From the NCBI GenBank assembly GCA_964291675.2, contig OZ219866.1:1184001-1248000 (forward strand): 64,000 nucleotides of DNA, given 5' to 3'. Numbering within the stretch: the first letter of the stretch is position 1; every line of letters starts with the position of its first letter. The position numbers and the translations under genes are program-made. The notes beneath the pieces were generated by a model, which ran no database searches, was not told the origin of the DNA, and saw only the letters and a list, made by a program, of their open reading frames with translations. The stretch comes from Alphaproteobacteria bacterium (GTDB lineage Bacteria; Pseudomonadota; Alphaproteobacteria; MPNO01). Of this stretch, positions 1 to 64,000 are shown piece by piece.

Positions 1-1
1 G

Positions 2-751
2 ACGACCGGGGAAGCGGCACAGGCGCGGGCGAAGCTGGAAGCCTTCGAGGGCGAGATCGACGGCCACATCGACCGGCATCTCCGGGTCAAGGTCCATCTC
101 GGCTTCATGTGGCTGTGGGAGCTCGCGCATCACCCGAAGATCCTCGACGCGGTGGAAGACCTGATCGGCCCCGACATTCTGCTCTACCTGTCGACGCTGT
201 GGTTCAAGGACGCGGGCGACGGCAAGCGGGTCTCCTGGCACCAGGATTCGGCCTATTACGGGCTGGAGCCGCATGACGTGGTCACGCTGTGGCTCGGCTT
301 CACCGATTCCAACGCGGAGAACGGCTGCGTGCAGGTCATCCCGGGCACCCACAAGGAGCCCGACTACGTCCATGTCGAGACCTATGCGGAGAACAACCTG
401 CTGGCGCGCGGCCAGACCATCGAGGAGATCGACGACTCGAGGGCGGTGAAGCTGGAGCTCAAGGCCGGGCAGTTCTCGCTGCACCACGAGCGGCTGGTGC
501 ACGGCTCGGCGCCGAATCGGTCGGACGACCGCCGGCTCGGCATGTCGTTCACCTATCTGCCGACCTATGTGCGCTGCAACCTGCCCAACCGCACGGCGGT
601 GCTGTGCCGCGGCGTCGACGAGTACAATCACTGGCAGCGCGACCCCGAGCCGCAATGCGACCGCGACCCGGTGTGCTGGGAGGCGATCCGCTTCTGGATC
701 GAGGGCTACGCCGACCCCGACATCACCCAGGAAGCGCTGATCACCCGTTGA
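2..751 (+). CDS. Phytanoyl-CoA dioxygenase (PhyH) family Fe(II)/2OG dioxygenase, 5' end outside window
   Basis: WHQDS (HxD) and distal HGS motifs; frame open to window start; paralog at 23269. Confidence 0.88.
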   Translation, partial: TTGEAAQARAKLEAFEGEIDGHIDRHLRVKVHLGFMWLWELAHHPKILDAVEDLIGPDILLYLSTLWFKDAGDGKRVSWHQDSAYYGLEPHDVVTLWLGFTDSNAENGCVQVIPGTHKEPDYVHVETYAENNLLARGQTIEEIDDSRAVKLELKAGQFSLHHERLVHGSAPNRSDDRRLGMSFTYLPTYVRCNLPNRTAVLCRGVDEYNHWQRDPEPQCDRDPVCWEAIRFWIEGYADPDITQEALITR

Positions 752-873
752 GGGCGTCCTTCGATACGCCCCGGATCGGGTCCGGGGCTACTCGGGATGA
801 GCATACGCGGTGGGCGGCCCAATACCCTCTCCTCTTTCCGGGTAGGCCCGAAGCGCCGTATCGAGGGATGCCC
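752..873. repeat. REP-like palindromic intergenic element
   Basis: Arms GGGCGTCCTTCGATACG (752-768) / CGTATCGAGGGATGCCC (857-873); related sequence at ~57343 and 57709-57915. Confidence 0.6.
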
Positions 874-956
874 GGCCCGCTCTATCATTGCAAGGCGACG
901 AGCGACCTCATCGCGCAGCGGCGCTGTGCCGCCCGCCCCATGGCGGGCCGACCATA

Positions 957-2210
957 GTGGCGCGGGCCTCCTGGCTCGGCGGTATCGGGACCGCGCTCGG
1001 GCATCGCGACTACCGGGTCTACTCGATCGGCGCCTCTGGGCCGTTTCTCGGCACCTGGATCTACCGCACCGCGCTCGGCTGGCTCGCCTGGGAGCTGACG
1101 CGCTCGCCGGCCTGGCTCGGCATCGTGGTGTTCTGCGAGGTGGTGCCGATCATCGCGCTGGTGCCGCTGACCGGGGCGGCGACCGACCGGCTCGGCGCCT
1201 ACCGGATTTTCAGGACGGCGCAAGCCTCCGGCGCTTGCGTCATGGCGGCGCTCGCGCTCGCCACGGCGCTGGGCGCGATCTCCATCGAGCTGTTGCTGGC
1301 GCTGACCGTGCTGAACGGCGTCAACATGGCCTTCATGCAACCCTCCTATTTCGCCCTGGTCGCCAACCTGGTGCCGCGCGAGGCGCTGTCGTCGGCGGTC
1401 GCCCTGCAATCCTCGATGGTCCAGACCGCGCGCTTCGTCGGCCCGGCGATCGCCGGCGCGCTGCTGCTCTGGCAGGGCGCGGCGGCGGCGTTCGCGGTCA
1501 ACGCGGTCTCCTATGTCGGCATGGTGGCGGCGCTGCTCGCGATCTCGTATCGCGATCCGGCGCGGATGGCGGGTCCCGCCGGCGGGCTGCTCGGCGACGT
1601 GGCCCAGGGGCTCCGCTACATCGCCGGCCACGCGACCATCCGCACGCTTCTGTTGATGACGGTCGCGTTCTCGGTGCTGCTGCGCCCGGTGGTCGAGCTG
1701 CTGCCGGCCTTCGCAGCCGAGGTGTTCGGGCGCGGCGCGGACGGGCTGGCGACCCTGCTGTCCGCGGCGGGAGCGGGCGCCATCGTCGGCTCGCTGGTGC
1801 TCGCCCGGCGCGGCAGGACGCAGGGTCTGACGCGGCTCCTCGGGGCTTCCGGCGCGCTCTGCGGCATCGTCGTCGCCGGGTTCGCCGCGACCGATGCGTT
1901 CTGGCTCGGCATCGCCCTGATGGCCACCTACGGGCTGCTCTCCAACGCCAACTCGATCTGCAGCCAGATCCTGATCCAGAACTGCGTCGACCCGGCGATG
2001 CGGGCCCGCGTGATGAGCCTGGTCGGGCTCACCTTCCGCGCCGTGCCGGCGGCGAGCGCGGCGCTGTTCGGGGCGCTCGCGGCAGTGTTCTCCCTCGGCC
2101 CGCCGATCGCGGTGGCGGCCTTGCTCGGCACCCTCGTCGGGTTGTGGACGCTGAACCTGATCCGCAGCGCGCGCCTCGACGAGCGCGCCGAGGGGCCGCC
2201 CGCGGGTTAG
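957..2210 (+). CDS. MFS transporter
   Basis: About 12 hydrophobic segments, GAATDRLG motif A; GTG start at 957 approximate. Confidence 0.85.
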   Translation: MARASWLGGIGTALGHRDYRVYSIGASGPFLGTWIYRTALGWLAWELTRSPAWLGIVVFCEVVPIIALVPLTGAATDRLGAYRIFRTAQASGACVMAALALATALGAISIELLLALTVLNGVNMAFMQPSYFALVANLVPREALSSAVALQSSMVQTARFVGPAIAGALLLWQGAAAAFAVNAVSYVGMVAALLAISYRDPARMAGPAGGLLGDVAQGLRYIAGHATIRTLLLMTVAFSVLLRPVVELLPAFAAEVFGRGADGLATLLSAAGAGAIVGSLVLARRGRTQGLTRLLGASGALCGIVVAGFAATDAFWLGIALMATYGLLSNANSICSQILIQNCVDPAMRARVMSLVGLTFRAVPAASAALFGALAAVFSLGPPIAVAALLGTLVGLWTLNLIRSARLDERAEGPPAG

Positions 2211-2320
2211 GGCGGAGGCGGTCCCATTCGGCGCGGCGGCGCGGCGGTTGTCGGACTGGCAGCCATAGGTTACAGCGGTGCGCGATCGTGCCCATCGAGA
2301 GCGCCGCGCCGGAGGCAGGT

Positions 2321-2608
2321 ATGACCGAAACATTCACCAGGTGGGATGTCACCGAGCATCTTCGCACCCGGGAAGATGCGCGCCTTTACTTGCAGGCCTG
2401 CGCGGAGGAGGATCCGGGCGACGGCAGCCTGATCCGCGCGGCGCTCAACGACATCGCTCGCGCCGGCAACATGAGCAGGCTGGCCCGCGACGCCGGGATG
2501 AGCCGCGAAGGGCTCTACAAGGCCCTGTCGGAGGACGGCAATCCCAGCTTCGCCACGGTGATGCGGATCGCCAGGGCGCTCGGGATGCGGCTGCGGATTA
2601 CCGTCTAG
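2321..2608 (+). CDS. Putative addiction module antidote protein (HI1420-like XRE HTH), no adjacent toxin
   Basis: GGAGG RBS; ALNDIARAGNMSRLARDAGMSREGLYKALSEDGNPSFATV signature. Confidence 0.85.
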   Translation: MTETFTRWDVTEHLRTREDARLYLQACAEEDPGDGSLIRAALNDIARAGNMSRLARDAGMSREGLYKALSEDGNPSFATVMRIARALGMRLRITV

Positions 2609-3404
2609 CGGGCGGCGTCCGCCCGGGCTCCGAGATCAGCAGGTAGCCGCGGTTCTCGACGGTGTCGAAGGTGCGCATCGCGGCGACCAGGTCGGCCGAG
2701 GCCACCCACACCCAGGGCGCCCGGTTGGGGTTCACGTCCATGATCAGGAAGGAATCGCTCGCCGCGTCATAGGCGCCGAGCGGAGAGATGTGCCCGCCGC
2801 CGGGCTGGCCGAGCGCCTTGCGCGCATAGTTGACCAGCACGTAGTCGTCGCGCGCGGCGAGGTTGCGGGCAAGCTCGCGGGCGACCGCCCCGGCATCGGC
2901 GGCCTTGTCCACCACGCGGACGGTTACCGCGAGCCCGTGGGCGCGCAGCACCCGGGCGAGCTGGCGCAGCTGCAGGCCGAAATCGCGCACGGGCTTGCCG
3001 CCGATCTCGATCGGCTTGCCGAGCACCTCGATCTTCGACTTGGTGCGTTCGGTCAGCACGTTGTTCGGCGTGTACTTGCCGAAGAACGGGTTGAAGCCCT
3101 GGGGCAGAAAGGCGCGCTCGTCCTCGGCGATGGATTGCCGGTCCTCGGGCAGGCCCTGCTTCCGGCCCAGCCTGAGCGCGTTCAGCACGATGGCCGACGA
3201 GACCGGGCCGCAGAAGATCTTGTTGTCCTGGCTCACGAAGTGGTTGCTGAGCGGGAAGAAGTCGGTCTTGTGGGCGGAACGCGCGAGGCGCCGGAGGCTC
3301 TCCCCGGACTGCCATTCGACCAGCTCGGGCGCGGCACCCGAAGGGCTTCCCGCCGCCACGGCGGCGGGCAGCGCGAGGAGCAGCAGCAGCGCGGATCGTT
3401 TCAT
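2598..3404 (-). CDS. Phytochelatin synthase family protein with signal peptide
   Basis: QDNKIFCG (Cys), GGHISPLGAY (His), MDVN (Asp) triad; N-terminus MKRSALLLLLALPAAVAA; ATGA overlap with upstream gene. Confidence 0.85.
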   Translation of the reverse strand: MKRSALLLLLALPAAVAAGSPSGAAPELVEWQSGESLRRLARSAHKTDFFPLSNHFVSQDNKIFCGPVSSAIVLNALRLGRKQGLPEDRQSIAEDERAFLPQGFNPFFGKYTPNNVLTERTKSKIEVLGKPIEIGGKPVRDFGLQLRQLARVLRAHGLAVTVRVVDKAADAGAVARELARNLAARDDYVLVNYARKALGQPGGGHISPLGAYDAASDSFLIMDVNPNRAPWVWVASADLVAAMRTFDTVENRGYLLISEPGRTPPARR

Positions 3405-4441
3405 CGTTGCCTCCCGGCTCCCGCCTCGGCCTCGATGCGCTGCGCGAGCATGCGGCGGAAGGCGAGCCCGGGCCCGTCCACGCTGATGTCGATCGAGAAC
3501 GCCCCCGGGCGGCGGTCGATATTCGCCTGCTGGGCGGCGAGGATCGAGACGTCCTCGCCAAAGACGCGGCGGAAATCGACCCGGAAGCGCGCGTCCATCG
3601 CCGCGTCGTCGAGGGCGAAGCTCCGCGCATGCGCGTAGAAATAATGCGTGGTGGTCGCGGTCTCGGGCGTCATGGCGTTGAGGTTGAAGAACTCGACCCT
3701 CCGTTCCGTCGGGGCGTCGGCGCCGCCGGCGCCCGCCGGCGCGCAGCCGGCATGCACCGTGTTGTAGGCGGGGAGCGTGGACACCGCGACCTGCCAGCGG
3801 TCGACATTGCCGTCGAACCCGCCCATCTCGCCATAGAGCGGCGGCGCCGGCGAGTCGGCCACCAGCCGCGACATGGTGACGAAGTCCTCGCCGCGCCCGG
3901 TCTCGATCGGGAAGTCGGCGACGTTGTCGGTGCCGATCGAGCCCGCATGCACATAGGCGACATGCGAGAGATCGAGCAGGTTGTCGTTGAGCAGCAGGTA
4001 GTTCGCCTCGACATGGAAGGGCTCGCCGCCTTTGACCGGGCGCCAGTCGGGATGGTCCATCCACCACCAGTCGGGGATCAGCGCGGGGTCGGCGGCCTCG
4101 GCATCGCCCATCCAGATCCACACCCAGCCATGGCGCTCGGCGAGCGGGAAGGCACGGACGCCCGCGCCGGGCGGGACGGTCGACTGGCCGGGCACCGCAA
4201 CGCAGCGCCCGTTCGCATCGAAGCGGAGCCCGTGATAGCCGCACTGGAGGGTCTCGCCCACCAGGCGTCCCATCGAGAGCGGCAGCGCGCGGTGGCAGCA
4301 GCGGTCCTCGAGCGCGGCCGCCCGGCCGTCCGGGGTGCGGAACAGGACCACCGGCCGGCCCAGGATCGTGCGGGCGAGCGGGGTCCCGGCGACCTCGTCG
4401 TCCCAGGCGGCGGCGTACCAGCAATTCTTCAGATACGTCAT
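3401..4441 (-). CDS. Rieske non-heme iron oxygenase (VanA-like)
   Basis: CCHR...CGYHG Rieske motif; DNLLDLSHVAYVH Fe site. Confidence 0.9.
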   Translation of the reverse strand: MTYLKNCWYAAAWDDEVAGTPLARTILGRPVVLFRTPDGRAAALEDRCCHRALPLSMGRLVGETLQCGYHGLRFDANGRCVAVPGQSTVPPGAGVRAFPLAERHGWVWIWMGDAEAADPALIPDWWWMDHPDWRPVKGGEPFHVEANYLLLNDNLLDLSHVAYVHAGSIGTDNVADFPIETGRGEDFVTMSRLVADSPAPPLYGEMGGFDGNVDRWQVAVSTLPAYNTVHAGCAPAGAGGADAPTERRVEFFNLNAMTPETATTTHYFYAHARSFALDDAAMDARFRVDFRRVFGEDVSILAAQQANIDRRPGAFSIDISVDGPGLAFRRMLAQRIEAEAGAGRQR

Positions 4442-5391
4442 GCAGCCTCCGCCAGCCTGGGGAACAGGCGCCTCGCGTTGCCGTGTTCCATCATCGCGCG
4501 GCCCGCCGCGTCGAACCCCTCGTAGCCGTCGGTCCCGGCGGTCTCCGAATCCGCGACCTCGTCTGGAATATAGGGATAGTCGGTGCCGAACAGAATGCGG
4601 TCCGGCCCGGCGAGGGCTTGCAGCGCGGCGAGCGCCGCCGCATCGCCCGACAGCGCGGTGTCGTAGTAGAGCCGGCCGAGATAGGCGCGCGCGCCGTCGG
4701 GGTAGTTCTCGCGGAAGCGGGTGAGCGTGTCGAAGATCTCGATCCGGTGGGCGAGCGCCGGCAGCGCGCCGCCGGCATGCGACAGGATGAACCGGATCCC
4801 GGGCATCTCCGCCAGCACCCCGTTGAACAGCAGGCTCGCCGCCGCCCGCGCGGTTTCGCAGGGGTAGTCGACGATCGGCCTCGGCACGATATAGTCGCTC
4901 TCGGCGCTCTCGGCCGGGTAGGTCGGGTGGATGAGCACCACGGCGGCGCGCCGGTCGAGCTCGCGGTAGATCTCGCGGAAATCGGCATGGCCCGCCGGGC
5001 GGTCGTCGTTCCGCGTCAGGTGCATGAACCCGTCGAGGCCCACGGTCTCGGCGTATTCGATCTCGGCCAGGCAGTCGTCGACGTCGGGGAAGGGGAGCGC
5101 GGCGAAGGCGCCGAAACGGCCCGCGTGGCCGGCGATCAGCCCGGCGAGATAGTCGTTGCAGCGCCGCGCGAGGTCCCGGCAGGCCGCCCGGTCGCCGTAG
5201 TAGAGGCCGGGCGCCGAGAACGACAGGACCGCGGTGGCGATCCCCTGCCGGTCCATCAGCGCGAGCGAGGTCTCCGGCGACCAGTCGGGGAACGGCCGGT
5301 AGGCGGTCGAGGGATAGCCGCCCGCGGTCTGCGCCTCGCGGAAGAACCGCGGCAGCACGTGGTGGTGAACGTCGATGCGGTCCTGTCTCAT
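4438..5391 (-). CDS. Amidohydrolase_2 family protein (decarboxylase/hydrolase-like)
   Basis: IDVHHH, IHP, LSHAGG, LFGTDYP motifs. Confidence 0.88.
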   Translation of the reverse strand: MRQDRIDVHHHVLPRFFREAQTAGGYPSTAYRPFPDWSPETSLALMDRQGIATAVLSFSAPGLYYGDRAACRDLARRCNDYLAGLIAGHAGRFGAFAALPFPDVDDCLAEIEYAETVGLDGFMHLTRNDDRPAGHADFREIYRELDRRAAVVLIHPTYPAESAESDYIVPRPIVDYPCETARAAASLLFNGVLAEMPGIRFILSHAGGALPALAHRIEIFDTLTRFRENYPDGARAYLGRLYYDTALSGDAAALAALQALAGPDRILFGTDYPYIPDEVADSETAGTDGYEGFDAAGRAMMEHGNARRLFPRLAEAA

Positions 5392-6488
5392 GCGCGGTCC
5401 CAGGTGGGTTGGGCGGGAGAGGGCACTATAGCGCGGCTGGGCGGCACGGGTCGGGCGAGGCGCCGGGGCGGCGGGTTGAACGCCGGATTCTCCGGTGCTG
5501 CGGCCGGGCCCCAGGCGGAGATGTCCGGATCGGCGACCGGCGCGCCGCGCCCGCGCAGGCGGTCTCGTACATAGCCGGCAAGCCCGCCGGGGACGGCCAT
5601 CGCCCACAGCAGCCGGGCGCGCGCATGGCGGAGGTCGCGAAGCTGGCGCCGGGGCGAGCGTCCGATGTGCAGGCCCAGTCTCGTGATCTTGCGCGCGGCG
5701 TTCAGGAATGCCATCGGCTTGTTCCGGCAATAGTCGAAATCGTCGTTGAGCCTGGCGAGCGCCTGCAGATAGTTCCCGCGCGGCCACTTGACGGCGTCCG
5801 GCCATGCGTCGGACAGGCGCGCCTCACCGTCGTTCCTGAAATAGCGCCGGATCGGACGATCGACGATTATCGACTGGTACCGCCGGGACGTCCGGTTGTG
5901 CGTGACGCTTTCCGGGCAGTGTTCCGAATTCGTCAACTCGACGAATCTCTGTTTCCTGCAAACTGGCGTTTTCATCACGCCGATCATCTCGCCGGAGAAA
6001 TTCGGCCCGTAATACGCTTCCCGGAAGGATTGTCGCAGCGCTTCCCCCGGCATCGCGCTTTCATGCGCCAGGCGTCCAAGCAGTGTTCCGGTCTCGTCCA
6101 CACAGCGGAACACCAGCTGGTACGCGTCCGGATTGGCGTCGATCCGGGTGTGCTCGCGCCAATACGCTACGGTCTCCAGGGCATCGTCGAGCAGCGCATC
6201 GTCGCTGTCCAGGATCAACGTGTAGTCCCCCGAAAGGAATTCGGTTCCGGAATTCACGGCCGCGTTTCTTCCCCGGTTCCCGTCGTAGCGGTACCAGGAG
6301 ATCGGGAAGCCGGCCTCGGCCTGCCAGCGGGCGAGAAGGGAGGGCGTGTCGTCGGTCGAGCCGTCATCCACCACGACCCATTCGAAATCGCCTGTCTTCT
6401 GCCGCCTCAGGCTGTCATAGGCGCGGTGCAGCACGTGCGCGCGGTTATAGGTCGGCGTCAGGATCGAGAACGCTGGCCGCGCGGGCAT
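5388..6488 (-). CDS. Glycosyltransferase family 2
   Basis: TPTYNR, VVDDGSTD, LDSDD motifs. Confidence 0.88.
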   Translation of the reverse strand: MPARPAFSILTPTYNRAHVLHRAYDSLRRQKTGDFEWVVVDDGSTDDTPSLLARWQAEAGFPISWYRYDGNRGRNAAVNSGTEFLSGDYTLILDSDDALLDDALETVAYWREHTRIDANPDAYQLVFRCVDETGTLLGRLAHESAMPGEALRQSFREAYYGPNFSGEMIGVMKTPVCRKQRFVELTNSEHCPESVTHNRTSRRYQSIIVDRPIRRYFRNDGEARLSDAWPDAVKWPRGNYLQALARLNDDFDYCRNKPMAFLNAARKITRLGLHIGRSPRRQLRDLRHARARLLWAMAVPGGLAGYVRDRLRGRGAPVADPDISAWGPAAAPENPAFNPPPRRLARPVPPSRAIVPSPAQPTWDRA

Positions 6489-6717
6489 CAACGGGCCCTC
6501 CTGCCGTCGCGGGGGAGGTGCGCGGCAACGACTTTGCGAAGTTCGTTCGCCATCCTTTCCGGCGCGGAGCCGGCGGTTCGGGCACACCAGACGGTGTCGG
6601 TCGCGGATCGGGTCGGTGCCCGCGGCATGACCCTCGCGAGCGTGCGAGGTCCGCCCGCCGGGCCAGCCCGGTCCGGGCGCAGGACGATATCCGGAACGCG
6701 AAACGGCTGTGCGGGCA

Positions 6718-7578
6718 TCAACGCTCGTCTTCGTCGCGAAAAAACCCTCCCAGCGCGAATTCGGCTTCGGGCGGGTTCAGGGGTTCTCCCGCGGAACCGG
6801 GAACAAAGGTCAGTTCTCCGACCCTTATTTCGCGCTCGGTGGCGTACAGGTCCACCCGGACGAACGGGAACGGGGCCGAAAGACGCCGCGCCACGCGGAG
6901 CATATCATCGAGCAGCGCGGGTCTCGGATCGTCGGCGTCCCTGCCCGGATAGAGCAGCGTGGCGGGGATGCGGGCCCACGATATGTCGTACAGGTTTCGC
7001 GTGTGTCCCGCGAAACGGTCCGAATCCACCTGGATAAGTTTTGGGACGCCTCGGACGCAAAAGATCTTGTAGTCGTCGGGGACCGTCCTTCCATCCTCCG
7101 AGAAGAACGCCTCGACGATGATCTTGGGAACCAGGTGGCGATAGTTGTGTTCCTGGGAGAGACGGTAGTAGCGGATCCCGAACCATTGCCGCAGTTCGCC
7201 GCGATCGGGGAAATCGGACGGATCCATGCAGATCGCCGCCTGACCGCTGGAATGGGTGGGCTTGATGACGCATGGAAACCGGTCGGGAACGTAGGTCTCC
7301 AAGTCTTCCGGGTGCCGCAGGATGCGATAGGTCTCGATCGCGTATCCGCTTCCCAGGACCGATGAAATGTACTGCTTCGCATACTCCTTGTCGGTGACGA
7401 ACTGGATCAGCGGGTCGTAACCCAGCCCGCTCGTCTTCAGTGCGAAGAGATGGTCGTTGAAGCGGACGGGGCGGCGCCGCGGGAACCGGCCGAGCCGCTT
7501 GCGAAATCGGTACAGCGCGAACAGCCGGTCCCCCCAGAGGGTCGTCGGCAAAATTTGTCGCAACAATGTCTCGCTCAT
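6718..7578 (-). CDS. TupA-like ATP-grasp amidoligase
   Basis: TDKEYAK, IKPTHSSG, DYKIFC, VRVDLY, GELTFVP motifs. Confidence 0.82.
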   Translation of the reverse strand: MSETLLRQILPTTLWGDRLFALYRFRKRLGRFPRRRPVRFNDHLFALKTSGLGYDPLIQFVTDKEYAKQYISSVLGSGYAIETYRILRHPEDLETYVPDRFPCVIKPTHSSGQAAICMDPSDFPDRGELRQWFGIRYYRLSQEHNYRHLVPKIIVEAFFSEDGRTVPDDYKIFCVRGVPKLIQVDSDRFAGHTRNLYDISWARIPATLLYPGRDADDPRPALLDDMLRVARRLSAPFPFVRVDLYATEREIRVGELTFVPGSAGEPLNPPEAEFALGGFFRDEDER

Positions 7579-7584
7579 GGCCGA

Positions 7585-8889
7585 TCAGGCGCTCCGGTCC
7601 GCGGTGTCCCGGCGGACCAGCGTTTCGAACAGGGCGTCATAGGCCGCTACCGCCCGTTCCACCGAGAAGTCGTCGGCGCGGCGCCGGAGCGCCTCCGCCG
7701 GGACGGCATTGCCTTTCAGCATCTCGACGATCGCCCGTGCGAGCGCCGGCGCGTCGCCCACCGGGGTCAGGGGCCCCCAGCGGCCGGCTTCGAGGATCTC
7801 GCCCGGCCCGAACGGCGCATCGGTGGCCACCACCGGGGTTCCGCAGGCCATCGCCTCGATCAGGACGTTGGGCAGACCTTCGTAGCGCGAGGACAGGACG
7901 AACAGCGCGGCGCGCCGCATGTAGCGAAACGGGTTCTCGTCGAAGCCGAGGAGTGCGATGTCGGTCTCCGCCCCGAGCGGTCCGGCCGACGACTGGAGCT
8001 CTTCGCGATTCGCTTCGGACAGACGGCCCAGGATGGCGAGGCGCGCAGGCGTCTCGCGGCGCACGAGAGCGAAGGCCCGGACCAGGGTCGCCAGGTCCTT
8101 TTGCCCGCCGCCCCGGAACACCGAGAGCAGCACGGGCGGTTCTCCGTCGTCGAACCAGGGATGGTCCACGGCCCTCTCGGCCAGGCGCCGGATTTCCCCG
8201 AGCGGCTTGGGGTTGTAGATCGTGTGCACGCGACCGGCGTCGAGACCAAGCGCTTCGATAGCATCGGCGGCAACCCCCCGCGACACCGCCACCACCGCAT
8301 CCGCCTCGGGCGTAAGCGCGCGGGCGAAGGACTTTTGCCGCTCGCCGTAACCCTTGCCGACATTGTTGCGCAGCGAGACCGCCACCGGCACGTTCCGGCC
8401 GTTCAACGCCGCCCCGAGGACCGCGCCGTCGTTGGCAAGATGGAGCGCGGACAGCAGTAGGTCGGGCTCCGCCTCGCGGATGTAGCGGGCCACGCCCAAG
8501 GCTGCGCGCAGGCGGGAGACCCGGTTCGCGGCGCGCGGGAACCGCCGGCGCAGGCGATGCCACCCCGCGAGGGCTTTCAGCGGGCCGGTGCGGAGCGGCC
8601 GCAGCGCGACCCCGCGCGCGCGGATATAGCGCGCGAGCTCCGGGTCGGGCGTGCGGGCGAGATGGTGGTAGACGGCGATTCCGTCGGGGATCGCCGCGCG
8701 GTAAGGCCCGCTGAGGCGCAGCAGAACGAGGTCGACGCGATACCGGCGCTCGACCAGCGCCCCCGCCAGCGTCAGCATGGCCCGTTCCGCACCCCCGCCT
8801 CCCAGATCCGGCAGGACGATGCCGATATGCCGGGGCGAGATCTCGTGTCGTCGGCCGGTTGCTGTCGAAGGCGGCTGGGTCAATGCCAA
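7585..8889 (-). CDS. Glycosyltransferase family 4
   Basis: GGGAER N-terminus; SRYEGLPNVLIEAMACGTPVV. Confidence 0.9.
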   Translation of the reverse strand: MALTQPPSTATGRRHEISPRHIGIVLPDLGGGGAERAMLTLAGALVERRYRVDLVLLRLSGPYRAAIPDGIAVYHHLARTPDPELARYIRARGVALRPLRTGPLKALAGWHRLRRRFPRAANRVSRLRAALGVARYIREAEPDLLLSALHLANDGAVLGAALNGRNVPVAVSLRNNVGKGYGERQKSFARALTPEADAVVAVSRGVAADAIEALGLDAGRVHTIYNPKPLGEIRRLAERAVDHPWFDDGEPPVLLSVFRGGGQKDLATLVRAFALVRRETPARLAILGRLSEANREELQSSAGPLGAETDIALLGFDENPFRYMRRAALFVLSSRYEGLPNVLIEAMACGTPVVATDAPFGPGEILEAGRWGPLTPVGDAPALARAIVEMLKGNAVPAEALRRRADDFSVERAVAAYDALFETLVRRDTADRSA

Positions 8890-9557
8890 TCGAGATCGAT
8901 GCGCGGCCGCTCTATGCGGCTGGCCCGAATGCGAAGCGCTCTCGCGCGCGGCTCCTGCTCGCGAATCCAGGCTTCGTGAGTTTCCGCGAAAATGTAGTCA
9001 ATGCGATCCAGCATGTCCGTCCTGTCGAATAGCGCTTCCAGGATGTCGAGCTCGGCGCCTTCTATATCGACCTTCAATATCCCGATGTCTTCATTCAGCT
9101 CTTCCAGGTATCTCACAAAATCAATTTGCCGAACCGGTTCAGCCCCCTCTTCGACGACATCCGGCTTGGTCGCGATCACCGAGCTGGATTGCGACTTGAG
9201 AAGGGGATTTTGCATGTATTCGGCATGTCGGTAGAGCAGAACATTACCATCGCTTGTGCCGGCGGCGGCCTTCTCGATCCTCACATTGTCGTATCGGGCC
9301 ACTGCGCTCCGGAGAGCCGCGTACGCGGTCGAATCGGGCTCGAAAGCGATGACCTGTCTCGCCCTGCGCGCCATCTTCGTCGTGTACTTGCCGATGTTGG
9401 CGCCCAAGTCGATCGACGTCTTGCCCGTGGTTGCCCTTATCGCTTTGTCGAAGCGCATGTCCAACTGTCGGGCGAGATACTTTCGCTGGGATCGCCGCCC
9501 CCGTTCTCCTGGCAGGCGACGCAACATACGGTGCTTTATCAGACTCATCATTAGCAT
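8880..9557 (-). CDS. FkbM family methyltransferase
   Basis: IDLGANIG, AFEP, LKVDIEGAE; lower GC than neighbours. Confidence 0.87.
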   Translation of the reverse strand: MLMMSLIKHRMLRRLPGERGRRSQRKYLARQLDMRFDKAIRATTGKTSIDLGANIGKYTTKMARRARQVIAFEPDSTAYAALRSAVARYDNVRIEKAAAGTSDGNVLLYRHAEYMQNPLLKSQSSSVIATKPDVVEEGAEPVRQIDFVRYLEELNEDIGILKVDIEGAELDILEALFDRTDMLDRIDYIFAETHEAWIREQEPRARALRIRASRIERPRIDLDWH

Positions 9558-9687
9558 TTCTCACGGATCCCCACAAAGCGGAACACTTGGAAAGGTCGTG
9601 ATCGTGTCTTGCCACGCGGTCTCAAGGCTAAGGGAGTTGCGTGAACAGTCGAAGACACGTCTACGTGATGTGGTCAACTCCCACGTC

Positions 9688-11625
9688 CTAGAGATTCGCC
9701 TCGCACCATGCCGCCAGCGCGACCCGGCGGAAGGCGATGCGCCGCGATCCCGCTCCTTCGAGGCGCTGCCGGCCGGTGCCCGGCGCGTCCGGGTCGATCA
9801 CGCCGTGGCGCAGCGCCGTGCTCCGCGACATCAGGTCCTCCGCCCACTCCCTGAGCGGTCCCCTGAGCCAGGAACGGACGGGCGCGCCGAACCCGTGCTT
9901 GGGCCTCTCGAACAGGGGTGGCGGGACGTGGCGGGCCAGGACCCGGCGCAATACGCGCTTGGTCTCCGCCGCATCCGTCTTCATGGCCGGCGGCAGGCGG
10001 AACGCGAATTCGACGACCCGGTGGTCCAGCACCGGCACCCTGACCTCCAGCGACTCGGCCATGCTGGCGCGGTCCACCTTGGTCAGGATGTCGTCCGGCA
10101 GGTAGCCCGACGCGTCGATGAATTGCTGGCGCTCCGACGGCGTGAGCGATTCGCATCGATCCATCCAGCCCTCGACAAGATCCACCGCGATCCTCGGTCC
10201 GGCGATCCTGCGGCCGGACAGGCCGACCCGACCGTGCGCCAGGGCGTGATGGAGCTTGCCGGGGTTGTGCATCCCGCGGGCGAGCATCTTGATGTCTCCG
10301 GCCGATAGCGGCCCCCGCGCCGACCCGTTCATTGCCGGAAGCCGGCCCAGCGCCGCCCTCAGGGAGCTGGGCAAAATCGGCACGACGCGGTGGAACAGCG
10401 CCCTGACGACCGGGTTGAAGCCCAGCGCCGGGTGGTCGAACACGCGTTCCGCCGACAGGTGACGGCCATAGCCGCCGAACAGCTCGTCCCCGCCGTCGCC
10501 CGACAGCGCGACGGTCACGTCCTGCCGCGCGAGGCGGGACAGGAGCCGGGTCGGCAGCAGCGACGGATCGGCGAACGGCTCGTCGTGATGGCCCATGATC
10601 GCCGGCCCGTGCTCGCCGATCTCGTCGGGCGTGACATAGTGTTCGCGGTGGTCGGTCCCGAGATGACGGGCGACGGCGCGGGCGTAGGGGGCCTCGTCGA
10701 AGGAGCCCTCGGAAAAGCCGATGGTGAAGGTCCTCACCGGCCCGGGGGACTGGCGCTGCATCAGCGCGACCACAGTGGACGAATCGATGCCGCCCGACAG
10801 GAGCGCGCCGAGCGGGACGTCGGAGACCATGCGCCGCTTCACCGCGTCCGACAGCAGGCGTTCGAGCTCCTCGGCCGCTTCCTCCACGCTCCCCGGGAAG
10901 CGGTCGGCGGCGCCCTGCCGCGCCGCATCGGCGAGCGTCCAGTAGGGCGCGATCTCGACCCGGTCGGGCGCATCGGCCTCCACCCGGAGGACGGTCCCCG
11001 GTTCGAGCTTGCTCACGCCGCGCCAGATGCTGTAGGGCGCCGGGATGTAGTCGAGCGCGAGAAACGCATCGATTGCGTCCCGGTCGATCGCGGCCTCGAA
11101 CCGGGGATGGGAGCGCAGCCCGGTCAGCTCCGAGGCGAAAGAGAACCGCTCGGGGCTCGCGCGGTAGTAGAGCGGCTTGATGCCGATGCGGTCGCGCACC
11201 AGCCAGAGCCGCCGGCCCGCGCGGTCCCACACCGCGAAGGCGAACATGCCGGTCAGCCGCCTGGCGGCGGTCTCCACCCCCCAGGCGGCGCAGGCTTCGA
11301 GCAGCGCCTCGGTGTCGGAGCGGCCGCGGAACCGGACGCCCCGCGCCGCCAGCTCCGCCCGCAGCTCGGCCGCGTTGTAGATCTCGCCGTTATAGGCGAT
11401 CGCGAGGCGCCCGCAGGCGGACACCATCGGCTGCGTGCCGGCCGGGGAGAGGTCGACGATCGACAGCCTGCGGTGCCCGAGGCCGACCCCCGCGGCGGCA
11501 TCCGTCCAGACGCCGTCGGCGTCGGGTCCGCGATGCGCCAGGGGGGCGGCCATCCCCCGCGCGGTCTCTTCCAGCGCCCGGGCGGATCGCACGCCGCGCT
11601 CGACGACTCCCGCGATACCGCACAC
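9688..11625 (-). CDS. asnB: Asparagine synthase (glutamine-hydrolysing)-like amidotransferase
   Basis: MCGIAG, HRGPD, NGEIYN, LSGGIDSS, SGDGGDELFGGY. Confidence 0.92.
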   Translation of the reverse strand: MCGIAGVVERGVRSARALEETARGMAAPLAHRGPDADGVWTDAAAGVGLGHRRLSIVDLSPAGTQPMVSACGRLAIAYNGEIYNAAELRAELAARGVRFRGRSDTEALLEACAAWGVETAARRLTGMFAFAVWDRAGRRLWLVRDRIGIKPLYYRASPERFSFASELTGLRSHPRFEAAIDRDAIDAFLALDYIPAPYSIWRGVSKLEPGTVLRVEADAPDRVEIAPYWTLADAARQGAADRFPGSVEEAAEELERLLSDAVKRRMVSDVPLGALLSGGIDSSTVVALMQRQSPGPVRTFTIGFSEGSFDEAPYARAVARHLGTDHREHYVTPDEIGEHGPAIMGHHDEPFADPSLLPTRLLSRLARQDVTVALSGDGGDELFGGYGRHLSAERVFDHPALGFNPVVRALFHRVVPILPSSLRAALGRLPAMNGSARGPLSAGDIKMLARGMHNPGKLHHALAHGRVGLSGRRIAGPRIAVDLVEGWMDRCESLTPSERQQFIDASGYLPDDILTKVDRASMAESLEVRVPVLDHRVVEFAFRLPPAMKTDAAETKRVLRRVLARHVPPPLFERPKHGFGAPVRSWLRGPLREWAEDLMSRSTALRHGVIDPDAPGTGRQRLEGAGSRRIAFRRVALAAWCEANL

Positions 11626-11689
11626 CCAACGCGCACCATGGTCGACCGAGCCTCAATCATAGATTGCATGTCGGCAAGACGCAACGCCG

Positions 11690-13006
11690 CTACCCCGCCA
11701 TCAGCCGCGGCAGCCAGGTGACCGCGGCGGGGACGGCCATCAGGAAGGCGAGGATGCCGATCTCCAGCACGACGAACGGCGCGACGGCGGCGTAGATCTG
11801 GCCCATCGTGGTGTCGGGCGGGGCGACGCCGCGCATGACGAAGAGCAGCATGCCGAAGGGCGGGGTGGTCTGGCCGATCTCCAGCGCCAGCAGCATCAGC
11901 ACGCCGAACCAGATCAGGTCGATGCGGATCAGCTCGGCCAGCGGGATGAAGAAGGGCAGGGTGATCAGCATGATGCTCACCGGGTCCATGAAGCAGCCCA
12001 TCAGCAGCATCAGCGCCATCATCGCGATCAGCAGGGAGAGCGGCGTCGGGTCGATCTGCTGGATCAGCGAGAGCAGCCCGGCGGTAGCGCCGGAGAACGA
12101 CAGGATCTGCGAGAAGGTGAGCGAGGCGGCGATGATGAAATAGATCATCACCGCGAGCTTCCCGGTCTCGACCATCGCGGTCCACAGGCCCTTCCAGCTC
12201 AGCGAGCGGTAGCACGCGGCGGCCAGCACGGCCCCGATCGCGCCGAGCGAGGCCGACTCGGTGGGGGTGGCGACGCCGAACAGGATGCTGCCCACGACGA
12301 CGGCGAACAGGCTGAGCAGCGGGACCACGTAGATCAGCACCGGGCGCACGCGCTGCCACAGCCCGACATCGGGCATCTCGTAGCGCGGCGCCAGCGACGG
12401 GTTGAGCCGGCAGCGGATCATCACATAGGAGAAGTGGACCGCCGCCATGATCAGCCCGGGGATGGCGCCGGCGATCAGGATGGCGGCGATCGAGATCCCC
12501 GACAGGCTGCCGAGCAGCACCGCCAGGCTCGATGGCGGGATCAGCATGGCGATCCCGCCGGTCCCCAGGATCGGACCCATCGCCATCGAGTTGTGGTAGC
12601 CGCGCCGGCGCATCTCGGGCATCAGCGTGGTGCCGAGCAGGGCGGTGTTCGCCATGCTCGAGCCGGACAGCGTCGAGAACACCGTTCCGCCCGCCACCGC
12701 CACCAGCGACAGTCGCCCCGGAACCCGTGCGATCAACTGGTCGACCGCGTCGATCGCGCGGATCGCGACCCCGGTATGGAACAGGATCTCGCCCATCAGG
12801 ATGAACATCGCGACCGGGGCGAGCGCGAAGCGCACCAGCCCGTCGACCACGTTGCGCTCGAGCTGGATCAGCCCCGCCCCGCCGCCGAGGAACAGCATCG
12901 CGCCGATGATGTTGGCGCTGAAAAAGGCGATCGCCACGGGCACGCCGAGGAACATCGGCACCAGCACCATGCCGAGCAGCAGGACCAGCGCCCAGTACCA
13001 CTCCAT
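11690..13006 (-). CDS. dctM: TRAP transporter large permease
   Basis: LSGSS, IPPS, TPPFG motifs; polytopic. Confidence 0.92.
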   Translation of the reverse strand: MEWYWALVLLLGMVLVPMFLGVPVAIAFFSANIIGAMLFLGGGAGLIQLERNVVDGLVRFALAPVAMFILMGEILFHTGVAIRAIDAVDQLIARVPGRLSLVAVAGGTVFSTLSGSSMANTALLGTTLMPEMRRRGYHNSMAMGPILGTGGIAMLIPPSSLAVLLGSLSGISIAAILIAGAIPGLIMAAVHFSYVMIRCRLNPSLAPRYEMPDVGLWQRVRPVLIYVVPLLSLFAVVVGSILFGVATPTESASLGAIGAVLAAACYRSLSWKGLWTAMVETGKLAVMIYFIIAASLTFSQILSFSGATAGLLSLIQQIDPTPLSLLIAMMALMLLMGCFMDPVSIMLITLPFFIPLAELIRIDLIWFGVLMLLALEIGQTTPPFGMLLFVMRGVAPPDTTMGQIYAAVAPFVVLEIGILAFLMAVPAAVTWLPRLMAG

Positions 13007-13009
13007 CGC

Positions 13010-13534
13010 TCAGAACGCCTCCGGCCGCTCGCCGTGCGGCGCCCCGGCGCCGGCGTCGGGGCCGAGCGAGCGGACCAGCTGGCGCACCGCCTCGACGAGG
13101 AACAGCGCCATCCCGCCCGGCACCACCGCCATCGGGATCCACTCCTTGATGTCGAAGGACTTGTAGAGCGTCGAGTCCTCGACCCAGGCGAGATGGGTGG
13201 TGACCGCGCCGAAATAGACGATGACCGCCGCCGCGGCGACGATCACCAGGTTGATGCCGATCCTGAACCGCCAGTAGAGCCGCGGCGGCAGGGCGCCGAG
13301 CACGAGGTCGACGGTGACATGGCGCCCGATGCTGAGGATGTAGGCCGCGCCCACCATGGTGAGGGTGAGCAGCCCATACTCGACCGCCTCCAGCATCCAG
13401 TAGAAGCCGGACAGGCCGAGATTGCGCGCCGCCACCTCGGCCGCGACGCCGACCGCCAGCAGGGCCACGATCACCCCCGGCAGCACCCCGGTGAAGGCGA
13501 GCAGCCGGTCAAACAGACCGCCGGTTTTCCACAT
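13010..13534 (-). CDS. dctQ: TRAP transporter small permease
   Basis: 4 TM segments, HVTVDL; between dctP and dctM. Confidence 0.88.
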   Translation of the reverse strand: MWKTGGLFDRLLAFTGVLPGVIVALLAVGVAAEVAARNLGLSGFYWMLEAVEYGLLTLTMVGAAYILSIGRHVTVDLVLGALPPRLYWRFRIGINLVIVAAAAVIVYFGAVTTHLAWVEDSTLYKSFDIKEWIPMAVVPGGMALFLVEAVRQLVRSLGPDAGAGAPHGERPEAF

Positions 13535-13601
13535 CCGACCGCCCCAGCGCCATGGGCGGCGGGGCGCGCGGGCGCATGCCCGCGCCCCGCCCCGCGCCGC
13601 G

Positions 13602-14579
13602 CTACTTGCCGATCAGGGCGCGCAGCTTCTTGCCGACCACGGGATCGCGCTTCTCCACCACGTCCCATTGCGCGGTGTAGGCGAGATCGAGGAATTTCTG
13701 CGAGTCGGCATCCGACAGCTTGAGCAGCTTCATGCCCTTCTCGCTGACCAGCCGGTCGCCGATCGCCCGGTCCTTGCGGCCGAGATCGGCGGAGAGCTCG
13801 GTCTCGAGATAGAGGCCCGTCCTGGTCAGCACGTCCTGCTGCCTGGCGTCGAGCTTCTTCCATTTGCCGATATTGACGCCGACCACGATGATCGGATGGT
13901 AGAAGCCGGGCACCAGCTTGTACTTCGAGACCTCGAACCAGCCCTGCGACATCACCTCGCTGTCGAGGTTGGCATAGGCTTCGACCGCGCCGCGCTCCAT
14001 GGCGGTGAAGATCTCGCGCCTCGGCATGTTGAGGGTCCGCGCACCGAGCGCGTCGAAGAACGCCTTGTAGGTGTTCGACGTGCGCATCTTGAGGCCCTTG
14101 AAGTCGGCCAGCGACTTGATCTCGGTGTTGGTGTAGATGTGGAACACGATGTCGCCGCCATACATCGACAACAGGTGCATGTTGGCCTGCTTGGCGAACA
14201 GCTCCCTGAAGATGTCCCAGGCGCCGTTCTCGCGCATCTCGGGCGCCGACTTGGTGGTCGGGGTGAACCCGGTCGCGAGCTTGACCAGGTTCGCCATATA
14301 GGCGGGCGGCGTGCCCGCGAGGTCGAGCAGCCCGGTCTTGACCGCGTTGCCGAGCTGGCGCGACGGGATCGCCTCCGGCCCCACGACCTGGCCGATCTGG
14401 ATCGCCCCCTTGCCGTCGGCGTTGACCTTGGCGACGAACGAGTCGAAGGCCTGCCGGGTGAGCGACTGCTTGTTGCTGATGAAATAGCCGGCCTTGAGGC
14501 TGACTTCGGCGGCGGCGACGCCGGTGGCGACGCATAGCGCGCCGGCGGCCATCGCCGCGGCGGCGAGCGATACTCTCAT
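13602..14579 (-). CDS. dctP: TRAP transporter substrate-binding protein
   Basis: Signal peptide; DFKGLKMR, EIFTAMERG. Confidence 0.9.
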   Translation of the reverse strand: MRVSLAAAAMAAGALCVATGVAAAEVSLKAGYFISNKQSLTRQAFDSFVAKVNADGKGAIQIGQVVGPEAIPSRQLGNAVKTGLLDLAGTPPAYMANLVKLATGFTPTTKSAPEMRENGAWDIFRELFAKQANMHLLSMYGGDIVFHIYTNTEIKSLADFKGLKMRTSNTYKAFFDALGARTLNMPRREIFTAMERGAVEAYANLDSEVMSQGWFEVSKYKLVPGFYHPIIVVGVNIGKWKKLDARQQDVLTRTGLYLETELSADLGRKDRAIGDRLVSEKGMKLLKLSDADSQKFLDLAYTAQWDVVEKRDPVVGKKLRALIGK

Positions 14580-14757
14580 CGGCTTCCTCCCTCGGGATAT
14601 TCGACTGCCACCGCGAGACGGTGCCCGACGCCGGACTCGGTGTCAATCGAACCCGCCCGCCCTCGCCTTCGCATTTGGCGTGGCACCGCTCGGGCTCTCA
14701 TGTCAATATGCCGCGCTTCTTGCGCCCACCAAGTCTTCGAACGGGGAGAATTGCCGT

Positions 14758-15411
14758 ATGCTCAGATTTTCAGAAGAAATTATGCTTCTATTGTTGAGCG
14801 ACAACGGTGGGAAGTTTGTCGACGTGCCGGCGGCTTCGCTCGATTGCGCCCTCGCCGGCGCGGTCCTGATGGATCTGGCCCTGGAAAACCGGATCGACAC
14901 CGATCCGCAGCGCCTGTTCGTGGTCGATCCGACGCCGCTCGGCGACGATCTGCTCGATCCGACGCTCGCGCGCATCGTTGCGTCCGGCGAGACCCACGAC
15001 ACCGCCCAATGGATCAGGGCGACCACCGACCAGGCCGACGCGATCCACGACCGTTCCCTCGACCGGCTGGTCGAGCGCGGCATCTTGCGGCGCGAGGACG
15101 ACCGCTTCATGTGGGTGTTCAAGTCGCGCCGCTACCCGGTGATCGACGACCAGACCATCCGCGAGGTCAAGCTCCGCCTCATGGGCGTCCTGTTCAGCGA
15201 CGACATCCCCGACGCGCGCGACATATTGCTTATCTCCCTTTCCGACGTTTGCGGCATTTTCGCAAGCCTGCTATCCAGCTCCGAGCTGGATGCGGCCGCC
15301 GAGCGTATCGGCCAGGTCCGCAAGCTGGATCTGCTGGGCCGCGAGGTCACCAGCGCGGTACGGGAGATCGAGGCCTCCCTCGCCATGGCGGTGGCGATGC
15401 CGATGCATTGA
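14758..15411 (+). CDS. GOLPH3/Vps74 (GPP34) family protein
   Basis: EEIMLLLL, LAGAVLMDLAL..RI, LVERGIL, RYP motifs; GGAG RBS. Confidence 0.8.
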   Translation: MLRFSEEIMLLLLSDNGGKFVDVPAASLDCALAGAVLMDLALENRIDTDPQRLFVVDPTPLGDDLLDPTLARIVASGETHDTAQWIRATTDQADAIHDRSLDRLVERGILRREDDRFMWVFKSRRYPVIDDQTIREVKLRLMGVLFSDDIPDARDILLISLSDVCGIFASLLSSSELDAAAERIGQVRKLDLLGREVTSAVREIEASLAMAVAMPMH

Positions 15412-15545
15412 GGCGCAACGGCGCGGCCGCGCGCGGACCGGCCGCGCCGTCCGACCGAACCCGATGCCATCGCCCGGGAACGGGCCCGGCACCGTAGCGA
15501 AAAAAAGGTGGTATACACACCGCACGCAGCTTGGAGACGAAGACC

Positions 15546-15884
15546 ATGGATGTGACGACGGAACGTCAGGAGGGCGTCTTGACCGCCCAGGTGGGCGGGC
15601 GTATCGACGGCTCGAACGTCGCCCAGTTCGAGGAGGCGATCCGGACGGCGATCGACGAGACCGACCGCGCCGTGCTGATCGACTGCGAGAATCTCGGCTA
15701 TATCAGCAGTGCCGGGCTTCGCGCCGTGCTGATGACCGCCAAGACCCTGTCGAGCCGGAACGCCAAGTTCGCGCTGTGCTCCATGTCCGATCCGATCCGC
15801 GAAGTCTTCCAGATCAGCGGTTTCGACAAGATCGTCGCGATCCACGCCTCGCGCGCGGAAGCGCTCGCCTCCTTCGACTCCTGA
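15546..15884 (+). CDS. STAS-domain anti-sigma factor antagonist
   Basis: GRID, YISSAGLR, VFQISGF. Confidence 0.9.
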   Translation: MDVTTERQEGVLTAQVGGRIDGSNVAQFEEAIRTAIDETDRAVLIDCENLGYISSAGLRAVLMTAKTLSSRNAKFALCSMSDPIREVFQISGFDKIVAIHASRAEALASFDS

Positions 15885-15901
15885 GAACGCGGCCCCGCCG
15901 C

Positions 15902-16888
15902 TTACCCGGCAGACCCGGGCCGCGTCGACGTGGAGGCCCGGATGAACCGGGCGGCGGTGCCGACATACCAGGGCAGCCGGCCGCCCCTGCCGTGAAACCC
16001 GACATGGCCGCCGCCCCGGGTGACGACGATTTCCAGCGGCGGCCGCGCGGCGAGGACGGGCGGCGGCACCCAGGGATCGTCGTCCGCGTGCAGCACCAGC
16101 GTCGGCACGCGGAGCGCGCCGATCGTGCGGCCCGGCGAGCAGCGCGCGTAGTACGCCGCCGCATCGCGGAACCCCGCTTCGCCCGCGGTGAACGCATCGT
16201 CGAACTCGCGGATGTGGCGCGCGCCGAGCAGGGCGCTCCGCACGTCGGGCGGCGCGTGGCGCCACACCGGCTCCGATTCCTCGCGCAGGCGCGCCAGCAG
16301 CCATCTCTCGTATAGACGGTTGCGCGGCCGGGCGATGCGGTCCGCGGTCGCCGCGAGGTCGACCGGTGCCGAGACCGCGACCACCGCCCTGACCGCCGGC
16401 GGCAGGCCGGGCGAAGCGGCGAGGCGGAGCGCGAGCGCGCCGCCGAGCGAATACCCGAGGATGGCGATGCCGCGTTCGCGGATGCCGGCGTCGAGCCCGG
16501 CGACCGCGCGGCAGGCATCGGCGAGGTCGCCCACCCTGTCCATGTGGTAGTGGCCGCGCGCGAGCGACCGGCCGGGCGCCGAGCCCCTGAGGTTGAGCCG
16601 CACCACCGCGGCGCCGGCGGCGAGAAACGCGCCCGCCGCTTGCAGAACGTGCCGGCTCCCCTCGCAGCCGGTCAGCCCGGGCACCAGCACGACCGCCGGC
16701 GCCGGCTCGCGCGCCGCGTGGTAGCGGGCGACCAGCCGGTCGCCGCTGCCGTCGCCGAGCGCGATCTCGAAACGCTCGCCCGAGCCCGGCGGGATCCCGG
16801 CCAGCCGGAAGGGCAGCACGTTGCGCACCGTCTGGAGGTCGGCGCCGAGCCAGGGCCAGCGCCGGCGGAAGGGGGGATCGGACGTCAT
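15902..16888 (-). CDS. YheT-like alpha/beta hydrolase
   Basis: GYSLGG, ADDDP, GGHVGF triad motifs. Confidence 0.85.
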   Translation of the reverse strand: MTSDPPFRRRWPWLGADLQTVRNVLPFRLAGIPPGSGERFEIALGDGSGDRLVARYHAAREPAPAVVLVPGLTGCEGSRHVLQAAGAFLAAGAAVVRLNLRGSAPGRSLARGHYHMDRVGDLADACRAVAGLDAGIRERGIAILGYSLGGALALRLAASPGLPPAVRAVVAVSAPVDLAATADRIARPRNRLYERWLLARLREESEPVWRHAPPDVRSALLGARHIREFDDAFTAGEAGFRDAAAYYARCSPGRTIGALRVPTLVLHADDDPWVPPPVLAARPPLEIVVTRGGGHVGFHGRGGRLPWYVGTAARFIRASTSTRPGSAG

Positions 16889-17070
16889 CGCCCGTCAGAA
16901 ACGCAGCCGGCGCGACTTCGCGCAAGCCCGGCGCGGCCGCGCGTCCGTGGATACGCCCGCCTGTCCTGCCGGACCCGTTCCGGGCCGGCGGCGATGTCCC
17001 GCCTCCGCCGCGCCACGCCCGGGTCCGGACGATATGACGGCGGTCGGGCCGGATGCGCTATAACCCGGGC

Positions 17071-17763
17071 ATGTGCGGCCGCTTCACCCAGCGCTTTTCC
17101 TGGCGCGAGCTCCACGAGCTCCTGGACCTCGCCGGCCCGGCCGCCAATCTCCGGCCGCGCTACAACGTGGCGCCCGGCCAGGCCGTCGCGGCGGTACGCG
17201 AGGACGGCGGCGCGCGCCGTCTCGCGATGCTGCGCTGGGGCCTGATCCCGGCATGGGCCAGGGACGCCAGGATCGCCTACAGGCTGATCAACGCCCGGTC
17301 GGAGACGGCGGGCGAGAAGCCGTCCTTCCGCGCCGCGATGCGCGCGCGCCGCTGCCTGATACCGGCCGACGGCTTCTACGAATGGACGCGGCGCGGCAAG
17401 ATCCGCCAGCCTTGGCTGATCGCGAGGGAGGACGGCACCCCGTTCGTCTTCGCCGGGCTGTGGGAGCGCTGGACGGTGCCGCGCGGCGCCGGTCTCACGG
17501 GCTCGCTCGCGGAGCTCCGGCCGGGCGAGGAGGTCGAGACCTGCACGATCCTGACCGCCGCCGCGAACCGGGCGCTGGCCCCGCTCCACCCCCGCATGCC
17601 GGCGATCCTGGCGCCGGACTCCTTCGATCCGTGGCTGCGCGGCGAGGCGGTGCCGCTCGGCCCCTGCCCGTCCGACGGCATCGTCTTCCACCCGGTGAGC
17701 ACGCTGGTCAACAAGCCCGCCAACGACGACCCGCGCTGCATCGAGCCGGTCGCGCTGCCCTGA
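17071..17763 (+). CDS. SOS response-associated peptidase (SRAP/YedK) family protein
   Basis: MCGRF N-terminus, INARSET, GFYEW, HPRMP. Confidence 0.92.
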   Translation: MCGRFTQRFSWRELHELLDLAGPAANLRPRYNVAPGQAVAAVREDGGARRLAMLRWGLIPAWARDARIAYRLINARSETAGEKPSFRAAMRARRCLIPADGFYEWTRRGKIRQPWLIAREDGTPFVFAGLWERWTVPRGAGLTGSLAELRPGEEVETCTILTAAANRALAPLHPRMPAILAPDSFDPWLRGEAVPLGPCPSDGIVFHPVSTLVNKPANDDPRCIEPVALP

Positions 17764-17784
17764 GTCCCGGCGCGGCGGGGCGGG

Positions 17785-18246
17785 TCAGGGCCGGTATTTC
17801 TCCGGCGGCTGGGGGTTGTTCGCCGGGTCGGTGTCGTGCCGGGCGATGCGCCTGACCGCCGGGCCGCCGGCGAGCGGCTTGAGCGCCGCCTCCAGCGCGT
17901 CGGCCCGCTCGCGGTCGTAGACCTCCTCGCCGGCGACGCGGAGCGAGAACGAGCGCAAATATCTCGCCTTCTTGGCGGGGTTCTCGACGGTCGCCCTGGT
18001 CCAGGCATAGAGCGGGTACGAGGCGATCCCGAGCCGCTCCGCCTCGGCGCAATAGCCGGCGAAGGCATCGTACTGGCAGACCAGGCTCGCCTCGTGGCGC
18101 GCGAGTATCGCCCGGACCGGTTCGAGGTCTGGGTCGGCGTCCCCGCGGCGCGCCGCCTCGGCGGCTCCGTCCGCCAGCTCGACGCGGATCTGGTACAGCC
18201 ATTGCCGCGCGCCCCCGGCGCCGGCCTCGCGGCCCGGCTCGACCAC
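17785..18246 (-). CDS. Hypothetical protein
   Basis: Plausible globular ORF filling the gap (CQYDAFAGY, DTDPANNPQPP); no family recognised. Confidence 0.65.
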   Translation of the reverse strand: MVEPGREAGAGGARQWLYQIRVELADGAAEAARRGDADPDLEPVRAILARHEASLVCQYDAFAGYCAEAERLGIASYPLYAWTRATVENPAKKARYLRSFSLRVAGEEVYDRERADALEAALKPLAGGPAVRRIARHDTDPANNPQPPEKYRP

Positions 18247-18365
18247 TCGACGGTCCTCCCCGCGTTGCCGATCCCGGCCGCCGCCGTCCGGCGATGGCGG
18301 CGACCGCGTGCGTCATGTTACATCATCGCCCGCCCGCCGCACCCCGCCCGGAAGGAATGCCGCCG

Positions 18366-19253
18366 ATGACCCGCATCGACATCCAGTTCTCCCTGTTCTC
18401 CGCCTTCTATTCGCCGCTGATCGCGACCATGGCCGGCGGCTTCCTGGCCGAGGAGGGGCTGGAGCCCGCCTGGTCGGTTGCCGAGCCCGGGGTGTCCGCC
18501 ATCGCGGCGCTGAAGGACGGCTCGGCGCATGTCGTGCAGTCGGCGCCGAGCCAGGCCTTCGGGCCGCTGTCCCGGGGCGAGGACCCGGGCGCGGTCCATT
18601 TCGCCCAGATCAACGAGACCGACGGGTTCTTCCTGACCGGGCGCGAGCCGGACCCGGCGTTCGACTGGCGCAATCTCGAAGGCGCCGAGGTGGTGCTGTT
18701 CGGCGGCGGCCAGCCGCTCGCCATGTTCAAATACGCCTGCCACAGGGCGGGCATCGACTACGCGCGCATCGAGGCGGTCCACCCCGGCAACGCCGCCGAG
18801 ATCGACCGCGCCTTCCGCGACGGCCACGGCGCCTATGTCCAGCAGCAGGGCCCGTTCCCGCAGCAGCTCGAAGCCGACGGGGTGGGCCATGTCGTGGCCG
18901 AAGTCGGCCGGCAGGTCGGCGCCTGCGCCTTTTCCAGCCTGTGCGCCCGCCCGGACTGGCTGGAGACCGACATGGCGCGGGCCTTCACCCGCGCCTATCG
19001 CCGGGCCCGCGCCTGGCTCAACGAGACGCCGGCGGCCGGGATCGCCCGCGCGGAAAAGCCCTATTTCCCGGAGATCGACCCGGCGGTGCTGGAGCGCTGC
19101 GTCGCGACCTACCAGCGCCTCGGCTGCTGGACGCCGCATATCGAGATCACCCCGGCGGCGTTCGAGGCGACGCTGGACATCTTCGCCCATAACGGCCTGA
19201 TCGACACCCGCTTCCCCTACGACCGGGTCTGCGCCGCACCGCCCCGGGGGTAG
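18366..19253 (+). CDS. NMT1/THI5-like ABC substrate-binding protein (no evident signal peptide)
   Basis: FSAFYSPL..GGFLAEEGL N-terminus typical of the family. Confidence 0.75.
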   Translation: MTRIDIQFSLFSAFYSPLIATMAGGFLAEEGLEPAWSVAEPGVSAIAALKDGSAHVVQSAPSQAFGPLSRGEDPGAVHFAQINETDGFFLTGREPDPAFDWRNLEGAEVVLFGGGQPLAMFKYACHRAGIDYARIEAVHPGNAAEIDRAFRDGHGAYVQQQGPFPQQLEADGVGHVVAEVGRQVGACAFSSLCARPDWLETDMARAFTRAYRRARAWLNETPAAGIARAEKPYFPEIDPAVLERCVATYQRLGCWTPHIEITPAAFEATLDIFAHNGLIDTRFPYDRVCAAPPRG

Positions 19254-19308
19254 CGCCCCGGCTCCGAAGCGGCGGGCCTGCGACGCCGTGTCACGTTACC
19301 CGCCGCGC

Positions 19309-19517
19309 CCGGACTTGTTCCACTGCCGTCCGGTTTGGAATCTCGGGCTGGGCTTCGCGCCGATGGGTGACAACGGGGGTTATGGATGGCCGGTGCGGGC
19401 GTGCGGCGTTCCGTGTGCCGATCCGGGCGATGCGCCGGGACCCCGCCCGTACCAGGGCGTTGCGCCCCGTCCAACTCGCTCGAACCGGGCAGCAGTGGAA
19501 CGCGTCCGGCCATGACG
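19309..19517. repeat. ~200-bp REP/MITE-like element with 27-bp imperfect inverted repeats
   Basis: CCGGACTTGTTCCACTGCCGTCCGGTT (19309-19335) vs AACCGGGCAGCAGTGGAACGCGTCCGG (19483-19509); resembles the 57409 element. Confidence 0.6.
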
Positions 19518-19748
19518 GGGGCGGGGGCACCGGGCGCAAGCACACGAACAATTGAAACGGAACGCCGGACCCTCCGTCCCCGCCGCGGCCTGGCGATCTT
19601 GAAGCGGCGGCGGAACCGCCGATATCGGAGCGGTTCGTTCGTTCACCGCATGCGTACAGTGCCGCGATTCCCGGGTCCCAGAGTTCGACGCCCGTCCAGC
19701 GCAGCGCCGCCGCCCGTTCCCGGGGCCGTCTCCGCCCGCCCGGGCGGG

Positions 19749-20438
19749 TCAGGGGGGGCCGAGGGCGCGGATCAGCTCGGCGGTTCCGGGGTTGGCGAAT
19801 CTGCGCTGCACCACGATGGCCCGCGCGGTCGCTCCCGGGCCGTAATAGGCCCGGTTGCGGTCCCTGTCCTCGACGGTCACCGAACCTTCGAAGGAGGCGC
19901 CGAAGAAGGCGCCCCGCGACAGCGCGTAGGAGTAGATGTCGGCGCGCAGGTTGAGCGCCGTGGCGCCTTCGTAGCCGACCCCGAACGGGCCGGCGGCGAT
20001 GGACGCATCCGCGCCCAGCTTGAGCTTGGCCTGGAGCATGGCTTCCAGCGTCCGGTGCGACATGATCAGGAAGACCACCTCGGAGTCCTGGAACCCGAAC
20101 TGGAGCCCGATGCTGCCGGTGCCGATGTCGTAGAAGGCGGGGTTGCTCCACCGCCCCTGGCGGTCGCGCGCCAGCAGGACGCCGCTGCCGCCCTCGCCGC
20201 CGATCAGGAAGCTCGCCTTGATCAGGCTGGGGACGATCAGCACCGCCTGCGCCCGGCGGAGCAGCCCGGCGAACGGCCTGGTCTCGGGATTGCGGCGCAT
20301 CTTCTCGACGGTATAGCGCGCGTTGTCGACCAGCGCCTGCGGGGAGGACGCGGCCTCCGCCGGGACCGCCGCCATCGTCATCAGCGCCGCCGTCAGACCC
20401 GCCGCGGCGGCGTTTCTCGACCTCAACCCTGCAAGCAT
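19749..20438 (-). CDS. Lipid-binding SYLF (Ysc84-like) domain protein, exported
   Basis: KASFLIGGEGGSGVL, GLQFG, SRGAFFGASFEG, NRAYYG. Confidence 0.85.
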   Translation of the reverse strand: MLAGLRSRNAAAAGLTAALMTMAAVPAEAASSPQALVDNARYTVEKMRRNPETRPFAGLLRRAQAVLIVPSLIKASFLIGGEGGSGVLLARDRQGRWSNPAFYDIGTGSIGLQFGFQDSEVVFLIMSHRTLEAMLQAKLKLGADASIAAGPFGVGYEGATALNLRADIYSYALSRGAFFGASFEGSVTVEDRDRNRAYYGPGATARAIVVQRRFANPGTAELIRALGPP

Positions 20439-20692
20439 CGCGAACTCCCGCTGAACGGCACTCGACGGGGCCGGTCCGACCCTGGGGCTAACATGGTCGG
20501 TCCCGCCCGGTTGGCAAGAATCGCGGCCGGACGGCGGGGTTTCCGGCACCCGTCGCGACCCTGATTATAAGAAAAACTCATCACTATGTTCATAAATCGG
20601 GATGAGACTTAATGATCCGGGGCCCTTAGACTTACCACCTCCCGTTGTAGGAGGGAATTTGCTATCAACCGTACGCGTAAGGGAGAGTTCCG

Positions 20693-21313
20693 ATGAGAGA
20701 CGGCAACAAGATGGAGAGAACGGCGGCGCGCGGCGAAACAGGCGGGCAGCGCGCCCCGGCGCCGTCGCCGGCGTTCGATCGCGACCGGACGCTGCTGATC
20801 GTCGACGACGACGCCCCGTTCCGCACCCGGCTCGCCCGGATCATGGAATCGCGCGGCTTCGACTGCGAAGCCGCCGCGTCGGTGGCCGAGGGGGTGATGG
20901 CCGCCAGCCGCCGTCCGCCGTCCTACGCCCTGCTCGATCTCCGGCTGGAGGACGGCAGCGGGCTCGAGGTGGTGAAGGCGATCCACGCCAAGCGCACCGA
21001 CACCAAGATCGTCATGCTGACCGGCTACGGCAACATCGCCACGGCGGTCGCGGCGGTCAAGGCGGGCGCGGTCGACTACCTCGCCAAGCCGGCGACCGCC
21101 GATGCCATCGAGGCCGCCCTGCTGGCCCAGGGCGACCTGCCGCCGCCGCCCCAGCACCCGATGTCGGCCGACCGGGTGCGCTGGGAGCATATCCAGCGGG
21201 TCTACGAACAATGCGACCGCAACGTGTCCGAGACCGCGCGGCGCCTCAACATGCACCGCCGCACCCTGCAGCGCATCCTCGCCAAGCGGGCGCCGCTGGA
21301 AAGGGCGCTGTGA
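20693..21313 (+). CDS. regA: RegA/PrrA/ActR redox response regulator
   Basis: LTGYGNIATAV and PMSADRVRWEHIQRVYEQCDRNVSETARRLNMHRRTLQRILAKR. Confidence 0.95.
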   Translation: MRDGNKMERTAARGETGGQRAPAPSPAFDRDRTLLIVDDDAPFRTRLARIMESRGFDCEAAASVAEGVMAASRRPPSYALLDLRLEDGSGLEVVKAIHAKRTDTKIVMLTGYGNIATAVAAVKAGAVDYLAKPATADAIEAALLAQGDLPPPPQHPMSADRVRWEHIQRVYEQCDRNVSETARRLNMHRRTLQRILAKRAPLERAL

Positions 21314-21337
21314 ACGCCGGCCGCGCAAGGCGGCGGG

Positions 21338-21796
21338 TCAGGCGCCGGGATCGATCCGGCGCTGCAGCCGCGCCGCCGCGGCGAGCGCGAAACGCACCGT
21401 CTGGCGCCGCTTGCGCGAGCCGTTGACCGGCACCTTCGCCGCCGCCCGGCGCACCGCGCCGCCATAGGCGTCGGCGACGATCACGCCGCAATCGCCGGGC
21501 AGCAGCCGGTCGGGGAAGCGCTCGGAGACGGCGAAGTAGAAACGCTCGCAGAACGGCGGGTATTCGCGCCACTTGCGGTCGCTGCGGAAGTCCTCGACCG
21601 ACGACTTGACCTCGACGATGACGAACTCGCCCGAATCGTTGAGGCCGATCAGGTCCACCCTGCGGCCGTTGGTCAGGCGGAACTCGTACAGCACCGCATA
21701 GCCGAGATCGGCGAGCAGCCGTGCCGCGCCGCGCCGCAGCCGGGCTTCGGCGCCTTCCCTCCCCGGGACGGTCGGTGCGGGTGCGGTGTCGGGCAT
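21338..21796 (-). CDS. mmcB: MmcB family DNA repair endonuclease
   Basis: GRRVD, IVEVKSS..DFRSDRKW..Y..FC; convergent with regA as in many Alphaproteobacteria. Confidence 0.85.
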   Translation of the reverse strand: MPDTAPAPTVPGREGAEARLRRGAARLLADLGYAVLYEFRLTNGRRVDLIGLNDSGEFVIVEVKSSVEDFRSDRKWREYPPFCERFYFAVSERFPDRLLPGDCGVIVADAYGGAVRRAAAKVPVNGSRKRRQTVRFALAAAARLQRRIDPGA

Positions 21797-21929
21797 CGGT
21801 CCCGTCGCCACCGGAACAAAGCGTGATCATAGCGCCTGCGCAAGCCGCGTGAACGACTTTCTCGCGCGTGCTTTGACGCCGCCTCGCGGGGCCCTATCAT
21901 CGCGCCTCGGCAGCGCTGGCGGCAGGGCC

Positions 21930-23264
21930 ATGGCGAAACGGAGAATGCTGCGCCTCGGCGCCTTCATGCGCCCGGTGACCATCCATACCGGGTCGTGGCG
22001 CTACCCGGGCGCCTGGCCGGACGCGAATTTCAACTTCGCCCGCATCGAGCGCTTCGCCCGCACCCTCGAACGCGGCCGGTTCGACGCCTTCTTCATGGCC
22101 GACCACCTGGCCGTGCTGAACATGCCGATGGAGGCGCTGAAGCGGAGCGCCACCGTCACCTCGTTCGAGCCGATGACGCTGCTGCCGGCGCTGGCCATGG
22201 TCACCAAGCGCCTGGGTTTGATCGCCACCGGCTCGACCACCTATGACGAGCCCTACCACGTCGCCCGGCGCTTCGCCTCGCTCGACCATATCAGCGGCGG
22301 GCGGGCCGGCTGGAACGTGGTCACCACGTCGAACCCCGACGCCTCGCGCAATTTCGGCCGCGACGAGCATCTCGAACACGCGCTGCGCTACCGCCGCGCG
22401 CGCGAGTTCTTCGACGTGGTGACGGGGCTGTGGGACAGCTGGGAGGACGACGCCTTCCTGCGCGACCAGGAGAGCGGCATCTTCTTCGACCCGGAGAAGC
22501 TCCACGTGCTCGGCCACAGGGGCGAGCATTTCGACGTGCGCGGGCCGCTCAACATCGCCCGGCCGGTGCAGGGCTGGCCGGTGATCGTCCAGGCCGGCGC
22601 GTCGGATGCCGGGCGCCAGCTCGCCGCCGAGACCGCCGAGGCGGTGTTCGCCGCCGCCGCCGATCTCGAGGCCGGCCGCGAATTCTACGCCGACGTCAAG
22701 GGCAGGATGGAGAAGGCCGGGCGCGACCCCGACCGGATGAAGATCCTGCCGGGCTGCATGGTGGTGGTCGGCGACTCGCTGGACGAGGCGCGGGAGAAGC
22801 GCGCGCTGCTCGACAGCAAGGTGCATTTCGACAGCGCCGTCGCCGCGCTGTCGATCTCGCTCGGCCACGACGCCTCCAAATTCGATCCCGACGGCCCGCT
22901 GCCGGAGATCCCGGAGAGCAACGCGTCCAAGTCGGGGCGCGACCGCGCGATCGCGCTGGCACGGCGCGAGAAGCTGACGGTGCGCCAGCTCGCCCAGCGC
23001 CTCGGCGGCTATTCCGGGCTCTGCATGCTCGGCACGCCCGGGCAGATCGCCGACGAGATGGAGGAGTGGCTGGAGACCCGGGGCAGCGACGGGTTCAACC
23101 TGATGTTCCCCTATCTGCCCGAAGGGCTCGACGACTTCGTCGACCGCGTGGTGCCGGTGCTGCAGCGCCGCGGGCTGTTTCGCCGCGACTACGAAGGCGC
23201 TACGCTGCGCGACAATCTGGGGCTGCGGCGGCCGGAGAGCCGCTACGCCCGCGCACGGGGCTGA
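21930..23264 (+). CDS. LLM-class flavin monooxygenase (NtaA/SnaA/DszA family)
   Basis: FDAFFMAD, LDHISGGRAGWNVVT, QAGAS. Confidence 0.92.
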   Translation: MAKRRMLRLGAFMRPVTIHTGSWRYPGAWPDANFNFARIERFARTLERGRFDAFFMADHLAVLNMPMEALKRSATVTSFEPMTLLPALAMVTKRLGLIATGSTTYDEPYHVARRFASLDHISGGRAGWNVVTTSNPDASRNFGRDEHLEHALRYRRAREFFDVVTGLWDSWEDDAFLRDQESGIFFDPEKLHVLGHRGEHFDVRGPLNIARPVQGWPVIVQAGASDAGRQLAAETAEAVFAAAADLEAGREFYADVKGRMEKAGRDPDRMKILPGCMVVVGDSLDEAREKRALLDSKVHFDSAVAALSISLGHDASKFDPDGPLPEIPESNASKSGRDRAIALARREKLTVRQLAQRLGGYSGLCMLGTPGQIADEMEEWLETRGSDGFNLMFPYLPEGLDDFVDRVVPVLQRRGLFRRDYEGATLRDNLGLRRPESRYARARG

Positions 23265-23268
23265 TCCG

Positions 23269-24084
23269 ATGGCCAAGCTGCTCAGCGATGCCGAGCTCGC
23301 GCAGTGGCGGCGCTGCGGCGCGGTGTGGCCGCTCGACCTGCTGACGGCGGACGAGGCGGCGGCGCTCCGCGCGCGCTACGAGGCGCTCGATGCGGCCACC
23401 GAGGGCGGCGCGCAGTCGCGCTACCGGATCAAGGCGCATCTGCCCTTCCCCTGGCTCTGGCGGGTGATCCGCCTGCCCCGCCTGGCCGATGCGATCGAGG
23501 ACCTGCTGGGCCCCGACCTGGTCTGCTGGGGCTCGTCCTTCTTCGCCAAGCCGGCGCACGATCCGGGCTTCATCTCCTGGCACCAGGACTCGACCTATTA
23601 CGGGCTGGAGCCGCCCGAATCGGTGACCGCGTGGATCGCCTTCAGCGACGCGACCAGCGAGGCGGGCTGCATGAAGATCGTCGCCGGCTCCCATCTCGGC
23701 CCGGAGATCCTGCCGCATGACGAGATCCCCGACCCCGACAACATGCTGGTGCGCGGCCAGACCGTGCGGGGCGTCGACGAGACGCTCGCGGTCGAGATGC
23801 CGCTCGCGGCGGGGCAAATGTCGATCCACCACAACAAGACCATCCATTCGTCGGAGCCCAACCGGGCGGGCTGGCCGCGCATCGGCTTCGCGGTCCATTT
23901 CGCCGCCACCCATGTCCGCCAGATGCAGTTCGACGGCGCCACCGCGATCCTGCTCCGGGGTGCCGACCGCGAAGGCAACTGGCTGCCCGACCCCGAGCCC
24001 GCGGCGGATTTCGACCCGGCCTGCCTGGCCGCCCTCGACGTGTCCTGGACGCGCTACCGGACGGCGATGCGGGCGCAGCGCTAG
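23269..24084 (+). CDS. Phytanoyl-CoA dioxygenase family protein
   Basis: WHQDSTYYGL, HSSEPN; paralog of the gene at 2-751. Confidence 0.88.
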   Translation: MAKLLSDAELAQWRRCGAVWPLDLLTADEAAALRARYEALDAATEGGAQSRYRIKAHLPFPWLWRVIRLPRLADAIEDLLGPDLVCWGSSFFAKPAHDPGFISWHQDSTYYGLEPPESVTAWIAFSDATSEAGCMKIVAGSHLGPEILPHDEIPDPDNMLVRGQTVRGVDETLAVEMPLAAGQMSIHHNKTIHSSEPNRAGWPRIGFAVHFAATHVRQMQFDGATAILLRGADREGNWLPDPEPAADFDPACLAALDVSWTRYRTAMRAQR

Positions 24085-24103
24085 CCCCGCCGGGCAGGCC
24101 TAA

Positions 24104-24119
24104 TGTTTCACGTGAAACA
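24104..24119. promoter_or_regulatory. parS centromere site (perfect)
   Basis: TGTTTCACGTGAAACA 16-bp palindrome matching the parS consensus, intergenic. Confidence 0.9.
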
Positions 24120-24140
24120 ATGGTCAGCATTGTTGACCTA

Positions 24141-24156
24141 TGTTTCACGTCAAACA
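24141..24156. promoter_or_regulatory. parS site (1 mismatch)
   Basis: TGTTTCACGTCAAACA, starting 37 bp after the first site. Confidence 0.8.
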
Positions 24157-24281
24157 CTGCCCGAAACGGGCAAATTCGCGCCCCCCGGGGACGCCGCGAC
24201 CTCGCGCCGCGGCGGCGCCGCGGCGGGGTTTGCCGCCCGCCCCGGCGGCTTGCCGGAGACTCTTGGGAGACCGGTTCGGGT

Positions 24282-25139
24282 TCAGCCCCGAAGGTGGCGG
24301 TCGAAGAACCGGGCCAGCGGGTCGAAGGAGGTCGGCGAGGAGCGCGTCGCCTGGTCGATATAGACCACCTCGATCTCGCCCCCGGCGGCGCGGTAGCCGG
24401 CGGCGAAGCGCTCGGGCTCGTTGAGCGCGGCGCCGCCGTCGAGGTCGAGATAGTCGTGCACCTCGTCGGGCCGGCCCTGCACCCAGAGCGCGGGCGGCGT
24501 CTCGACCGCCTCGCCGCGCTCCAGCGCCAGCAGCGGGTTGCCCTCTTCCATCGCCGCCTCGGTGACCCAGTATGTGTCGTGGCATTCGCGGATCCCGGCC
24601 ACCCAGGCGGGCGGCTCGGCGCGCGCCTCGACGCGCGCGGCGTGGCGGTAGCGCGACAGCGGGTTGATCACCGGCCACGACATGCCGACGCAGCGCACGC
24701 GCGCGTCGACATCGGCGGCGCCGTCGAGCGGGATGGCGGCATAGCGCGGATCGTGCGGGCGCATCGCCGCCAGCATGGCGAGATGGCCGCCGCTCGACTG
24801 GCCGCTGAGGCCGATGCGCCCGGCATCGGCGCCGAACTCCCCGGCATGGGCCTTGAACCAGCGGATCGCGTAGTTGATGTCGGCGAGCGAGCTCGGATAG
24901 CCGTCCCCGGCATGGCGGAAATCGATCGCCGCGGCGACGATCCCGGAATCGGCCAGCGCCTCGTCGCGCTCCCGGCAGGTGGTCAGGTCGCCCCGGTTCC
25001 AGGCGCCGCCGTGGAGGTCGATCACCGCCGGGAACGGGCCCTCGCCGTCGGGCGCGAACACCCGCATCGTGAGCGGCGTGCCGCCGTGATGCAGATACGC
25101 GATGTCGGTGGTCGCGATGGTGCGCACGTCGCTCGCCAT
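24282..25139 (-). CDS. HSL-family alpha/beta hydrolase (esterase)
   Basis: HGGAW and GQSSGGHLA motifs. Confidence 0.85.
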   Translation of the reverse strand: MASDVRTIATTDIAYLHHGGTPLTMRVFAPDGEGPFPAVIDLHGGAWNRGDLTTCRERDEALADSGIVAAAIDFRHAGDGYPSSLADINYAIRWFKAHAGEFGADAGRIGLSGQSSGGHLAMLAAMRPHDPRYAAIPLDGAADVDARVRCVGMSWPVINPLSRYRHAARVEARAEPPAWVAGIRECHDTYWVTEAAMEEGNPLLALERGEAVETPPALWVQGRPDEVHDYLDLDGGAALNEPERFAAGYRAAGGEIEVVYIDQATRSSPTSFDPLARFFDRHLRG

Positions 25140-25308
25140 GTCCGGTCTCCCGCGTCGCCGTTCGGACGATGGTACGCGGGTTGGCGCCGCTTGCGAAAGC
25201 CTGGCGGTTTCGCCGCATCGCGATTCGCTCTACCCTGCCCCGACGCATGGATCGAGCGGCGGGCAGCACCGCAACCGGGTCGATCGAGGCGTGCTTGAGG
25301 GACTCGCG

Positions 25309-25923
25309 ATGGATCGTGTCTTCATTTACTGGGACAACTCGAACCTTTTCATCAGCGCCCGTGACGTCGCGGTCGAGCGCGAAGGCGCCACGGCCCGTCA
25401 TCGTGTGCGCGTCCAATTCCGGCATCTCCTGGAATTGGCGCGCGCAGGCCGCGATATCGAGCACGCGATCGCCGTGGGATCCGTCCCGCCGGAGCTTCGA
25501 CACGTCTGGAATCGGCTGGAGAACGAGGGCGTGACCGTTCAGCTCCTGGAACGGGGTGCGTTGGAGGGCCGGGAACAGGGCGTGGACCAGACGCTGCAGA
25601 CCGCAATGTTGCGCGATGCGTTCGACTACAACGGAGATCCCGGCATCGCGGTATTGCTGACCGGAGACGGGAGCGGCTTCATCGACGGCGTCGGCTTCCA
25701 CGCCGACCTCGAACGCATGCACAGCCGGGGATGGCGGATCGAGGTGTTGTCGTGGCGGCACAGCTGCAATCGCCGAATGCGGGAATGGGCCGAACAAAAC
25801 GGCAAGTTCGTGGCACTCGACGACTTCTGCGACAGCATAACCTTTCTGGAGCGCTCGATGCCGGGCGATCCTATCGCCCAACCGCGCCACGCGGTTCCCG
25901 TCGATCTGGACAGACGCGCGTGA
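25309..25923 (+). CDS. NYN (PIN-fold) domain protein
   Basis: YWDNSN, EQGVD, LLTGDG acidic motifs. Confidence 0.82.
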   Translation: MDRVFIYWDNSNLFISARDVAVEREGATARHRVRVQFRHLLELARAGRDIEHAIAVGSVPPELRHVWNRLENEGVTVQLLERGALEGREQGVDQTLQTAMLRDAFDYNGDPGIAVLLTGDGSGFIDGVGFHADLERMHSRGWRIEVLSWRHSCNRRMREWAEQNGKFVALDDFCDSITFLERSMPGDPIAQPRHAVPVDLDRRA

Positions 25924-25984
25924 CCGATCTTGACGCGGTGTGCCCAGGCCAGTCGTTGGCATGAGAAGTTGGAAGGGGATGGAC

Positions 25985-26440
25985 ATGAGCCTGATCGAAG
26001 CCGGCGCGGCGGCGCCCGCCTTCTCGATGGTCAACCAGGACGGCGAGCGGGTCGGCCTCGACGACTTCGCCGGAAGCTACGTGCTGCTCTGGTGGTACCC
26101 GAAGGCCTCGACCCCGGGGTGAACCGCCGAGGGCCAGGGGTTCCGTGATCGAATCCAGGATTTTGAGGACCGGAACACCGTCATCCTCGGCGTGAGCTTC
26201 GACCCGACCGAGGCCAACCGGCGGTTCCGCGAGAAGCAGGGCTTTCCCTACGACCTCCTGAGCGACCTCGACAAGACGGCGAGCATCGCCTATGGCGTGG
26301 CGACGGCGGACGACCAGCGCACCCCGCGCCGCTCGGTGCTGATCGCGCCCGACGGCACCGTCGCCGCCGCCTACGCCACGGTCAAGCCGGCCGAGCATCC
26401 CGACCGGGTGCTCGCCGACCTCGATTCGCTCGGCGGGTGA
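25985..26440 (+). CDS. bcp: BCP-type peroxiredoxin with in-frame TGA at the peroxidatic Cys (probable selenoprotein)
   Basis: YPKASTPG-[TGA 26120-26122]-TAEGQGFRD continues in frame to GVSFD...LLSD; downstream hairpin. Confidence 0.82.
26138..26156 (+). promoter_or_regulatory. Putative bacterial SECIS hairpin
   Basis: GGGTTC-CGTGATC-GAATCC stem-loop; loop begins 22 nt after the UGA and has GU at loop positions 2-3. Confidence 0.55.
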
Positions 26441-26757
26441 CGGGGTGCGTCCTTCGATCGGGGCTTGTGCGCTAGCCAATCCCGCTGGAAAGAACGCGGA
26501 TACGATAGGGCAGCACAACAAAATCTGCGCGTGGGGGACTTCCGACGGGGAAGACCCGGATCACGGTGAGAAGGTCACAGAGTCTGCCCGTCGATCCGGT
26601 ACACGCTCCAGACCCGGCCAGACACATAGCCGCCCCCTGCGAGGACCGGCCGCAACCTCCGGCTCGGCGGGGCGCACAACAAAGAAATTATAGCCGCTTG
26701 GAGATCGCGGACCGGCCGGACCGCGGTCGCAGCGGTCCGAGCGTCTCGTCCCCGCCG

Positions 26758-28101
26758 CTACTCCGCGGCCTCGGCCGGCGTCTTCGGGCTGTTGGCGGCG
26801 ATGGTCTGCATGTTGTTGCGCCGGGTGACGAATTTTTCCGGGCCCTCGTAGACGCCGTCCGGGATGTCGAAATAGCCGGAATCGAACTGCGCCTCGTCGG
26901 TCAGCCGCATGGCGATCGAGTCGAACGGGCACACGTCCATGCAGAGCTCGCAGCCGATGCAGGTCTCGGGATGGACCTCGACCTTGCCCGCCGGGCTCTG
27001 CGACAGCGCCTCGTAGAAGCACATCTGGATGCAGATCGTGCAGCTCGGGTTCTGGCAGGTGTCCTCGTTGACCACCGCGTGCACGCGGTCGCGGGCGAAC
27101 TGCTCGGCATAGTCCTTCGCCGCCCGGCGCGAGGCGATCCCCCGCATCGACTCGACGTCCGGGTAGCCGTGCTCGTCCATGAAGCGCTCGACCCCGTTGA
27201 TGATGTTGGGCAGCCACTTCATGCCCTTGATCATCAGCACCGAGCCGATCTCCACCACATTCGCGCCGGTCATCAGGAACTCGACCGCGTCGCGGTGGTC
27301 GAAGATGCCGTTGGTGCCGGCGATCGGGATGCCGACCTGGGTGTAGATGTTGTGCACCCATCTGAGCGTCAGCGGCTTGACCCAGGTGCCGCCGATGCCC
27401 GCCGTGCCGGCGAGCCGGGGCTCCGCCGCCTCGATGTCGACCGCGAACCCGGTATGGCGGTTGGTCGCGGTGACCGCCGCCGCGCCCGCCTTCTGCACCG
27501 CGCGGGCGATCTCGACCGGGCGCGACTGGTCCGGGGTGAGCTTGACCACGACCGGGATGTCGACCGCCTCGACCACCTGGCGGGTGACCTCGAAGGCGAT
27601 GTCCTCTTCCTGGCTGATCATGCTGCCGCCGTGGACGCCCGGCATCAGGGCGGGGTGCGGGCAGCCGAAATTGAGCTCGACCATGGGCAGCCCGCAATCC
27701 TCGATGGTGCGGCAGATGTCCTTCCAGCCGTCGACCTCCTTGGCGCCGGCCGAGCCGATCAGATGCGCCCCGCGCTCGGCGGCATAGGCGCCGACCTCCT
27801 TGAGATAGGGGATCCAGTCCTTGTAGTAGGTGCTGGAATAGCCCGACCGGCTGTAGAACACGAAGTCGCGCGGCACCTTGCCCTTGATGATGTCGCCGCG
27901 GTCGTTGAGGATCGCGTATTTCGAGTTCTGCGTGAGCCGCGCCATGTCCTCCATGTCGGTCAGCGTCTTGACGATGGCCCCCGCCGCCCCGTAGTCGAAG
28001 CACTGCTTCATCAGGTCGGGGCTGTTGGTGGTCTCCAGCGAGGCGACCACCACCGGGTTCTTGAACGGGATGCCGCAAAACTCGACTGCCATGTCTGCCA
28101 T
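26758..28101 (-). CDS. PreA-like dihydropyrimidine/dihydroorotate dehydrogenase FMN subunit with C-terminal 4Fe-4S dicluster
   Basis: ELNFGCPH, VKLTP; CTICIQMC and CIGCELCMDVCP. Confidence 0.8.
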   Translation of the reverse strand: MADMAVEFCGIPFKNPVVVASLETTNSPDLMKQCFDYGAAGAIVKTLTDMEDMARLTQNSKYAILNDRGDIIKGKVPRDFVFYSRSGYSSTYYKDWIPYLKEVGAYAAERGAHLIGSAGAKEVDGWKDICRTIEDCGLPMVELNFGCPHPALMPGVHGGSMISQEEDIAFEVTRQVVEAVDIPVVVKLTPDQSRPVEIARAVQKAGAAAVTATNRHTGFAVDIEAAEPRLAGTAGIGGTWVKPLTLRWVHNIYTQVGIPIAGTNGIFDHRDAVEFLMTGANVVEIGSVLMIKGMKWLPNIINGVERFMDEHGYPDVESMRGIASRRAAKDYAEQFARDRVHAVVNEDTCQNPSCTICIQMCFYEALSQSPAGKVEVHPETCIGCELCMDVCPFDSIAMRLTDEAQFDSGYFDIPDGVYEGPEKFVTRRNNMQTIAANSPKTPAEAAE

Positions 28102-28164
28102 CGGATATCTCCGCGCTTCGGGGGCGTTAAGCTCAGTATACTGACAATTCTCCGCCGCCGTAAC

Positions 28165-28476
28165 CTATTCCTCGGGCTCGGTGGTGAACATCAGCGGGTG
28201 GCCGTGCTCGCGCCCGAGATCGGTCGCCTCCGTCGCCTTGGTCTCGGCGATGTCGCGGGTATAGACCGCGACCACGCATGACCCCTTGGTGTGCGCCGTC
28301 GCCATCACCCGGTAGGCCTCGTCGTCGTTCATCTTGAACACCGCCCTGAGCACCAGGATCACGAACTCGCGCGGCGTGTAGTCGTCGTTGAGCAGGATGA
28401 CCTTGTGCAGCCGGGGCCGCTCGGTCTTGCTCTCGGTCTTCGTCTTGGTGCGCTGATCGGTGTCGACGTCCCGCAT
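28165..28476 (-). CDS. clpS: ATP-dependent Clp protease adaptor ClpS
   Basis: KVILLNDDYTPREFV, AHTKG, HPLMFTTEPEE. Confidence 0.93.
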   Translation of the reverse strand: MRDVDTDQRTKTKTESKTERPRLHKVILLNDDYTPREFVILVLRAVFKMNDDEAYRVMATAHTKGSCVVAVYTRDIAETKATEATDLGREHGHPLMFTTEPEE

Positions 28477-28526
28477 GCGCCAGGCCCCGCAACCGCCTGC
28501 GCTCTAGCCTCGCACGGTTCCGCGCC
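28432..28526. repeat. Direct repeat copy 1 (clpS 5' end and upstream)
   Basis: Ungapped match to 34461-34555 at offset 6029 (blocks 42/48 and 20/21 identical). Confidence 0.8.
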
Positions 28527-28648
28527 CCGGTCCAGCGCGCGCGGCCCGGCGCAGCCGAACGGAGCTGCGCCCTTTTCTTTTCCCCCCGGCCGGTAGATCA
28601 TGCGCGGGAACCGGCGGCCGGACGGGCAGGGGGCGCGGGAAGCGGGCG

Positions 28649-28852
28649 ATGAAGGTGCGGGTCGATCCGGATCGCTGCGAGGGGCACAATCGCTGCCACG
28701 CGCTGGCGCCCGAGCTGTTCGAGCTGGACGATCTGGGCAATGCGACGGCAACCGGCGGCGGCGCCGTGCCGCCGGGGCTGGAAGGCAAGGCCCGGCTCGC
28801 CGCGGCCAACTGCCCGGAATACGCCATAGACACCGTGGAGGACGCGGGATGA
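28649..28852 (+). CDS. Ferredoxin (P450-associated 3Fe-4S type)
   Basis: CEGHNRC...NCPEYAI; ATGA overlap with P450. Confidence 0.9.
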   Translation: MKVRVDPDRCEGHNRCHALAPELFELDDLGNATATGGGAVPPGLEGKARLAAANCPEYAIDTVEDAG

Positions 28853-30126
28853 GCGGCGGCAAGCCCGGCTCGGGGGCCGCGCCGGGACCCCACCCCGGTT
28901 CCGCAAAGGGCGGTTGCCCTGCGGCCGAACGGCGGCCGGTCGAGGACTGGCGCACCGACTGGGATCATCTGGATGCGCGCTGGCGCGACGATCCCTTCCC
29001 GATCTGGGACGCGCTGCGCCACGGCCCGATCGCGCGGACCGAGCGCTTCGAGGGCGCCTGGCTGCCGACCCGCTACGAAGACGTGCGGGCGATCGCCCAC
29101 GATACCGAGAATTTTACCTCGCGCCGCGTCGTCCTGCGCGACCGCAAGTTCGACGACCCGCCGCTGCCGGCGCCGCCGCTCACCTCCGACCCGCCGGAGC
29201 ACAAGGCGCACAAGCAGGTGCTGCTGCCCTTCTTCACGCCGCGGGAGGTCGGCAAGCTGGAGCCGCTGGCGCGGCGGATCTGCAACGCCCTGATCGACGG
29301 GTTCGTCGCCGACGGGGGCTGCGACGCCGCCCAGCAATACGCCCGCCACATCCCGGTGCGGATCATCGCCTACATGCTCGGCGTGCCGGTGCGGGACAGC
29401 CATCTGTTCATCCGCTGGATCCACGAGATCCTGGAGGTCGGCGCCTCCGACGACGAGCGCAACAGGACCGCGACCAAGGCGATGCGGGATTATTTCCGCC
29501 ATCACATCGCGCTCAGGAGAGAGGGCCGGACCGAGGCCGATCCGGACGGGCCCGAGCCCGACCTGATCCGGGCGATGATGGACGGCTCGCTCAACGGCGT
29601 GAGGTTCGAGGAGAAGCACGTGCTCGGCACGCTGAACCTGCTGATGGTCGCCGGGATCGACACCACCTGGAGCGCCATCGGCGCCTCGATCCTGCATCTC
29701 GGCCGGCACCCGGACGACCGGCGGCGCCTGATCGCGGAGCCCGGGCTGATGCCGACGGCGATCGAGGAGCTGCTGCGCGCCTACTCGCCGGTCACCATGG
29801 CGCGCGAGGTGAAGCGGGATGTCGAGCTCGGCGGCTGTCCGATGAAGCAGGGCGAGATGGTGCTGCTCTCCTTCCCGGCGGCCAACCGCGACCCCGCGAT
29901 GTTCCCGGACGCCGACCGGGTCGTGCTCGACCGCCAGGAGAACCGCCACGGCGCCTTCGGGATCGGCATCCACCGCTGCGTCGGCTCCAATCTGGCGCGC
30001 ATGGAGATGCGCATCGCCATCGAGGAATGGCTGAGGCGCATCCCGGACTACCGCGTCGACGGCGAGATCCGCTGGTCCGAAGGCACCGTGCGCGGCCCGA
30101 GAACACTGAAGGTGACGTTCGGGTAG
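28849..30126 (+). CDS. Cytochrome P450
   Basis: AGIDTT I-helix, EELLR (ExxR), FGIGIHRCVG heme motif. Confidence 0.95.
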   Translation: MSGGKPGSGAAPGPHPGSAKGGCPAAERRPVEDWRTDWDHLDARWRDDPFPIWDALRHGPIARTERFEGAWLPTRYEDVRAIAHDTENFTSRRVVLRDRKFDDPPLPAPPLTSDPPEHKAHKQVLLPFFTPREVGKLEPLARRICNALIDGFVADGGCDAAQQYARHIPVRIIAYMLGVPVRDSHLFIRWIHEILEVGASDDERNRTATKAMRDYFRHHIALRREGRTEADPDGPEPDLIRAMMDGSLNGVRFEEKHVLGTLNLLMVAGIDTTWSAIGASILHLGRHPDDRRRLIAEPGLMPTAIEELLRAYSPVTMAREVKRDVELGGCPMKQGEMVLLSFPAANRDPAMFPDADRVVLDRQENRHGAFGIGIHRCVGSNLARMEMRIAIEEWLRRIPDYRVDGEIRWSEGTVRGPRTLKVTFG

Positions 30127-30211
30127 GACGGGCGCGCGGGTGGCGTCCTCGCCTTCGGCTCCGTCGCGACCGGGATGCACGGCCGTCCCCTAGACTCTAT
30201 GCTGGTCCTGA

Positions 30212-31504
30212 CTACTGGACTCCGGTGTGCACGGAATAGAGCTCCTCGCCGGCGTTCGGCGATCCGCCAGATGGTCGGGGTCGAGGTCTCGGTCCACGTC
30301 CTGCACCCGGATGAGGATCGTGATGGCCTGCAAGCGCCATGTACTCGGCTGTCACCGGCCGAGGAGCTGTGGGCGGAGGCACGAATTCGGAGCGGGCAAT
30401 TGCAAGCGTGGGATCGCCACGAATTTTCTCTCCGTAGAGCTGCGCTGCGATTGATCGGCCAAGAATCTCCGCCAGGAGAGGAGGAGTGGCATTGCCAGCT
30501 TGCCGAACTTGCTCGCGGTAAGTCCCATCAAGCTTCCAGGAGCTCGGAAAGGTCTGCAGCCGGAGAATCTCCTCTGGCGCAAGGGGGCGGCTGTCCCAGT
30601 GAAAGGGCCCTGTGGCCGGGCCGGGGTTTGCCGGCACCGTCCAAGCAGGCTCGGCCTTCGCTAGCTTGAGGAGGAATGACCAGAATCGGCGTCGGTACCC
30701 GAAGAGCGACGGCCCCTCGCCTCGCTCGGTGAAGAACTGATAGTTCTGGCCTTCGGGTACTGAAGGCAGCAGGCCGGCGAATCGCCCGCTTGGAGCTGGT
30801 GGCTTTGCGGGACGCACATCGTGAAGCGCGTCCCAAGCCCGCACCGGATGATCTCGATGTGTCGCAGCAGGCCACGTTGGAATGGCTCCGTTGCGAAACG
30901 CGACGACGATGGCGCGTCTGCGCCGCTGCGGAACTCCGAAATCGGCGGCGTTGAGTATTCTGTAGGCCAGCTTGTAGCGTGTGCCGCTCCGGCAATTGAC
31001 GGCTGCGAGGCGCTCTTCCAGGATCGACAACGCTGAGCGATTGCCCTTCACGAATCCAGGCACGTTCTCGATCAAGATCGCATGGGGAAGTAGTCGCTCT
31101 ATTAGAGTCAGCAAGCTGTCGAGGGTCTGAGACCGATGATCGCCGAGCCCACGAGCACCAGTGCGGGACCACTGAGCCGCATTCGAGAAGGGCTGGCAGG
31201 GCGGTCCGGCGGCCAGCAGGGTGAGCTCCCCCTTGGCGATTCCAAGGTCGCGTGGGAGCAGATTGATCGCGACCTCGTTGATGTCGTAAGGATTCAGACA
31301 CTGTAGCTTGGGGCGGTTGAGCGCTAGGGAGCGTCGCGCCGCTGCATCGTTCTCTATTCCTCCAACGATGACGAACCCTGCGTGCTCCAAGCCAAGGTCG
31401 AGCCCACCGATGCCGGAGAACGCTGACAGACAGACGAGCTGTCCGTTAGGAGCGCCCTCATCCACGTGGCCAGTCACCGTCCGCTCCCGCCCAGCTTCTC
31501 GCAC
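30212..31504 (-). CDS. DNA (cytosine-5) methyltransferase
   Basis: FSGIGG (I), GPPCQPFS (IV), ENVPG (VI), QRRRR (VIII), GNATPP (X); start uncertain. Confidence 0.93.
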   Translation of the reverse strand: MREAGRERTVTGHVDEGAPNGQLVCLSAFSGIGGLDLGLEHAGFVIVGGIENDAAARRSLALNRPKLQCLNPYDINEVAINLLPRDLGIAKGELTLLAAGPPCQPFSNAAQWSRTGARGLGDHRSQTLDSLLTLIERLLPHAILIENVPGFVKGNRSALSILEERLAAVNCRSGTRYKLAYRILNAADFGVPQRRRRAIVVAFRNGAIPTWPAATHRDHPVRAWDALHDVRPAKPPAPSGRFAGLLPSVPEGQNYQFFTERGEGPSLFGYRRRFWSFLLKLAKAEPAWTVPANPGPATGPFHWDSRPLAPEEILRLQTFPSSWKLDGTYREQVRQAGNATPPLLAEILGRSIAAQLYGEKIRGDPTLAIARSEFVPPPTAPRPVTAEYMALAGHHDPHPGAGRGPRPRPRPSGGSPNAGEELYSVHTGVQ

Positions 31505-31569
31505 AATTCGACTATTCTACTGATGCTAAGGGTCACGACCAGCGAACAGCCACCCCCGATCAAGCTGCC

Positions 31570-32298
31570 ATGAACAACCGAAGGCCTACGGAGTCCGCAA
31601 CCAGGGATGGCTGCCGGATCGGAGAGATTGAATGCCGGCTGAGGACGGCCTACGGCCAGCCTCGCCACTTCAATCCAACAGATCCTCTCGATGATCTGAT
31701 CTTCCTTATCCTGTCCAGAATGACGCAGGAGACCAAGTACGTAAGAACCTATTCCCGCCTCCGTAGCTCTCTCTCGACATGGTGCGCGGTACGTGACGCC
31801 TCACCCGACGAGCTGGAGGCGCTCATCCACGAGGCCGGCCTCGCTCGGACCAAGGCCGCACAGATTCAAGAAATGCTTCGTGAAATCGAGGCGAGGGAGG
31901 TCGACCTAAGCCTGAATCGGCTTCGCAAAATGGAGAGCGGCGAGATCGAGGCATACCTGACCAGCCTGCCAGGAGTCGCACGAAAGACTGCCCTGTGCGT
32001 CATGCTCTACGCCCTTGGACGAGACGTTCTACCTGTGGATACCCATGTCTGGCGTGTCTCCCAGCGGCTCGGACTCGCTCCTGCGGGCGAGTGGAGCGAG
32101 AGGCGGGGGCGCGCCCTGGAGGCCACGGTACCGAGAGAGCTGCGGGGATCGCTACACGTAACTATGGTTGCCCATGGCCGGCGCGTCTGCCGGGCGGCAG
32201 TACCGGTCTGCAAGAGCTGCGTGCTTGCCGATCTCTGTCCAACGGCCGACCCTAACCCGCGAGCGGCTCGACTTCCTCCTCGATCACGGTCCGGATGA
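31570..32298 (+). CDS. Endonuclease III-like HhH-GPD glycosylase with 4Fe-4S cluster
   Basis: LPGVARKTA, PVDTHVWRV, CRAAVPVCKSCVLADLC. Confidence 0.88.
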   Translation: MNNRRPTESATRDGCRIGEIECRLRTAYGQPRHFNPTDPLDDLIFLILSRMTQETKYVRTYSRLRSSLSTWCAVRDASPDELEALIHEAGLARTKAAQIQEMLREIEAREVDLSLNRLRKMESGEIEAYLTSLPGVARKTALCVMLYALGRDVLPVDTHVWRVSQRLGLAPAGEWSERRGRALEATVPRELRGSLHVTMVAHGRRVCRAAVPVCKSCVLADLCPTADPNPRAARLPPRSRSG

Positions 32299-33196
32299 GT
32301 TCCTGCTCGCCGGCCTCGATTCCGTCCTTGAACCCTACCAAGCGAAGCCTATCCAGGACGACGGCACGGCCCTTCAACGTCAGGAACTCCATCGTGGGAC
32401 GCTCGACGTGGTGGGGTACGGCGAGAAAGGAGGCCGGTGGAACCCAGGTGCCGGTAAAGAGCTTCCATTGGTCTGGGCTCGGTTCATTGATCTTGGTCGC
32501 CCAACTGTCGCTACGACCTACCGTGACCTGCCCGATGAATCCCCAGGCGCCGGGCCGCAAGTCGTCCTCCCAACCCAAATGGCAAAGGACGTCCACTCCT
32601 TCGTCGTGCGCTCTCACGCGTCTCGGCGCTGCATCTGGGTTCGCCTTAAGACCAACTTCGCCGCACGCGATCCGCAAGGCCTCCTCAAAAGAGCCGCCCT
32701 CCCGACGGCGCACCGCTACCCCGGCAGACGCCAACCCACGGGCCTGCAACACCGCTAACACGATTTGCTCGAACATCTCATGTGGTCGATGCATCGAGTT
32801 CACGCTGAATGCGTGCGCGATGGTCAGGGCGAGCACCGCCGTGTACGCGCTCGTCTCAAGATCGACGCCGCGGTCAAGTACGATTTCGTCATCCGTGATC
32901 TCGAAAGGATAGCGCGCCGCAAGTACGTCGCGACGCTCGTCCATTTGTCGGAACACAACGGACGCGACTTCGTGGGCTTCGTCGAGCCGCTCCGACAAGA
33001 CGCTCGACTCACCGTCAACGCGTTCACTGTCCGATGATTGAATCAGCTCGAGGTTCCAGCCGTTGTCGGCCAAGAAGTCCGCAAGTGTTGCCCGCTTCAC
33101 AGGCTGCCCCTTGAGTGCTAGCAGCTCGACGTAGTCTGCAAGCAGAGAGGCTCGCGCGTACGGGCCATAGGTATCGGGTTCAGGCGCCCTGATCAT
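32252..33196 (-). CDS. Hypothetical protein, putative PD-(D/E)XK restriction-type nuclease
   Basis: DEGVDVL...IGQVT resembles the Mrr-like DxGxD..QxK core; overlaps the end of the ParB-like gene. Confidence 0.55.
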   Translation of the reverse strand: MIRAPEPDTYGPYARASLLADYVELLALKGQPVKRATLADFLADNGWNLELIQSSDSERVDGESSVLSERLDEAHEVASVVFRQMDERRDVLAARYPFEITDDEIVLDRGVDLETSAYTAVLALTIAHAFSVNSMHRPHEMFEQIVLAVLQARGLASAGVAVRRREGGSFEEALRIACGEVGLKANPDAAPRRVRAHDEGVDVLCHLGWEDDLRPGAWGFIGQVTVGRSDSWATKINEPSPDQWKLFTGTWVPPASFLAVPHHVERPTMEFLTLKGRAVVLDRLRLVGFKDGIEAGEQELIRTVIEEEVEPLAG

Positions 33197-34295
33197 GTTC
33201 AACCATTCGGTCTTGAATTACTGCTCGCGCTGAACGGGCAAGCTGTGACAGACCTTCCACGGCGTCGAGCAGTCCGATCGACATTGCCGCCGTGTCCGCT
33301 CGGTGAAGGGTGTCCAGGAACAGCTCCAGGCTCTTCACAAGTCGTTGGGCGCGTGGCTCCAGATCCAGCTCCTCCACGACCTGTCTGGCCAGGCTTAGGT
33401 CACCTGTCTTGCGCAGCGCTGCGTGTGCTCGTTCGTCAGCAAGCGCTCGGCCGTAAATTGTGACGTCACGTGAATCGCCCAAGACGGCTCGACTTCGCCC
33501 TCCTTTGCTCTGGAGATCTCCAAGCACCTCTGCGAGCTTGTCTGGGTTGATCCCCATCAAGGCCTGCTCAATCTCTTGATGCGTTCGTGCGGGACCGAGC
33601 CCGACATAGCTCCTGATGTCAGCCGAGTTCATACAGCGCAGCCAAACCCCGAAGCGATGGTCTTGGACGTAGGTGACATTCAGCCCGTACTCGTCTCGTG
33701 CGTGGAGGAGGATGCGGATCGCGAGATAAGGGTTCCTGACCCCTTGGGCGTTGCTTCCAACCCGCCGGCCAAGCTCCCGAAAGGGGTCGGCGATGTCCCG
33801 CTCGACGAGCCGGTCGACCTCGGCAAGGAGGTAGCGGGCCTTCGCCTCCGGCGGCCAAGTCTTCAGCCCGCCGATGTGCCTGAACCCCACATAAGCGTGG
33901 ATCTGGTTGCGATCCGAAATAAGGACGCAAGGAATCTCACGGAGCGTCTCAAGTCGTTCGGGGGGTAGCGCGATGTCGGCGAAACCGATTTCGTCAGCCT
34001 CCGGGGATCCGTGCAGGATCTTGAGCGCCGCGAGCCGCCGATTTCCCTCTACGACCCTGTATGTGTCCTCTTGGCCCTCCCTGACGACCAACAGCGGCTC
34101 TTGCGGAAAGAACCCGTTGTCCCGGTAAGAGTGCGCAAGCTCCTCTAATGCGGCCTGCTCATAGAGATACCGTAGAATCTCAGACTGCGGCTGTTGGTAG
34201 AGACGCTCCGGAAGCCGTGGGTTCTCATCATCGAGAAGCAGCTCGTCGAAGGGGAGCCGCAATATGATTCCTTCTTGCGAGGCTGTGTCGTTCAT
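33180..34295 (-). CDS. ParB/Srx N-terminal domain protein
   Basis: LLLDDENPRL, EPLLVV, VVEGNRRLAALK; GAAGGAG RBS before MNDTASQ. Confidence 0.78.
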   Translation of the reverse strand: MNDTASQEGIILRLPFDELLLDDENPRLPERLYQQPQSEILRYLYEQAALEELAHSYRDNGFFPQEPLLVVREGQEDTYRVVEGNRRLAALKILHGSPEADEIGFADIALPPERLETLREIPCVLISDRNQIHAYVGFRHIGGLKTWPPEAKARYLLAEVDRLVERDIADPFRELGRRVGSNAQGVRNPYLAIRILLHARDEYGLNVTYVQDHRFGVWLRCMNSADIRSYVGLGPARTHQEIEQALMGINPDKLAEVLGDLQSKGGRSRAVLGDSRDVTIYGRALADERAHAALRKTGDLSLARQVVEELDLEPRAQRLVKSLELFLDTLHRADTAAMSIGLLDAVEGLSQLARSARAVIQDRMVEHDQGA

Positions 34296-34460
34296 TGACG
34301 ATGCTCCTTCACGAGGCGAGCGGAGACGATGGGCCAATTCGAGGATCAGAGTCCACTGTATCCCCGACCCAAGGCGGAACAGACCGGAACCTTGAACTAC
34401 CGGCCAGAAGAAGCAAGCGGATGGCTGCGATTTGACGTGGCCGGCGCTCGGCGTGAGCCG

Positions 34461-34555
34461 CTCGGTCTTCGTCTTCGTGCGCGAAGCGGTGTCGACGTCC
34501 GTCATGCGGCCGGTCGGGCAACGCGCTGGGGGTCAGCCTCGTACGGTTCCGCGCC
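34461..34555. repeat. Direct repeat copy 2: truncated clpS 5' fragment
   Basis: Minus strand encodes MTDVDTASRTKTKTER vs ClpS MRDVDTDQRTKTKTES, then diverges. Confidence 0.8.
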
Positions 34556-34738
34556 TCGCGCCGGCTCGGTTCTAGGTCAAGCGGACTCCCCCTAGCCCGC
34601 ATTCGGCACCACGGTGGGTGTGACCGCTTATTTTAGCCAGCGAGAGCGGTTGTCGGGGAGGGATGGGCTGAGCGGCGGCTTCAGCGGTCGGCATGAGGTG
34701 CCTGCGGCTGGCTGGCGGTGGGATGGGGCCGGAACATT

Positions 34739-35092
34739 TCACGAACAAGCTGCGTCGCCGGTCGCTGGGGTCGGGTTCGCGATGCGCGACGGGCGCAGCT
34801 TGCCGGTGGCGCCCCTGGGCGGCGCGGTGGCAACGGGCTGGGCGAGGGGACCGAACACGACATCCGCCGGTTCGACGCGGACCGCCAGCCGGTCGATTTC
34901 TCCGATGACCGTCTTCATGGCCTCGCGATACGGTGCCTGGCCGCGTCGCCCGGCAACAGCTTCGTACTCGGACTGGATGGGCTCCGACAGGACAATTTCG
35001 TGCTGCCGCACGACCCTGTCGACGACCGCACGACACGTACCGTCGATCCGCGCCGCCGACACGAGAACATTGCAGTCCAGGACGACCCTTAT
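34739..35092 (-). pseudogene. PIN-family toxin pseudogene (start ATG>ATA, C-terminus lost)
   Basis: Frame reads (I)RVVLDCNVLVSAA..; begins with ATA overlapping the antitoxin TAA; no DPDD-type acidic motif after EPADVVFG. Confidence 0.7.
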
Positions 35093-35382
35093 GCCTCGCG
35101 GAGACGGCGTTCACGGCGCGAGGCGGATATTTCGGCGATCGAGTCCCTCATGATCTGGTCCTCGGAACGCCCGAGATCTTCGGACGAGGTCCGAGCCGCC
35201 CCCAACTTGGCGGCAACGCGATTGGCGGCGGCATCCCGATCGACCACTTCCTTGGGCCTGAACAGGATACCGTCGCCGACGAGGGTCGCCTCCATGATGT
35301 CGCCTTCTCGAAGGTCGATGTCCCTGCGCAGCTTGGCTGGAATGGTGACCTGGAATTTCGGCTTCACGGTGACGAACGGCAT
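35089..35382 (-). CDS. AbrB/MazE/SpoVT-family antitoxin
   Basis: VKPKFQVTIPAKLRRDIDLREGD. Confidence 0.85.
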   Translation of the reverse strand: MPFVTVKPKFQVTIPAKLRRDIDLREGDIMEATLVGDGILFRPKEVVDRDAAANRVAAKLGAARTSSEDLGRSEDQIMRDSIAEISASRRERRLREA

Positions 35383-35687
35383 GGCGGCCTCGCATGCGGC
35401 TTGTTGGAAAGTTGCACTTTCTTACTATTGGAGAGGTTGGAAAGGCAACCGCTTCCCGCCGACAGGCGGCCCGTTCGCGGCTCGACCGCCATATATCCGA
35501 AGCCCGTCGGACCACCGGCAGCTGTTGCGGACGCGGTGCTTGCGGGTGAGCCCCCTCTCGGGCCGCCGCTCGCGGCGCGACCGCACCCAACTCATCAACC
35601 CGGTCGGCGATGCGCTGTGCGGGTTCGCCGAGCTGCACGACGGTCCGATCCGCTGCGTAACCTTCGGTCACCGTCATCGCCGCCGAA

Positions 35688-35930
35688 TCAATCGAAGCGC
35701 GGCGGCTCGCGCATCGGCCCGCACGGGGGCAATTCGAGCTCTACGCCGCCATAGGGAGCAAAGCACTCCTGGATGAAGGCGGAAAGGTTCTTCGGCTCGG
35801 GTTCCCCACCGACCGCCTGGCGCAGAATCAACCGCGCCTCCTCCTCCATGGAGCGGCCATTGCCCGCCGCTCGCGTGCGAAGCCGGGTCTTCACCTCGTC
35901 GTCGAGATTGCGGATCGTGATGCTCGCCAT
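35688..35930 (-). CDS. FitA/StbC-like RHH antitoxin, no downstream toxin
   Basis: MASITIRNLDDEVKTRLRTRAAGNGRSMEEEAR; GAGG RBS. Confidence 0.85.
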   Translation of the reverse strand: MASITIRNLDDEVKTRLRTRAAGNGRSMEEEARLILRQAVGGEPEPKNLSAFIQECFAPYGGVELELPPCGPMREPPRFD

Positions 35931-36110
35931 GCCTCTGTCCTCCGCCGCCGCATGGGAGCGAACCCTACGCAAGTGATTGCGACGCTATCAAGGGGCGGGC
36001 TATGCCTCACGTTCGTTTCGATCCGCGCCTCCGGCCCGTGCGTGTCGACCCGTCAACGCGCCCGGCGCCGGGCGGGCCCCGAAGTCGGCGTTGGCTGGAG
36101 GCACCGCCAG

Positions 36111-36866
36111 CTAATTGGGCTCTTTGGTTCCATAAAAGACCGAATTGAAGGTGCCGATGTCGATCTGTCCCAGGCTGGAACTGCTGGCAATGTCGCCGCT
36201 GACATACCCGGCGACCCCCTCGGCGTCGGTCCCGCCGAAAGCGCCCTCGCCCGCGAAGGTGCCGGTAAAGGTTATCGGTCCTATGGCGGACGGCACATCG
36301 ATCGTTTCCGTCGCGGTGGGTTGGAACCTGCCGCCGGACACGGGAGCGCGTTCCGACGCGATCTCGGCGAGGCCGAACTCGTCCAGCCCGGTGTCCATGT
36401 AGGTGAGCGTCGCCTCGACGCCGTTGTTCTCGAAATGTGCCGTGATGCGCGCGCTGCCGGACAGCGCGGCGAGATCCGCCGGAGTCAGGTCCACCAGACC
36501 CAAGCCCGCAGCGACCGCGGGGTCCGAACTCACCTCGATCGTGCCGGACCATTGGCCGTTCCAGGTGGCTGTCCCCATGCCCGCGGGCTGTGTCGGCGCG
36601 CTCGCCATGATGCGGCCGCCCGCCGTGTCGTAGTGCGCCCTCAACACGTCGTTCGTGTCGCGTATGTCGAGACTCCCGGCCGGCAGGGCATTCCACTCGC
36701 CCAACTCGGCCATCATCGTCGCCCCGTCGGGTTCGGTCGGGATCGGTGCTCCACCGCCGGACGTGCTGCCATCGCCGCCGCAAGCCGCGAGCAGCAGCCC
36801 CGCAACAAGAAGCGCCACGCCGCTCTCGCCCTTCATTTGCATGGTCTTCGTTCCTGTGGTCTTCAT
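36111..36866 (-). CDS. Lipoprotein with TbpB-like C-terminal beta-barrel (putative surface lipoprotein)
   Basis: Lipobox LLAAC; ATWNG..G, GAFGG...VAGY, terminal VFYGTK. Confidence 0.65.
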   Translation of the reverse strand: MKTTGTKTMQMKGESGVALLVAGLLLAACGGDGSTSGGGAPIPTEPDGATMMAELGEWNALPAGSLDIRDTNDVLRAHYDTAGGRIMASAPTQPAGMGTATWNGQWSGTIEVSSDPAVAAGLGLVDLTPADLAALSGSARITAHFENNGVEATLTYMDTGLDEFGLAEIASERAPVSGGRFQPTATETIDVPSAIGPITFTGTFAGEGAFGGTDAEGVAGYVSGDIASSSSLGQIDIGTFNSVFYGTKEPN

Positions 36867-37041
36867 TTCTGGTCAATCCTTCGCTTCTTCGCCTGTCGAG
36901 ACGAGTATTCACTTACTCCAGACAGCGGACAATGCAACGAAACACCGCTTCGGTCCGACCGCCGGTCCGTTTCAGGTTTTCGACCGGGTCGGCTTGCTCA
37001 ACCGGCCGCGGCAGTTTCGCAAGCCGGGTGGAGTTCGGCCG

Positions 37042-38331
37042 TCAACCGCCCGCGCCAGCGTCCCCTGGCCGGTCGTAGAGGTGCCTGAGCTCCGTCCGCC
37101 AGTCGACGCCGCTCTCGACCACCCGCTCGATCGCGCGGATCCGGTAATAGGTGGGCGCCACGCCCGGCGGGTCCTCGCCCGGCGGCGCGTGCTTGAGCCG
37201 GGCGAGCAGGATGCGCCGCGTGGCGATCACCGCGGCGTCGGTGGTGCCGAGATTCTCCCGCGACCGGTCGACGACCGGGCCCATGCTCTCCTGCACCGCA
37301 TGGTCCTGGTTGTTGATCCCGTCGATGCCGCTATAGGTCTCGCTCTTCTGCACCGCCCGGTCGATCAGCCAGTCGACGTCGCGGTTGCGCAGCTTGCGGT
37401 GCCCCGCGTCGACCTCGCCGGGCGCGCGCCCGCGGCTCCATTCGAGGACCTCGCGCTCGGACTCGCCCAGCGCGTCGTTGCCGTACTTGCCGATCCAGTT
37501 GTAGACCATGGTGTTCCGGTCATCCATCGGCACGAAGATGTGGCCGTTGACGATCGGCTGCAGGGTCTCGCCGTCGCCGCCGAGCTCGAACGGGAAGAAG
37601 GTGTGGCAGGGCATGACGTAGTGGTAGACCTTGACCCACTTGCGGCCGCCCGGCATCGGCCGAATCGAGGCATAGGCGTGGCCGTAATCGGTGATCTCGA
37701 CCTCGTCGCTGAGCGGCACCGGCACGGTCCAGAGGCCGCCGAGACCGGCGCGCGCGGTGTCGGGGGTCAGCGTGGTGTGCAGGGTCGAGGCATGCATGCT
37801 GTCGATCCCGCCCTCGAGCGCCTGCAGCCAGTTGCACTCCTGCCACGTGCGGGTGACGACGCGCTGGTCGTCCCTGAGCCCGGTCCACTCGAAGCGCGGC
37901 AAGGCGGGCTGCGCGCCGTCTCCGAGATAGGCCCAGACCACCCCGCCGAGCTCGACCGTCGGGTAGGCGGCGAGCCGGATGCGCGAGCGGAAATCGCTCT
38001 CCGGCGGCTCGGTCGGCATGTCGACGCAGCGCCCTTCGACGTCGTATTTCCAACCGTGATAGACGCAGCGCAGCCCGCGCTCCTCGTTGCGCCCGAGGAA
38101 CAGCGAGACCCGGCGATGCGCGCAGAACTCCTCAAGCAGGCCGATCTTTCCCGACGTGTCGCGGAAGGCCACCAGATCCTCGCCGAGCAGCCGGACGCGG
38201 ACCGGCGCGCAATCCGGCCCGGCGATCTCGCGCGCCAGCAGCGCCGGCAGCCAGTAGCGCCGCATCAGCCGGCCGAGCGGCGTCGCCTTCCCCACCCGGG
38301 TGACGAGCGCGTTGTCTTCCCTGGACAGCAT
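37042..38331 (-). CDS. Rieske oxygenase alpha subunit (phthalate 4,5-dioxygenase-like)
   Basis: CAHR...CVYHGW; NWLQALEGGIDSMHASTLH. Confidence 0.9.
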   Translation of the reverse strand: MLSREDNALVTRVGKATPLGRLMRRYWLPALLAREIAGPDCAPVRVRLLGEDLVAFRDTSGKIGLLEEFCAHRRVSLFLGRNEERGLRCVYHGWKYDVEGRCVDMPTEPPESDFRSRIRLAAYPTVELGGVVWAYLGDGAQPALPRFEWTGLRDDQRVVTRTWQECNWLQALEGGIDSMHASTLHTTLTPDTARAGLGGLWTVPVPLSDEVEITDYGHAYASIRPMPGGRKWVKVYHYVMPCHTFFPFELGGDGETLQPIVNGHIFVPMDDRNTMVYNWIGKYGNDALGESEREVLEWSRGRAPGEVDAGHRKLRNRDVDWLIDRAVQKSETYSGIDGINNQDHAVQESMGPVVDRSRENLGTTDAAVIATRRILLARLKHAPPGEDPPGVAPTYYRIRAIERVVESGVDWRTELRHLYDRPGDAGAGG

Positions 38332-38531
38332 GGTCCTCTCCGGCGAACGCGGGCGCGGCGATCCGCGATGGCGCGCGCCGCGACCGCTCGACCATATCAA
38401 CCGGCGGTCCCGTTGACACCACGGCAGGCGCGCGGGACGCCCCGCCGCATGGCCGGGTGGCCGCCGCATGGTCGGTCCGCGCCGTTCCCGGAGTTGTGGC
38501 CGGGCCGGCGCGGCGATAGAACGGCGATGCG

Positions 38532-39320
38532 ATGACGGGCAAGCGAAACGACGGCAAGCGCAGGCTCGGCGCCACGCGGCAGAACTCCTGGGGCGTCGGC
38601 AAGGGCCACGCCGATCTCGTGCGCCCGGTGAGCCCGCCGCGGCCGCTGTCCTTCGCGGCCGCCCCCCAGCGCGTGACTGTCGACCTCAACCGCACCGCCA
38701 TGATCGTCATCGACATGCAGAACGACTTCTGTTCCGAAGGCGGCTGGTTCGCCTCGCGCGGGATCGACATCTCGCCGGTCCGCGCGCCGATCGCCCCGCT
38801 CAACGCCTTCCTGCCGGTGCTGCGCAAGGCGCGGGTGCCCGTGGTCTGGCTCAACTGGGGCAATCGCGCGGATCTGATGAACCTCAACCCCACGACCCTG
38901 CACGCGGGCAATCCGGCGGGCGACGGCGCGGGCTACGGCGACACGCCGGCGGGCGGGCGCTCGCCGGTTCTGAAGAAGGGCGCCTGGGGGGCGCGCATCT
39001 GCGACGGGCTGAACGCCGCCCGCGTCGACATCCGCGTCGACAAGTACCGTCTCAGCGGCTTCTGGGACAACGAGTTCGACAGCGTTTTGAGAAATCTTGA
39101 CGCGAGGACCCTGCTCTTCGCCGGCGTCAACCTGGACCGATGCGTTCTCGCGACGATGCAGGACGCCGGCTTCCTGGGCTATGACTGCGTCCTGATCGAC
39201 GATTGCGCGGCAACGACGTCGCCCGCCTATGTCGCGCGGGCGGCAAGATTCCTGATCCGCGACATGTACGGCTTCATCGCCCGCTCGCGCGATGTCGTGC
39301 GCGCTCTGGAGGGCGGTTGA
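38532..39320 (+). CDS. Isochorismatase-like cysteine hydrolase
   Basis: IDMQNDF, KYRLSGF, GVNLDRCV (D-K-C triad). Confidence 0.88.
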   Translation: MTGKRNDGKRRLGATRQNSWGVGKGHADLVRPVSPPRPLSFAAAPQRVTVDLNRTAMIVIDMQNDFCSEGGWFASRGIDISPVRAPIAPLNAFLPVLRKARVPVVWLNWGNRADLMNLNPTTLHAGNPAGDGAGYGDTPAGGRSPVLKKGAWGARICDGLNAARVDIRVDKYRLSGFWDNEFDSVLRNLDARTLLFAGVNLDRCVLATMQDAGFLGYDCVLIDDCAATTSPAYVARAARFLIRDMYGFIARSRDVVRALEGG

Positions 39321-39596
39321 GCCGGCCCGCCTTGCGCGACGCCCGATCCGGGCCGGGTGGCGCGGAAGGGCGCGCGGAAGCCGCGCGCCGAGGCCGTGCC
39401 GGGGCCGCGGGCGGTCTCTGCAACGGCTTGAAAATCCCAGAGAAACCTGCCCCTGCCACGATGTCTTCGCGAATTCGCCGAAGTCGCTTGGTAGTCGGGA
39501 CGGTTCGCGCGGATAATGGCTGCGGCCGGCGTGGAACTGTCAGCGGTTGCGAGACCCCGCCGGACCGGCAACAACAAGACGAAAGGGAGACAGGCA

Positions 39597-40646
39597 ATGC
39601 CATCGGATTCCTCGCGACGCGCGAGCCTTGCGGTCGTCGGCCTCGCCGCGCTCGCCGCGCTCGGCGCCGGCATGGCGGGACAGGCGCAGGCGGCCGATCC
39701 GCTAAAAGTTCGCTTCATCCTGAACTGGAAATACCAGGGCCCCCAGGCCTGGTTCTTCCTGGCCGACGACAAGGGGTATTTTGGGCAGGCGGGCATCGAC
39801 ATCCAGCTCGACCAGGGGGCGGGCTCGGGTGCCGCGGTGCCCAAGGTGGCGAGCACCGCCTATGACGCGGGCTTCGGCGACATCAACGCGATCACGCGGT
39901 TTGCCTCCAAGAACAAGGGCAGGCAGCCGGTCGCGGTCTACATGATCTACAACCAGACGCCCTTCGTCATCGCGACCCCCAGGGCGGCCAAGATCGTGAA
40001 GCCCAAGCAGCTCGAGGGCATGACCCTCGGCGCGCCGGTCAATGACGGCGCGTTCAAGCTGTTCCCGGCCTTCGCCAATATCGCCGGCATCGACGCCGGG
40101 AAAGTCGCCTGGCAGCACATGAAGCCCAATCTGCGGGTCACCATGCTCAAGCAGGGCAAGGTAGAGGGCGTATCGGGCTACCACCTGACGGTGCTGTTCG
40201 ATGCTCTCCGCGTCGGCATGGACCCCGACCGCGACCTCGACTTCATGCGCTTCGCCGATTTCGGCATGGACCTCTATTCCAACGCCGTCATGGTGAGCCA
40301 GGAGCTGCTCCAGAAGCACCCGGACAAGGTCAAGGGCATGGTCGGCGCGATCAACAAGGCGTTCTGGGAGGTCGTGGCCAACCCGGAGGTCGGGCTCGAC
40401 GCGGTGATGCGCCGCGAGCCGCTGCTCAAGCGGGCTTCGGAGAAGGAACGGCTGCTGGCGACGCTGAAACATCTCATCCTGTCGCCCGAGATGAAGAAGA
40501 TCGGCATGGGCGATACCGATCCCGCGCGGCTCAAGCGGTCCATCGATATCGTCACCAGGGCCTTCAAGCTGGAGCGGACGCCCGACCCGGACGAGGTGTT
40601 CCAGGCGCGCTTCCTGCCGCCCCTGAAGGACCGCATGGGCCAATGA
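39597..40646 (+). CDS. ABC transporter substrate-binding protein (NMT1/THI5-like)
   Basis: Signal peptide; LNWKYQG, DKGYF; GGAG RBS. Confidence 0.88.
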   Translation: MPSDSSRRASLAVVGLAALAALGAGMAGQAQAADPLKVRFILNWKYQGPQAWFFLADDKGYFGQAGIDIQLDQGAGSGAAVPKVASTAYDAGFGDINAITRFASKNKGRQPVAVYMIYNQTPFVIATPRAAKIVKPKQLEGMTLGAPVNDGAFKLFPAFANIAGIDAGKVAWQHMKPNLRVTMLKQGKVEGVSGYHLTVLFDALRVGMDPDRDLDFMRFADFGMDLYSNAVMVSQELLQKHPDKVKGMVGAINKAFWEVVANPEVGLDAVMRREPLLKRASEKERLLATLKHLILSPEMKKIGMGDTDPARLKRSIDIVTRAFKLERTPDPDEVFQARFLPPLKDRMGQ

Positions 40647-41524
40647 ACGAACTGGCCCCGGCCGGCCCCGCGGAGACCGACGATCCGCCGGGCGGGCCGG
40701 GCGCGTCGGCCGGCGCGGCGGTTGCGCTCGAACGGGTCGCGCTGCGCTACGGCGATCCCGAGACCGGCACGCTCGCCCTGAAGGACACCGAGCTCGCCGT
40801 CGGGGAAGGCGAGTTCGTCGCCATCGTCGGACCCAGCGGGTGCGGCAAGTCCACCCTGATGAAGCTCGTCTCCGGGCTGAACCCGGCGACCGAGGGTGTG
40901 GTGTCGGTCGCCGGCGAGGTCGTCACCCGGCCGATCAAGATCGTCGGCATGGCCTTCCAGAACCCGACCATGCTGCCGTGGCGGAGGACCATCGACAACG
41001 TCCTGCTGCCGCTCAGGATCGTCCGCCCCTACCGGGAGAGCTTCCGCCGCGACCGCGAGCGGAACACCGCCCGCGCGGAGGCGCTGCTGCGCCGCGTGGG
41101 ACTGCACGGCTTCAGCCGGAAATATCCCTGGCAGCTCTCCGGCGGGATGCTGCAGCGCGCCTCGCTGTGCCGCGCGCTGATCCACGAGCCGAGCCTGCTG
41201 CTGCTGGACGAGCCGTTCGGCGCGCTGGACGCCTTTACCCGCGAGGAGCTGTGGGGCGTGTTGCAGGCGCTGTGGATGGACCGGCGCCCGACGGTCCTGC
41301 TGGTCACCCACGATTTGCGCGAGGCGGTCTATCTCGCCGACCGCGTGGTGGTGATGAGCGCGCGGCCCGGGCGTATCATCTTCGACCGCCGGGTCGAGCT
41401 GGCGCGGCCGCGCGCGCTGGACGATCTGTTCCGCGACACCGCGGTGCAGCTGGTCCACGATTTGCGCGCCCGCATCGAGCACTTTCAGCTCGACGAGACG
41501 GTCGGGGACGGGTTGGAAGAATGA
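40643..41524 (+). CDS. ABC transporter ATP-binding protein (TauB/SsuB-like)
   Basis: GPSGCGKST, LSGGM, LLLDEPF. Confidence 0.93.
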   Translation: MNELAPAGPAETDDPPGGPGASAGAAVALERVALRYGDPETGTLALKDTELAVGEGEFVAIVGPSGCGKSTLMKLVSGLNPATEGVVSVAGEVVTRPIKIVGMAFQNPTMLPWRRTIDNVLLPLRIVRPYRESFRRDRERNTARAEALLRRVGLHGFSRKYPWQLSGGMLQRASLCRALIHEPSLLLLDEPFGALDAFTREELWGVLQALWMDRRPTVLLVTHDLREAVYLADRVVVMSARPGRIIFDRRVELARPRALDDLFRDTAVQLVHDLRARIEHFQLDETVGDGLEE

Positions 41525-42297
41525 AGAAGCTCAAGGAGCTGAACTGGTTCTGGTCGGCGCTGATCATCCTCGGCTTCTTTCTGATCTGGGAGCTGCTGTG
41601 CCTGGCCACCGCCATGCCGGATTTCATCCTGCCGCGGCCGAGCCAGTTCGCCGTCGTGCTGGTCGATCAGTTCCACGGCATCCAGCGGCACGGCCTGCAG
41701 ACCCTGATGACCACCACGACCGGCTTCGCCGGGGGGGTGCTGGTGGGCGTGATCATCGGCGCGATCATCGGGTCGTCGAAGGTGCTCTACAACGCCTGCT
41801 ACCCGATGCTGGTCGGCTTCTACTCGATACCCAAGGTCGCGCTGGTGCCGGTCTTCGTCGTCTGGTTCGGGATCGGCACCGTGCCGGCGATCCTCACCTC
41901 GCTGGTGATCTGCATCTTTCCGGTCGTCGTCAACGTCGCGACCGGCCTGGCGACGACCGAGCCCGAGCTCGAGGACGTGCTGCGGGCGCTCGGCGCGAGC
42001 AAGCTCGACATCTTGTGGCATGTCGGGCTGCCGCGATCGCTGCCGTACTTCTTCGCCTCGCTGAAGATCGCCATCACGCTGAGCTTCGTCGGCACCGTGG
42101 TCTCCGAGACGGTGGCCGCCAATCTCGGCATCGGCAGCATGATGGTGCTGGCGAGCTCCGACTTCAACATGCCGCTGGTGTTCGCCGGGCTGGTCCTGCT
42201 CGCCTCGATGGGGATCGGTCTCTACGCGTGCTTCGCCGTGCTGGAGCGCCGCATGACCGGATGGGCCCAGCGCAAGACCGAGTTCGTGTCCGGCTGA
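41521..42297 (+). CDS. ABC transporter permease (TauC/SsuC-like)
   Basis: PKVALVP..WFG; RALGAS EAA-like loop. Confidence 0.92.
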   Translation: MKKLKELNWFWSALIILGFFLIWELLCLATAMPDFILPRPSQFAVVLVDQFHGIQRHGLQTLMTTTTGFAGGVLVGVIIGAIIGSSKVLYNACYPMLVGFYSIPKVALVPVFVVWFGIGTVPAILTSLVICIFPVVVNVATGLATTEPELEDVLRALGASKLDILWHVGLPRSLPYFFASLKIAITLSFVGTVVSETVAANLGIGSMMVLASSDFNMPLVFAGLVLLASMGIGLYACFAVLERRMTGWAQRKTEFVSG

Positions 42298-42307
42298 AAC
42301 CGGGCCC

Positions 42308-43333
42308 CTACCCCGCCTCCGCCGCGCGCAGCCGGCCCATCAGGCGGCGCGCTTCGAGATGGGCGGCGTCGGCGTTGATGTCGATGCGCCCGGCATCGCG
42401 GCCGGACTCGTTCCGCCGCTGCTGGGCTTCGAGGAACGCGATGTCCTCGAGAAACGCCGTCCGCACCTGGTCGTGCATCCCCTCGGTGATGCCGGGCGCG
42501 GTCAGCGCCGCGCTGTGTGCCTGGGCCCAGAACTGGTGGAGGCTTGCCGCGGTCTCCGGCGTGATGGCGTTGAGATTGCGGTTCGACATGCCCTGGCTGC
42601 GGTCGCCCTCGGGGGCGCCGGTCCCGGTCGGCGCGCCGCCCACGTCGAGGATGACCGCCGAGGGCGCGATGAAGTCGACGATCTGCCAGCGGTCGATATT
42701 GCCGGTGAACCCGCCGAGCCTCGCCAGCATCGGCGGCGGCGGGCGGTCGACGATCCAGCGCACCGTGCGGACCCCGCGCTGCGTCCGCTCGGCGGTCGCG
42801 GGGGTCTCGGCCACGCCCATCTCGCCCAGCGTCGTCGGGTGGACGAAGGGAAGATGCGAGAGATCCAACAAATTGTCGATCAGCAGCTGGTGGTTGCACC
42901 TGATGTGCAGATAGGACGGCTTGGCGCGCCAGTCGGGGTGGTCGAGCCAGTGGAAATCGGGGATCTGGTCCGGATCCATGCGCGCTTCCTCGCCCATCCA
43001 GATCCAGACGAAGCGGTCGCGCTCGACCAGCGGGAAGCGCGCCACCCGCGCCCCGGGCGGGATGCGCCCCTGGCCCGGCACGCTGACGCATCGGCCGGTC
43101 GCGTCGAACTGGAGCCCGTGATAGCCGCATTCGATGCGCGCTCCCAGCACCCGGCCCATCGACAGCGGCAGCGCGCGGTGGCAGCAGCGGTCCTCCAGCG
43201 CCACCGGGGCGCCGTCGGCGGTGCGGAACAGCGCCACCGGCGTGCCGAGCAGGGTGCGCGCGAGGATCTCGCCGGCCGCGAGCTCGTGCTGCCAGGCCGC
43301 GACATACCAGGCGTTGCGGACGAAGCCGCTCAC
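42308..43333 (-). CDS. Rieske oxygenase (VanA-like), paralog of 3401-4441
   Basis: CCHR...CGYHG, DNLLDLSHLPFVH; GTG start overlaps upstream stop. Confidence 0.9.
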   Translation of the reverse strand: MSGFVRNAWYVAAWQHELAAGEILARTLLGTPVALFRTADGAPVALEDRCCHRALPLSMGRVLGARIECGYHGLQFDATGRCVSVPGQGRIPPGARVARFPLVERDRFVWIWMGEEARMDPDQIPDFHWLDHPDWRAKPSYLHIRCNHQLLIDNLLDLSHLPFVHPTTLGEMGVAETPATAERTQRGVRTVRWIVDRPPPPMLARLGGFTGNIDRWQIVDFIAPSAVILDVGGAPTGTGAPEGDRSQGMSNRNLNAITPETAASLHQFWAQAHSAALTAPGITEGMHDQVRTAFLEDIAFLEAQQRRNESGRDAGRIDINADAAHLEARRLMGRLRAAEAG

Positions 43334-44121
43334 CGGTCCGCCTCGCCGGGCTTCTTCAGGGTGAGCTCGTGCAGCATCGCGTAGCGCAGCCAGTGATTGT
43401 AGGCCGTCGTCAGGCAGAACATGAAGCCATACGCCCCCGCCCGCCACCGGCCGCGCAGCACATAGTCCCGGAAGAAGAACCAGGGCAGGCCGAAATACAC
43501 TTTTAGCGCCACCGAGGCGCCACGCCGGCGGTCCAGGTGGCGGAAGCGGCGGAGCTCGTTGGCCGCCTGCTTGCGCGACAGGTGGGCGATGTCGTCGAAG
43601 GCATGATGCAGCAGCGGGCCGGCGAGCCGGCGCACCCTGAGCCCCTCGGGGATCTCGAACTGGTCCCAGGCGCCGTCGGCCGGGACGCGGATGCGGCGCC
43701 GGTCGTAGAGCTTGGCGCGCCTGGGCGCGCGGGCCCCGCGCCAGGCCCGGCCGGACGGGTCGACGAACAGCATCGGGAGCAGGCACACATCCGCAGCGGG
43801 CTCGCCGGCCGCGAAGAGCTCGCGGATCTCCCGCGCCAGCTCCTCCGTGACGACCTCGTCGGCATCGAGGTCGAGCAGCCAGTCGTGCCGGCAGGCGTCC
43901 TCGCCGACCCGCTTCTGGTGGCCGGAGCCCAGCCAGGGCTGCGCGACGACCCGCGCCCCGGCCCGCTCCGCCTCGGCGACCGTGGCGTCGGTCGATCCGG
44001 AATCGACCACCACCACCTCGCGCGCCACGAGAGCGGCGGCGGCGACGGTCGCGGCTATCTTCGCCGCCTCGTCGAGGGTGCGGATGTAGCAGGAGACCGG
44101 CGGGCGGGCGTCACGCGTCAT
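43330..44121 (-). CDS. Glycosyltransferase family 2 (WaaE/KdtX-like)
   Basis: VVDSGSTDAT, LDLDADE. Confidence 0.87.
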   Translation of the reverse strand: MTRDARPPVSCYIRTLDEAAKIAATVAAAALVAREVVVVDSGSTDATVAEAERAGARVVAQPWLGSGHQKRVGEDACRHDWLLDLDADEVVTEELAREIRELFAAGEPAADVCLLPMLFVDPSGRAWRGARAPRRAKLYDRRRIRVPADGAWDQFEIPEGLRVRRLAGPLLHHAFDDIAHLSRKQAANELRRFRHLDRRRGASVALKVYFGLPWFFFRDYVLRGRWRAGAYGFMFCLTTAYNHWLRYAMLHELTLKKPGEADR

Positions 44122-45847
44122 CGGCGAGTCGAGCGCGCAGCGCCGCCGTTGCCTCGGCGTCCACCGCGCGGCCGCCCGCGTCGGCCACCACGCCGTAGAC
44201 CTCGCGCATGGTCCGTTGCGAGACGATCCCGTCGCGCAGGTCGCGCAGCACGCTCGCCGGCGCGCGCTCGAGCGGGTCGCCCCAGCCGCCGCCGCCCGGC
44301 GATTGGGTGACGAAGCGCACCGGCCCGGTCGATTCCAGCCCGAACTTGGGCGCGCGCCGCGTCGTCCCGTCGGCGAAGCGCAGATGCATGTGGCCCGCCG
44401 CCCCGGCGCCGCCGCCGTTGACGCCATAGCCGGTCTCGTATTCCAGCCCCTCGCCGCGGAAGGAGTGCGTCGCGTCGGTCAGGATCTCGACCTCGTAATC
44501 GGCGCCGCTGCCGCCGCGCCAGCGTCCCGGCCCGGCGGCGTCGCAGCGGAACTCCTGGCGGTGGAACAGCACCGGGTAGAGCTGCTCGTAGACCTCGACA
44601 TTGGGCATGGTGAGCCCGCCGAGGGTGCAGACATGGCCGATCTGGTTGAACCCGTCGCGCCCGTCGACCGCGCCCGCGCCCGCCGCCGCCGCGCCGTGGT
44701 AGAACACGTAGCGGTCGCCGCTCGCCTCGCGTCCGACCGAGATGCCGAACACGTTCTTGGCCCAGCCGGCGCAGCCCCGCGCCGGGTCGGCCTTGGCCAG
44801 GGCCTTCCACACCGCGTGAATGATCTCGTGGGCGCAGAACACGGTGCACATGGTGGTCGGCGCGCCCTCCTCGGCGTTGACGATGGTCCCCTCCGGGGCG
44901 TGGATGTCGACGCAGCGGAAGGCGCCCTCGTTATGCGGCAAGGACGGGTCGAGGAAGGAGGCGAGCGCGGTGTAGACGGCCGAATGGGTGTTGCCGAGGG
45001 ACGAGTTCTTGAAGCCGCGGATCTGGTCGTCGCTGCCGGCGAAATCGATGGCGAGCGTGTCGCCCTCGATCGTCGCCCTGACCCGCACGGTCACGTCGCG
45101 CAGCTCGAAGCAGTCGTTGTCCGAGCGGTCCTCGGCCTCGTAGACCCCGTCCGGCATCTCGGCGATCTCGGCGCGGACGCAGCGGTCGGCATGGTCGAGC
45201 ACGCCGGTGAAATAGGCGAGCGCGGTCTCGCGGCCGAGCTCGTCGGCCAAGGAGGCCACGCGCTCCATGCCGATCCGGGTGGAGCCCAGCATGGCCCGCA
45301 GATCCCCGTCCAGCAGGTGCGGCGTCCGCGTATTCAGCATCAGCAGCTTCCACAAATCCTCGCGCATCCGGCCGGCCTCGACCAGGCGCAGCACCGGCAG
45401 GCGGATGCCCTCGTGGAACACTTCCGTGGCGGAGGGGTTGTAGGCCCCCGCCGCCCCGCCGCCGATGTCGGACTGGTGCGCCCGGTTGCAGGTGAGCCCG
45501 ACGAACGCGCCGCCGGCGAAGATCGGCCGCGCGATCACCCAGTCCGGCAGGTGGTTGCCGCCCGCCGCCCACGGGTCGTTGAGCAGGTAGACGTCGCCCG
45601 GCTCGATGGCGTCGCCGAAATCGCGCAGGATCGCGCGCACCCCGAACCCGCCGCTCCCGGTGTGGATTGGGATGCCGTCGGCCTGGCTGACGACCTCGCC
45701 GGTGGGCCCGGCGATGAAGCAGGAGAAGTCGTGCGCCTGGCTGAAGATCGGGCTGCGGGCGGTGCGGACCATCACCCAGCCCATCTGGTGCGAGATGTGG
45801 TCGAGCCGGTTCTGGGTCAGCGCCAGGATGACGGGGTCGAGGTCCAT
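44111..45847 (-). CDS. Hydantoinase B/oxoprolinase family subunit
   Basis: NDPW.GGNHLPD, HQSDIGG, PGGGGWGDP. Confidence 0.92.
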   Translation of the reverse strand: MDLDPVILALTQNRLDHISHQMGWVMVRTARSPIFSQAHDFSCFIAGPTGEVVSQADGIPIHTGSGGFGVRAILRDFGDAIEPGDVYLLNDPWAAGGNHLPDWVIARPIFAGGAFVGLTCNRAHQSDIGGGAAGAYNPSATEVFHEGIRLPVLRLVEAGRMREDLWKLLMLNTRTPHLLDGDLRAMLGSTRIGMERVASLADELGRETALAYFTGVLDHADRCVRAEIAEMPDGVYEAEDRSDNDCFELRDVTVRVRATIEGDTLAIDFAGSDDQIRGFKNSSLGNTHSAVYTALASFLDPSLPHNEGAFRCVDIHAPEGTIVNAEEGAPTTMCTVFCAHEIIHAVWKALAKADPARGCAGWAKNVFGISVGREASGDRYVFYHGAAAAGAGAVDGRDGFNQIGHVCTLGGLTMPNVEVYEQLYPVLFHRQEFRCDAAGPGRWRGGSGADYEVEILTDATHSFRGEGLEYETGYGVNGGGAGAAGHMHLRFADGTTRRAPKFGLESTGPVRFVTQSPGGGGWGDPLERAPASVLRDLRDGIVSQRTMREVYGVVADAGGRAVDAEATAALRARLADDA

Positions 45848-47929
45848 CTACCCCTCCTCCCGGAAGGTTATCAGGTAGTTGTCGAGCCTATCCACCGCCG
45901 CGCGCTCGCCGGAGCCGACGACCACGGTGGTGGTCTCCTCCTCGATCACCGCCGGGCCGTCGACGAAATCGCCCGGGCGCATCGCCGCGCCGTCATGGAT
46001 CGCGGTCTCCAGGAAGCCGCCGGTCGCCTGGTCGTAGACCGGGCGGGTCGATGTCGGCGCGGCGCGGCGCTCGACCTCCTCGAAGACGACCTCGGCGAGC
46101 GGCGGCAGCTTGCCGATGCCCACCACCCGGAGGTTGGAGACGTTGATCCGCCCGCCCGGGTTGGTGTGGCCGTATTGCCGGTCGTACTCGGCCTCGAAGG
46201 CGGCGCGGATCTCGCCCGGCGAGGCGTCGGGGGAAAGCGCCACCCGCACGTCCCATTGCTGGCCCTCGTAATGCAGGTCGAGCTCGTGGCCGAAGCGTGT
46301 GTCCCCCGGCTCGAACCCCTCGCGCCGCAGCGCATCGGCCGCCTGCGCCTCCAGCGAAGCGTAGCCGTCCGCCAGCGCCGCGCCCACGCCGTCCGTGAGC
46401 TCGCGCATCGCCACCTGGACGAAGTCGCGCCTGACATCGGCGTGCTGCATGCCGATGGCGCAGAACGCGCCCGACTGGCGCGGCACGTAGACCGCGCGCG
46501 CGCCGAGCGCCCGGCCGACGCTCGCCCCGTGCATCGGCCCCGCCCCGCCGCAGGCCACGAGGGTGAAGCGCCCCGGGTTGTAGCCGCGCTGGATCGAGAT
46601 GCGCTCGACGGCGTGCAGCAGGTTCTGCTCGACGATGCGGATGATGCCGGCCGCGGCCTCGGCGAGCGGGATGCCGAGCGGCTCGGCGACCGCCGCCGCG
46701 ATCGCGCGCTCGGCGGCGTCGCGGTCGAGGGTGACCGAGCCCCCGGCATAGGGCCCGGGGCGCAGCCGGCCGAGCACCAGATGGGCGTCGGTGACGGTGG
46801 GCCTGATCCCGCCGAGCCCGTAGGCGGCGGGCCCCGGCCGCGCGCCGGCGCCCTCGGGCCCGGCATACATCATGCCGGCGCCGTCGATGCCGGCGATGGT
46901 GCCGCCGCCCGCGCCCACGGTGTGGATGTCGACCGAGGGCGTGACCAGGTCGTACTCGGCGACCGAGAGCGCATCCGTGATGGCGACCCGGCCCTCGTGC
47001 ATCAGCATCACGTCGCAGCTCGTGCCGCCGATCTCCATGCTGACCAGATTGCCCTCGCCGAGCCCGCTCGCCAGATGCTGGATCGCGCCGACGCCGGCCG
47101 ACGGGCCGGACAGCAGCAGATTCACCGGCTGCTCGATGAGCTGGTCGAGCGAGGCCGCGCCGCCGTTGCTCTGCAGCATCAGCAGCCGGGTCTTGAGCCC
47201 GAGCGCCGCCAGCCGGTCGGCGAGCGCCGCCAGGTAGTCGGCGACGCGCGGCATCACATAGGCGTTGACCGCGATGGTCGAGGCACGCTCGTACTCGCCC
47301 ATGATGGGGACGATGTCGGCCGAGACCGAGACCCAGCGGCAGAGCCCCGACCGGCGCACCACCTCGGCGGCGGCGTGCTCGTGCGCCGGGTTCTTGAAGC
47401 TGTTGATCAGGCAGATCGCGACCGAGTCCACGCCCTCGTCGCGGAAGGTCTCGATGGCGGCGCGCACATCGTCGAGCTCGACCGGCTCGATCTCGCCCCC
47501 GTCGGCGCCGATCCGCCCGCGCACCGGCAGGCGGAGGTAGCGCGGCACCAGCACCGGCGGGTAGGGGGTGCGGTGGTCCCACGGGTCCTTGCGCAGGCCC
47601 CTTCGGGCTTCGAGCGAGTCGCGGAAGCCGGCGGTGGTCAAGAGCCCGACCCGGCCGCCCTTGCCCTCCAGCAGCGTGTTGGTCGCCACCGTCGAGCCGT
47701 GCAGGAAGAACGCGCAGTCGCCGAGGAACCCGGCCAGGGTGAGGCCGAGTGCCGCGCACGCCTTCTCCAGCGCCGCGATCGCCCCCGCGCCCGGGTCGTC
47801 GGGCACGGACGGCACCTTGAACACCGCCGTCCGCCCGCCGGCATCGGCGACCACCAGGTCGGTGAACGTCCCCCCCACATCGACGCCCACGCGCCATGGC
47901 GGCGATTTCAGCCCGTGCGTGTCGTTCAT
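45848..47929 (-). CDS. Hydantoinase A/oxoprolinase family subunit
   Basis: DVGGTFTD, HGSTVATN, SGPSAG, GAGGGTIA. Confidence 0.92.
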   Translation of the reverse strand: MNDTHGLKSPPWRVGVDVGGTFTDLVVADAGGRTAVFKVPSVPDDPGAGAIAALEKACAALGLTLAGFLGDCAFFLHGSTVATNTLLEGKGGRVGLLTTAGFRDSLEARRGLRKDPWDHRTPYPPVLVPRYLRLPVRGRIGADGGEIEPVELDDVRAAIETFRDEGVDSVAICLINSFKNPAHEHAAAEVVRRSGLCRWVSVSADIVPIMGEYERASTIAVNAYVMPRVADYLAALADRLAALGLKTRLLMLQSNGGAASLDQLIEQPVNLLLSGPSAGVGAIQHLASGLGEGNLVSMEIGGTSCDVMLMHEGRVAITDALSVAEYDLVTPSVDIHTVGAGGGTIAGIDGAGMMYAGPEGAGARPGPAAYGLGGIRPTVTDAHLVLGRLRPGPYAGGSVTLDRDAAERAIAAAVAEPLGIPLAEAAAGIIRIVEQNLLHAVERISIQRGYNPGRFTLVACGGAGPMHGASVGRALGARAVYVPRQSGAFCAIGMQHADVRRDFVQVAMRELTDGVGAALADGYASLEAQAADALRREGFEPGDTRFGHELDLHYEGQQWDVRVALSPDASPGEIRAAFEAEYDRQYGHTNPGGRINVSNLRVVGIGKLPPLAEVVFEEVERRAAPTSTRPVYDQATGGFLETAIHDGAAMRPGDFVDGPAVIEEETTTVVVGSGERAAVDRLDNYLITFREEG

Positions 47930-49413
47930 TGCGAAGCCCGTCAGTACACTGATTATCCGATTGGAAAGCCTAAACCGGACCCATCCGCGTCGCAAGCCAT
48001 GTGTGACTGAGACGGAAGAATGGAAAACATGAGGGGGCCATTCAACTGCCGTCTAGGCCTGAACAAATCCATTGACGGTCCCAGGACTTTCAAGGTACAG
48101 ACATCCTCACCGATCCATTTTCACCTAGTGAGGGGGAGCCTATAAAGCAACGCAAGATTGACCGAATTTACTTTTGTCTTCAAGCTAGAATTAGTGAAAG
48201 TCGTCTATCTCGTCTGGTGCAACAGTAAATGCACTAGCTTTTGTTGGTTTGTCAAATTGAAGGGGCCTTCGCTGCCTGCGTATACTTCAAGACTAAGGGT
48301 ACCGTCGTGATTGTGTGTGGCTGGACGTGAACATATCCTTCAGAACGCAACTTCTTGGTAGTGTTGCTGACCTATGTTCCGAATGCAACTTTGCTCTGGC
48401 AAGACCGGACATCTTAGTAGAGTTGCTCGTTAGACTTGCGCGTTACCGAGAAGAAGGCACGAAACTTGCGCCGCAGGTTTATTTGACTGACGATATAGAC
48501 TTTGTAATGAAACTGCTTCCCGGCGGTGAAAAAGTCCCTCTTTCGACTGCGGCATCAGACCCCAACGGAGTTGAAAAATTGCTTAAGTTGTGCGCTCCCT
48601 TAGCTGTCGGTGAATGGAGGATATTCGGCCAACAGATTGCCGACGAACTTACTTTCGGTGTTTTCCGTGGATCAAGCAATCCCATATCAGTTAGTGTGGA
48701 TGATACTTTGTTGTCAGAACAGACTGAAGCAACGGTTATCAAATTACATCAAGTTGCAGAAGAATGTGTGCAACTACGAAGTTCTAAAGGTCACTGTGAT
48801 CACGTGTTCTTTAATCATCGCAAAGTGGAAGATCCAACCCCTCTTCAGTATATTGATGAACTCATTAATAGCATTGTAAAGAAAGTAGAAGACGATGTCA
48901 GAGATGCCGCACACGGCTTTATTGCAAAGACTATACAATCTGCGTTGGTTCACTCTCATGGATGTCTTTTGGCTGTTACTAGTATGCCGAGACCCCCGCA
49001 AGTGCTAAGTCTTGACGCCGTGATATTGGATCGGCCGATCGATTTCCCTTCGTTGATCAGGCAATTGAAGAAAGATGATGATACTAGCACTTGGTTACAG
49101 CATATCGAAAGAGAGGCTCAGTTAGTTGAAGGAATGATCAATTGCGATGGAATTACATTGTTTGATCAGTATGGGAAGTTGCTTGCTTATCGTTGCTTCA
49201 TCCAATTGCCAAGACGAGTGGACGTAGGGGGAGGAGCCCGACGGCGGGCCTTTGAAACTCTAAAGGGGCGACTAGGCAAAGGTCTCTCAGCCGTAAGCGT
49301 TCGGGGTAGCCGCCCTTGTCAGGGGTAGGTTCGGGACCGCAGTCTCTGTTCCGGGATTTGGCGGCCGATAGTGTCCATTATCGGCTAATGGACACTATCG
49401 TTGGGGGGCTGCG

Positions 49414-49761
49414 GTGGCGCGTCGTGTACGCCGGTTCTGGTCGGACGATGAGAAGCGCCGGATTGTTGCGCAGAGCTACGCGCCCGGGGTTTCGGTGTCG
49501 GTTGTGGCGCGTCGCTACGACGTGAACTCCAACCTGATCTTCACTTGGCGGCGCGATCCCCGCTACAGGCCGGCGGCGGATGGCGAGGGTGCGCCGTCCT
49601 TCCTGGCGGTGGAGGTGGTGCCCGATGCGCCGCCGTCAGAGCCGTCTGCGGCATCGGAGGGTCGGATCGAGATTGCGTTGTCGAGCGGCCACCGGGTGAG
49701 CGCGATCGGGGCGTTCGACGTGGACGCGCTGTGTCGCGTGGTGCGGGCGCTGGGCGGATGA
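49414..49761 (+). CDS. tnpA: IS66 accessory protein TnpA
   Basis: [30 protein letters not shown]. Confidence 0.9.
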
Positions 49762-50105
49762 TCCCGGTCCCGTCCTCGACCCGGGTATGGCTGGCCTGCG
49801 GGGTGACCGACATGCGCAAGGGGTTCCCGGGGCTTGCGGCGCAGGCGGAGCGGGTGTTGAAGGCGGATCCGCATTGCGGCCATCTCTTCATCTACCGGGG
49901 CCGTCGGGGCGACCTGATCAAGATGATCTGGTGGGACGGCCAGGGAGCGTGCCTGTTCTCGAAGCGTCTTGAGCGCGGCCGTTTCGTGTGGCCGTCGGCG
50001 TCGGAGGGCAAGGTTTCGGTGACGCCGGCGCAGCTGTCGATGCTGTTGGAGGGGATCGACTGGCGGGCGCCGGTTCGCACCTGGCGGCCTTTGGCGGCGG
50101 GATGA
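49758..50105 (+). CDS. tnpB: IS66 accessory protein TnpB
   Basis: [25 protein letters not shown]. Confidence 0.93.
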
Positions 50106-51526
50106 TTCATCGTTTATATACAATAGGTTGACTCCTATCCGGGCTTCCCTTTGGCGGCCTTTTCCTGTAGGCTGCGGTCATGCTCGAAGAGGCGCATTCC
50201 CTGCCTGACGACATCGCCGCACTGAAGGCGATGGTGCTGTCCTCGCGGGCCGAGGTGGCGGCGCGGGACGCCGAGTTGCGCAACCGTGACCTTCTGATCG
50301 AGAAGCTCAAGCACCAGCTTGCGGGTCTGCGCCGCCAGCGCTTCGGCGCCACTTCGGAGGCCCTCGATCAGCTTGAGCTCGGGCTGGAGGACGAGGAGAT
50401 CGCGCGCTCGGCCGAGACGTTTGCCGAGCCAGCCCCGGCGGCAAAGAGACAGCCCAAGCGCCGTCCCTTGCCGGACCACCTGCCGCGCGAGGAGACGCAT
50501 CTCGCGCCTTCAGGCGATCGCTGCGCGGACTGCGGCGGTCGCCTCAAGCGTCTCGGCGAGGATGTGACCGAGGAGCTGGAGTACATCCCCGGCCGCTTCG
50601 TGGTGAAGCGCATCGTGCGCCCGCGCCTGGCCTGCGGCGGCTGTGAGACGTTCCACCAAGCGCCGCTGCCGTCGCGGCCGATCGAGCGCGGCCGTCCGGG
50701 CCCGGGCCTTCTGGCGCATGTGCTGGTCTCGAAGTACTGCGATCACCTGCCGCTCTACCGTCAGTCGCGTATCTTCGCCCGCGATGGCGTCGATCTCGAC
50801 CGCTCGACGCTGGCCGGCTGGGTGGGCAAGGCGACGGCGCTGCTGGAGCCCCTGGCCGATGCCGTCGGGCGCCATGTTCTGGGCGGCCAAGCCCTGTTCG
50901 CCGACGACACCCCGGTCAAGTTGCTGGCGCCGGGGACCGGCAAGACGGCGACGGGTCGGGCCTGGACCTATGTCCGCGACGAGCGTCCGTGGAAGGGCGA
51001 GGCATCGCCGGCGGCGTGGTATCGCTTCTCGGCCGACCGCAAGGCGGCGCATCCGAAGAGCCATCTCGCGGGCTACGCCGGCTGGATGCACTCGGACGGC
51101 TATGCCGGCTTCGGCGCACTGGCGCGCGCGGGGCCGGTCCGCGAGGTCGCCTGCCTGGCCCATGTGCGGCGCAAGTTCTTCGACGTCCACGCCGCTCAGG
51201 GCTCGGCGGTCGCCGCCGAGGCGCTGGAACGGATCGCCGCGCTCTACGCCATCGAGAAGGAGGTCCGCGGGCAGCCCCCAGAGCGCCGCGTCGCGATCCG
51301 CCGCGCCAAGGCCGCGCCGCACCTCGATGAGTTCGAGCGCTGGCTGCAAACGCAACTGCCGAAGCTCTCCGCCAAGACCCCGCTGGCGGCGGCGATCCGC
51401 CATGCGCTGACCCGGCTGAAGCGCCTGCGGCCCTATATCGAGCACGGCTTCCTCGAGATCGACAACAACCCGGCCGAGCGCGCGATGCGCCCGATCGCGA
51501 CGATGGAGTCATTCTGCACCCCTTCT

Positions 51527-53593
51527 TCAAGTGTCTGAAAACATTGACATCTGATCCCGACATGAAGCGCGACGCGGGTCTTTCCGCAGTGCCAGGGCGT
51601 TGGCGACCCGCTCGGAATGGAGGTCTTTGGCCCTGATTTGCCAGGGCGCTCCGGGAACGAGTTGCGTGGCAGGTAGCGTTCCATCCTCGATCAGGCGCCT
51701 GAGGGTATGGCTGGTCGTGCCCAACTCTTTCGCCGCCTCGGTCATGGTGCGCCAGTCGCCCTGCTTGTCCGCTGAGAGGTAGCCGTCGATCCCGTTCACA
51801 CGCCGGATCGATCCGACCCGGTGAGCGGTCCAACTCTTGTGCTGCCCGGTCCGCATACCCATCCGGTTGAGCGACGCGGCGATATGTTCGTCCGACCATC
51901 GCCCGGCCATGCTGCGTATCACTGCCAGAGCTTCCTCGGGCGTTCGGCAGCCATGTTCGCCGCTCTTGGGCTTGCGGACCCTGAGACGGGAATGACGGCC
52001 ACCCATCCAGTGGATCGTCAGCAGGACGTCACGCGCCTCTTCGTCGACATCGACGATTATGCCCATGATCAGGGTGCGCACGAGACGCTGGCGGGCGCGC
52101 ATGCTCACCCCGGGCGCGTTCCAGGCGGCCTTCAGGTCGTCGGCAAGTCCGGCCAGGTCGGGGACAGTGGGCCGCGGCGACGGCATCGCGCCCAGCCTTG
52201 CTTCGCACGCCTGGACGCGTCGAAGCGCTGCCTCCCAACTCTTCTCCAGCTCGGCGGCGATCAGCCGGTTGTCCGGATCGCAGGCGGCGTAGCGCCGCTC
52301 GGCGAGCGCCGCCTCGTAGCGGGCTTGCTGCAGATCCAGCTCGGCCACCCGTTGCTGTTCGGAAAGACCCTCCGCGTTCATCCGCTCGGCTTCCAACGAG
52401 GCTTCCACCGCCATGGGCTCCACGACGCGGAGGATCTCATCGGCAACGGCCGCATCCACACGCGCACCCCCGAACCCCAGACAGGGCTCTAGCTCGAGCT
52501 GGAGGTGTCGCCGATTGCAGCGGTAGACAGGATTGCCGGGCGTGCGACCGGAATAGGCAACGCTCATCGTGCGTCCGCAGCGTGCGCAACTGAGGAGGCC
52601 GCCAAGAAGCGCCCGCCCGCCGCGCCCCGACTTCGTGCCCCCCGCCTTGCCGAAGGCATTGGCGGCGAGCTGCGCCTGGTTGCGCTCGAACTCCGGCCAG
52701 TCGATGTAGCCCTCGTGATGGTCCTTCAGCACGACCTCCCATTCCGCCATCGGCTTGCGGTGTCCATAGCTCTTGCGCACGCGCCCGTCGACGATCTCGG
52801 TCCGCCGCTCGCTTTTGCCGTAAGCGTAGACCCCGGCGTAGAAAGGGTTCTTCAACACCGAAATTACGTTGCGATAGCGGATCGGCGTCCAGTCGAAGGA
52901 GACCATTGTCCTGCCATCCGACGGGCGTGGGAAGCAAAGCTTCTGCCCGCTCAGCGCCAGCAACACCTGCCGCGCGCTGCCAAGCTCGCGAAACCGGGCG
53001 AATACCTGACGGATCGCTTCCTGAACCCGAATGTCGGGGTCCAGCCCCAGCCCGGCCTCGGGATGCCAGACGTAGCCGATCGGGACGCTGATGCGAAGCT
53101 CGCCGCGGGCGGCCTTGGAGCGGGCGGCCTCGAACATCCGAGCGCGCAGAACGCCGAGTTCGAACTCGCTGATCTGGCCCTTCATGCCGAGCAGCAGACG
53201 ATCGTTGGGGTGGCGAGGATCGTAGATGCCATCCTGGTCGATGACGCGTGCCTCGACGAGACCGCAGAGCTCGAGAAGATGGTGCCAGTCCCGGCCGTTG
53301 CGAGAGACCCGCGAAGCCTCGAAACAAAGCACGGCTCCAACGTCCCCGGCGCACAGCCAGGCGACGAGGCGCTCGAAACCGGGCCGCGCAACGGCACCGT
53401 CCGCCGACAGGCCCTGATCGTCGTCGATGACTTCGACCCGGGCAAAGCCGTGCCCGCGCGCCACATCGACGAGATCGTATTGGCGGCGCTGGCTCTCCAG
53501 ATTGTTCCGCATCTGCTGGGGCGTGGACTGACGGACATAGACCACGGCCTTGCGCGTCAACACCGATCGCGGCAACGCTTCAGCGACGCCCAT
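51527..53593 (-). CDS. Large serine recombinase (resolvase, recombinase, Zn-ribbon, C-terminal HTH)
   Basis: YVRQST catalytic Ser, SRVSRN, LKNPFYAG, CARCG..YRC; GGAGG RBS. Confidence 0.93.
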   Translation of the reverse strand: MGVAEALPRSVLTRKAVVYVRQSTPQQMRNNLESQRRQYDLVDVARGHGFARVEVIDDDQGLSADGAVARPGFERLVAWLCAGDVGAVLCFEASRVSRNGRDWHHLLELCGLVEARVIDQDGIYDPRHPNDRLLLGMKGQISEFELGVLRARMFEAARSKAARGELRISVPIGYVWHPEAGLGLDPDIRVQEAIRQVFARFRELGSARQVLLALSGQKLCFPRPSDGRTMVSFDWTPIRYRNVISVLKNPFYAGVYAYGKSERRTEIVDGRVRKSYGHRKPMAEWEVVLKDHHEGYIDWPEFERNQAQLAANAFGKAGGTKSGRGGRALLGGLLSCARCGRTMSVAYSGRTPGNPVYRCNRRHLQLELEPCLGFGGARVDAAVADEILRVVEPMAVEASLEAERMNAEGLSEQQRVAELDLQQARYEAALAERRYAACDPDNRLIAAELEKSWEAALRRVQACEARLGAMPSPRPTVPDLAGLADDLKAAWNAPGVSMRARQRLVRTLIMGIIVDVDEEARDVLLTIHWMGGRHSRLRVRKPKSGEHGCRTPEEALAVIRSMAGRWSDEHIAASLNRMGMRTGQHKSWTAHRVGSIRRVNGIDGYLSADKQGDWRTMTEAAKELGTTSHTLRRLIEDGTLPATQLVPGAPWQIRAKDLHSERVANALALRKDPRRASCRDQMSMFSDT

Positions 53594-53765
53594 CGTCATC
53601 CTCCTTCACCGGGGCGGTCGCCGCTTCCAGAAGCAACCCGGCCACTGCGCTCACCACCGCGTCTCGTTCCTCCGAGCTCAGACCGCGCAGCGTCGGTGCG
53701 TCGAGCGGCATGCCGAGCTGTCGGGGTTCTCTCGGCGGTCGCGCTGTTACAGGCAAAGACTTCAT
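53580..53765 (-). CDS. Small hypothetical protein upstream of the recombinase (61 aa)
   Basis: GAGGAG RBS; MKSLPV...VAGLLLEAA; overlaps recombinase start. Confidence 0.5.
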   Translation of the reverse strand: MKSLPVTARPPREPRQLGMPLDAPTLRGLSSEERDAVVSAVAGLLLEAATAPVKEDDDGRR

Positions 53766-54082
53766 CGCGCTCCTCTCCGCTAACGGTTCCGTCATCGGGG
53801 GAGCTATGTCGAAAACCTTGGCCGACGAGAAGCTCGTGAAGTGCGGCGAGGGCGGCCGGGGAGGCACGCGGCGCGCCGATCTCCATGCCGGCGCATGACG
53901 CAGGATCAAGCATCCAGGCGGGTATCTTGATGATCAGCCCCGGCTCTACCTCGACGGAGGCCATGAGGCCGTCTGCACGCTGTTCGATAACTTCAGGGCG
54001 TACTCGCCGACCGAACAGTGCGTGCCAGCGGTAGTGGATGACGCAATCCTGCCCGATATGGGCAGAATGAATGCGCGATCGC
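53596..54082 (-). CDS. Body of a junction-split gene (start codon supplied from 51512 after circularisation)
   Basis: Frame open from the right junction: RSRIHSAHIGQDCVIHYRWHALFGRRV...IPAWMLDP. Confidence 0.55.
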
Positions 54083-54389
54083 CTTGGGCCGGAAGAACTA
54101 TCTCTTCATGGGCTCAGCCAGCGGCGGCCGGGCCGCCGCCATCGCCTACACCTTGATCGAGACCGCAAGGCTCAACCACGTCGACCCGCAGGCTTGGCTT
54201 GCCCAGGTTCTCGAGCGCATCCCCGACTACAAGATCAACCGCGTCGAAGAACTGCTGCCCTGGAACTGAACGCCGACCGCAGATCAGGGCCAAATCGCCT
54301 GAACGCCCAGGGCGGCTCCGCCCAACGCTTACTCTCAGCCGCCTATATTCGATCCGAAGATGGGTGGACAGACTTCGGGAGCACTGCCC

Positions 54390-55712
54390 GTGGCTAATAC
54401 AATGAAACTATGGCAGCCGGACAAGCAACAATTAGTGCCCAAGGATGCACGAACGGCAAAGTCCATTGCTAAGTGCGCTAGGCAACTTTCCCAGCGAGAC
54501 AAGGGACAGATCGTATCAGCATTCAAGTCCGGCCACTACGATATGGGGATCAATTTCCTCTGGCTTAGAACTATCGCAGCGCTGAAACGGGAATTGGCGA
54601 CCGTAGGGATAGGACTGTTAGGAGAAATGCTTGGGCGAGTTGGGGTAAATGAAGACGACGATATCGAGGATCTTCTAACGCCACGTGAAACGATTCGCTT
54701 GGCTGGGGAATTAGGCGCCATCTCTCAGACCGAAGCTATGCGATTGCGACAGACGCATGAATTGGTTGTCCATTTTAACCAACTCTCTTTTGAGGAGGAT
54801 CCACTCGAAGAAATCAACGAATCGGAAGCAATCACATCCCTTAGGGCATGTGTTTCAGCGGTGCTCGCGAAGCCAAAAATAGAGGTCGCTAAGACTTTTG
54901 TTGAATTCAGGGAATCTCTAGAGACCGAGGCATTTGGGTCGGATGAAGAAAAGATCAATTTGCTAGTGGGTTCTCCATACTTCTTTTGGAAGTTAACCAT
55001 CGACATCCTGATGAACTCCGCAAAGGATTCGTCCGGCGTTAAGTTGGAACATTGCTTGGCTAATTTAAACGTTATATTGCCTAAGTTGTGGCCAAATTTG
55101 AAAGATGCCGAGAAGTGGCGCGTCGGACGCACGTATGCTGAAGTGCATTCAGAAGGAAAGTCAACTTCATCGAGCGGCCTAAAGCAGGCTCTCATGAAGG
55201 TGCAGGGATTTGACTTTGTGCCTGAGAACCTTCGCAGTGATACCTTTGTCAAAGCCGCTGAGGCAGTGGTGCGTGCCCATGACGGAATGAATAATTTCTA
55301 TAATGAAGGCGCACCAGTTAGAAATCTTGCCCAACTCGGAACTTCAATTCCGCCGCCCGCTTTGCCAGCATGTATGACGGCGTTGTTGGCAGTATACGTC
55401 GGAAATCAATATGGTTATTCTTTCGAAGCAGCTCCCGTGGCAGAGAGGATGCTGTCTGGGATTAGTGATGATAGGTGGCGCTATTATTTGAACCAAGTGT
55501 TGCCCAACGATACTAGGATACTCAATAAACTAGCATTGCATTCCAAGCCGCGCGGGCGATGGATGGATTTAGTTGATCGGAATGCCCTTGGCGAATGCCG
55601 AGTTAATGACCGTCGGGTGGGTAAGATGCTCGATGCTGCAGGGCAAAAGAACGAGAACGAGATTGGTCAGACCGCGAAAAAACTCTTGGGACGATATTAC
55701 AAAAAAGCGTGA
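54390..55712 (+). CDS. Hypothetical ~440-aa protein, possible degenerate HEPN-like N-terminal domain
   Basis: Long low-GC ORF; GTG with GGAG RBS overlaps the DAC-like gene stop; helical N-terminus GHYDMGINFLW..LRQTHELVVH. Confidence 0.75.
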   Translation: MANTMKLWQPDKQQLVPKDARTAKSIAKCARQLSQRDKGQIVSAFKSGHYDMGINFLWLRTIAALKRELATVGIGLLGEMLGRVGVNEDDDIEDLLTPRETIRLAGELGAISQTEAMRLRQTHELVVHFNQLSFEEDPLEEINESEAITSLRACVSAVLAKPKIEVAKTFVEFRESLETEAFGSDEEKINLLVGSPYFFWKLTIDILMNSAKDSSGVKLEHCLANLNVILPKLWPNLKDAEKWRVGRTYAEVHSEGKSTSSSGLKQALMKVQGFDFVPENLRSDTFVKAAEAVVRAHDGMNNFYNEGAPVRNLAQLGTSIPPPALPACMTALLAVYVGNQYGYSFEAAPVAERMLSGISDDRWRYYLNQVLPNDTRILNKLALHSKPRGRWMDLVDRNALGECRVNDRRVGKMLDAAGQKNENEIGQTAKKLLGRYYKKA

Positions 55713-56096
55713 TTCCAATTGGCGGAGTGAGGCCCGAGATTGGCGTTCCGGACCGACTCCACTACCACCGGCTTCGCGTTGGTGGACACTTCAGGCACGG
55801 AACAGCGTTCGGCGAACACTTCGCAATCGAGGTTAACGCCGACCACTCATTGGCACTCAGCGAAGGGGCCTTTTTCTTCATCACGCTTCGCGCGACGTGG
55901 CAGGCGTATCTGAACGCCTTGACGCTGGTGCCGGGCGGACCGGCTACGATGTGGCGGCCCGCAGTTCAAGCGCAATGGAACAGGCGGCGCCGCCCCGGGC
56001 GCGGCATATCGCCGCGTGCGGCCGATTGCGCATTCCCGGGCTGTGCGAACGAGCCATTGTCACGGCGACCGACCGCCAACGGGAGCCGTAGCGACG

Positions 56097-56603
56097 ATGG
56101 AAGTCTTCACTGTTCTTGCCGGGGCAGGCGACTGCTTCATCCGCCACAGCGTGACGGCGTTCCGGCCGTCCGCCGCGCCGCCGCGCCGCGCCTGCCCGGC
56201 CGGGCGCGCCGGCGACACGATCCTGGGCCTGGCCTTCGTCGCCGGCGGCGGCGGGGTGCGGGTGGCGGGCCGCGAGATCCGCATCGCCGGGCTCGATGCG
56301 CCGGGAGGCGACCGGCTCGACCTCGGAAGGCGGGCGATCGGCGCGCTGATGCGCGAGATCGGCGGCAAGCCCGTCCGCGCCGCGGTCGAGGGCAGGGACC
56401 GGCACGGCCGCCTGCTCGCCAGCGTGAGCCGCGACGGCCGGGACATCGGCGAATGGCTGGTCCGGGAAGGCCACGCGCGCGCCGCCCGCGGCGGCCGCTA
56501 TGCGCGCGCCGAGCGGGAGGCGCGGGAAGCCGGGCGCGGCATGTGGGCGGACGCCCGCGATATCGACCCCGGGGACCGCTGCCGCCGCAAGGGGAGCGGC
56601 TGA
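56097..56603 (+). CDS. Thermonuclease (SNase)-like protein, possibly degenerate
   Basis: GDTI, IRIAGLDAP, DRHGRLLA, LVREGHA, AREAGRGMW; start uncertain. Confidence 0.68.
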   Translation: MEVFTVLAGAGDCFIRHSVTAFRPSAAPPRRACPAGRAGDTILGLAFVAGGGGVRVAGREIRIAGLDAPGGDRLDLGRRAIGALMREIGGKPVRAAVEGRDRHGRLLASVSRDGRDIGEWLVREGHARAARGGRYARAEREAREAGRGMWADARDIDPGDRCRRKGSG

Positions 56604-56616
56604 GCCCGGCGTTGCC

Positions 56617-56901
56617 TCAAACCAGGTCGCCCGGCTCCACCTCCAGCGCCCGCGCGATCGCGGCGATGGTGCCGAGCGACCCCGCCCGCTTGCCGGTCTC
56701 GATCTGCGACAGGTAGACGAGGTTGATGCCGGCGGCCCCGGCCAGCCGCCTCTGGGTCATGCCGCGATAGAGGCGGTACGCCCGGATCGGGCTCTCGCCG
56801 GCCAACAGGCGGTCGGCGATCTCGGCCGGGAACAGCTCGCCGCCCTTGGCCCTGGCGCGGTCGTAGAGCGCCTCGTCGGGAATGACGTGTCCTGTCGTCA
56901 T
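56617..56901 (-). CDS. XRE-family HTH protein (antitoxin-like)
   Basis: [30 protein letters not shown]. Confidence 0.8.
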
Positions 56902-57320
56902 GGCGAACTCCTCGCTTGCCGCTCGCCCGCCCCTCCGTTTCGTCGCGGTCGGCCCCCGCCGGCCATGACGGGGAGGGCGACCTGTTCCAGCACTACCGCC
57001 GTGCCGCTGGCGCACACGATGAGCATGCTCCCCTGGCCCCCGAGCAACTCGTCGTCGAGGTCGACGCCGACGACGGCGTTGGCGCCGCGTGCGGTAGCCT
57101 CGTCGGTCATCTCGCGGAGTGCCGCGTCGCACGCCCTCCTGAACACTTTCTCGTAGGCACGCGACTGGCCGCCGACCAAGACACGCAGCCCGGCGGAGAA
57201 GTCGCGGAATACGTTGGCGCCCATCACCGCCTCGCCGGAGACGACGCCGACATAGGCGACGATGCGCTCACCCTCCAGGGTCGGCGTGGTGGAGACGATC
57301 ACGCGGCTGCCCCCTGCCAT
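56898..57320 (-). CDS. ybjQ: YbjQ/UPF0145 family protein
   Basis: [26 protein letters not shown]. Confidence 0.85.
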
Positions 57321-57408
57321 ATCCGAATGGATATATCAGTTGGAGGGCGTCCTTCGATAGGGGCTTATACCGAATACTTGACGGGCGGGACGCCAACGAC
57401 ACTTCTTC

Positions 57409-57519
57409 CGTCATGCCCGGACTTGATCCGGCCACCCACCGGCGCCGCCACGCCTCCCCACGGCCCGCCGTGCGCGCCGATAGGCCGCATGGGTGCCCGG
57501 ATCAAGTCCGGGCATGACG
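57409..57519. repeat. REP-like palindrome with 23-bp perfect inverted repeat
   Basis: CGTCATGCCCGGACTTGATCCGG (57409-57431) / CCGGATCAAGTCCGGGCATGACG (57497-57519). Confidence 0.8.
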
Positions 57520-57708
57520 AGGGGGGTGCATGACGGGGGAAAGAGCATGGGACGCGTGGGGTGCGGTTGCGCATGACCGGGGGTGCATGACGAGGTGGGG
57601 AAGCATGGCGAGCGTTCCGACGTTCGGGCGCGACGCCGGGGATCGCCGGCGGGCGCGCCGCCCCCCGTGACGCCCGGCCCCCACTCCGTCAAGTCATCTG
57701 GATAAGCC

Positions 57709-57915
57709 CCCTTCGATACGCCCCGAATGGAGTCCGCGGCCGCTCAGGAGGAGGGTGCGGATTGCGATCCACGACAAGCCTCCTCACGGGCAGCCCCCGA
57801 AGCGCCTGCCCTGAGCCTGTCGACGGGGGGTCGCCTCGCCCAGCGCCCTAGCAATGGCGCCGCGCGCGGGGAGCCGGTCCTTCGACAGGCGGCTTCGCCG
57901 CTACTCAGGATGAGG
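57709..57915. repeat. Cluster of CCTTCGA(T/C)A..CTCAGGATGAG REP-like units
   Basis: Shares CCTTCGATACGCCCCG and CTACTC(A/G)GGATGAG with the 752-873 element. Confidence 0.55.
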
Positions 57916-58047
57916 CTGTGGGGTGCGCGCGGGCCGGGAAATTACCCTCTGGGTTGCCCGCCGGAGGCGGGCGCATCTGAGGACGCCCTTGTTCGCGTCC
58001 CCGCCCGTCGCCATGTTGGGCGCACCCCCGTTGAGGAGGCGCGAGCC

Positions 58048-59031
58048 ATGCTGCCCGACCTCGCGGCGATCGAAGCGGCGGCGGAGATCGTCCATGCCGC
58101 GATGCCGCCGACGCCGGCGCATTGCTGGCCGCTGCTGTCCGCGCGGACCGGGGCGGAGGTCTGGGTCAAGCACGAGAACCACACCCCGATCGGCGCCTTC
58201 AAGATCCGCGGCGGGCTGGTCTACATGGACCGGCTGTGCCGCGAGAAGCCGGACGCCGCCGGCGCGATCGCCGCGACCAGGGGCAATTTCGGCCAGAGCG
58301 TCGCGGTGGCCGCCCGCCTCAAGGGGCTGAAGGCGGTGGTCGTGGTGCCGCGCGGCAACAGCCGCGAGAAGAACGCCGCGATGGCGGCGCAGGGGGCGGA
58401 GCTCGTGGTCCACGGCGCGGACTTCCAGGACTCGCTCGAACACGCGCAATCCCTCGCCGCGGCGCGCGCGCTGCACATGGTCCCCTCCTTCGACGCGACC
58501 CTGGTGCAGGGGACGGCGACCTACGCGCTGGAGCTGTTCCGCGCCGTCGCCGACCTCGATGCGGTCTACGTGCCGATCGGGCTGGGCTCGGGCATCTGCG
58601 GGGTGATCGCGGCGCGGGACGCGCTCGGGCTCGGGACCGAGATCGTCGGCGTCTGCGCCCAGCGCGCGGCGGCCTACGCGCTCTCCTTCGAGGCCGGGCG
58701 CCCGGTCGCCACCAACGCCGCCGACACCATGGCCGACGGCATGGCCTGCCGGGTGCCGGACGCCGATGCGGTCGCCATCGTCAACGCCGGCGCGGCGCGG
58801 GTGGTCGCGGTCGGCGAGGACGAGATCGAGGCGGCGATGCGCGCTTACTACTCCGACACCCACAACATCGCCGAGGGCGCCGGCGCCGCCCCGCTCGCCG
58901 CGCTGATGCGGGAGCGCGAGGCGATGCAAGGCCGCAAGGTGGCGCTGATCCTCACCGGCGGCAATATCGACCGCGAGGTGTATCTCCGGGTGCTGGGCGG
59001 GGAGGCGGGCTTGCAGAGCGGTCCCGATTGA
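58048..59031 (+). CDS. PLP-dependent threonine/serine dehydratase family protein
   Basis: KHENHTPIGAFKIRG, PIGLGSG, LTGGN; GAGGAGG RBS. Confidence 0.88.
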   Translation: MLPDLAAIEAAAEIVHAAMPPTPAHCWPLLSARTGAEVWVKHENHTPIGAFKIRGGLVYMDRLCREKPDAAGAIAATRGNFGQSVAVAARLKGLKAVVVVPRGNSREKNAAMAAQGAELVVHGADFQDSLEHAQSLAAARALHMVPSFDATLVQGTATYALELFRAVADLDAVYVPIGLGSGICGVIAARDALGLGTEIVGVCAQRAAAYALSFEAGRPVATNAADTMADGMACRVPDADAVAIVNAGAARVVAVGEDEIEAAMRAYYSDTHNIAEGAGAAPLAALMREREAMQGRKVALILTGGNIDREVYLRVLGGEAGLQSGPD

Positions 59032-59078
59032 CTTAGTTTATACGCCTTAGTCCAACTCCGCGAAAAGAGCACGGTCCC

Positions 59079-59318
59079 ATGCGCACCGTCAACATGCACG
59101 AAGCCAAGACCCACCTGTCGCGCCTCGTCGAGGCGGCGGCAAGGGGCGAGCCCTTCATCATCGCGCGCGCGGGCAAGCCGCTCGTCAAGGTCGTCGCGCT
59201 GGATGCGCCGGAGGCGCGGCACCGGATCGGCTTCCTGGCGGGGCAGGTCTCCGTACCGGACGATTTCGACAGCATGGGCGCGGACGAGATCCGGACCATG
59301 TTCTCGGGCGACGCGTGA
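59079..59318 (+). CDS. Phd/YefM antitoxin
   Basis: VNMHEAKTHLSRLVE. Confidence 0.9.
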   Translation: MRTVNMHEAKTHLSRLVEAAARGEPFIIARAGKPLVKVVALDAPEARHRIGFLAGQVSVPDDFDSMGADEIRTMFSGDA

Positions 59319-59701
59319 AGCTGCTGCTCGACACCCATCTGCTGCTCTGGGCGGCGGGCGGGTCGGCGAAGCTTCCCGGCGAGGCGCGCGACCTGATCCT
59401 GGAGCCGGGAACCGAGCCGGTGGCGAGCGCGGCGTCGCTCTGGGAGGTCGCGATCAAGAACAAGCTGGGGCGCGCCGATTTCCGGTTCGACCCGCATCTC
59501 CTGCGCCGCGGCCTCGCGGACAACGGTTATACCGAGCTGCCGGTGACCGGGGCGCATGCGGTCGAAGCGGGCCTGCTGCCGCCGCTTCACCGCGATCCCT
59601 TCGACCGCATGCTGATCGCCCAGGCACGAATCGAGAGCATTCTGCTGTTGACCGCCGACAGGACGCTGGCGCGCTATTCCGGGCCGATCCGCGTACTGTG
59701 A
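59315..59701 (+). CDS. vapC: VapC/PIN toxin
   Basis: LLLDTH, SLWE, HRDPFDRMLIAQA; GTGA overlap. Confidence 0.92.
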   Translation: MKLLLDTHLLLWAAGGSAKLPGEARDLILEPGTEPVASAASLWEVAIKNKLGRADFRFDPHLLRRGLADNGYTELPVTGAHAVEAGLLPPLHRDPFDRMLIAQARIESILLLTADRTLARYSGPIRVL

Positions 59702-59715
59702 GCGGCCCCGCCCGC

Positions 59716-60216
59716 TCACAGCGGGATGACGATCAGCGTGTCGATCACCTCGGCGTCGCAGACCACGATGCGCTCGGCGTAGCGCAGCTCGGCGGCGGCC
59801 TCGACCACGACGTCGAGATAGCGCCCGGTGCAGAACAGCGCCGTCGCCTGCATCTGCATGGTGCGGTAGACCGCGAAATTGGTTCGCACGGTCCAGCTTC
59901 CGGGGCGGGCGAGGGTGACGGTCGGCGGGTCGACCAGATGGCGGTAACGGTGCGGCTCGAACACGTTGGCCTCGCGCAGCGCCTTGATCCGGTCCGCCAT
60001 CATGCCGTGCCCCTCGCACAGCATCAGCCCGACCGGCATTCCGGCTGCGTGGTTGGCGCGCGTGGTGATGCGATAGACCCCGGTCTCGGCGAAGAAGCCC
60101 GGCCACTCCTCCAGCGCGTCCTCGTCGATCGCATGCGCGTAGGCGCGGTTGAGCGCGTCGATCCGGCGGAGCAGCGCGGGATCGGCATCGGTCATGGCGG
60201 GGAGTGGCGGGGTCAC
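59716..60216 (-). CDS. Aromatic ring-hydroxylating dioxygenase beta subunit (SnoaL-like)
   Basis: YAHAIDED.LEEWPGFF, GRYLD, DTLIVIPL. Confidence 0.85.
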   Translation of the reverse strand: MTPPLPAMTDADPALLRRIDALNRAYAHAIDEDALEEWPGFFAETGVYRITTRANHAAGMPVGLMLCEGHGMMADRIKALREANVFEPHRYRHLVDPPTVTLARPGSWTVRTNFAVYRTMQMQATALFCTGRYLDVVVEAAAELRYAERIVVCDAEVIDTLIVIPL

Positions 60217-60358
60217 GCGGTCCCTCCGTTGCGGACCGGCGCACTAAACCACCTGAGCCGCGCCGCCGGAAGGGGCGGGAGACAGGCGGCCGGCCGTCGC
60301 CTAGGCTGGCGCGAGAGGCCCGGAACAAGTCCGGGCGGGACGACCGAAGGAGGCCGGG

Positions 60359-60655
60359 ATGAGCGCCGTCGTTTTACTCGTCGAGCTGAAGATCGCCGAG
60401 GGTCAGTGGGATGCCTTCATCGCCCGCGTCAGACAGCATCGCGCGCTGGTGCTGGAGAACGAGCCCGGCTGCCGCTGCTTCGACATCGCGGTCCCGGACG
60501 ACAGCGAGGGCGTGGTGCGCCTGCACGAGGTCTATGACGACCGGGCGGCGGTCGACCACCACATGCAGACCGAATACATGGCCGCGTTCCGCGCGGACAC
60601 CGCGCCGATGGTGGCGGACCGGAATATCGTCACCGCGGCGCTGGCCAACGAGTGA
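60359..60655 (+). CDS. ABM/LsrG-like putative quinol monooxygenase
   Basis: EPGCRCFD, LHEVY...AVDHH. Confidence 0.85.
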   Translation: MSAVVLLVELKIAEGQWDAFIARVRQHRALVLENEPGCRCFDIAVPDDSEGVVRLHEVYDDRAAVDHHMQTEYMAAFRADTAPMVADRNIVTAALANE

Positions 60656-60667
60656 GGCCCGGAGCGG

Positions 60668-61648
60668 CTAGCGCGCGGCGCGGCGGATGTCCCGCGGCGT
60701 CGCGCCGAACCGCGCCCTGAAGCTGCGGTTGAACCAGGAGAGGTCGGAGAAGCCGCTGCGGAAGGCGATCTCGGCGATCGGCGTCCGCGCCCGCTCGGGC
60801 GCCGCAAGCTCGGCCGCGACCCGCTCCAGCCGGCGCTTGAGCACGTGGCGGGAGAAGCTCTCGCCGGTCGGCTCGAACAGCTTGTGCAAATAGCGCTTGG
60901 AGATGGCGAACCGCGCCGCGACCGAGCCGACCGAGAGCCCGGGATCGTCGAGCCGGCTCTCGACATGCTCCAGCACGGCGGCGAGCAGCGCCGGGCGCGC
61001 GCTGCCGGGATCGACGCCGCCGCGCCGCGCCGAGGCGCCGGCCGCGAGCCGCACCAGGCTGTCGAGCAGCAGCCCGCCCTCCCCGTCGTCGAGCGCCCGC
61101 GCGCCCCGGTTCAGCGTCCGCGCGGCCGCCCCGATCAGCGGCCCGAGGAAGGGATGGTCCGACACCCGGCAGATCGGCGGCGCCGCGCCGCCGGGCAGCG
61201 CCTGCTCGACCAGGCCGCGCGGCAGCCAGAACGAGGCGACGCTCATGTCCGCGTCCGGCGGGTGGAAGATGCGGAACGCCACGTCGCTCGCGAACAGCGC
61301 GACCTGGCCCGGCGCGAGGCGCACCGAGCGTCCGCGCTGCTCGATGACGCATTCGGATGCGAGCTGGAGGTTGAGGAAGTAGCACTGCTCGGAGGACCGG
61401 CCGATCTGCGCCCGCGTGCGGCGCACGTGATGCGGCGTGCCCGAGACGCGGTTGACCGCGCCGTCTACGAGAGGGATCGATTCCACGACGGCGTCGAACG
61501 GGCCGGGGCGGTCGTGCTCGGGCGAGAGGTCCATGAAGGCCTCGCACACCGCCTCGCGGAAATAGGCGTAGCGCTCGGGCTCGGCGACATCGGCGGTGCG
61601 CCAGACGCCGTATCGCCGCCCGCCCGGGCGGGGTGTCTCGCCGGCCAT
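60668..61648 (-). CDS. AraC-family transcriptional regulator
   Basis: C-terminal ISKRYLHKLF...GFSDLSWFNRSFRARFGATP. Confidence 0.9.
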   Translation of the reverse strand: MAGETPRPGGRRYGVWRTADVAEPERYAYFREAVCEAFMDLSPEHDRPGPFDAVVESIPLVDGAVNRVSGTPHHVRRTRAQIGRSSEQCYFLNLQLASECVIEQRGRSVRLAPGQVALFASDVAFRIFHPPDADMSVASFWLPRGLVEQALPGGAAPPICRVSDHPFLGPLIGAAARTLNRGARALDDGEGGLLLDSLVRLAAGASARRGGVDPGSARPALLAAVLEHVESRLDDPGLSVGSVAARFAISKRYLHKLFEPTGESFSRHVLKRRLERVAAELAAPERARTPIAEIAFRSGFSDLSWFNRSFRARFGATPRDIRRAAR

Positions 61649-61776
61649 GGCCGTTCCCTAGAATCCCGTTCCGGTTCGCTATGGACCGAGAAAGCGGCAC
61701 CGCCGCCACGATAGAACGATCCGGGAAGCGGCGGCAATTCCCGCGTCCCGCCGCGATCCGGACGAAGGAGGCGGAG

Positions 61777-62514
61777 ATGACGACATTCGTGCTGATCCAC
61801 GGCGCCTGGCATCACGGCGCGCTGTGGGAGGAGGTGGCGGGGCCGCTGCGCGCGGCGGGCCACGAGGTCCACACGCCGACGCTCGCCGGCAACGGGCCGG
61901 GCGAGGACGTCGACCGGACGGTGGGCCATGCCGACGCGGTGGCATCCGCCGTCGACTACGTGCTGGGCGCGGATCTGGGCGATTTCGTGCTGCTCGGCCA
62001 TTCCTATGGCGGGACGGTGATCTCGCGCATGGCCGAGGAGCTGCCCGACCGGATCCGGCGGCTGGTCTACTGGAACGCCTTCGTGCTGGAGGACGGCGAG
62101 TCGATCGAGGGCGTAAGCCCGCCGCACTACAAGGGGCTGATGGACGGAATCGCGGCGTCCGGCGCCTACGGGCCGGGCGCGGTCAAGCTCCCCTTCCCGG
62201 TGTGGCGCGAGGCGTTCATGAACGACGCCGACCTCGCGCTCGCCGAGAGGACCTACGAGATGACCACGCCGCATCCGCTCGCGACGCTGACCGATCCCGT
62301 CCCGCTCAAGAGCTTCGCGGCGCTGCAGATCCCCAGATCCTATCTCAACTGCACCGAGGACATCGCGATGCCGCCCGGCGATTTCGCCTGGTGCCCGCGC
62401 TTCCCGGCCAGGCTCGGCCTGTGCCGTCTGGTGCAGATGCCGGGCGGGCACGAGGCGTGCTTCACCAGCCCCGGCCTGCTGGCGCAAAAGATCGTCGAGG
62501 CGGGGCGCGACTGA
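61777..62514 (+). CDS. Alpha/beta hydrolase (esterase-like)
   Basis: HGAWH, GHSYGG, GGHE; GAAGGAGG RBS. Confidence 0.9.
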   Translation: MTTFVLIHGAWHHGALWEEVAGPLRAAGHEVHTPTLAGNGPGEDVDRTVGHADAVASAVDYVLGADLGDFVLLGHSYGGTVISRMAEELPDRIRRLVYWNAFVLEDGESIEGVSPPHYKGLMDGIAASGAYGPGAVKLPFPVWREAFMNDADLALAERTYEMTTPHPLATLTDPVPLKSFAALQIPRSYLNCTEDIAMPPGDFAWCPRFPARLGLCRLVQMPGGHEACFTSPGLLAQKIVEAGRD

Positions 62515-62580
62515 GCAGGGTCTTGCGGCGGCGGCACCGGGCGGCTAGTCAACGCGGCGACCCACCGCGGAGGATCTGCC

Positions 62581-63048
62581 ATGACCGGCGCCATCGACGC
62601 CCGCCTCGCCGAGCTCGGCATCGCGCTGCCGGACGCGCCCGCGCCCGCGGCCAACTACGTGCCCTTCGTGGTTGCCGGCAGCCTGGTATTCGTCTCCGGC
62701 CAGGTACCCTTCCGCGACGGCCGGCTCAGCCATGTCGGCAAGCTGGGCGATGCGTATTCGGTCGAGGACGGCCAAGAATGCGCGCGCGTCTGCGCGATCA
62801 ACATCCTGGCCCAGCTGAGGGCGGCCTGCGGCGGCGACCTCGACCGGGTCGCGCGCTGCGTCAAGCTCGGCGGCTTCGTCAACTCGATGCCGGACTTCAC
62901 CGACCAGCCCAAGGTGATCAACGGCGCGAGCGACCTGATCGTGGAAGTCTTCGGCGAGCGCGGCCGGCACGCCCGCTTCGCGGTCGGCGCGCCGTCCCTG
63001 CCGTTCGACGCGGCGGTGGAGATCGACGCGGTGTTCGAGATCGCGTGA
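62581..63048 (+). CDS. RidA/YjgF family protein
   Basis: ANYVP, VSGQ, NGASDL, GRHAR.AVG. Confidence 0.9.
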   Translation: MTGAIDARLAELGIALPDAPAPAANYVPFVVAGSLVFVSGQVPFRDGRLSHVGKLGDAYSVEDGQECARVCAINILAQLRAACGGDLDRVARCVKLGGFVNSMPDFTDQPKVINGASDLIVEVFGERGRHARFAVGAPSLPFDAAVEIDAVFEIA

Positions 63049-63054
63049 GCGGCG

Positions 63055-63516
63055 CTACTCGGCGGGGACGGTCTCCCTCGCCCGGGCTTCCCGCTCCTCC
63101 TTCTCCTTGCGCAGCCGGCCGACCGGCTCGGTGGCCCAGCCGTGCTCGGAGATGTCGAAGACGACGCCGTTGATGTCCTTGTACTTCTCCTCCGCCTGGA
63201 GCCCCTCGTAGTCGCCCTCCAGCGTGTAGTGGTAGGACCCGCCTTCCTCCTCGATCTTCTTCGCCGTCGCCTCGGCGTCGTCGACCACGAAGCCGACATG
63301 GTGCATGCCGGCCCAGTCGGGGCCGTTGATCATCCCCTTGGTGCCCTCGGGGAATTGCAGCAAGGTGAGGTTCATCACCCCGTCCGACAGCATCAGCGCG
63401 TTGCCGAACGGCGTTTCGCCGCGGCACACCCGCTCCATGTCGAACACGGTCTCGTAGAACCTTCCGGCCTTCTCGAGGTCGGGCACCTGGATCGCGACGT
63501 GGCGCAGCTTCGCCAT
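63055..63516 (-). CDS. VOC/glyoxalase family protein
   Basis: LRHVAI..DLE..FY, HHVGFVVDD. Confidence 0.87.
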   Translation of the reverse strand: MAKLRHVAIQVPDLEKAGRFYETVFDMERVCRGETPFGNALMLSDGVMNLTLLQFPEGTKGMINGPDWAGMHHVGFVVDDAEATAKKIEEEGGSYHYTLEGDYEGLQAEEKYKDINGVVFDISEHGWATEPVGRLRKEKEEREARARETVPAE

Positions 63517-63677
63517 TGCTCCACTCCGTGGCTGGTTGCGTGGGACGATATTGGCGCAAGCGCGGCGGCGCCGCAACGCAAACGGAGGGGCCGCCGTTGA
63601 CAGCCCCCGGGCGGCGCGATATGGCAAGCGGGGACGGGAATCGCCGGCTCGACAACGGCGAGGCAGGGGGGTGAGAG

Positions 63678-64000
63678 ATGCCACGCGAGATCATTCAGCC
63701 CGAGGGCGTCTTCGTCACGCGGGGGACATACCCCTACGAACAGGTGTGCCGGCACGGCAAGCATGTCTACGTGGCCGGCCAGTTGGCGCTCGACGCCGAC
63801 GGCAGGCTGGTCGGGCGCGGCGATTTCGCGGCCCAGACGCGGCAGGTCTTCCGGAACATCGAAAGATGCCTCGCTTCGGTCGGGGCGACCTTCGACAACG
63901 TGGTGAAGCTGTCGATTTTCTCTACCGATATGGACAGCCACGTTCCGATCTACGCGCCGATCCGCTCGGAGTTCTTCGACCACAGGAACGTGCCCAGCAC
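63678..64000 (+). CDS. RidA family protein, runs off window end
   Basis: VYVAGQ, QTRQVFRNI, VVKL. Confidence 0.82.
   Translation, partial: MPREIIQPEGVFVTRGTYPYEQVCRHGKHVYVAGQLALDADGRLVGRGDFAAQTRQVFRNIERCLASVGATFDNVVKLSIFSTDMDSHVPIYAPIRSEFFDHRNVPS

Follow-up and report, generated by a model that had tools for sequence, protein, structure and literature searches.

A large serine recombinase element in IS66 whose attachment site probably parts the start of an accessory gene from its body

Can the movement of a mobile element decide whether one of its own genes has a start codon? The question is raised by a 2584-bp element at 51499-54082 of the window (the whole 64,000-nt stretch of alphaproteobacterial DNA analysed here). 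The element lies in an IS66 tnpC gene, and its mover is a large serine recombinase (LSR). Its minus strand presents, in order: ORF-X, of which only the body is present; a small conserved frame, ORF-Y; the recombinase; and then a ribosome-binding site and an ATG. An earlier note on this DNA proposed that excision joins this stranded start to the ORF-X body. We think it likely that the 5' end of ORF-X harbors the attachment site, attP, that integration splits start from body, and that ORF-X is a cofactor gated by the state of the element.

The target gene is read from the plus strand. Its 5' part (50180..51499) is interrupted after ..RPIA and matches Pfam DDE_Tnp_IS66 (E 6.7e-89), zf-IS66 and LZ_Tnp_IS66 (PF03050, PF13005, and PF13007); its 3' part (54084..54269, LGRKNYLF..LPWN) matches DDE_Tnp_IS66_C (PF13817, E 5.2e-19). 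The gene thereby belongs to IS66 on both sides of the insertion. The two ends of the element were thought to share a GC dinucleotide. They do, at 51497-51498 and 54082-54081, and this is the crossover dinucleotide; the shared core is larger, however, comprising the 7 nt CGATCGC at 51492..51498 and again at 54076-54082. Contigs from three of four runs (X1, X2, and X3) represent the empty IS66 site: they connect 51491 to 54076, skipping exactly 2584 nt, and the 7 ambiguous letters at the joint fit the 7-nt core. A precise empty site, GC at both ends, and no longer target duplication are what an LSR integrative element would show.

The element is inserted between ..RPIA and LGRK.., within a block of codons conserved among IS66 transposase genes. 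Related elements follow the same habit: among 41 with both ends present, 37 have at least one IS66 tnpC flank, and lengths range from 2581 to 2623 bp. A copy 98% identical to the window element sits in a different IS66 (L003), and a remnant in a third (L004). The genome itself carries several copies; word depth in run X1 is about 56 for the element and about 10 for unique flank.

The recombinase (51527..53599, minus strand; stop TGA at 51529-51527) has 690 aa and a C-terminal excisionase-like HTH, and its Pfam domains are Resolvase, Recombinase, Zn_ribbon_recom, and HTH_17. The serine catalytic domain (PF00239, E 2e-20) spans residues 18-167, and the recombinase and zinc-ribbon domains typical of LSRs are both present (PF07508, E 1e-17; PF13408, E 2.5e-07); NCBIfam matches fall below their equivalog cut-offs. 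The motif YVRQS (R23, Q24, S25) is invariant in 29 aligned relatives, which are 65-78% identical to the window protein. In the model of the protein, strands at 336-377 lead into a coiled-coil hairpin formed by helices 379-439 and 445-471.

ORF-Y (53580..53765, minus strand; 61 aa) has its own ribosome-binding site, GGAGAGGAG, runs in the +1 frame over the ORF-X tail, and extends 20 nt into the recombinase gene. Related loci yield 49 tblastn matches to it. The conserved block RQLSMxLDxxxLRGMxPxERxxAxxxLAxLLLEAA is found in 33 of 36 elements, in the +1 frame every time, with codon-position entropy of 0.98/0.73/1.35. Searches of Pfam and NCBIfam assigned neither ORF-X nor ORF-Y to a family.

How, then, is ORF-X divided? 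The P arm of the attachment site (51499..51526, minus strand) begins directly after the recombinase stop. It contains the purine-rich, SD-like sequence AGAAGGGG (51526-51519), an ATG (51512-51510), and four further codons up to the crossover, which with the ATG spell MTPSS. In the integrated state this frame continues into antisense tnpC (ORF 50916..51899), just as the earlier note had read it. At the other end, the ORF-X body (53596..54081, minus strand; 161 codons) runs 39 codons without ATG, GTG, or TTG before its first ATG, at 53964, and closes at 53596 with a stop that overlaps the recombinase ATG. The frame had been placed one nucleotide too far out: it opens at 54081, and 54082 is the third base of the preceding codon, although its length before the internal ATG was judged correctly. 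Joining the ends at any point of the 7-nt core gives the same product, 5 plus 161 codons, or 166 aa from 501 nt with the stop, in agreement with the proposed fusion.

This arrangement recurs in the 41 related elements, whose P arms were located with a 31-nt consensus plus a distance limit (arm and codon statistics use the 36 that are non-redundant). In the window and in all 41 in-silico joins, codon 5 of joined ORF-X lies on one side of the crossover and codon 6 on the other; the attachment site thus lies within a gene of the element, whose parts are separated by integration. An ATG followed by 11 nt and the crossover dinucleotide occurs in 40 of 41 (the exception, L038, has ATA). The dinucleotide is identical at both ends in 33 of 41 and is GC at both in 27. 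The joined frame is open in every element, but this is weak evidence because the +2 frame across the join is open as well in 40. The ribosome-binding site is strong: pairing with the anti-SD sequence averages -9.85 kcal/mol at the P-arm ATG, whereas the mean over 1433 other ATG triplets is -2.96. The recombinase stop itself overlaps the P-arm ATG in six elements, as the TGA of an ATGA or in a TAATG. The features of the junction are therefore kept by homologues, as the earlier note had asked of them.

Conservation of the ATG nevertheless has a second possible source, for the arms of the site are mirrored. The P' arm (54049..54082) consists of the crossover GC, 11 nt, and then CATTCTGCCCATATCGGGCAG (54069-54049), which encodes HSAHIGQ. 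Positions 11-21 from the crossover form the mirrored motif TCATTsTGCCC, with agreement between arms in 83-100% of 36 elements at all positions except 11, 16, and 20; these are the imperfect inverted repeats around the crossover expected of an attP. The ATG of the P arm and the CAT of the other arm are reverse complements at positions 12-14, each present in 100% of elements. Since the ATG belongs to a mirrored recombinase-binding motif, its conservation and its fixed in-frame spacing would be expected even if translation never began there. Moreover, the third codon positions of HSAH are invariant (entropy about 0), which points to DNA-level constraint on HSAHIG.

The ATG and part of the G-run might accordingly be no more than recombinase-binding sequence, with ORF-X translated in some other way when integrated, for example from a near-cognate codon near HYRWH. 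Eleven of the 41 elements do contain an in-frame ATG, GTG, or TTG between the junction and HYRWH, and gene callers have used some of these (MEIHYRWH, P0071). The other 30, that of the window included, lack any such canonical start, and the starts that exist vary in position. The purine tract before the ATG also departs from symmetry: its conserved purines at positions 22, 24, and 26 are confined to the P arm, mirrored in 0-3% of elements, and the mirror stretch pairs with anti-SD at only -2.51 kcal/mol. We therefore regard a mere by-product of symmetry as unlikely.

That the split concerns a genuine gene follows from the body itself. ORF-X has 124 homologs and 922 cluster representatives, and 414 loci were found in one-genome-per-species contigs. 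Over codons 8-60 the codon-position entropy is 0.71/0.59/1.34; in the motif HYRWHxLxGRxVR it is near 0 at the first two positions and 1-1.9 bits at the third. Protein-level constraint begins about 10 codons past the junction (HYRWH..GRRVR), far upstream of the internal Met at 53964, which is unconserved in alignments of 35 and of 126 homologs. The earlier note would have yielded had conservation begun only at that Met; instead, the predicted folded barrel takes in the upstream residues. By these codon statistics ORF-X is a real gene, coding from about 10 codons after the junction, and purifying selection acts on it in the 36 non-redundant integrated elements. In 25 of the 36, it ends in ATGA.

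Could the flanking IS66 gene supply the missing start? Where IS66 encodes Ser-Trp as TCATGG, the antisense strand carries, six codons ahead of the junction, an ATG in frame with ORF-X, from which the protein could be expressed in the integrated state. Several observations fit. Among 180 database homologs, 35 begin 21 residues before HYRWH with peptides (MIFCPG, MTFC) that correspond to antisense ..LGR[KR]SW..; of 54 integrated copies whose available flank before the junction reaches 150 nt or more, 11 have the TCATGG-type ATG; and orientation relative to the IS66 gene is biased, 21 antisense to 1 sense. In the same 54 copies, however, 22 have no flank start and 11 have only GTG or TTG, so that 33 lack a flank ATG. 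The window copy is among them, with a TGA 9 codons upstream of the junction. Among the 21 that do have one, pairing with anti-SD reaches -6 or better in a single copy. Such a start also hangs on the synonymous codon choice of the target rather than on the element. As a general account of ORF-X expression it seems quite improbable. The 21 flank ATGs nonetheless make it too strong to say, as was proposed, that the protein can come only from the circle; a head-to-tail tandem would also join the ends.

The joined form does exist on a single stretch of DNA. One public metagenome contig (L090), from a distant relative, runs unbroken from the recombinase 3' end through GAAGGTGGAG and the ATG to MKPSSQAPFHSAHVG..HYRWH. 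None of the three conditions under which the earlier note would have fallen is thus borne out. Joined ORF-X is interrupted in L090 by an IS3 insertion, so this copy may belong to a tandem or a replicon and not to a free circle. Four of the 180 database homologs (P0039, P0045, P0118, and P0178) open with peptides of the P-arm type, in register with the join. A search for the joined pattern turned up that one metagenome contig, but it occurs in no viral contig, in none of 401 genomes of the class, and nowhere in the element's own genome, these being absences in assemblies and not proof. For the window copy, the contigs of four runs contain no back-joint of a circle; contigs drop rare forms.

The interrupted contig, in which the IS3 insertion suggests a stable carrier, along with remnants such as L004, might suggest a gene in decay that works only in an ancestral replicon-borne form, with integrated copies as dead ends, but we give this hardly any credence in view of the purifying selection in integrated elements, their constant length, the several copies in this genome, and the word depth of the element.

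These data favor a model in which the LSR would move the element by cut-and-rejoin at the 2-nt crossover GC in the IS66 codon block. With attP in the 5' end of ORF-X, integration strands the ribosome-binding site, the ATG, and four further codons at one end and the body at the other. A translatable 166-aa ORF-X would be restored only by bringing the ends together, whether in the excised circle or in a head-to-tail tandem. The three genes would then form the closed head-to-tail loop that had been foreseen: the recombinase stop leads into the ORF-X start, ORF-Y lies within the ORF-X tail in a different frame, and the ORF-X stop overlaps the recombinase start. A scan of the integrated sequence found no promoters or terminators in 51300-54400.

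What might a protein with such a gene do? A complex model of ORF-X with the recombinase gives an ipSAE of 0.64 (best of three controls, 0.00), a value that 58 of 80 solved complexes attained, as did 2 of 110 mismatched pairs, in a benchmark whose calibration set-up differs from the three chains and custom alignments used here. The runs share at least 87% of contacts, and partner pLDDT is at least 69. The predicted contacts involve recombinase residues 337-344, 388-405, and 476-538, which lie at the base of the coiled-coil hairpin (379-471). Two reports place directionality factors at the corresponding DBD2-coiled-coil junction (PMC11795197, PMC11722253). Judged from the model, ORF-X probably binds the recombinase where zinc domain and coiled coil meet, the site of the directionality factors (RDFs). 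Like ORF-X, the RDFs of phiC31 (gp3), SPbeta (SprB), TG1, and Bxb1 are small, element-encoded proteins with no common fold, and the contact predicted here falls where such factors are reported to bind their integrases.

Predicted binding at the RDF site suggests that ORF-X is a state-gated cofactor, made from the excised form and destroyed by integration. The polarity is unusual. To our knowledge, every LSR directionality factor favors excision, stimulating attL x attR recombination and inhibiting attP x attB. The known RDFs are products of the integrated prophage, whereas ORF-X lacks a start when integrated. We therefore rank the canonical role, a factor needed for excision, lower, by logic alone: most integrated copies cannot make the protein. 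Our preferred reading is that ORF-X favors re-integration, either by acting on the recombinase or by raising its translation through the overlapping stop and start, because blocking integration would be of no benefit to a circle that does not replicate and because most integrated copies could not make an excision factor. Among the roles suggested in the earlier note, directionality or re-integration gains support from the predicted contact; nothing supports a role in replication.

A more specific version, which we put forward only tentatively, makes ORF-X a directionality factor of reversed polarity within a self-resetting toggle written by recombination. The recombinase, alone or with ORF-Y, would excise the element; the circle would be the sole template for ORF-X; ORF-X would grip the base of the coiled coil and turn the enzyme toward integration; and integration would cut the ORF-X gene, thereby resetting the switch.

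Attachment sites within genes and circle-activated systems are already known and offer the closest comparisons. IS circles of the IS911/IS30 type have junction promoters. Lyras and Rood, in 2000, reportedly described activation at the circle junction of Tn4451/Tn4453 (TnpX). These transposons share with the window element an LSR and an expression signal that is created in the excised circle and dismantled by integration. In the transposons, however, the recombinase gene gains a promoter at the joint; in the window element, what is joined is a ribosome-binding site and start codon to the body of another gene.

Two further systems place the attachment site in a gene. In the SSV-type "suicidal" integrases of archaeal viruses and plasmids, as a review describes them, integration partitions the integrase gene into int(N) and int(C), and the gene is whole only in the circle; the same text compares this requirement for an intact copy with regulation by a directionality factor (PMC8371274). 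The split SSV-type gene is the tyrosine integrase itself, whereas the serine recombinase of the window element stays intact and the accessory factor is split; unlike the SSV-type cut, the cut here divides start codon and ribosome-binding site from body. In mycobacteriophage BPs and its relatives, according to an account of integration-dependent immunity, attP lies within a regulatory gene, and integrated and free forms encode different products, so that recombination state sets function (PMC4557955). The BPs gene loses its 3' end and the shorter prophage form is active; ORF-X loses its 5' end with the start, and has no proper start when integrated. Among the papers searched in their main text, none describes an LSR element in IS66 or mentions DUF5372, and none reports an accessory or directionality gene that attP divides.

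If the proposal is true, this element would be a compact natural case in which the physical state of a mobile element gates expression at translation initiation, with the switch at neither a promoter nor the recombinase gene itself. ORF-X would be a widespread LSR accessory protein for which no description was found. Large serine integrases are genome-engineering tools, with few direction-setting cofactors known; a small one that follows a different logic would be of practical use and open to direct testing. The strict choice of an IS66 codon block would likewise show clearly how one mobile element can live on another.

The fold of ORF-X offers a last comparison. The AF2 model, confident for residues 11-99, suggests an SH3-like barrel (model residues 2-60) plus helices, and the protein appears to be a distant look-alike of DUF5372 (PF17342). 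Foldseek found no PDB match at E 0.001 or better; the best VIA-align score (Z 5.8) points generically to KOW/Tudor/SH3-like barrels. Weak Raffinose_syn matches in 55 of 126 homologs look spurious. The motifs of ORF-X and DUF5372 are co-linear, IHYRWHxLxGR against V.HPFHPLxGR, each followed by a helical LxxLxxLL part. By hhalign the two align at E 0.0026 over 71 columns, and 29 of 30 language-model neighbours of ORF-X are DUF5372 clusters (score 0.93). Window ORF-X has no Pfam DUF5372 match at E 0.1 or better, short of the 25-bit gathering cut-off; among the 126 homologs there is one match (E 0.0026). The same genome carries a true DUF5372 gene upstream of an HTH gene and another LSR; unlike ORF-X, the L093 gene for DUF5372 begins with an ATG of its own.

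The IS66 transposase gene tnpC occupies 50180-54269 on the plus strand in two parts, 5' (50180-51499) and 3' (54084-54269), each matching IS66 transposase families and separated by an insert of 2584 bp. The genes of this insert lie on the minus strand. The longest encodes a large serine recombinase of 690 residues (LSR; 53599-51527) with Resolvase, Recombinase, zinc-ribbon, and C-terminal HTH_17 domains. At one end of the element is the body of ORF-X, an open frame that lacks a start codon (54081-53596); at the other, 3' of the recombinase TGA, is a start signal consisting of AGAAGGGG, a 6-nt spacer, and ATG (51512-51510, minus strand). The earlier note held that start and body of one gene are thereby parted, and the sequence agrees: on end-joining, MTPSS runs in frame into RSRIHSAHIG.. 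to give a protein of 166 aa, the expected DNA joint being ATG, 11 nt, GC, 11 nt, CAT. The split-gene observation is therefore confirmed, with two details amended. The body frame is present but its first codon begins at 54081 rather than 54082, and the GC common to both ends is part of a longer identity, the 7-nt sequence CGATCGC (51492-98 and 54076-82).

The head-to-tail loop of three genes envisaged from the sequence would, in the joined state, be closed and tightly packed. Of 36 elements, 25 terminate ORF-X with ATGA and 7 with GTGA, so that the ORF-X stop overlaps the recombinase start. The third gene, ORF-Y (53765-53580, minus strand; 61 aa), has a ribosome-binding site of its own, GGAGAGGAG, and lies in the +1 frame across the disordered ORF-X tail.

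The 2584-bp element is a discrete mobile unit. Contigs from three of four public runs contain the empty IS66 site, with 51491 joined to 54076, exactly 2584 nt skipped, and 7 letters ambiguous. The same genome also carries a 98% copy of the element in a different IS66.

With each species represented by a single genome, a scan detected 414 loci that encode relatives of ORF-X; 80 of them were retained. Relatives occur in isolates of Azospirillum, Paracoccus, and Caballeronia. Elements with both ends (n=41) comprise the window copy, the 98% copy, and 39 of the 80; the others are 40 loci without one end and one deliberately omitted (L056). The 41 elements measure 2581-2623 bp, and in 37 IS66 tnpC adjoins one or both ends. 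The crossover dinucleotide is identical at both ends in 33 (GC, 27; AC, 3; AG, TT, and CA, 1 each). ATG stands 11 nt ahead of the crossover in 40 elements (ATA in L038), and the joined frame is open in all 41.

Two of these regularities need discounting. The +2 frame is also open across the junction in 40 of the 41, so the open frame alone is weak evidence. The two arms of attP, a P arm holding the start signal and a P' arm encoding HSAHIGQ, form an imperfect inverted repeat (TCATTsTGCCC at positions 11-21, counting from the crossover) in which the P-arm ATG mirrors the invariant CAT that encodes His of HSAH; its conservation is thus not independent evidence. The purine tract 5' of the ATG, by contrast with the ATG itself, is unexplained by attP symmetry: P-arm conservation at positions 22, 24, and 26 is 1.82 bits, and a mirrored base is present at these positions in 0-3% of elements. 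The mean energy of pairing between this tract and the anti-Shine-Dalgarno sequence is -9.85 kcal/mol, compared with -2.96 at the 1433 other ATGs of these elements and -2.51 at the mirror stretch. Moreover, in six elements the recombinase frame extends to the TGA of an ATGA overlap or to a TAATG overlap, the usual arrangement of coupled genes. Homologous elements hence retain frame, Shine-Dalgarno sequence, and ATG together, the combination for which the earlier note had suggested looking.

ORF-X is a real gene in need of an upstream start. Homologs number 124 in a clustered protein set, and 922 representatives match at E 0.001 or better. In a 35-sequence alignment the internal Met at 53964 is unconserved; conservation begins not there, a prospect that would have told against the split, but upstream, at ..HSAHIGQ..HYRWHxLxGRxVR. 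Among 36 non-redundant elements the HSAHIG codons are invariant even at third positions, which argues for DNA-level constraint by the att site; a protein-type pattern sets in from about codon 7 (entropy over codons 8-60: 0.71, 0.59, and 1.34 bits at positions 1, 2, and 3). The AlphaFold model is confident at residues 11-99 and places an SH3-like barrel at residues 2-60 (best structural match Z 5.8, generic), so a start at 53964 is predicted to halve the fold. Between the junction and HYRWH, 30 of the 41 elements have no in-frame ATG, GTG, or TTG.

A start might instead be borrowed from the flank. Of 54 integrated copies in which the flank ahead of the junction measures 150 nt or more, 22 have no start there, 11 have GTG or TTG only, and 21 have ATG, a usable ribosome-binding site accompanying just one of these 21. 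In 11 of the 21, the ATG is the antisense of an IS66 Ser-Trp written TCATGG, an accident of the target gene that explains why 35 of 180 database homologs start MIFC.. or MTFC.., one residue off the joined register. (Pfam Raffinose_syn matches in 55 of 126 homologs, best E 1.4e-06, are weak, always fall near profile positions 311-383, and are probably a chance motif match.)

Joined DNA does exist, though assemblies seldom contain it. The intact-attP pattern (P-arm motif, 23 nt, P'-arm motif) was found in one metagenome contig, where the recombinase 3' end, GAAGGTGGAG, ATG, and MKPSSQAPFHSAHVG..HYRWH.. are contiguous; ORF-X is interrupted farther on by an IS3 element. Four of 180 database homologs, as protein sequences alone, have P-arm-type N-termini in the joined register (MTRSS-QSPGHS and similar). 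Neither the window's genome nor any of 401 genomes of the class contained this pattern, and viral contigs also lacked it. The excised circle of the earlier note is therefore matched by joined DNA in a relative, but contigs of the four runs hold no back-joint of the window copy, for which we infer the joined state.

What might ORF-X do? In a three-chain prediction of recombinase, ORF-Y, and ORF-X residues 1-105, with ORF-X as the scored partner, ipSAE was 0.64 versus 0.00 for the best of three controls; 58 of 80 solved complexes attained that mark, as did 2 of 110 mismatched pairs, a rough guide only, as the job setup differs from the calibration. Runs share at least 87% of contacts, with partner pLDDT of at least 69. 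The model supports, and does not show, binding of ORF-X to the recombinase. Predicted contacts (recombinase residues 337-344, 388-405, and 476-538) lie around the base of the hairpin formed by the coiled coil (379-471). They thus fall at the zinc-domain/coiled-coil junction, which two reports give as the common binding site of serine-integrase recombination directionality factors, or RDFs (PMC11795197, PMC11722253).

By sequence, ORF-X appears distantly related to DUF5372: DUF5372 clusters make up 29 of its 30 language-model neighbours, and an hhalign alignment of 71 co-linear columns has E 0.0026, with ORF-X below the Pfam cut-off for that family. A second, unrelated-looking serine-recombinase unit in the same genome (contig 2, ~3650984-3654214; copied at L091) has the order DUF5372 gene (108 aa, own ATG, PF17342 E 1.2e-18), HTH_32/HTH_28 gene, LSR. 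This unit suggests that LSRs in general have proteins of the DUF5372 type as partners.

Our reading is that ORF-X is a recombinase cofactor and that the state of the element gates its synthesis. A role in re-integration is favoured, either direct or through translational coupling to the recombinase: most integrated copies could not make a factor required for excision, and a factor that blocked integration would strand a non-replicating circle. ORF-Y, which shows protein-level conservation in 33 of 36 elements (RQLSMxLDxxxLRGMxPxERxxAxxxLAxLLLEAA, with an acidic end), matched no protein family. It can be made when the element is integrated and is therefore a candidate excision-side cofactor.

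Tn4451 reportedly shows circle-specific activation. Element genes split by their own att site are described for SSV-type integrases (PMC8371274) and the BPs repressor (PMC4557955); here, in contrast, the split gene is a putative RDF-like cofactor rather than recombinase or repressor. A literature search of main texts found no published description of such a system. What is new is the combination: a serine-recombinase mini-element; a cut between ribosome-binding site plus start codon and body; a split gene for a putative RDF-like cofactor; and strict targeting of IS66 transposase genes. Comparative evidence from sequence supports the split-gene interpretation, in which the circle and the action of the factor are putative.

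The element is antisense to tnpC on both sides in 21 cases and sense in one (L045). The self-complementary crossover GC fits the existence of both orientations, and the bias would be consistent with loss of copies that the IS66 promoter reads through, among other possible causes. Three elements (L022, L070, L073) have a tnpC 3' part on each side, the two parts being oppositely oriented, and two copies in one genome (L075, L077) have swapped end dinucleotides (AC/GC and GC/AC); these look like rearrangements between copies.

Elsewhere in the window's genome, a copy on another contig (contig 1, 902445-905245) is 100% identical, flanks included, and may be a duplicate created in assembly, not a second insertion (the genome scored 6.67% contaminated). 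A decayed remnant (contig 2, ~1198-4800) sits at the same codon block of a third IS66, with 81% identity across ORF-X and the tnpC 3' flank; its recombinase side is swapped for other sequence, including a peptide that we take to be IS21 IstB-like. In the window, IS66 is flanked by two long plus-strand ORFs (48315-49328, 337 aa; 54360-55712, 450 aa) that, judged by eye, are clearly more AT-rich than the rest, as if IS66 were seated in a foreign island.

Finally, the P' arm (54049-54069, and in relatives) contains a small inverted repeat of its own, CTGCCC-ATATC-GGGCAG, and P-arm conservation (..GTTTCCAGACACTTGA..) spans ~45 nt, more than the usual half-site length. Both features may serve as further sites to which the additional HTH_17 domain of the recombinase binds.

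Follow-up and report, generated by a model that had tools for sequence, protein, structure and literature searches.

The window, i.e. the whole stretch of 64,000 nucleotides that was analysed, contains an IS66-family element whose transposase gene tnpC is interrupted by a small insert. Two reading frames lie on this insert, one for a large serine recombinase and a shorter one that we named OrfU (Table 1). The host element displayed the usual traits of its family, with tnpA, tnpB and tnpC, terminal inverted repeats and 8-bp target duplications (TCTCAGCC, at 49285-49292 and 54333-54340). Its products matched domains HTH_Tnp_1, TnpB_IS66, DDE_Tnp_IS66, zf-IS66 and DDE_Tnp_IS66_C. As integrated, the 5' tnpC frame continues into the insert as far as a stop at 51538. 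When the insert was left out, both tnpC parts formed an unbroken ORF of 501 aa (RPIA/LGRKN at the joint), as the first-pass annotation had proposed. Since 61 residues are lost from TnpC upon insertion, the element resides in another mobile element and disables it.

Table 1. Features of the interrupted IS66 element and of its insert (positions in the window)
Feature	Position	Strand	Remarks
IS66-family host element	49293..54332	+	tnpA, tnpB, split tnpC; terminal GTAAGCG.../...CGCTTAC repeats
tnpA	49414..49761	+	part of host element
tnpB	about 49758..50105	+	part of host element
tnpC, 5' part	50180..51498	+	TnpC residues 1-440, ends ..RPIA; DDE_Tnp_IS66 E 2.8e-89
Left GC crossover dinucleotide	51497..51498		recombinase-stop side
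Inserted element	51499..54082	- (genes)	2584 bp including one GC core copy
Inverted-repeat arm TCATTCTGC	51509..51517	+	10 nt from core; conserved across family
Shine-Dalgarno-like purine run (51519-51526) and ATG (51512..51510)	51510..51526	-	directly after recombinase stop
Large serine recombinase	51527..53599	-	690 aa; Ser25 in YVRQS; C-terminal excisionase/MerR-type HTH at residues 618-661
OrfU body	53596..54081	-	161 codons, open from element end; first in-frame ATG/GTG/TTG at 53964
Palindrome CTGCCC-N5-GGGCAG	54050..54066		adjoins arm; candidate binding site or operator
Inverted-repeat arm TCATTCTGC	54062..54070	-	10 nt from core; conserved across family
Right GC crossover dinucleotide	54081..54082		small-ORF (OrfU) side
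tnpC, 3' part	54083..54269	+	LGRKN.. to stop; DDE_Tnp_IS66_C E 5.2e-19

Boundaries, copies and recombinase of the insert

Sequence CGATCGC was indeed present at both junctions (51492-51498 and 54076-54082). This 7-bp repeat was rejected as evidence by itself, with 54 matches in the window vs. 61.6 expected. Motif TCATTCTGC occurred only twice in the 64 kb (0.40 expected; two occurrences were reached in 7 of 100 shuffles). Both arms lie exactly 10 nt from their GC dinucleotide, in agreement with the symmetric joined-end site described initially. The crossover was fixed independently by comparison of the window with a second copy of the element (copy C), located in a different IS66: identity ended at GC on one side and at GC plus one shared C on the other, and GC was the only core that restored the reading frame in both hosts. 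The palindrome adjoining one of the arms displayed low entropy at codon positions 1, 2 and 3 (0.30, 0.15 and 0.17, respectively). It is thus conserved at all three positions, indicating a constraint that acts on DNA.

Recent mobility was apparent within the source genome, where three copies of the element were found. A single 1-nt deletion over 2584 nt (a frameshift in copy C) separates copy C from the window copy, and the two occupy the same codon of two IS66 elements whose TnpC are only 41% identical. Contig C1 carries a second identical IS66 with its insert, flanked by a different 8-bp duplication (GTTTCGAA). An assembly artefact was rejected on the basis of the three placements in this genome and the presence of the element in independent runs.

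The gene initially described as a serine integrase encodes a large serine recombinase. Its catalytic domain (Resolvase, PF00239, E 2e-20, residues 18-167) is followed by Recombinase (PF07508, E 1e-17, residues 193-313) and Zn_ribbon_recom (PF13408, E 2.5e-7, residues 331-388) domains. The C-terminal HTH matched HTH_17 (E 5.5e-6) and the excisionase-type model TIGR01764 (30.1 bits vs. a cut-off of 28.8). Ser25 and more than 200 other columns were invariant among 27 family members. The enzyme presumably catalyses recombination between the joined-end site and its tnpC target. Assignment to other groups of serine recombinases was rejected: scores were 19.2 bits for the small serine transposases of family IS607 (NF033518, cut-off 110), 74.8 bits for XisF-type developmental excision recombinases (NF041201, cut-off 375) and 28.6-40.3 bits for the CcrA, CcrB and CcrC models of SCCmec (cut-offs 700-900).

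Target and core in related elements

Relatives in other genomes were surveyed through the best 80 loci of 351; recombinase relatives were recorded in 533 plasmid records. IS66 tnpC was found at one or both junctions in 61 of these 80 loci and the end motif of the small-ORF side in 72. Junctions were judged only where at least 60 nt of flank were available. On the small-ORF side (60 junctions), 52 abutted the C-terminal part of TnpC in standard orientation, two were inverted and six displayed no IS66; the corresponding figures on the recombinase-stop side (53 junctions) were 41, three and nine. Several junctions devoid of IS66 despite a readable flank were mis-located ends or truncated IS66 copies, and three loci (L016, L041 and L054) look like non-IS66 insertion sites. 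Of the 47 loci whose two flanks were readable, 36 displayed insertion at the standard tnpC site on both sides, the outcome anticipated in the first-pass annotation. With the two contexts from the source genome the total reached 38 insertions, distributed over 37 different flank contexts, across which the recombinases were 64-89% identical.

The conserved tnpC block previously suggested as target is shared by many IS66 elements, and the host TnpC of the relatives were 29-91% identical to that of the window. The natural target would be the DNA coding for TnpC block N.AER..R.[IFV]A/[LI]GRK[NS][WY]LF, and the element site would be organized as arm-N10-core-N10-arm, with inverted arms of the TCATTCTGC type. 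The 2-bp core was likewise recovered: an identical dinucleotide was present at both junctions in 48 of the 56 loci read at both. In recombinase orientation these were GC (39 loci), AC (four), GT (two), TT, CA and AG (one each). In the tnpC sense the core matched the codon at the insertion point (Ala, GC; Val, GT; Lys, AA; Cys, TG; Thr, AC), and strand exchange would take place at positions 1-2 of this codon. This conservative exchange of a 2-bp core, which leaves one dinucleotide shared by the two junctions and does not duplicate the target, is typical of large serine recombinases. Insertion in either orientation, also claimed initially, proved possible and rare: one orientation was common to the 36 loci standard at both junctions, a single locus was fully inverted and four had one inverted junction. 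A palindromic GC core should permit both orientations; among loci having IS66 at both junctions the ratio was 36 to 1.

Empty IS66 sites, another prediction of the first-pass annotation, were present in public contigs from runs X1, X2 and X3 (three studies). These contigs skipped exactly 2584 nt, with a 7-nt ambiguity. One of the three studies may be the source of the window itself, and empty copies of IS66 may be ones that the element never entered. Altogether, the insert is very probably a site-specific recombinase element targeting IS66. At about 2.58 kb it would be autonomous, encoding the large serine recombinase that moves it, and conservative excision would rebuild tnpC exactly. The inactivation of tnpC may therefore be reversible.

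OrfU and the joined ends

The insert had been described as free of cargo, which did not hold since a second conserved ORF, OrfU, lies upstream of the recombinase gene. Codons 7-36, located ahead of the first in-frame start available in the window, displayed the same entropy pattern (0.91, 0.79 and 1.53 at codon positions 1, 2 and 3) as codons 37-60 (0.92, 0.80 and 1.45), and they include an invariant HYRWH motif. Residues 11-60 reached pLDDT values of 90+ in the AlphaFold model. No Pfam or NCBIfam family matched OrfU and no PDB structure was retrieved by Foldseek at E <= 0.001, the top rows being Tudor, chromo and KOW-like small barrels (E 0.4-1).

A candidate start codon for this conserved region was found at the other end of the element. 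The Shine-Dalgarno-like run and ATG that follow the recombinase stop share the frame of OrfU only once the two ends are joined. An ATG was present 14 nt past this stop in 42 of 59 loci, after a purine-rich run that often reads AGGAGGTG; one of two counts of this far-end ATG was biased, its end-finding having demanded an ATG, and the second was unbiased. About 12 other loci have the ATG overlapping the recombinase stop, as ATGA. When both ends were joined in silico, 61 of 61 loci yielded open frames of 149-178 aa. The in-frame spacing is set by site geometry and inherited, and these frames are therefore not many independent events.

One natural joined form was observed. Metagenome contig L158 carries, in one ORF, the 3' end of a recombinase, the Shine-Dalgarno and ATG, N10-AC-N10, TCATTCTGCCC and OrfU. 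This is a single contig, with an IS3-type insertion after OrfU, and it could represent a tandem copy or a rearrangement, not a circle. A strict joined-end pattern retrieved no metagenome contig and a looser one retrieved 71, of which 70 were unrelated chance matches. The pattern was also absent from 100 genome, plasmid and own-genome loci. No circle joint was seen in Logan contigs from four runs, which are uninformative on circles since contigs drop rare forms.

Since the body of OrfU lies at one end and its ribosome binding site and ATG at the other, full-length translation would be possible only from a circle, the putative intermediate, or from a tandem copy. We regard a full-length OrfU made only from joined ends as rather probable. 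The stop codon of OrfU overlaps the recombinase start (ATGA), so that recombinase translation could rise along with that of OrfU. Such coupling is not needed for translation of the recombinase because a Shine-Dalgarno of its own precedes its third codon. A scan of 51300-54400 recorded no sigma-70-type promoter and no terminator, and no convincing junction promoter was seen by eye.

The main competing explanation, which we consider unlikely, is an ordinary recombinase with its directionality factor. OrfU would be made from the integrated copy, either by read-through or from a start that is fortuitous or non-canonical, and would enable excision, the far-end Shine-Dalgarno and ATG being a by-product of the recombinase-binding arm. 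The position of OrfU agrees with this explanation, small proteins beside large serine recombinases being in the usual place of such factors, which are not known to share a sequence signature. Likewise, the far-end ATG belongs to the conserved AATGA arm, and recombinase-DNA binding could therefore account for its conservation; yet, the other arm lacks an equivalent of the purine run that precedes it. Of the 60 integrated copies judged, 27 had an in-frame ATG, GTG or TTG upstream of OrfU, but it was borrowed from the unrelated antisense strand of tnpC (ATG in 13 copies, GTG or TTG in 14) and the other 33 had none. The N-termini assigned to OrfU by gene callers also differ widely, and PGAP annotated only a 59-aa tail in pRL12 and only a 58-aa tail in a Methylocystis plasmid. 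Finally, the split layout recurs in a much more distant family.

This family is represented in the source genome by a 3.37-kb element with a 37%-identical recombinase and a true DUF5372 gene, found by Pfam model PF17342 (67.5 bits). It displayed the same ATGA-N10-core-N10 geometry and its joined ORF was in frame. Its DUF5372 gene adjoins a recombinase with a C-terminal HTH, in a position like that of OrfU. The split-gene layout of the proposed circle switch would be conserved between families only 37% identical. PF17342 itself did not match OrfU at E values up to 1, and a profile-profile comparison with hhalign gave a weak match (75 colinear columns, E 0.0022, probability of 13%). All of the 30 Atlas clusters nearest to OrfU carried DUF5372 (best score 0.94). 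Both proteins are small, are encoded just inside the end of recombinase elements and share colinear motifs (H..HPL.GR ... DP..M.G ... L..LL). OrfU is probably a divergent DUF5372-type protein; DUF5372 was not mentioned in any paper of the collection searched.

Known systems and significance

Among the closest known systems are the clostridial transposons Tn4451 (TnpX) and Tn5397 (TndX), which are mobilized by large serine recombinases through a circular intermediate, with a 2-bp crossover at both ends. They are larger, carry cargo and accept many GA-containing sites. The element described here resembles them in its single large serine recombinase and in the dinucleotide at both ends. By description, it differs by its size of 2.6 kb without resistance or other cargo, by the use of one protein-coding motif as target and by the extra C-terminal excisionase-type HTH of its recombinase. 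Domain order and the pairing of an arm-core-arm site with a short target are shared with phage large serine integrases that act with a directionality factor, e.g. SPbeta SprA/SprB (PDB 9dxh and 9dxd; this integrase was solved with its partner). Similarity between the two recombinases is only remote (E 1.7e-7, residues 67-352) and, unlike SPbeta, the element has no phage genes and the attachment site divides its small partner gene. RIT elements (tyrosine recombinase trios) and group II introns, such as RmInt1 in ISRm2011-2, also land in the transposase gene of another mobile element, but their chemistry differs (tyrosine recombinases or retrohoming).

Like the fdxN (XisF) and skin (SpoIVCA) elements, the insert is a serine recombinase element inside a coding sequence that precise excision would rebuild. 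It might then be a regulatory intervening element adopted by IS66, gating transposition for the benefit of IS66 or of its host and thus no parasite. This seems improbable, even though tnpC would be rebuilt exactly and XisF was the best NCBIfam match of the recombinase (far under its cut-off). The fdxN and skin elements occur as one copy, fixed in a single host gene, whereas this one is multi-copy and occurs in diverse IS66s from many phyla. It moves among unrelated IS66 elements, some of its copies have decayed (the frameshift in copy C, plus remnants), of 401 genomes sampled from the class only 6 matched the OrfU profile, and the majority of IS66 copies are without the insert (in run X2, depth was 239 for the empty site vs. 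56 for the element). That the insert is a passenger spreading only with IS66, vertically in IS66 lineages or by homologous recombination of IS66 copies and not through a site-specific reaction of its own, is hardly credible: the window and C1 composites, with their different 8-bp duplications, could have transposed as a unit, but nearly identical elements in IS66s with 41%-identical TnpC, identity stopping exactly at the GC cores, 37 distinct IS66 contexts with divergent recombinases and precise empty sites all argue against it.

A minimal autonomous element targeting IS66, with an OrfU start available only in the circle, is in our opinion the likely explanation of the whole. In IS911, IS30 and family IS110, joining of the ends assembles a junction promoter (-35 and -10 hexamers) that turns on the mobility genes and is destroyed by integration. 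Here, fusion at the recombination site would supply an ORF body with a ribosome binding site and start codon, and such a circle-only start would be the translation-level counterpart of these promoters. The chances are about even that elements with a large serine recombinase and a DUF5372-type gene form a widespread class inside other mobile elements, with the first gene split by an attachment site. Its protein, and perhaps a burst of recombinase through the overlap of stop and start codons, would then be made in the excised circle alone, as a translation-level circle switch. The branch targeting IS66 would use a protein-coding motif for landing and fit its 2-bp core to the codon of each IS66 lineage.

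No prior description of the element was found in titles and abstract openings, subscription-journal papers and supplements being outside the scope of this search. Our analysis explains a recurrent annotation puzzle, i.e. an 'IS66 family transposase' pseudogene beside a 'recombinase family protein' and a tiny 'hypothetical protein', a pattern present in records from Rhizobium, Sinorhizobium, Bradyrhizobium, Burkholderia and others. It also provides dozens of natural sets of recombinase, element site and target site, whose natural 2-bp core variants may be used in orthogonal genome-engineering tools and in tests of how these enzymes read their targets. The specific disabling of one mobile element by another represents a layer of control on IS66 activity. 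If the circle-only start codon holds true, it would represent a novel means by which an element senses its topology and would give the uncharacterised DUF5372 family its first functional context.

Host IS66 and the ends of the element

The IS66-family element of the window was flanked by an 8-bp target duplication (TCTCAGCC). When the two parts of its tnpC gene were joined by script, a single 501-aa frame reading RPIA/LGRKN was restored (the slash marks the insertion point), as the first-pass annotation had stated; upon insertion, TnpC loses its last 61 residues. The surroundings of the IS66 were of lower GC content (48315-49292 and 54341-55712), and the ORFs on either side (337 aa and 450 aa) displayed no Pfam family. 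The copy of the same IS66 on contig C1 of this genome carried a further 4.4-kb insertion (G000:C1:896400-900808, L012 about 1900-6310) at the tnpB start, at a point corresponding to window 49764-49768. This insertion was bounded by TGAGC.../...GCTCA, with CCGGT duplicated (5 bp), and encoded an HTH protein, an rve-type transposase (484 aa), an AAA_22 ATPase and an AAA_25 protein.

Coordinates of the main features (window positions unless a contig is named)
Feature	Position	Strand	Characteristics
IS66-family element	49293..54332		GTAAGCG-type ends; tnpA, tnpB, and tnpC in two pieces
tnpC 5' part	50180..51498		DDE_Tnp_IS66 (E 2.8e-89), zf-IS66, LZ_Tnp_IS66
Large serine recombinase	51527..53599	minus	690 aa; Resolvase, Recombinase, Zn_ribbon_recom, C-terminal HTH
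OrfU	53596..54081	minus	frame uninterrupted from the terminus of the element, upstream of the recombinase
tnpC 3' part	54083..54269		DDE_Tnp_IS66_C (E 5.2e-19)
Second mini-element, 3.37 kb	G000:C1:1134466-1137833 (L100 about 3466-6833); duplicate at C2 about 3649400-3652770		

Both junctions displayed CGATCGC (51492-98 and 54076-82), as previously claimed, though this heptamer was no commoner in the window than expected by chance (54 matches against 61.6) and is therefore without weight alone. The symmetric ends had also been correctly described: the inverted arm TCATTCTGC occurred just twice in the 64 kb (51509-17 on the plus strand and 54062-70 on the minus strand; 0.40 expected), each time 10 nt from a GC dinucleotide (51497-98 and 54081-82). 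The proposed 2-bp core was fixed by comparing the window copy (copy A) with copy C of the same genome (G000:C2:3465944-3468526), which differs by one 1-nt deletion in 2584 nt and whose host TnpC is 41% identical to that of copy A. Identity began at GC on the left, and stopped on the right at GC plus one C common to both targets; GC was also the sole junction-compatible dinucleotide restoring the reading frame in both hosts. Such a core is as expected for a serine recombinase. The T missing from copy C (window 53818) shifted the OrfU frame just past its conserved domain, and the recombinase remained 100% identical. Copy B, on contig C1, completed the set of three in this genome; both its IS66 and its insert were those of copy A, placed at a different site with duplication GTTTCGAA.

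Several further features were recorded on contig C2. Just downstream of the copy-C IS66 lay a group II intron reverse transcriptase/maturase (RVT_1, GIIM; L010:6532-8202, G000:C2 about 3469030-3470700), and an additional tnpC 3' fragment was found nearby (C2:3472439-3472633). Two remnants of related elements were also present: an OrfU homologue (73% aa identity) that adjoined a tnpC 3' end and lacked a neighbouring recombinase (G000:C2:2698-3381), and a 220-bp right-end fragment, 86% identical (C2:3252630-3252849).

Ser25 of the recombinase, in the motif YVRQS, was invariant among 27 relatives, and the protein displayed a C-terminal HTH_17 or excisionase-type HTH (residues 618-661). Its closest solved structure was the SPbeta integrase, at an E of only 1.7e-7. 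Assignments to XisF, Ccr or IS607 found no support, the NCBIfam models for these three all scoring far under their cut-offs.

Target motif, empty sites and orientation

Relatives were sought in one genome per species, which yielded 351, and the best 80 of these (64-89% identity) were fetched. Contigs of about 2.6 kb, i.e. the element size, were common among them; 72 of the 80 displayed the conserved small-ORF-side end, and element length was 2576-2618 bp where both ends looked rightly placed. Junctions were called readable with at least 60 nt of flank. On the small-ORF side, which abuts the C-terminal part of TnpC, 60 were readable: 52 standard, 2 inverted and 6 without IS66. On the recombinase-stop side, which abuts TnpC ending at residue 440, the 53 readable junctions comprised 41 standard, 3 inverted and 9 without IS66. 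IS66 was found at one or both junctions in 61/72 loci, and 36 of the 47 loci judgeable on both sides were standard at both. Together with own copies A and C these made 38 insertions in 37 distinct flank sequences, with TnpC parts 29-91% identical to that of the window, sharing the coding block N.AER..R.[IFV]A/[LI]GRK[NS][WY]LF. The main inference of the first-pass annotation, in which a conserved tnpC motif serves as target, is supported. Three loci (L016, L041 and L054) apparently sit outside IS66.

Among 56 loci, 48 displayed an identical dinucleotide at the two element ends; of the 8 with mismatched pairs, several reflect mis-located ends. The core followed the target codon (all in tnpC sense): GC for Ala, GT for Val (L035, L053, L083), AA for Lys (L026), TG for Cys (L059) and AC for Thr (L061). 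Loci L044 and L072 displayed, again in tnpC sense, AC on the tnpC 5' side and GC on the 3' side, which may reflect a mismatched-core event or later mutation.

Across plasmids, tblastn detected relatives of the recombinase in 533 records, the most frequent genera being Rhizobium (143), Sinorhizobium (111) and Bradyrhizobium (83), but the OrfU profile matched only 6 of 401 genomes evenly sampled from the class; the element is therefore widespread yet sporadic.

Uninterrupted IS66 copies, for which a search had been proposed, were encountered at two levels. In the own genome, two other IS66-family tnpC genes were uninterrupted, one with Lys (AA) at the site, hence mismatched to the GC core, and the other with a GC core and LNRK. 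Logan contigs of public runs were aligned to 50500-54400, and three runs from three studies (X1, X2 and X3, one possibly the window's own source) each contained one contig joining 51491 to 54076, with 2584 bases skipped and a 7-nt ambiguity. These contigs prove the existence of unoccupied IS66 copies, not excision. In X2, depth was 239 for the tnpC-joined, empty form versus about 56 for the element. In a fourth run (X4), the right end of the element was joined to a different IS66 variant.

Insertion in either orientation, which a palindromic GC core should permit, was only partly borne out: one locus was fully inverted (L037) and four had one inverted junction (L020, L029, L065, L092), a poor fit to the 36 doubly standard loci. 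As one conjectural explanation of the bias, inverted copies might undergo read-through starting at the tnpC promoter and might be unstable. In L029 and L065 the element was bordered on each side by one and the same tnpC C-part, in opposite orientations, the two flanks of L065 being reverse complements of one another; the pattern suggests that orientations are mixed within a population or that inversion occurs in place.

OrfU and its proposed divided start

The element had been called cargo-free, a description that does not hold given its second gene. In the OrfU frame, the first ATG, GTG or TTG occurred at 53964, and the stretch ahead of it is coding since three observations converge. Entropy at codon positions 1/2/3 was similar in codons 7-36 (0.91/0.79/1.53) and 37-60 (0.92/0.80/1.45) among 59 distinct family sequences; the invariant HYRWH lay ahead of this start; and AlphaFold confidently predicted a small beta-barrel-plus-helices domain including this part (pLDDT 90+ over residues 11-60, disordered tail from residue 98). 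OrfU homologues were all annotated as hypothetical with widely varying N-termini. In two plasmids PGAP called only a tail of the protein: 59 aa in pRL12, which bears the copy of Rhizobium johnstonii 3841, and 58 aa in a Methylocystis plasmid. No in-frame start preceded the HSAH motif in 33 of 60 judgeable integrated copies.

At the opposite end, the recombinase stop was directly followed by a purine-rich run (AGAAGGGG in the window, AGGAGGTG in many relatives) and then an ATG, which in the integrated copy runs into tnpC antisense. When ends were joined in memory, this ATG was in frame with OrfU in 61/61 cases, giving 149-178 aa; since end-finding for these joins required an ATG, the unbiased count is that of 42/59 loci with the ATG 14 nt past the recombinase stop. 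In about 12 more loci (a Burkholderia-type subgroup), stop and ATG overlapped as ATGA. The OrfU stop also overlapped the first recombinase ATG as ATGA, and a second recombinase ATG, two codons on, had its own ribosome-binding site.

A palindrome adjoining the arm, CTGCCC-N5-GGGCAG, was conserved at every codon position; either the extra HTH or OrfU may bind there. The 30 Atlas clusters closest to OrfU all carried DUF5372 (top score 0.94). Profile comparison with DUF5372 was colinear but weak (probability 13%, E 0.0022), and the DUF5372 Pfam model gave no match to OrfU. OrfU is probably a divergent DUF5372 protein.

Joined ends and a proposed cycle

The split-gene reading was checked in two independent ways. 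In the first, metagenomes were scanned for joined ends with the pattern ATGA-N22-TCATTCTGCCCAT. Of 71 matches, 70 were unrelated; the remaining one (locus L158) displayed, in order, a recombinase C-terminus, a purine run, ATG, N10, AC, N10, the arm and OrfU, with the joined ends forming one ORF (M, eight residues, HSAH). The joined form therefore occurs in nature, as a circle or a tandem copy. L158 was the sole contig with this form, and its OrfU was interrupted further downstream by an IS3-type transposase (rve-like, 350 aa; L158:211-1263).

The other check concerned the second mini-element of the genome. It encoded a 316-aa ORF without family and a large serine recombinase of 718 aa, which was 37% identical and likewise ended in a MerR-type HTH. 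It had a CG core and lay inside a Cys-rich repeat gene, with empty paralogous sites in the same genome (C2:1613866/7 and C2:3227630/1). Its first gene was a true DUF5372 member (67.5 bits), and its far end read GAGGTG, five bases, ATGA-N10-CG. In the joined frame, the DUF5372 protein gained 16 residues including an HSTAH motif, with an in-frame SD-ATG.

In the literature searched, no prior description of the element or of DUF5372 was found. The published account of RIT elements describes these as targeting transposase genes (PMC2864759), a choice the present element shares. It would work like clostridial large-serine-recombinase transposons and phage serine integrases and, like gene-interrupting excision elements, is located inside a gene. 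Some group II introns choose transposase genes too, and the element resembles them in this respect.

From serine-recombinase chemistry, the recombinase would excise the element as a circle and insert this circle at the tnpC motif, the 2-bp core setting compatibility. The circle would bring the ribosome-binding site and ATG to the OrfU body, so that OrfU would be made, and translation of the recombinase may increase via the overlap of the OrfU stop with the recombinase start. Integration would part the ribosome-binding site and ATG from the OrfU body again. Reversible inactivation of the transposase, put forward in the first-pass annotation, would follow from such excision. Circle-forming insertion sequences have junction promoters, to which a start present only in the circle would be analogous.
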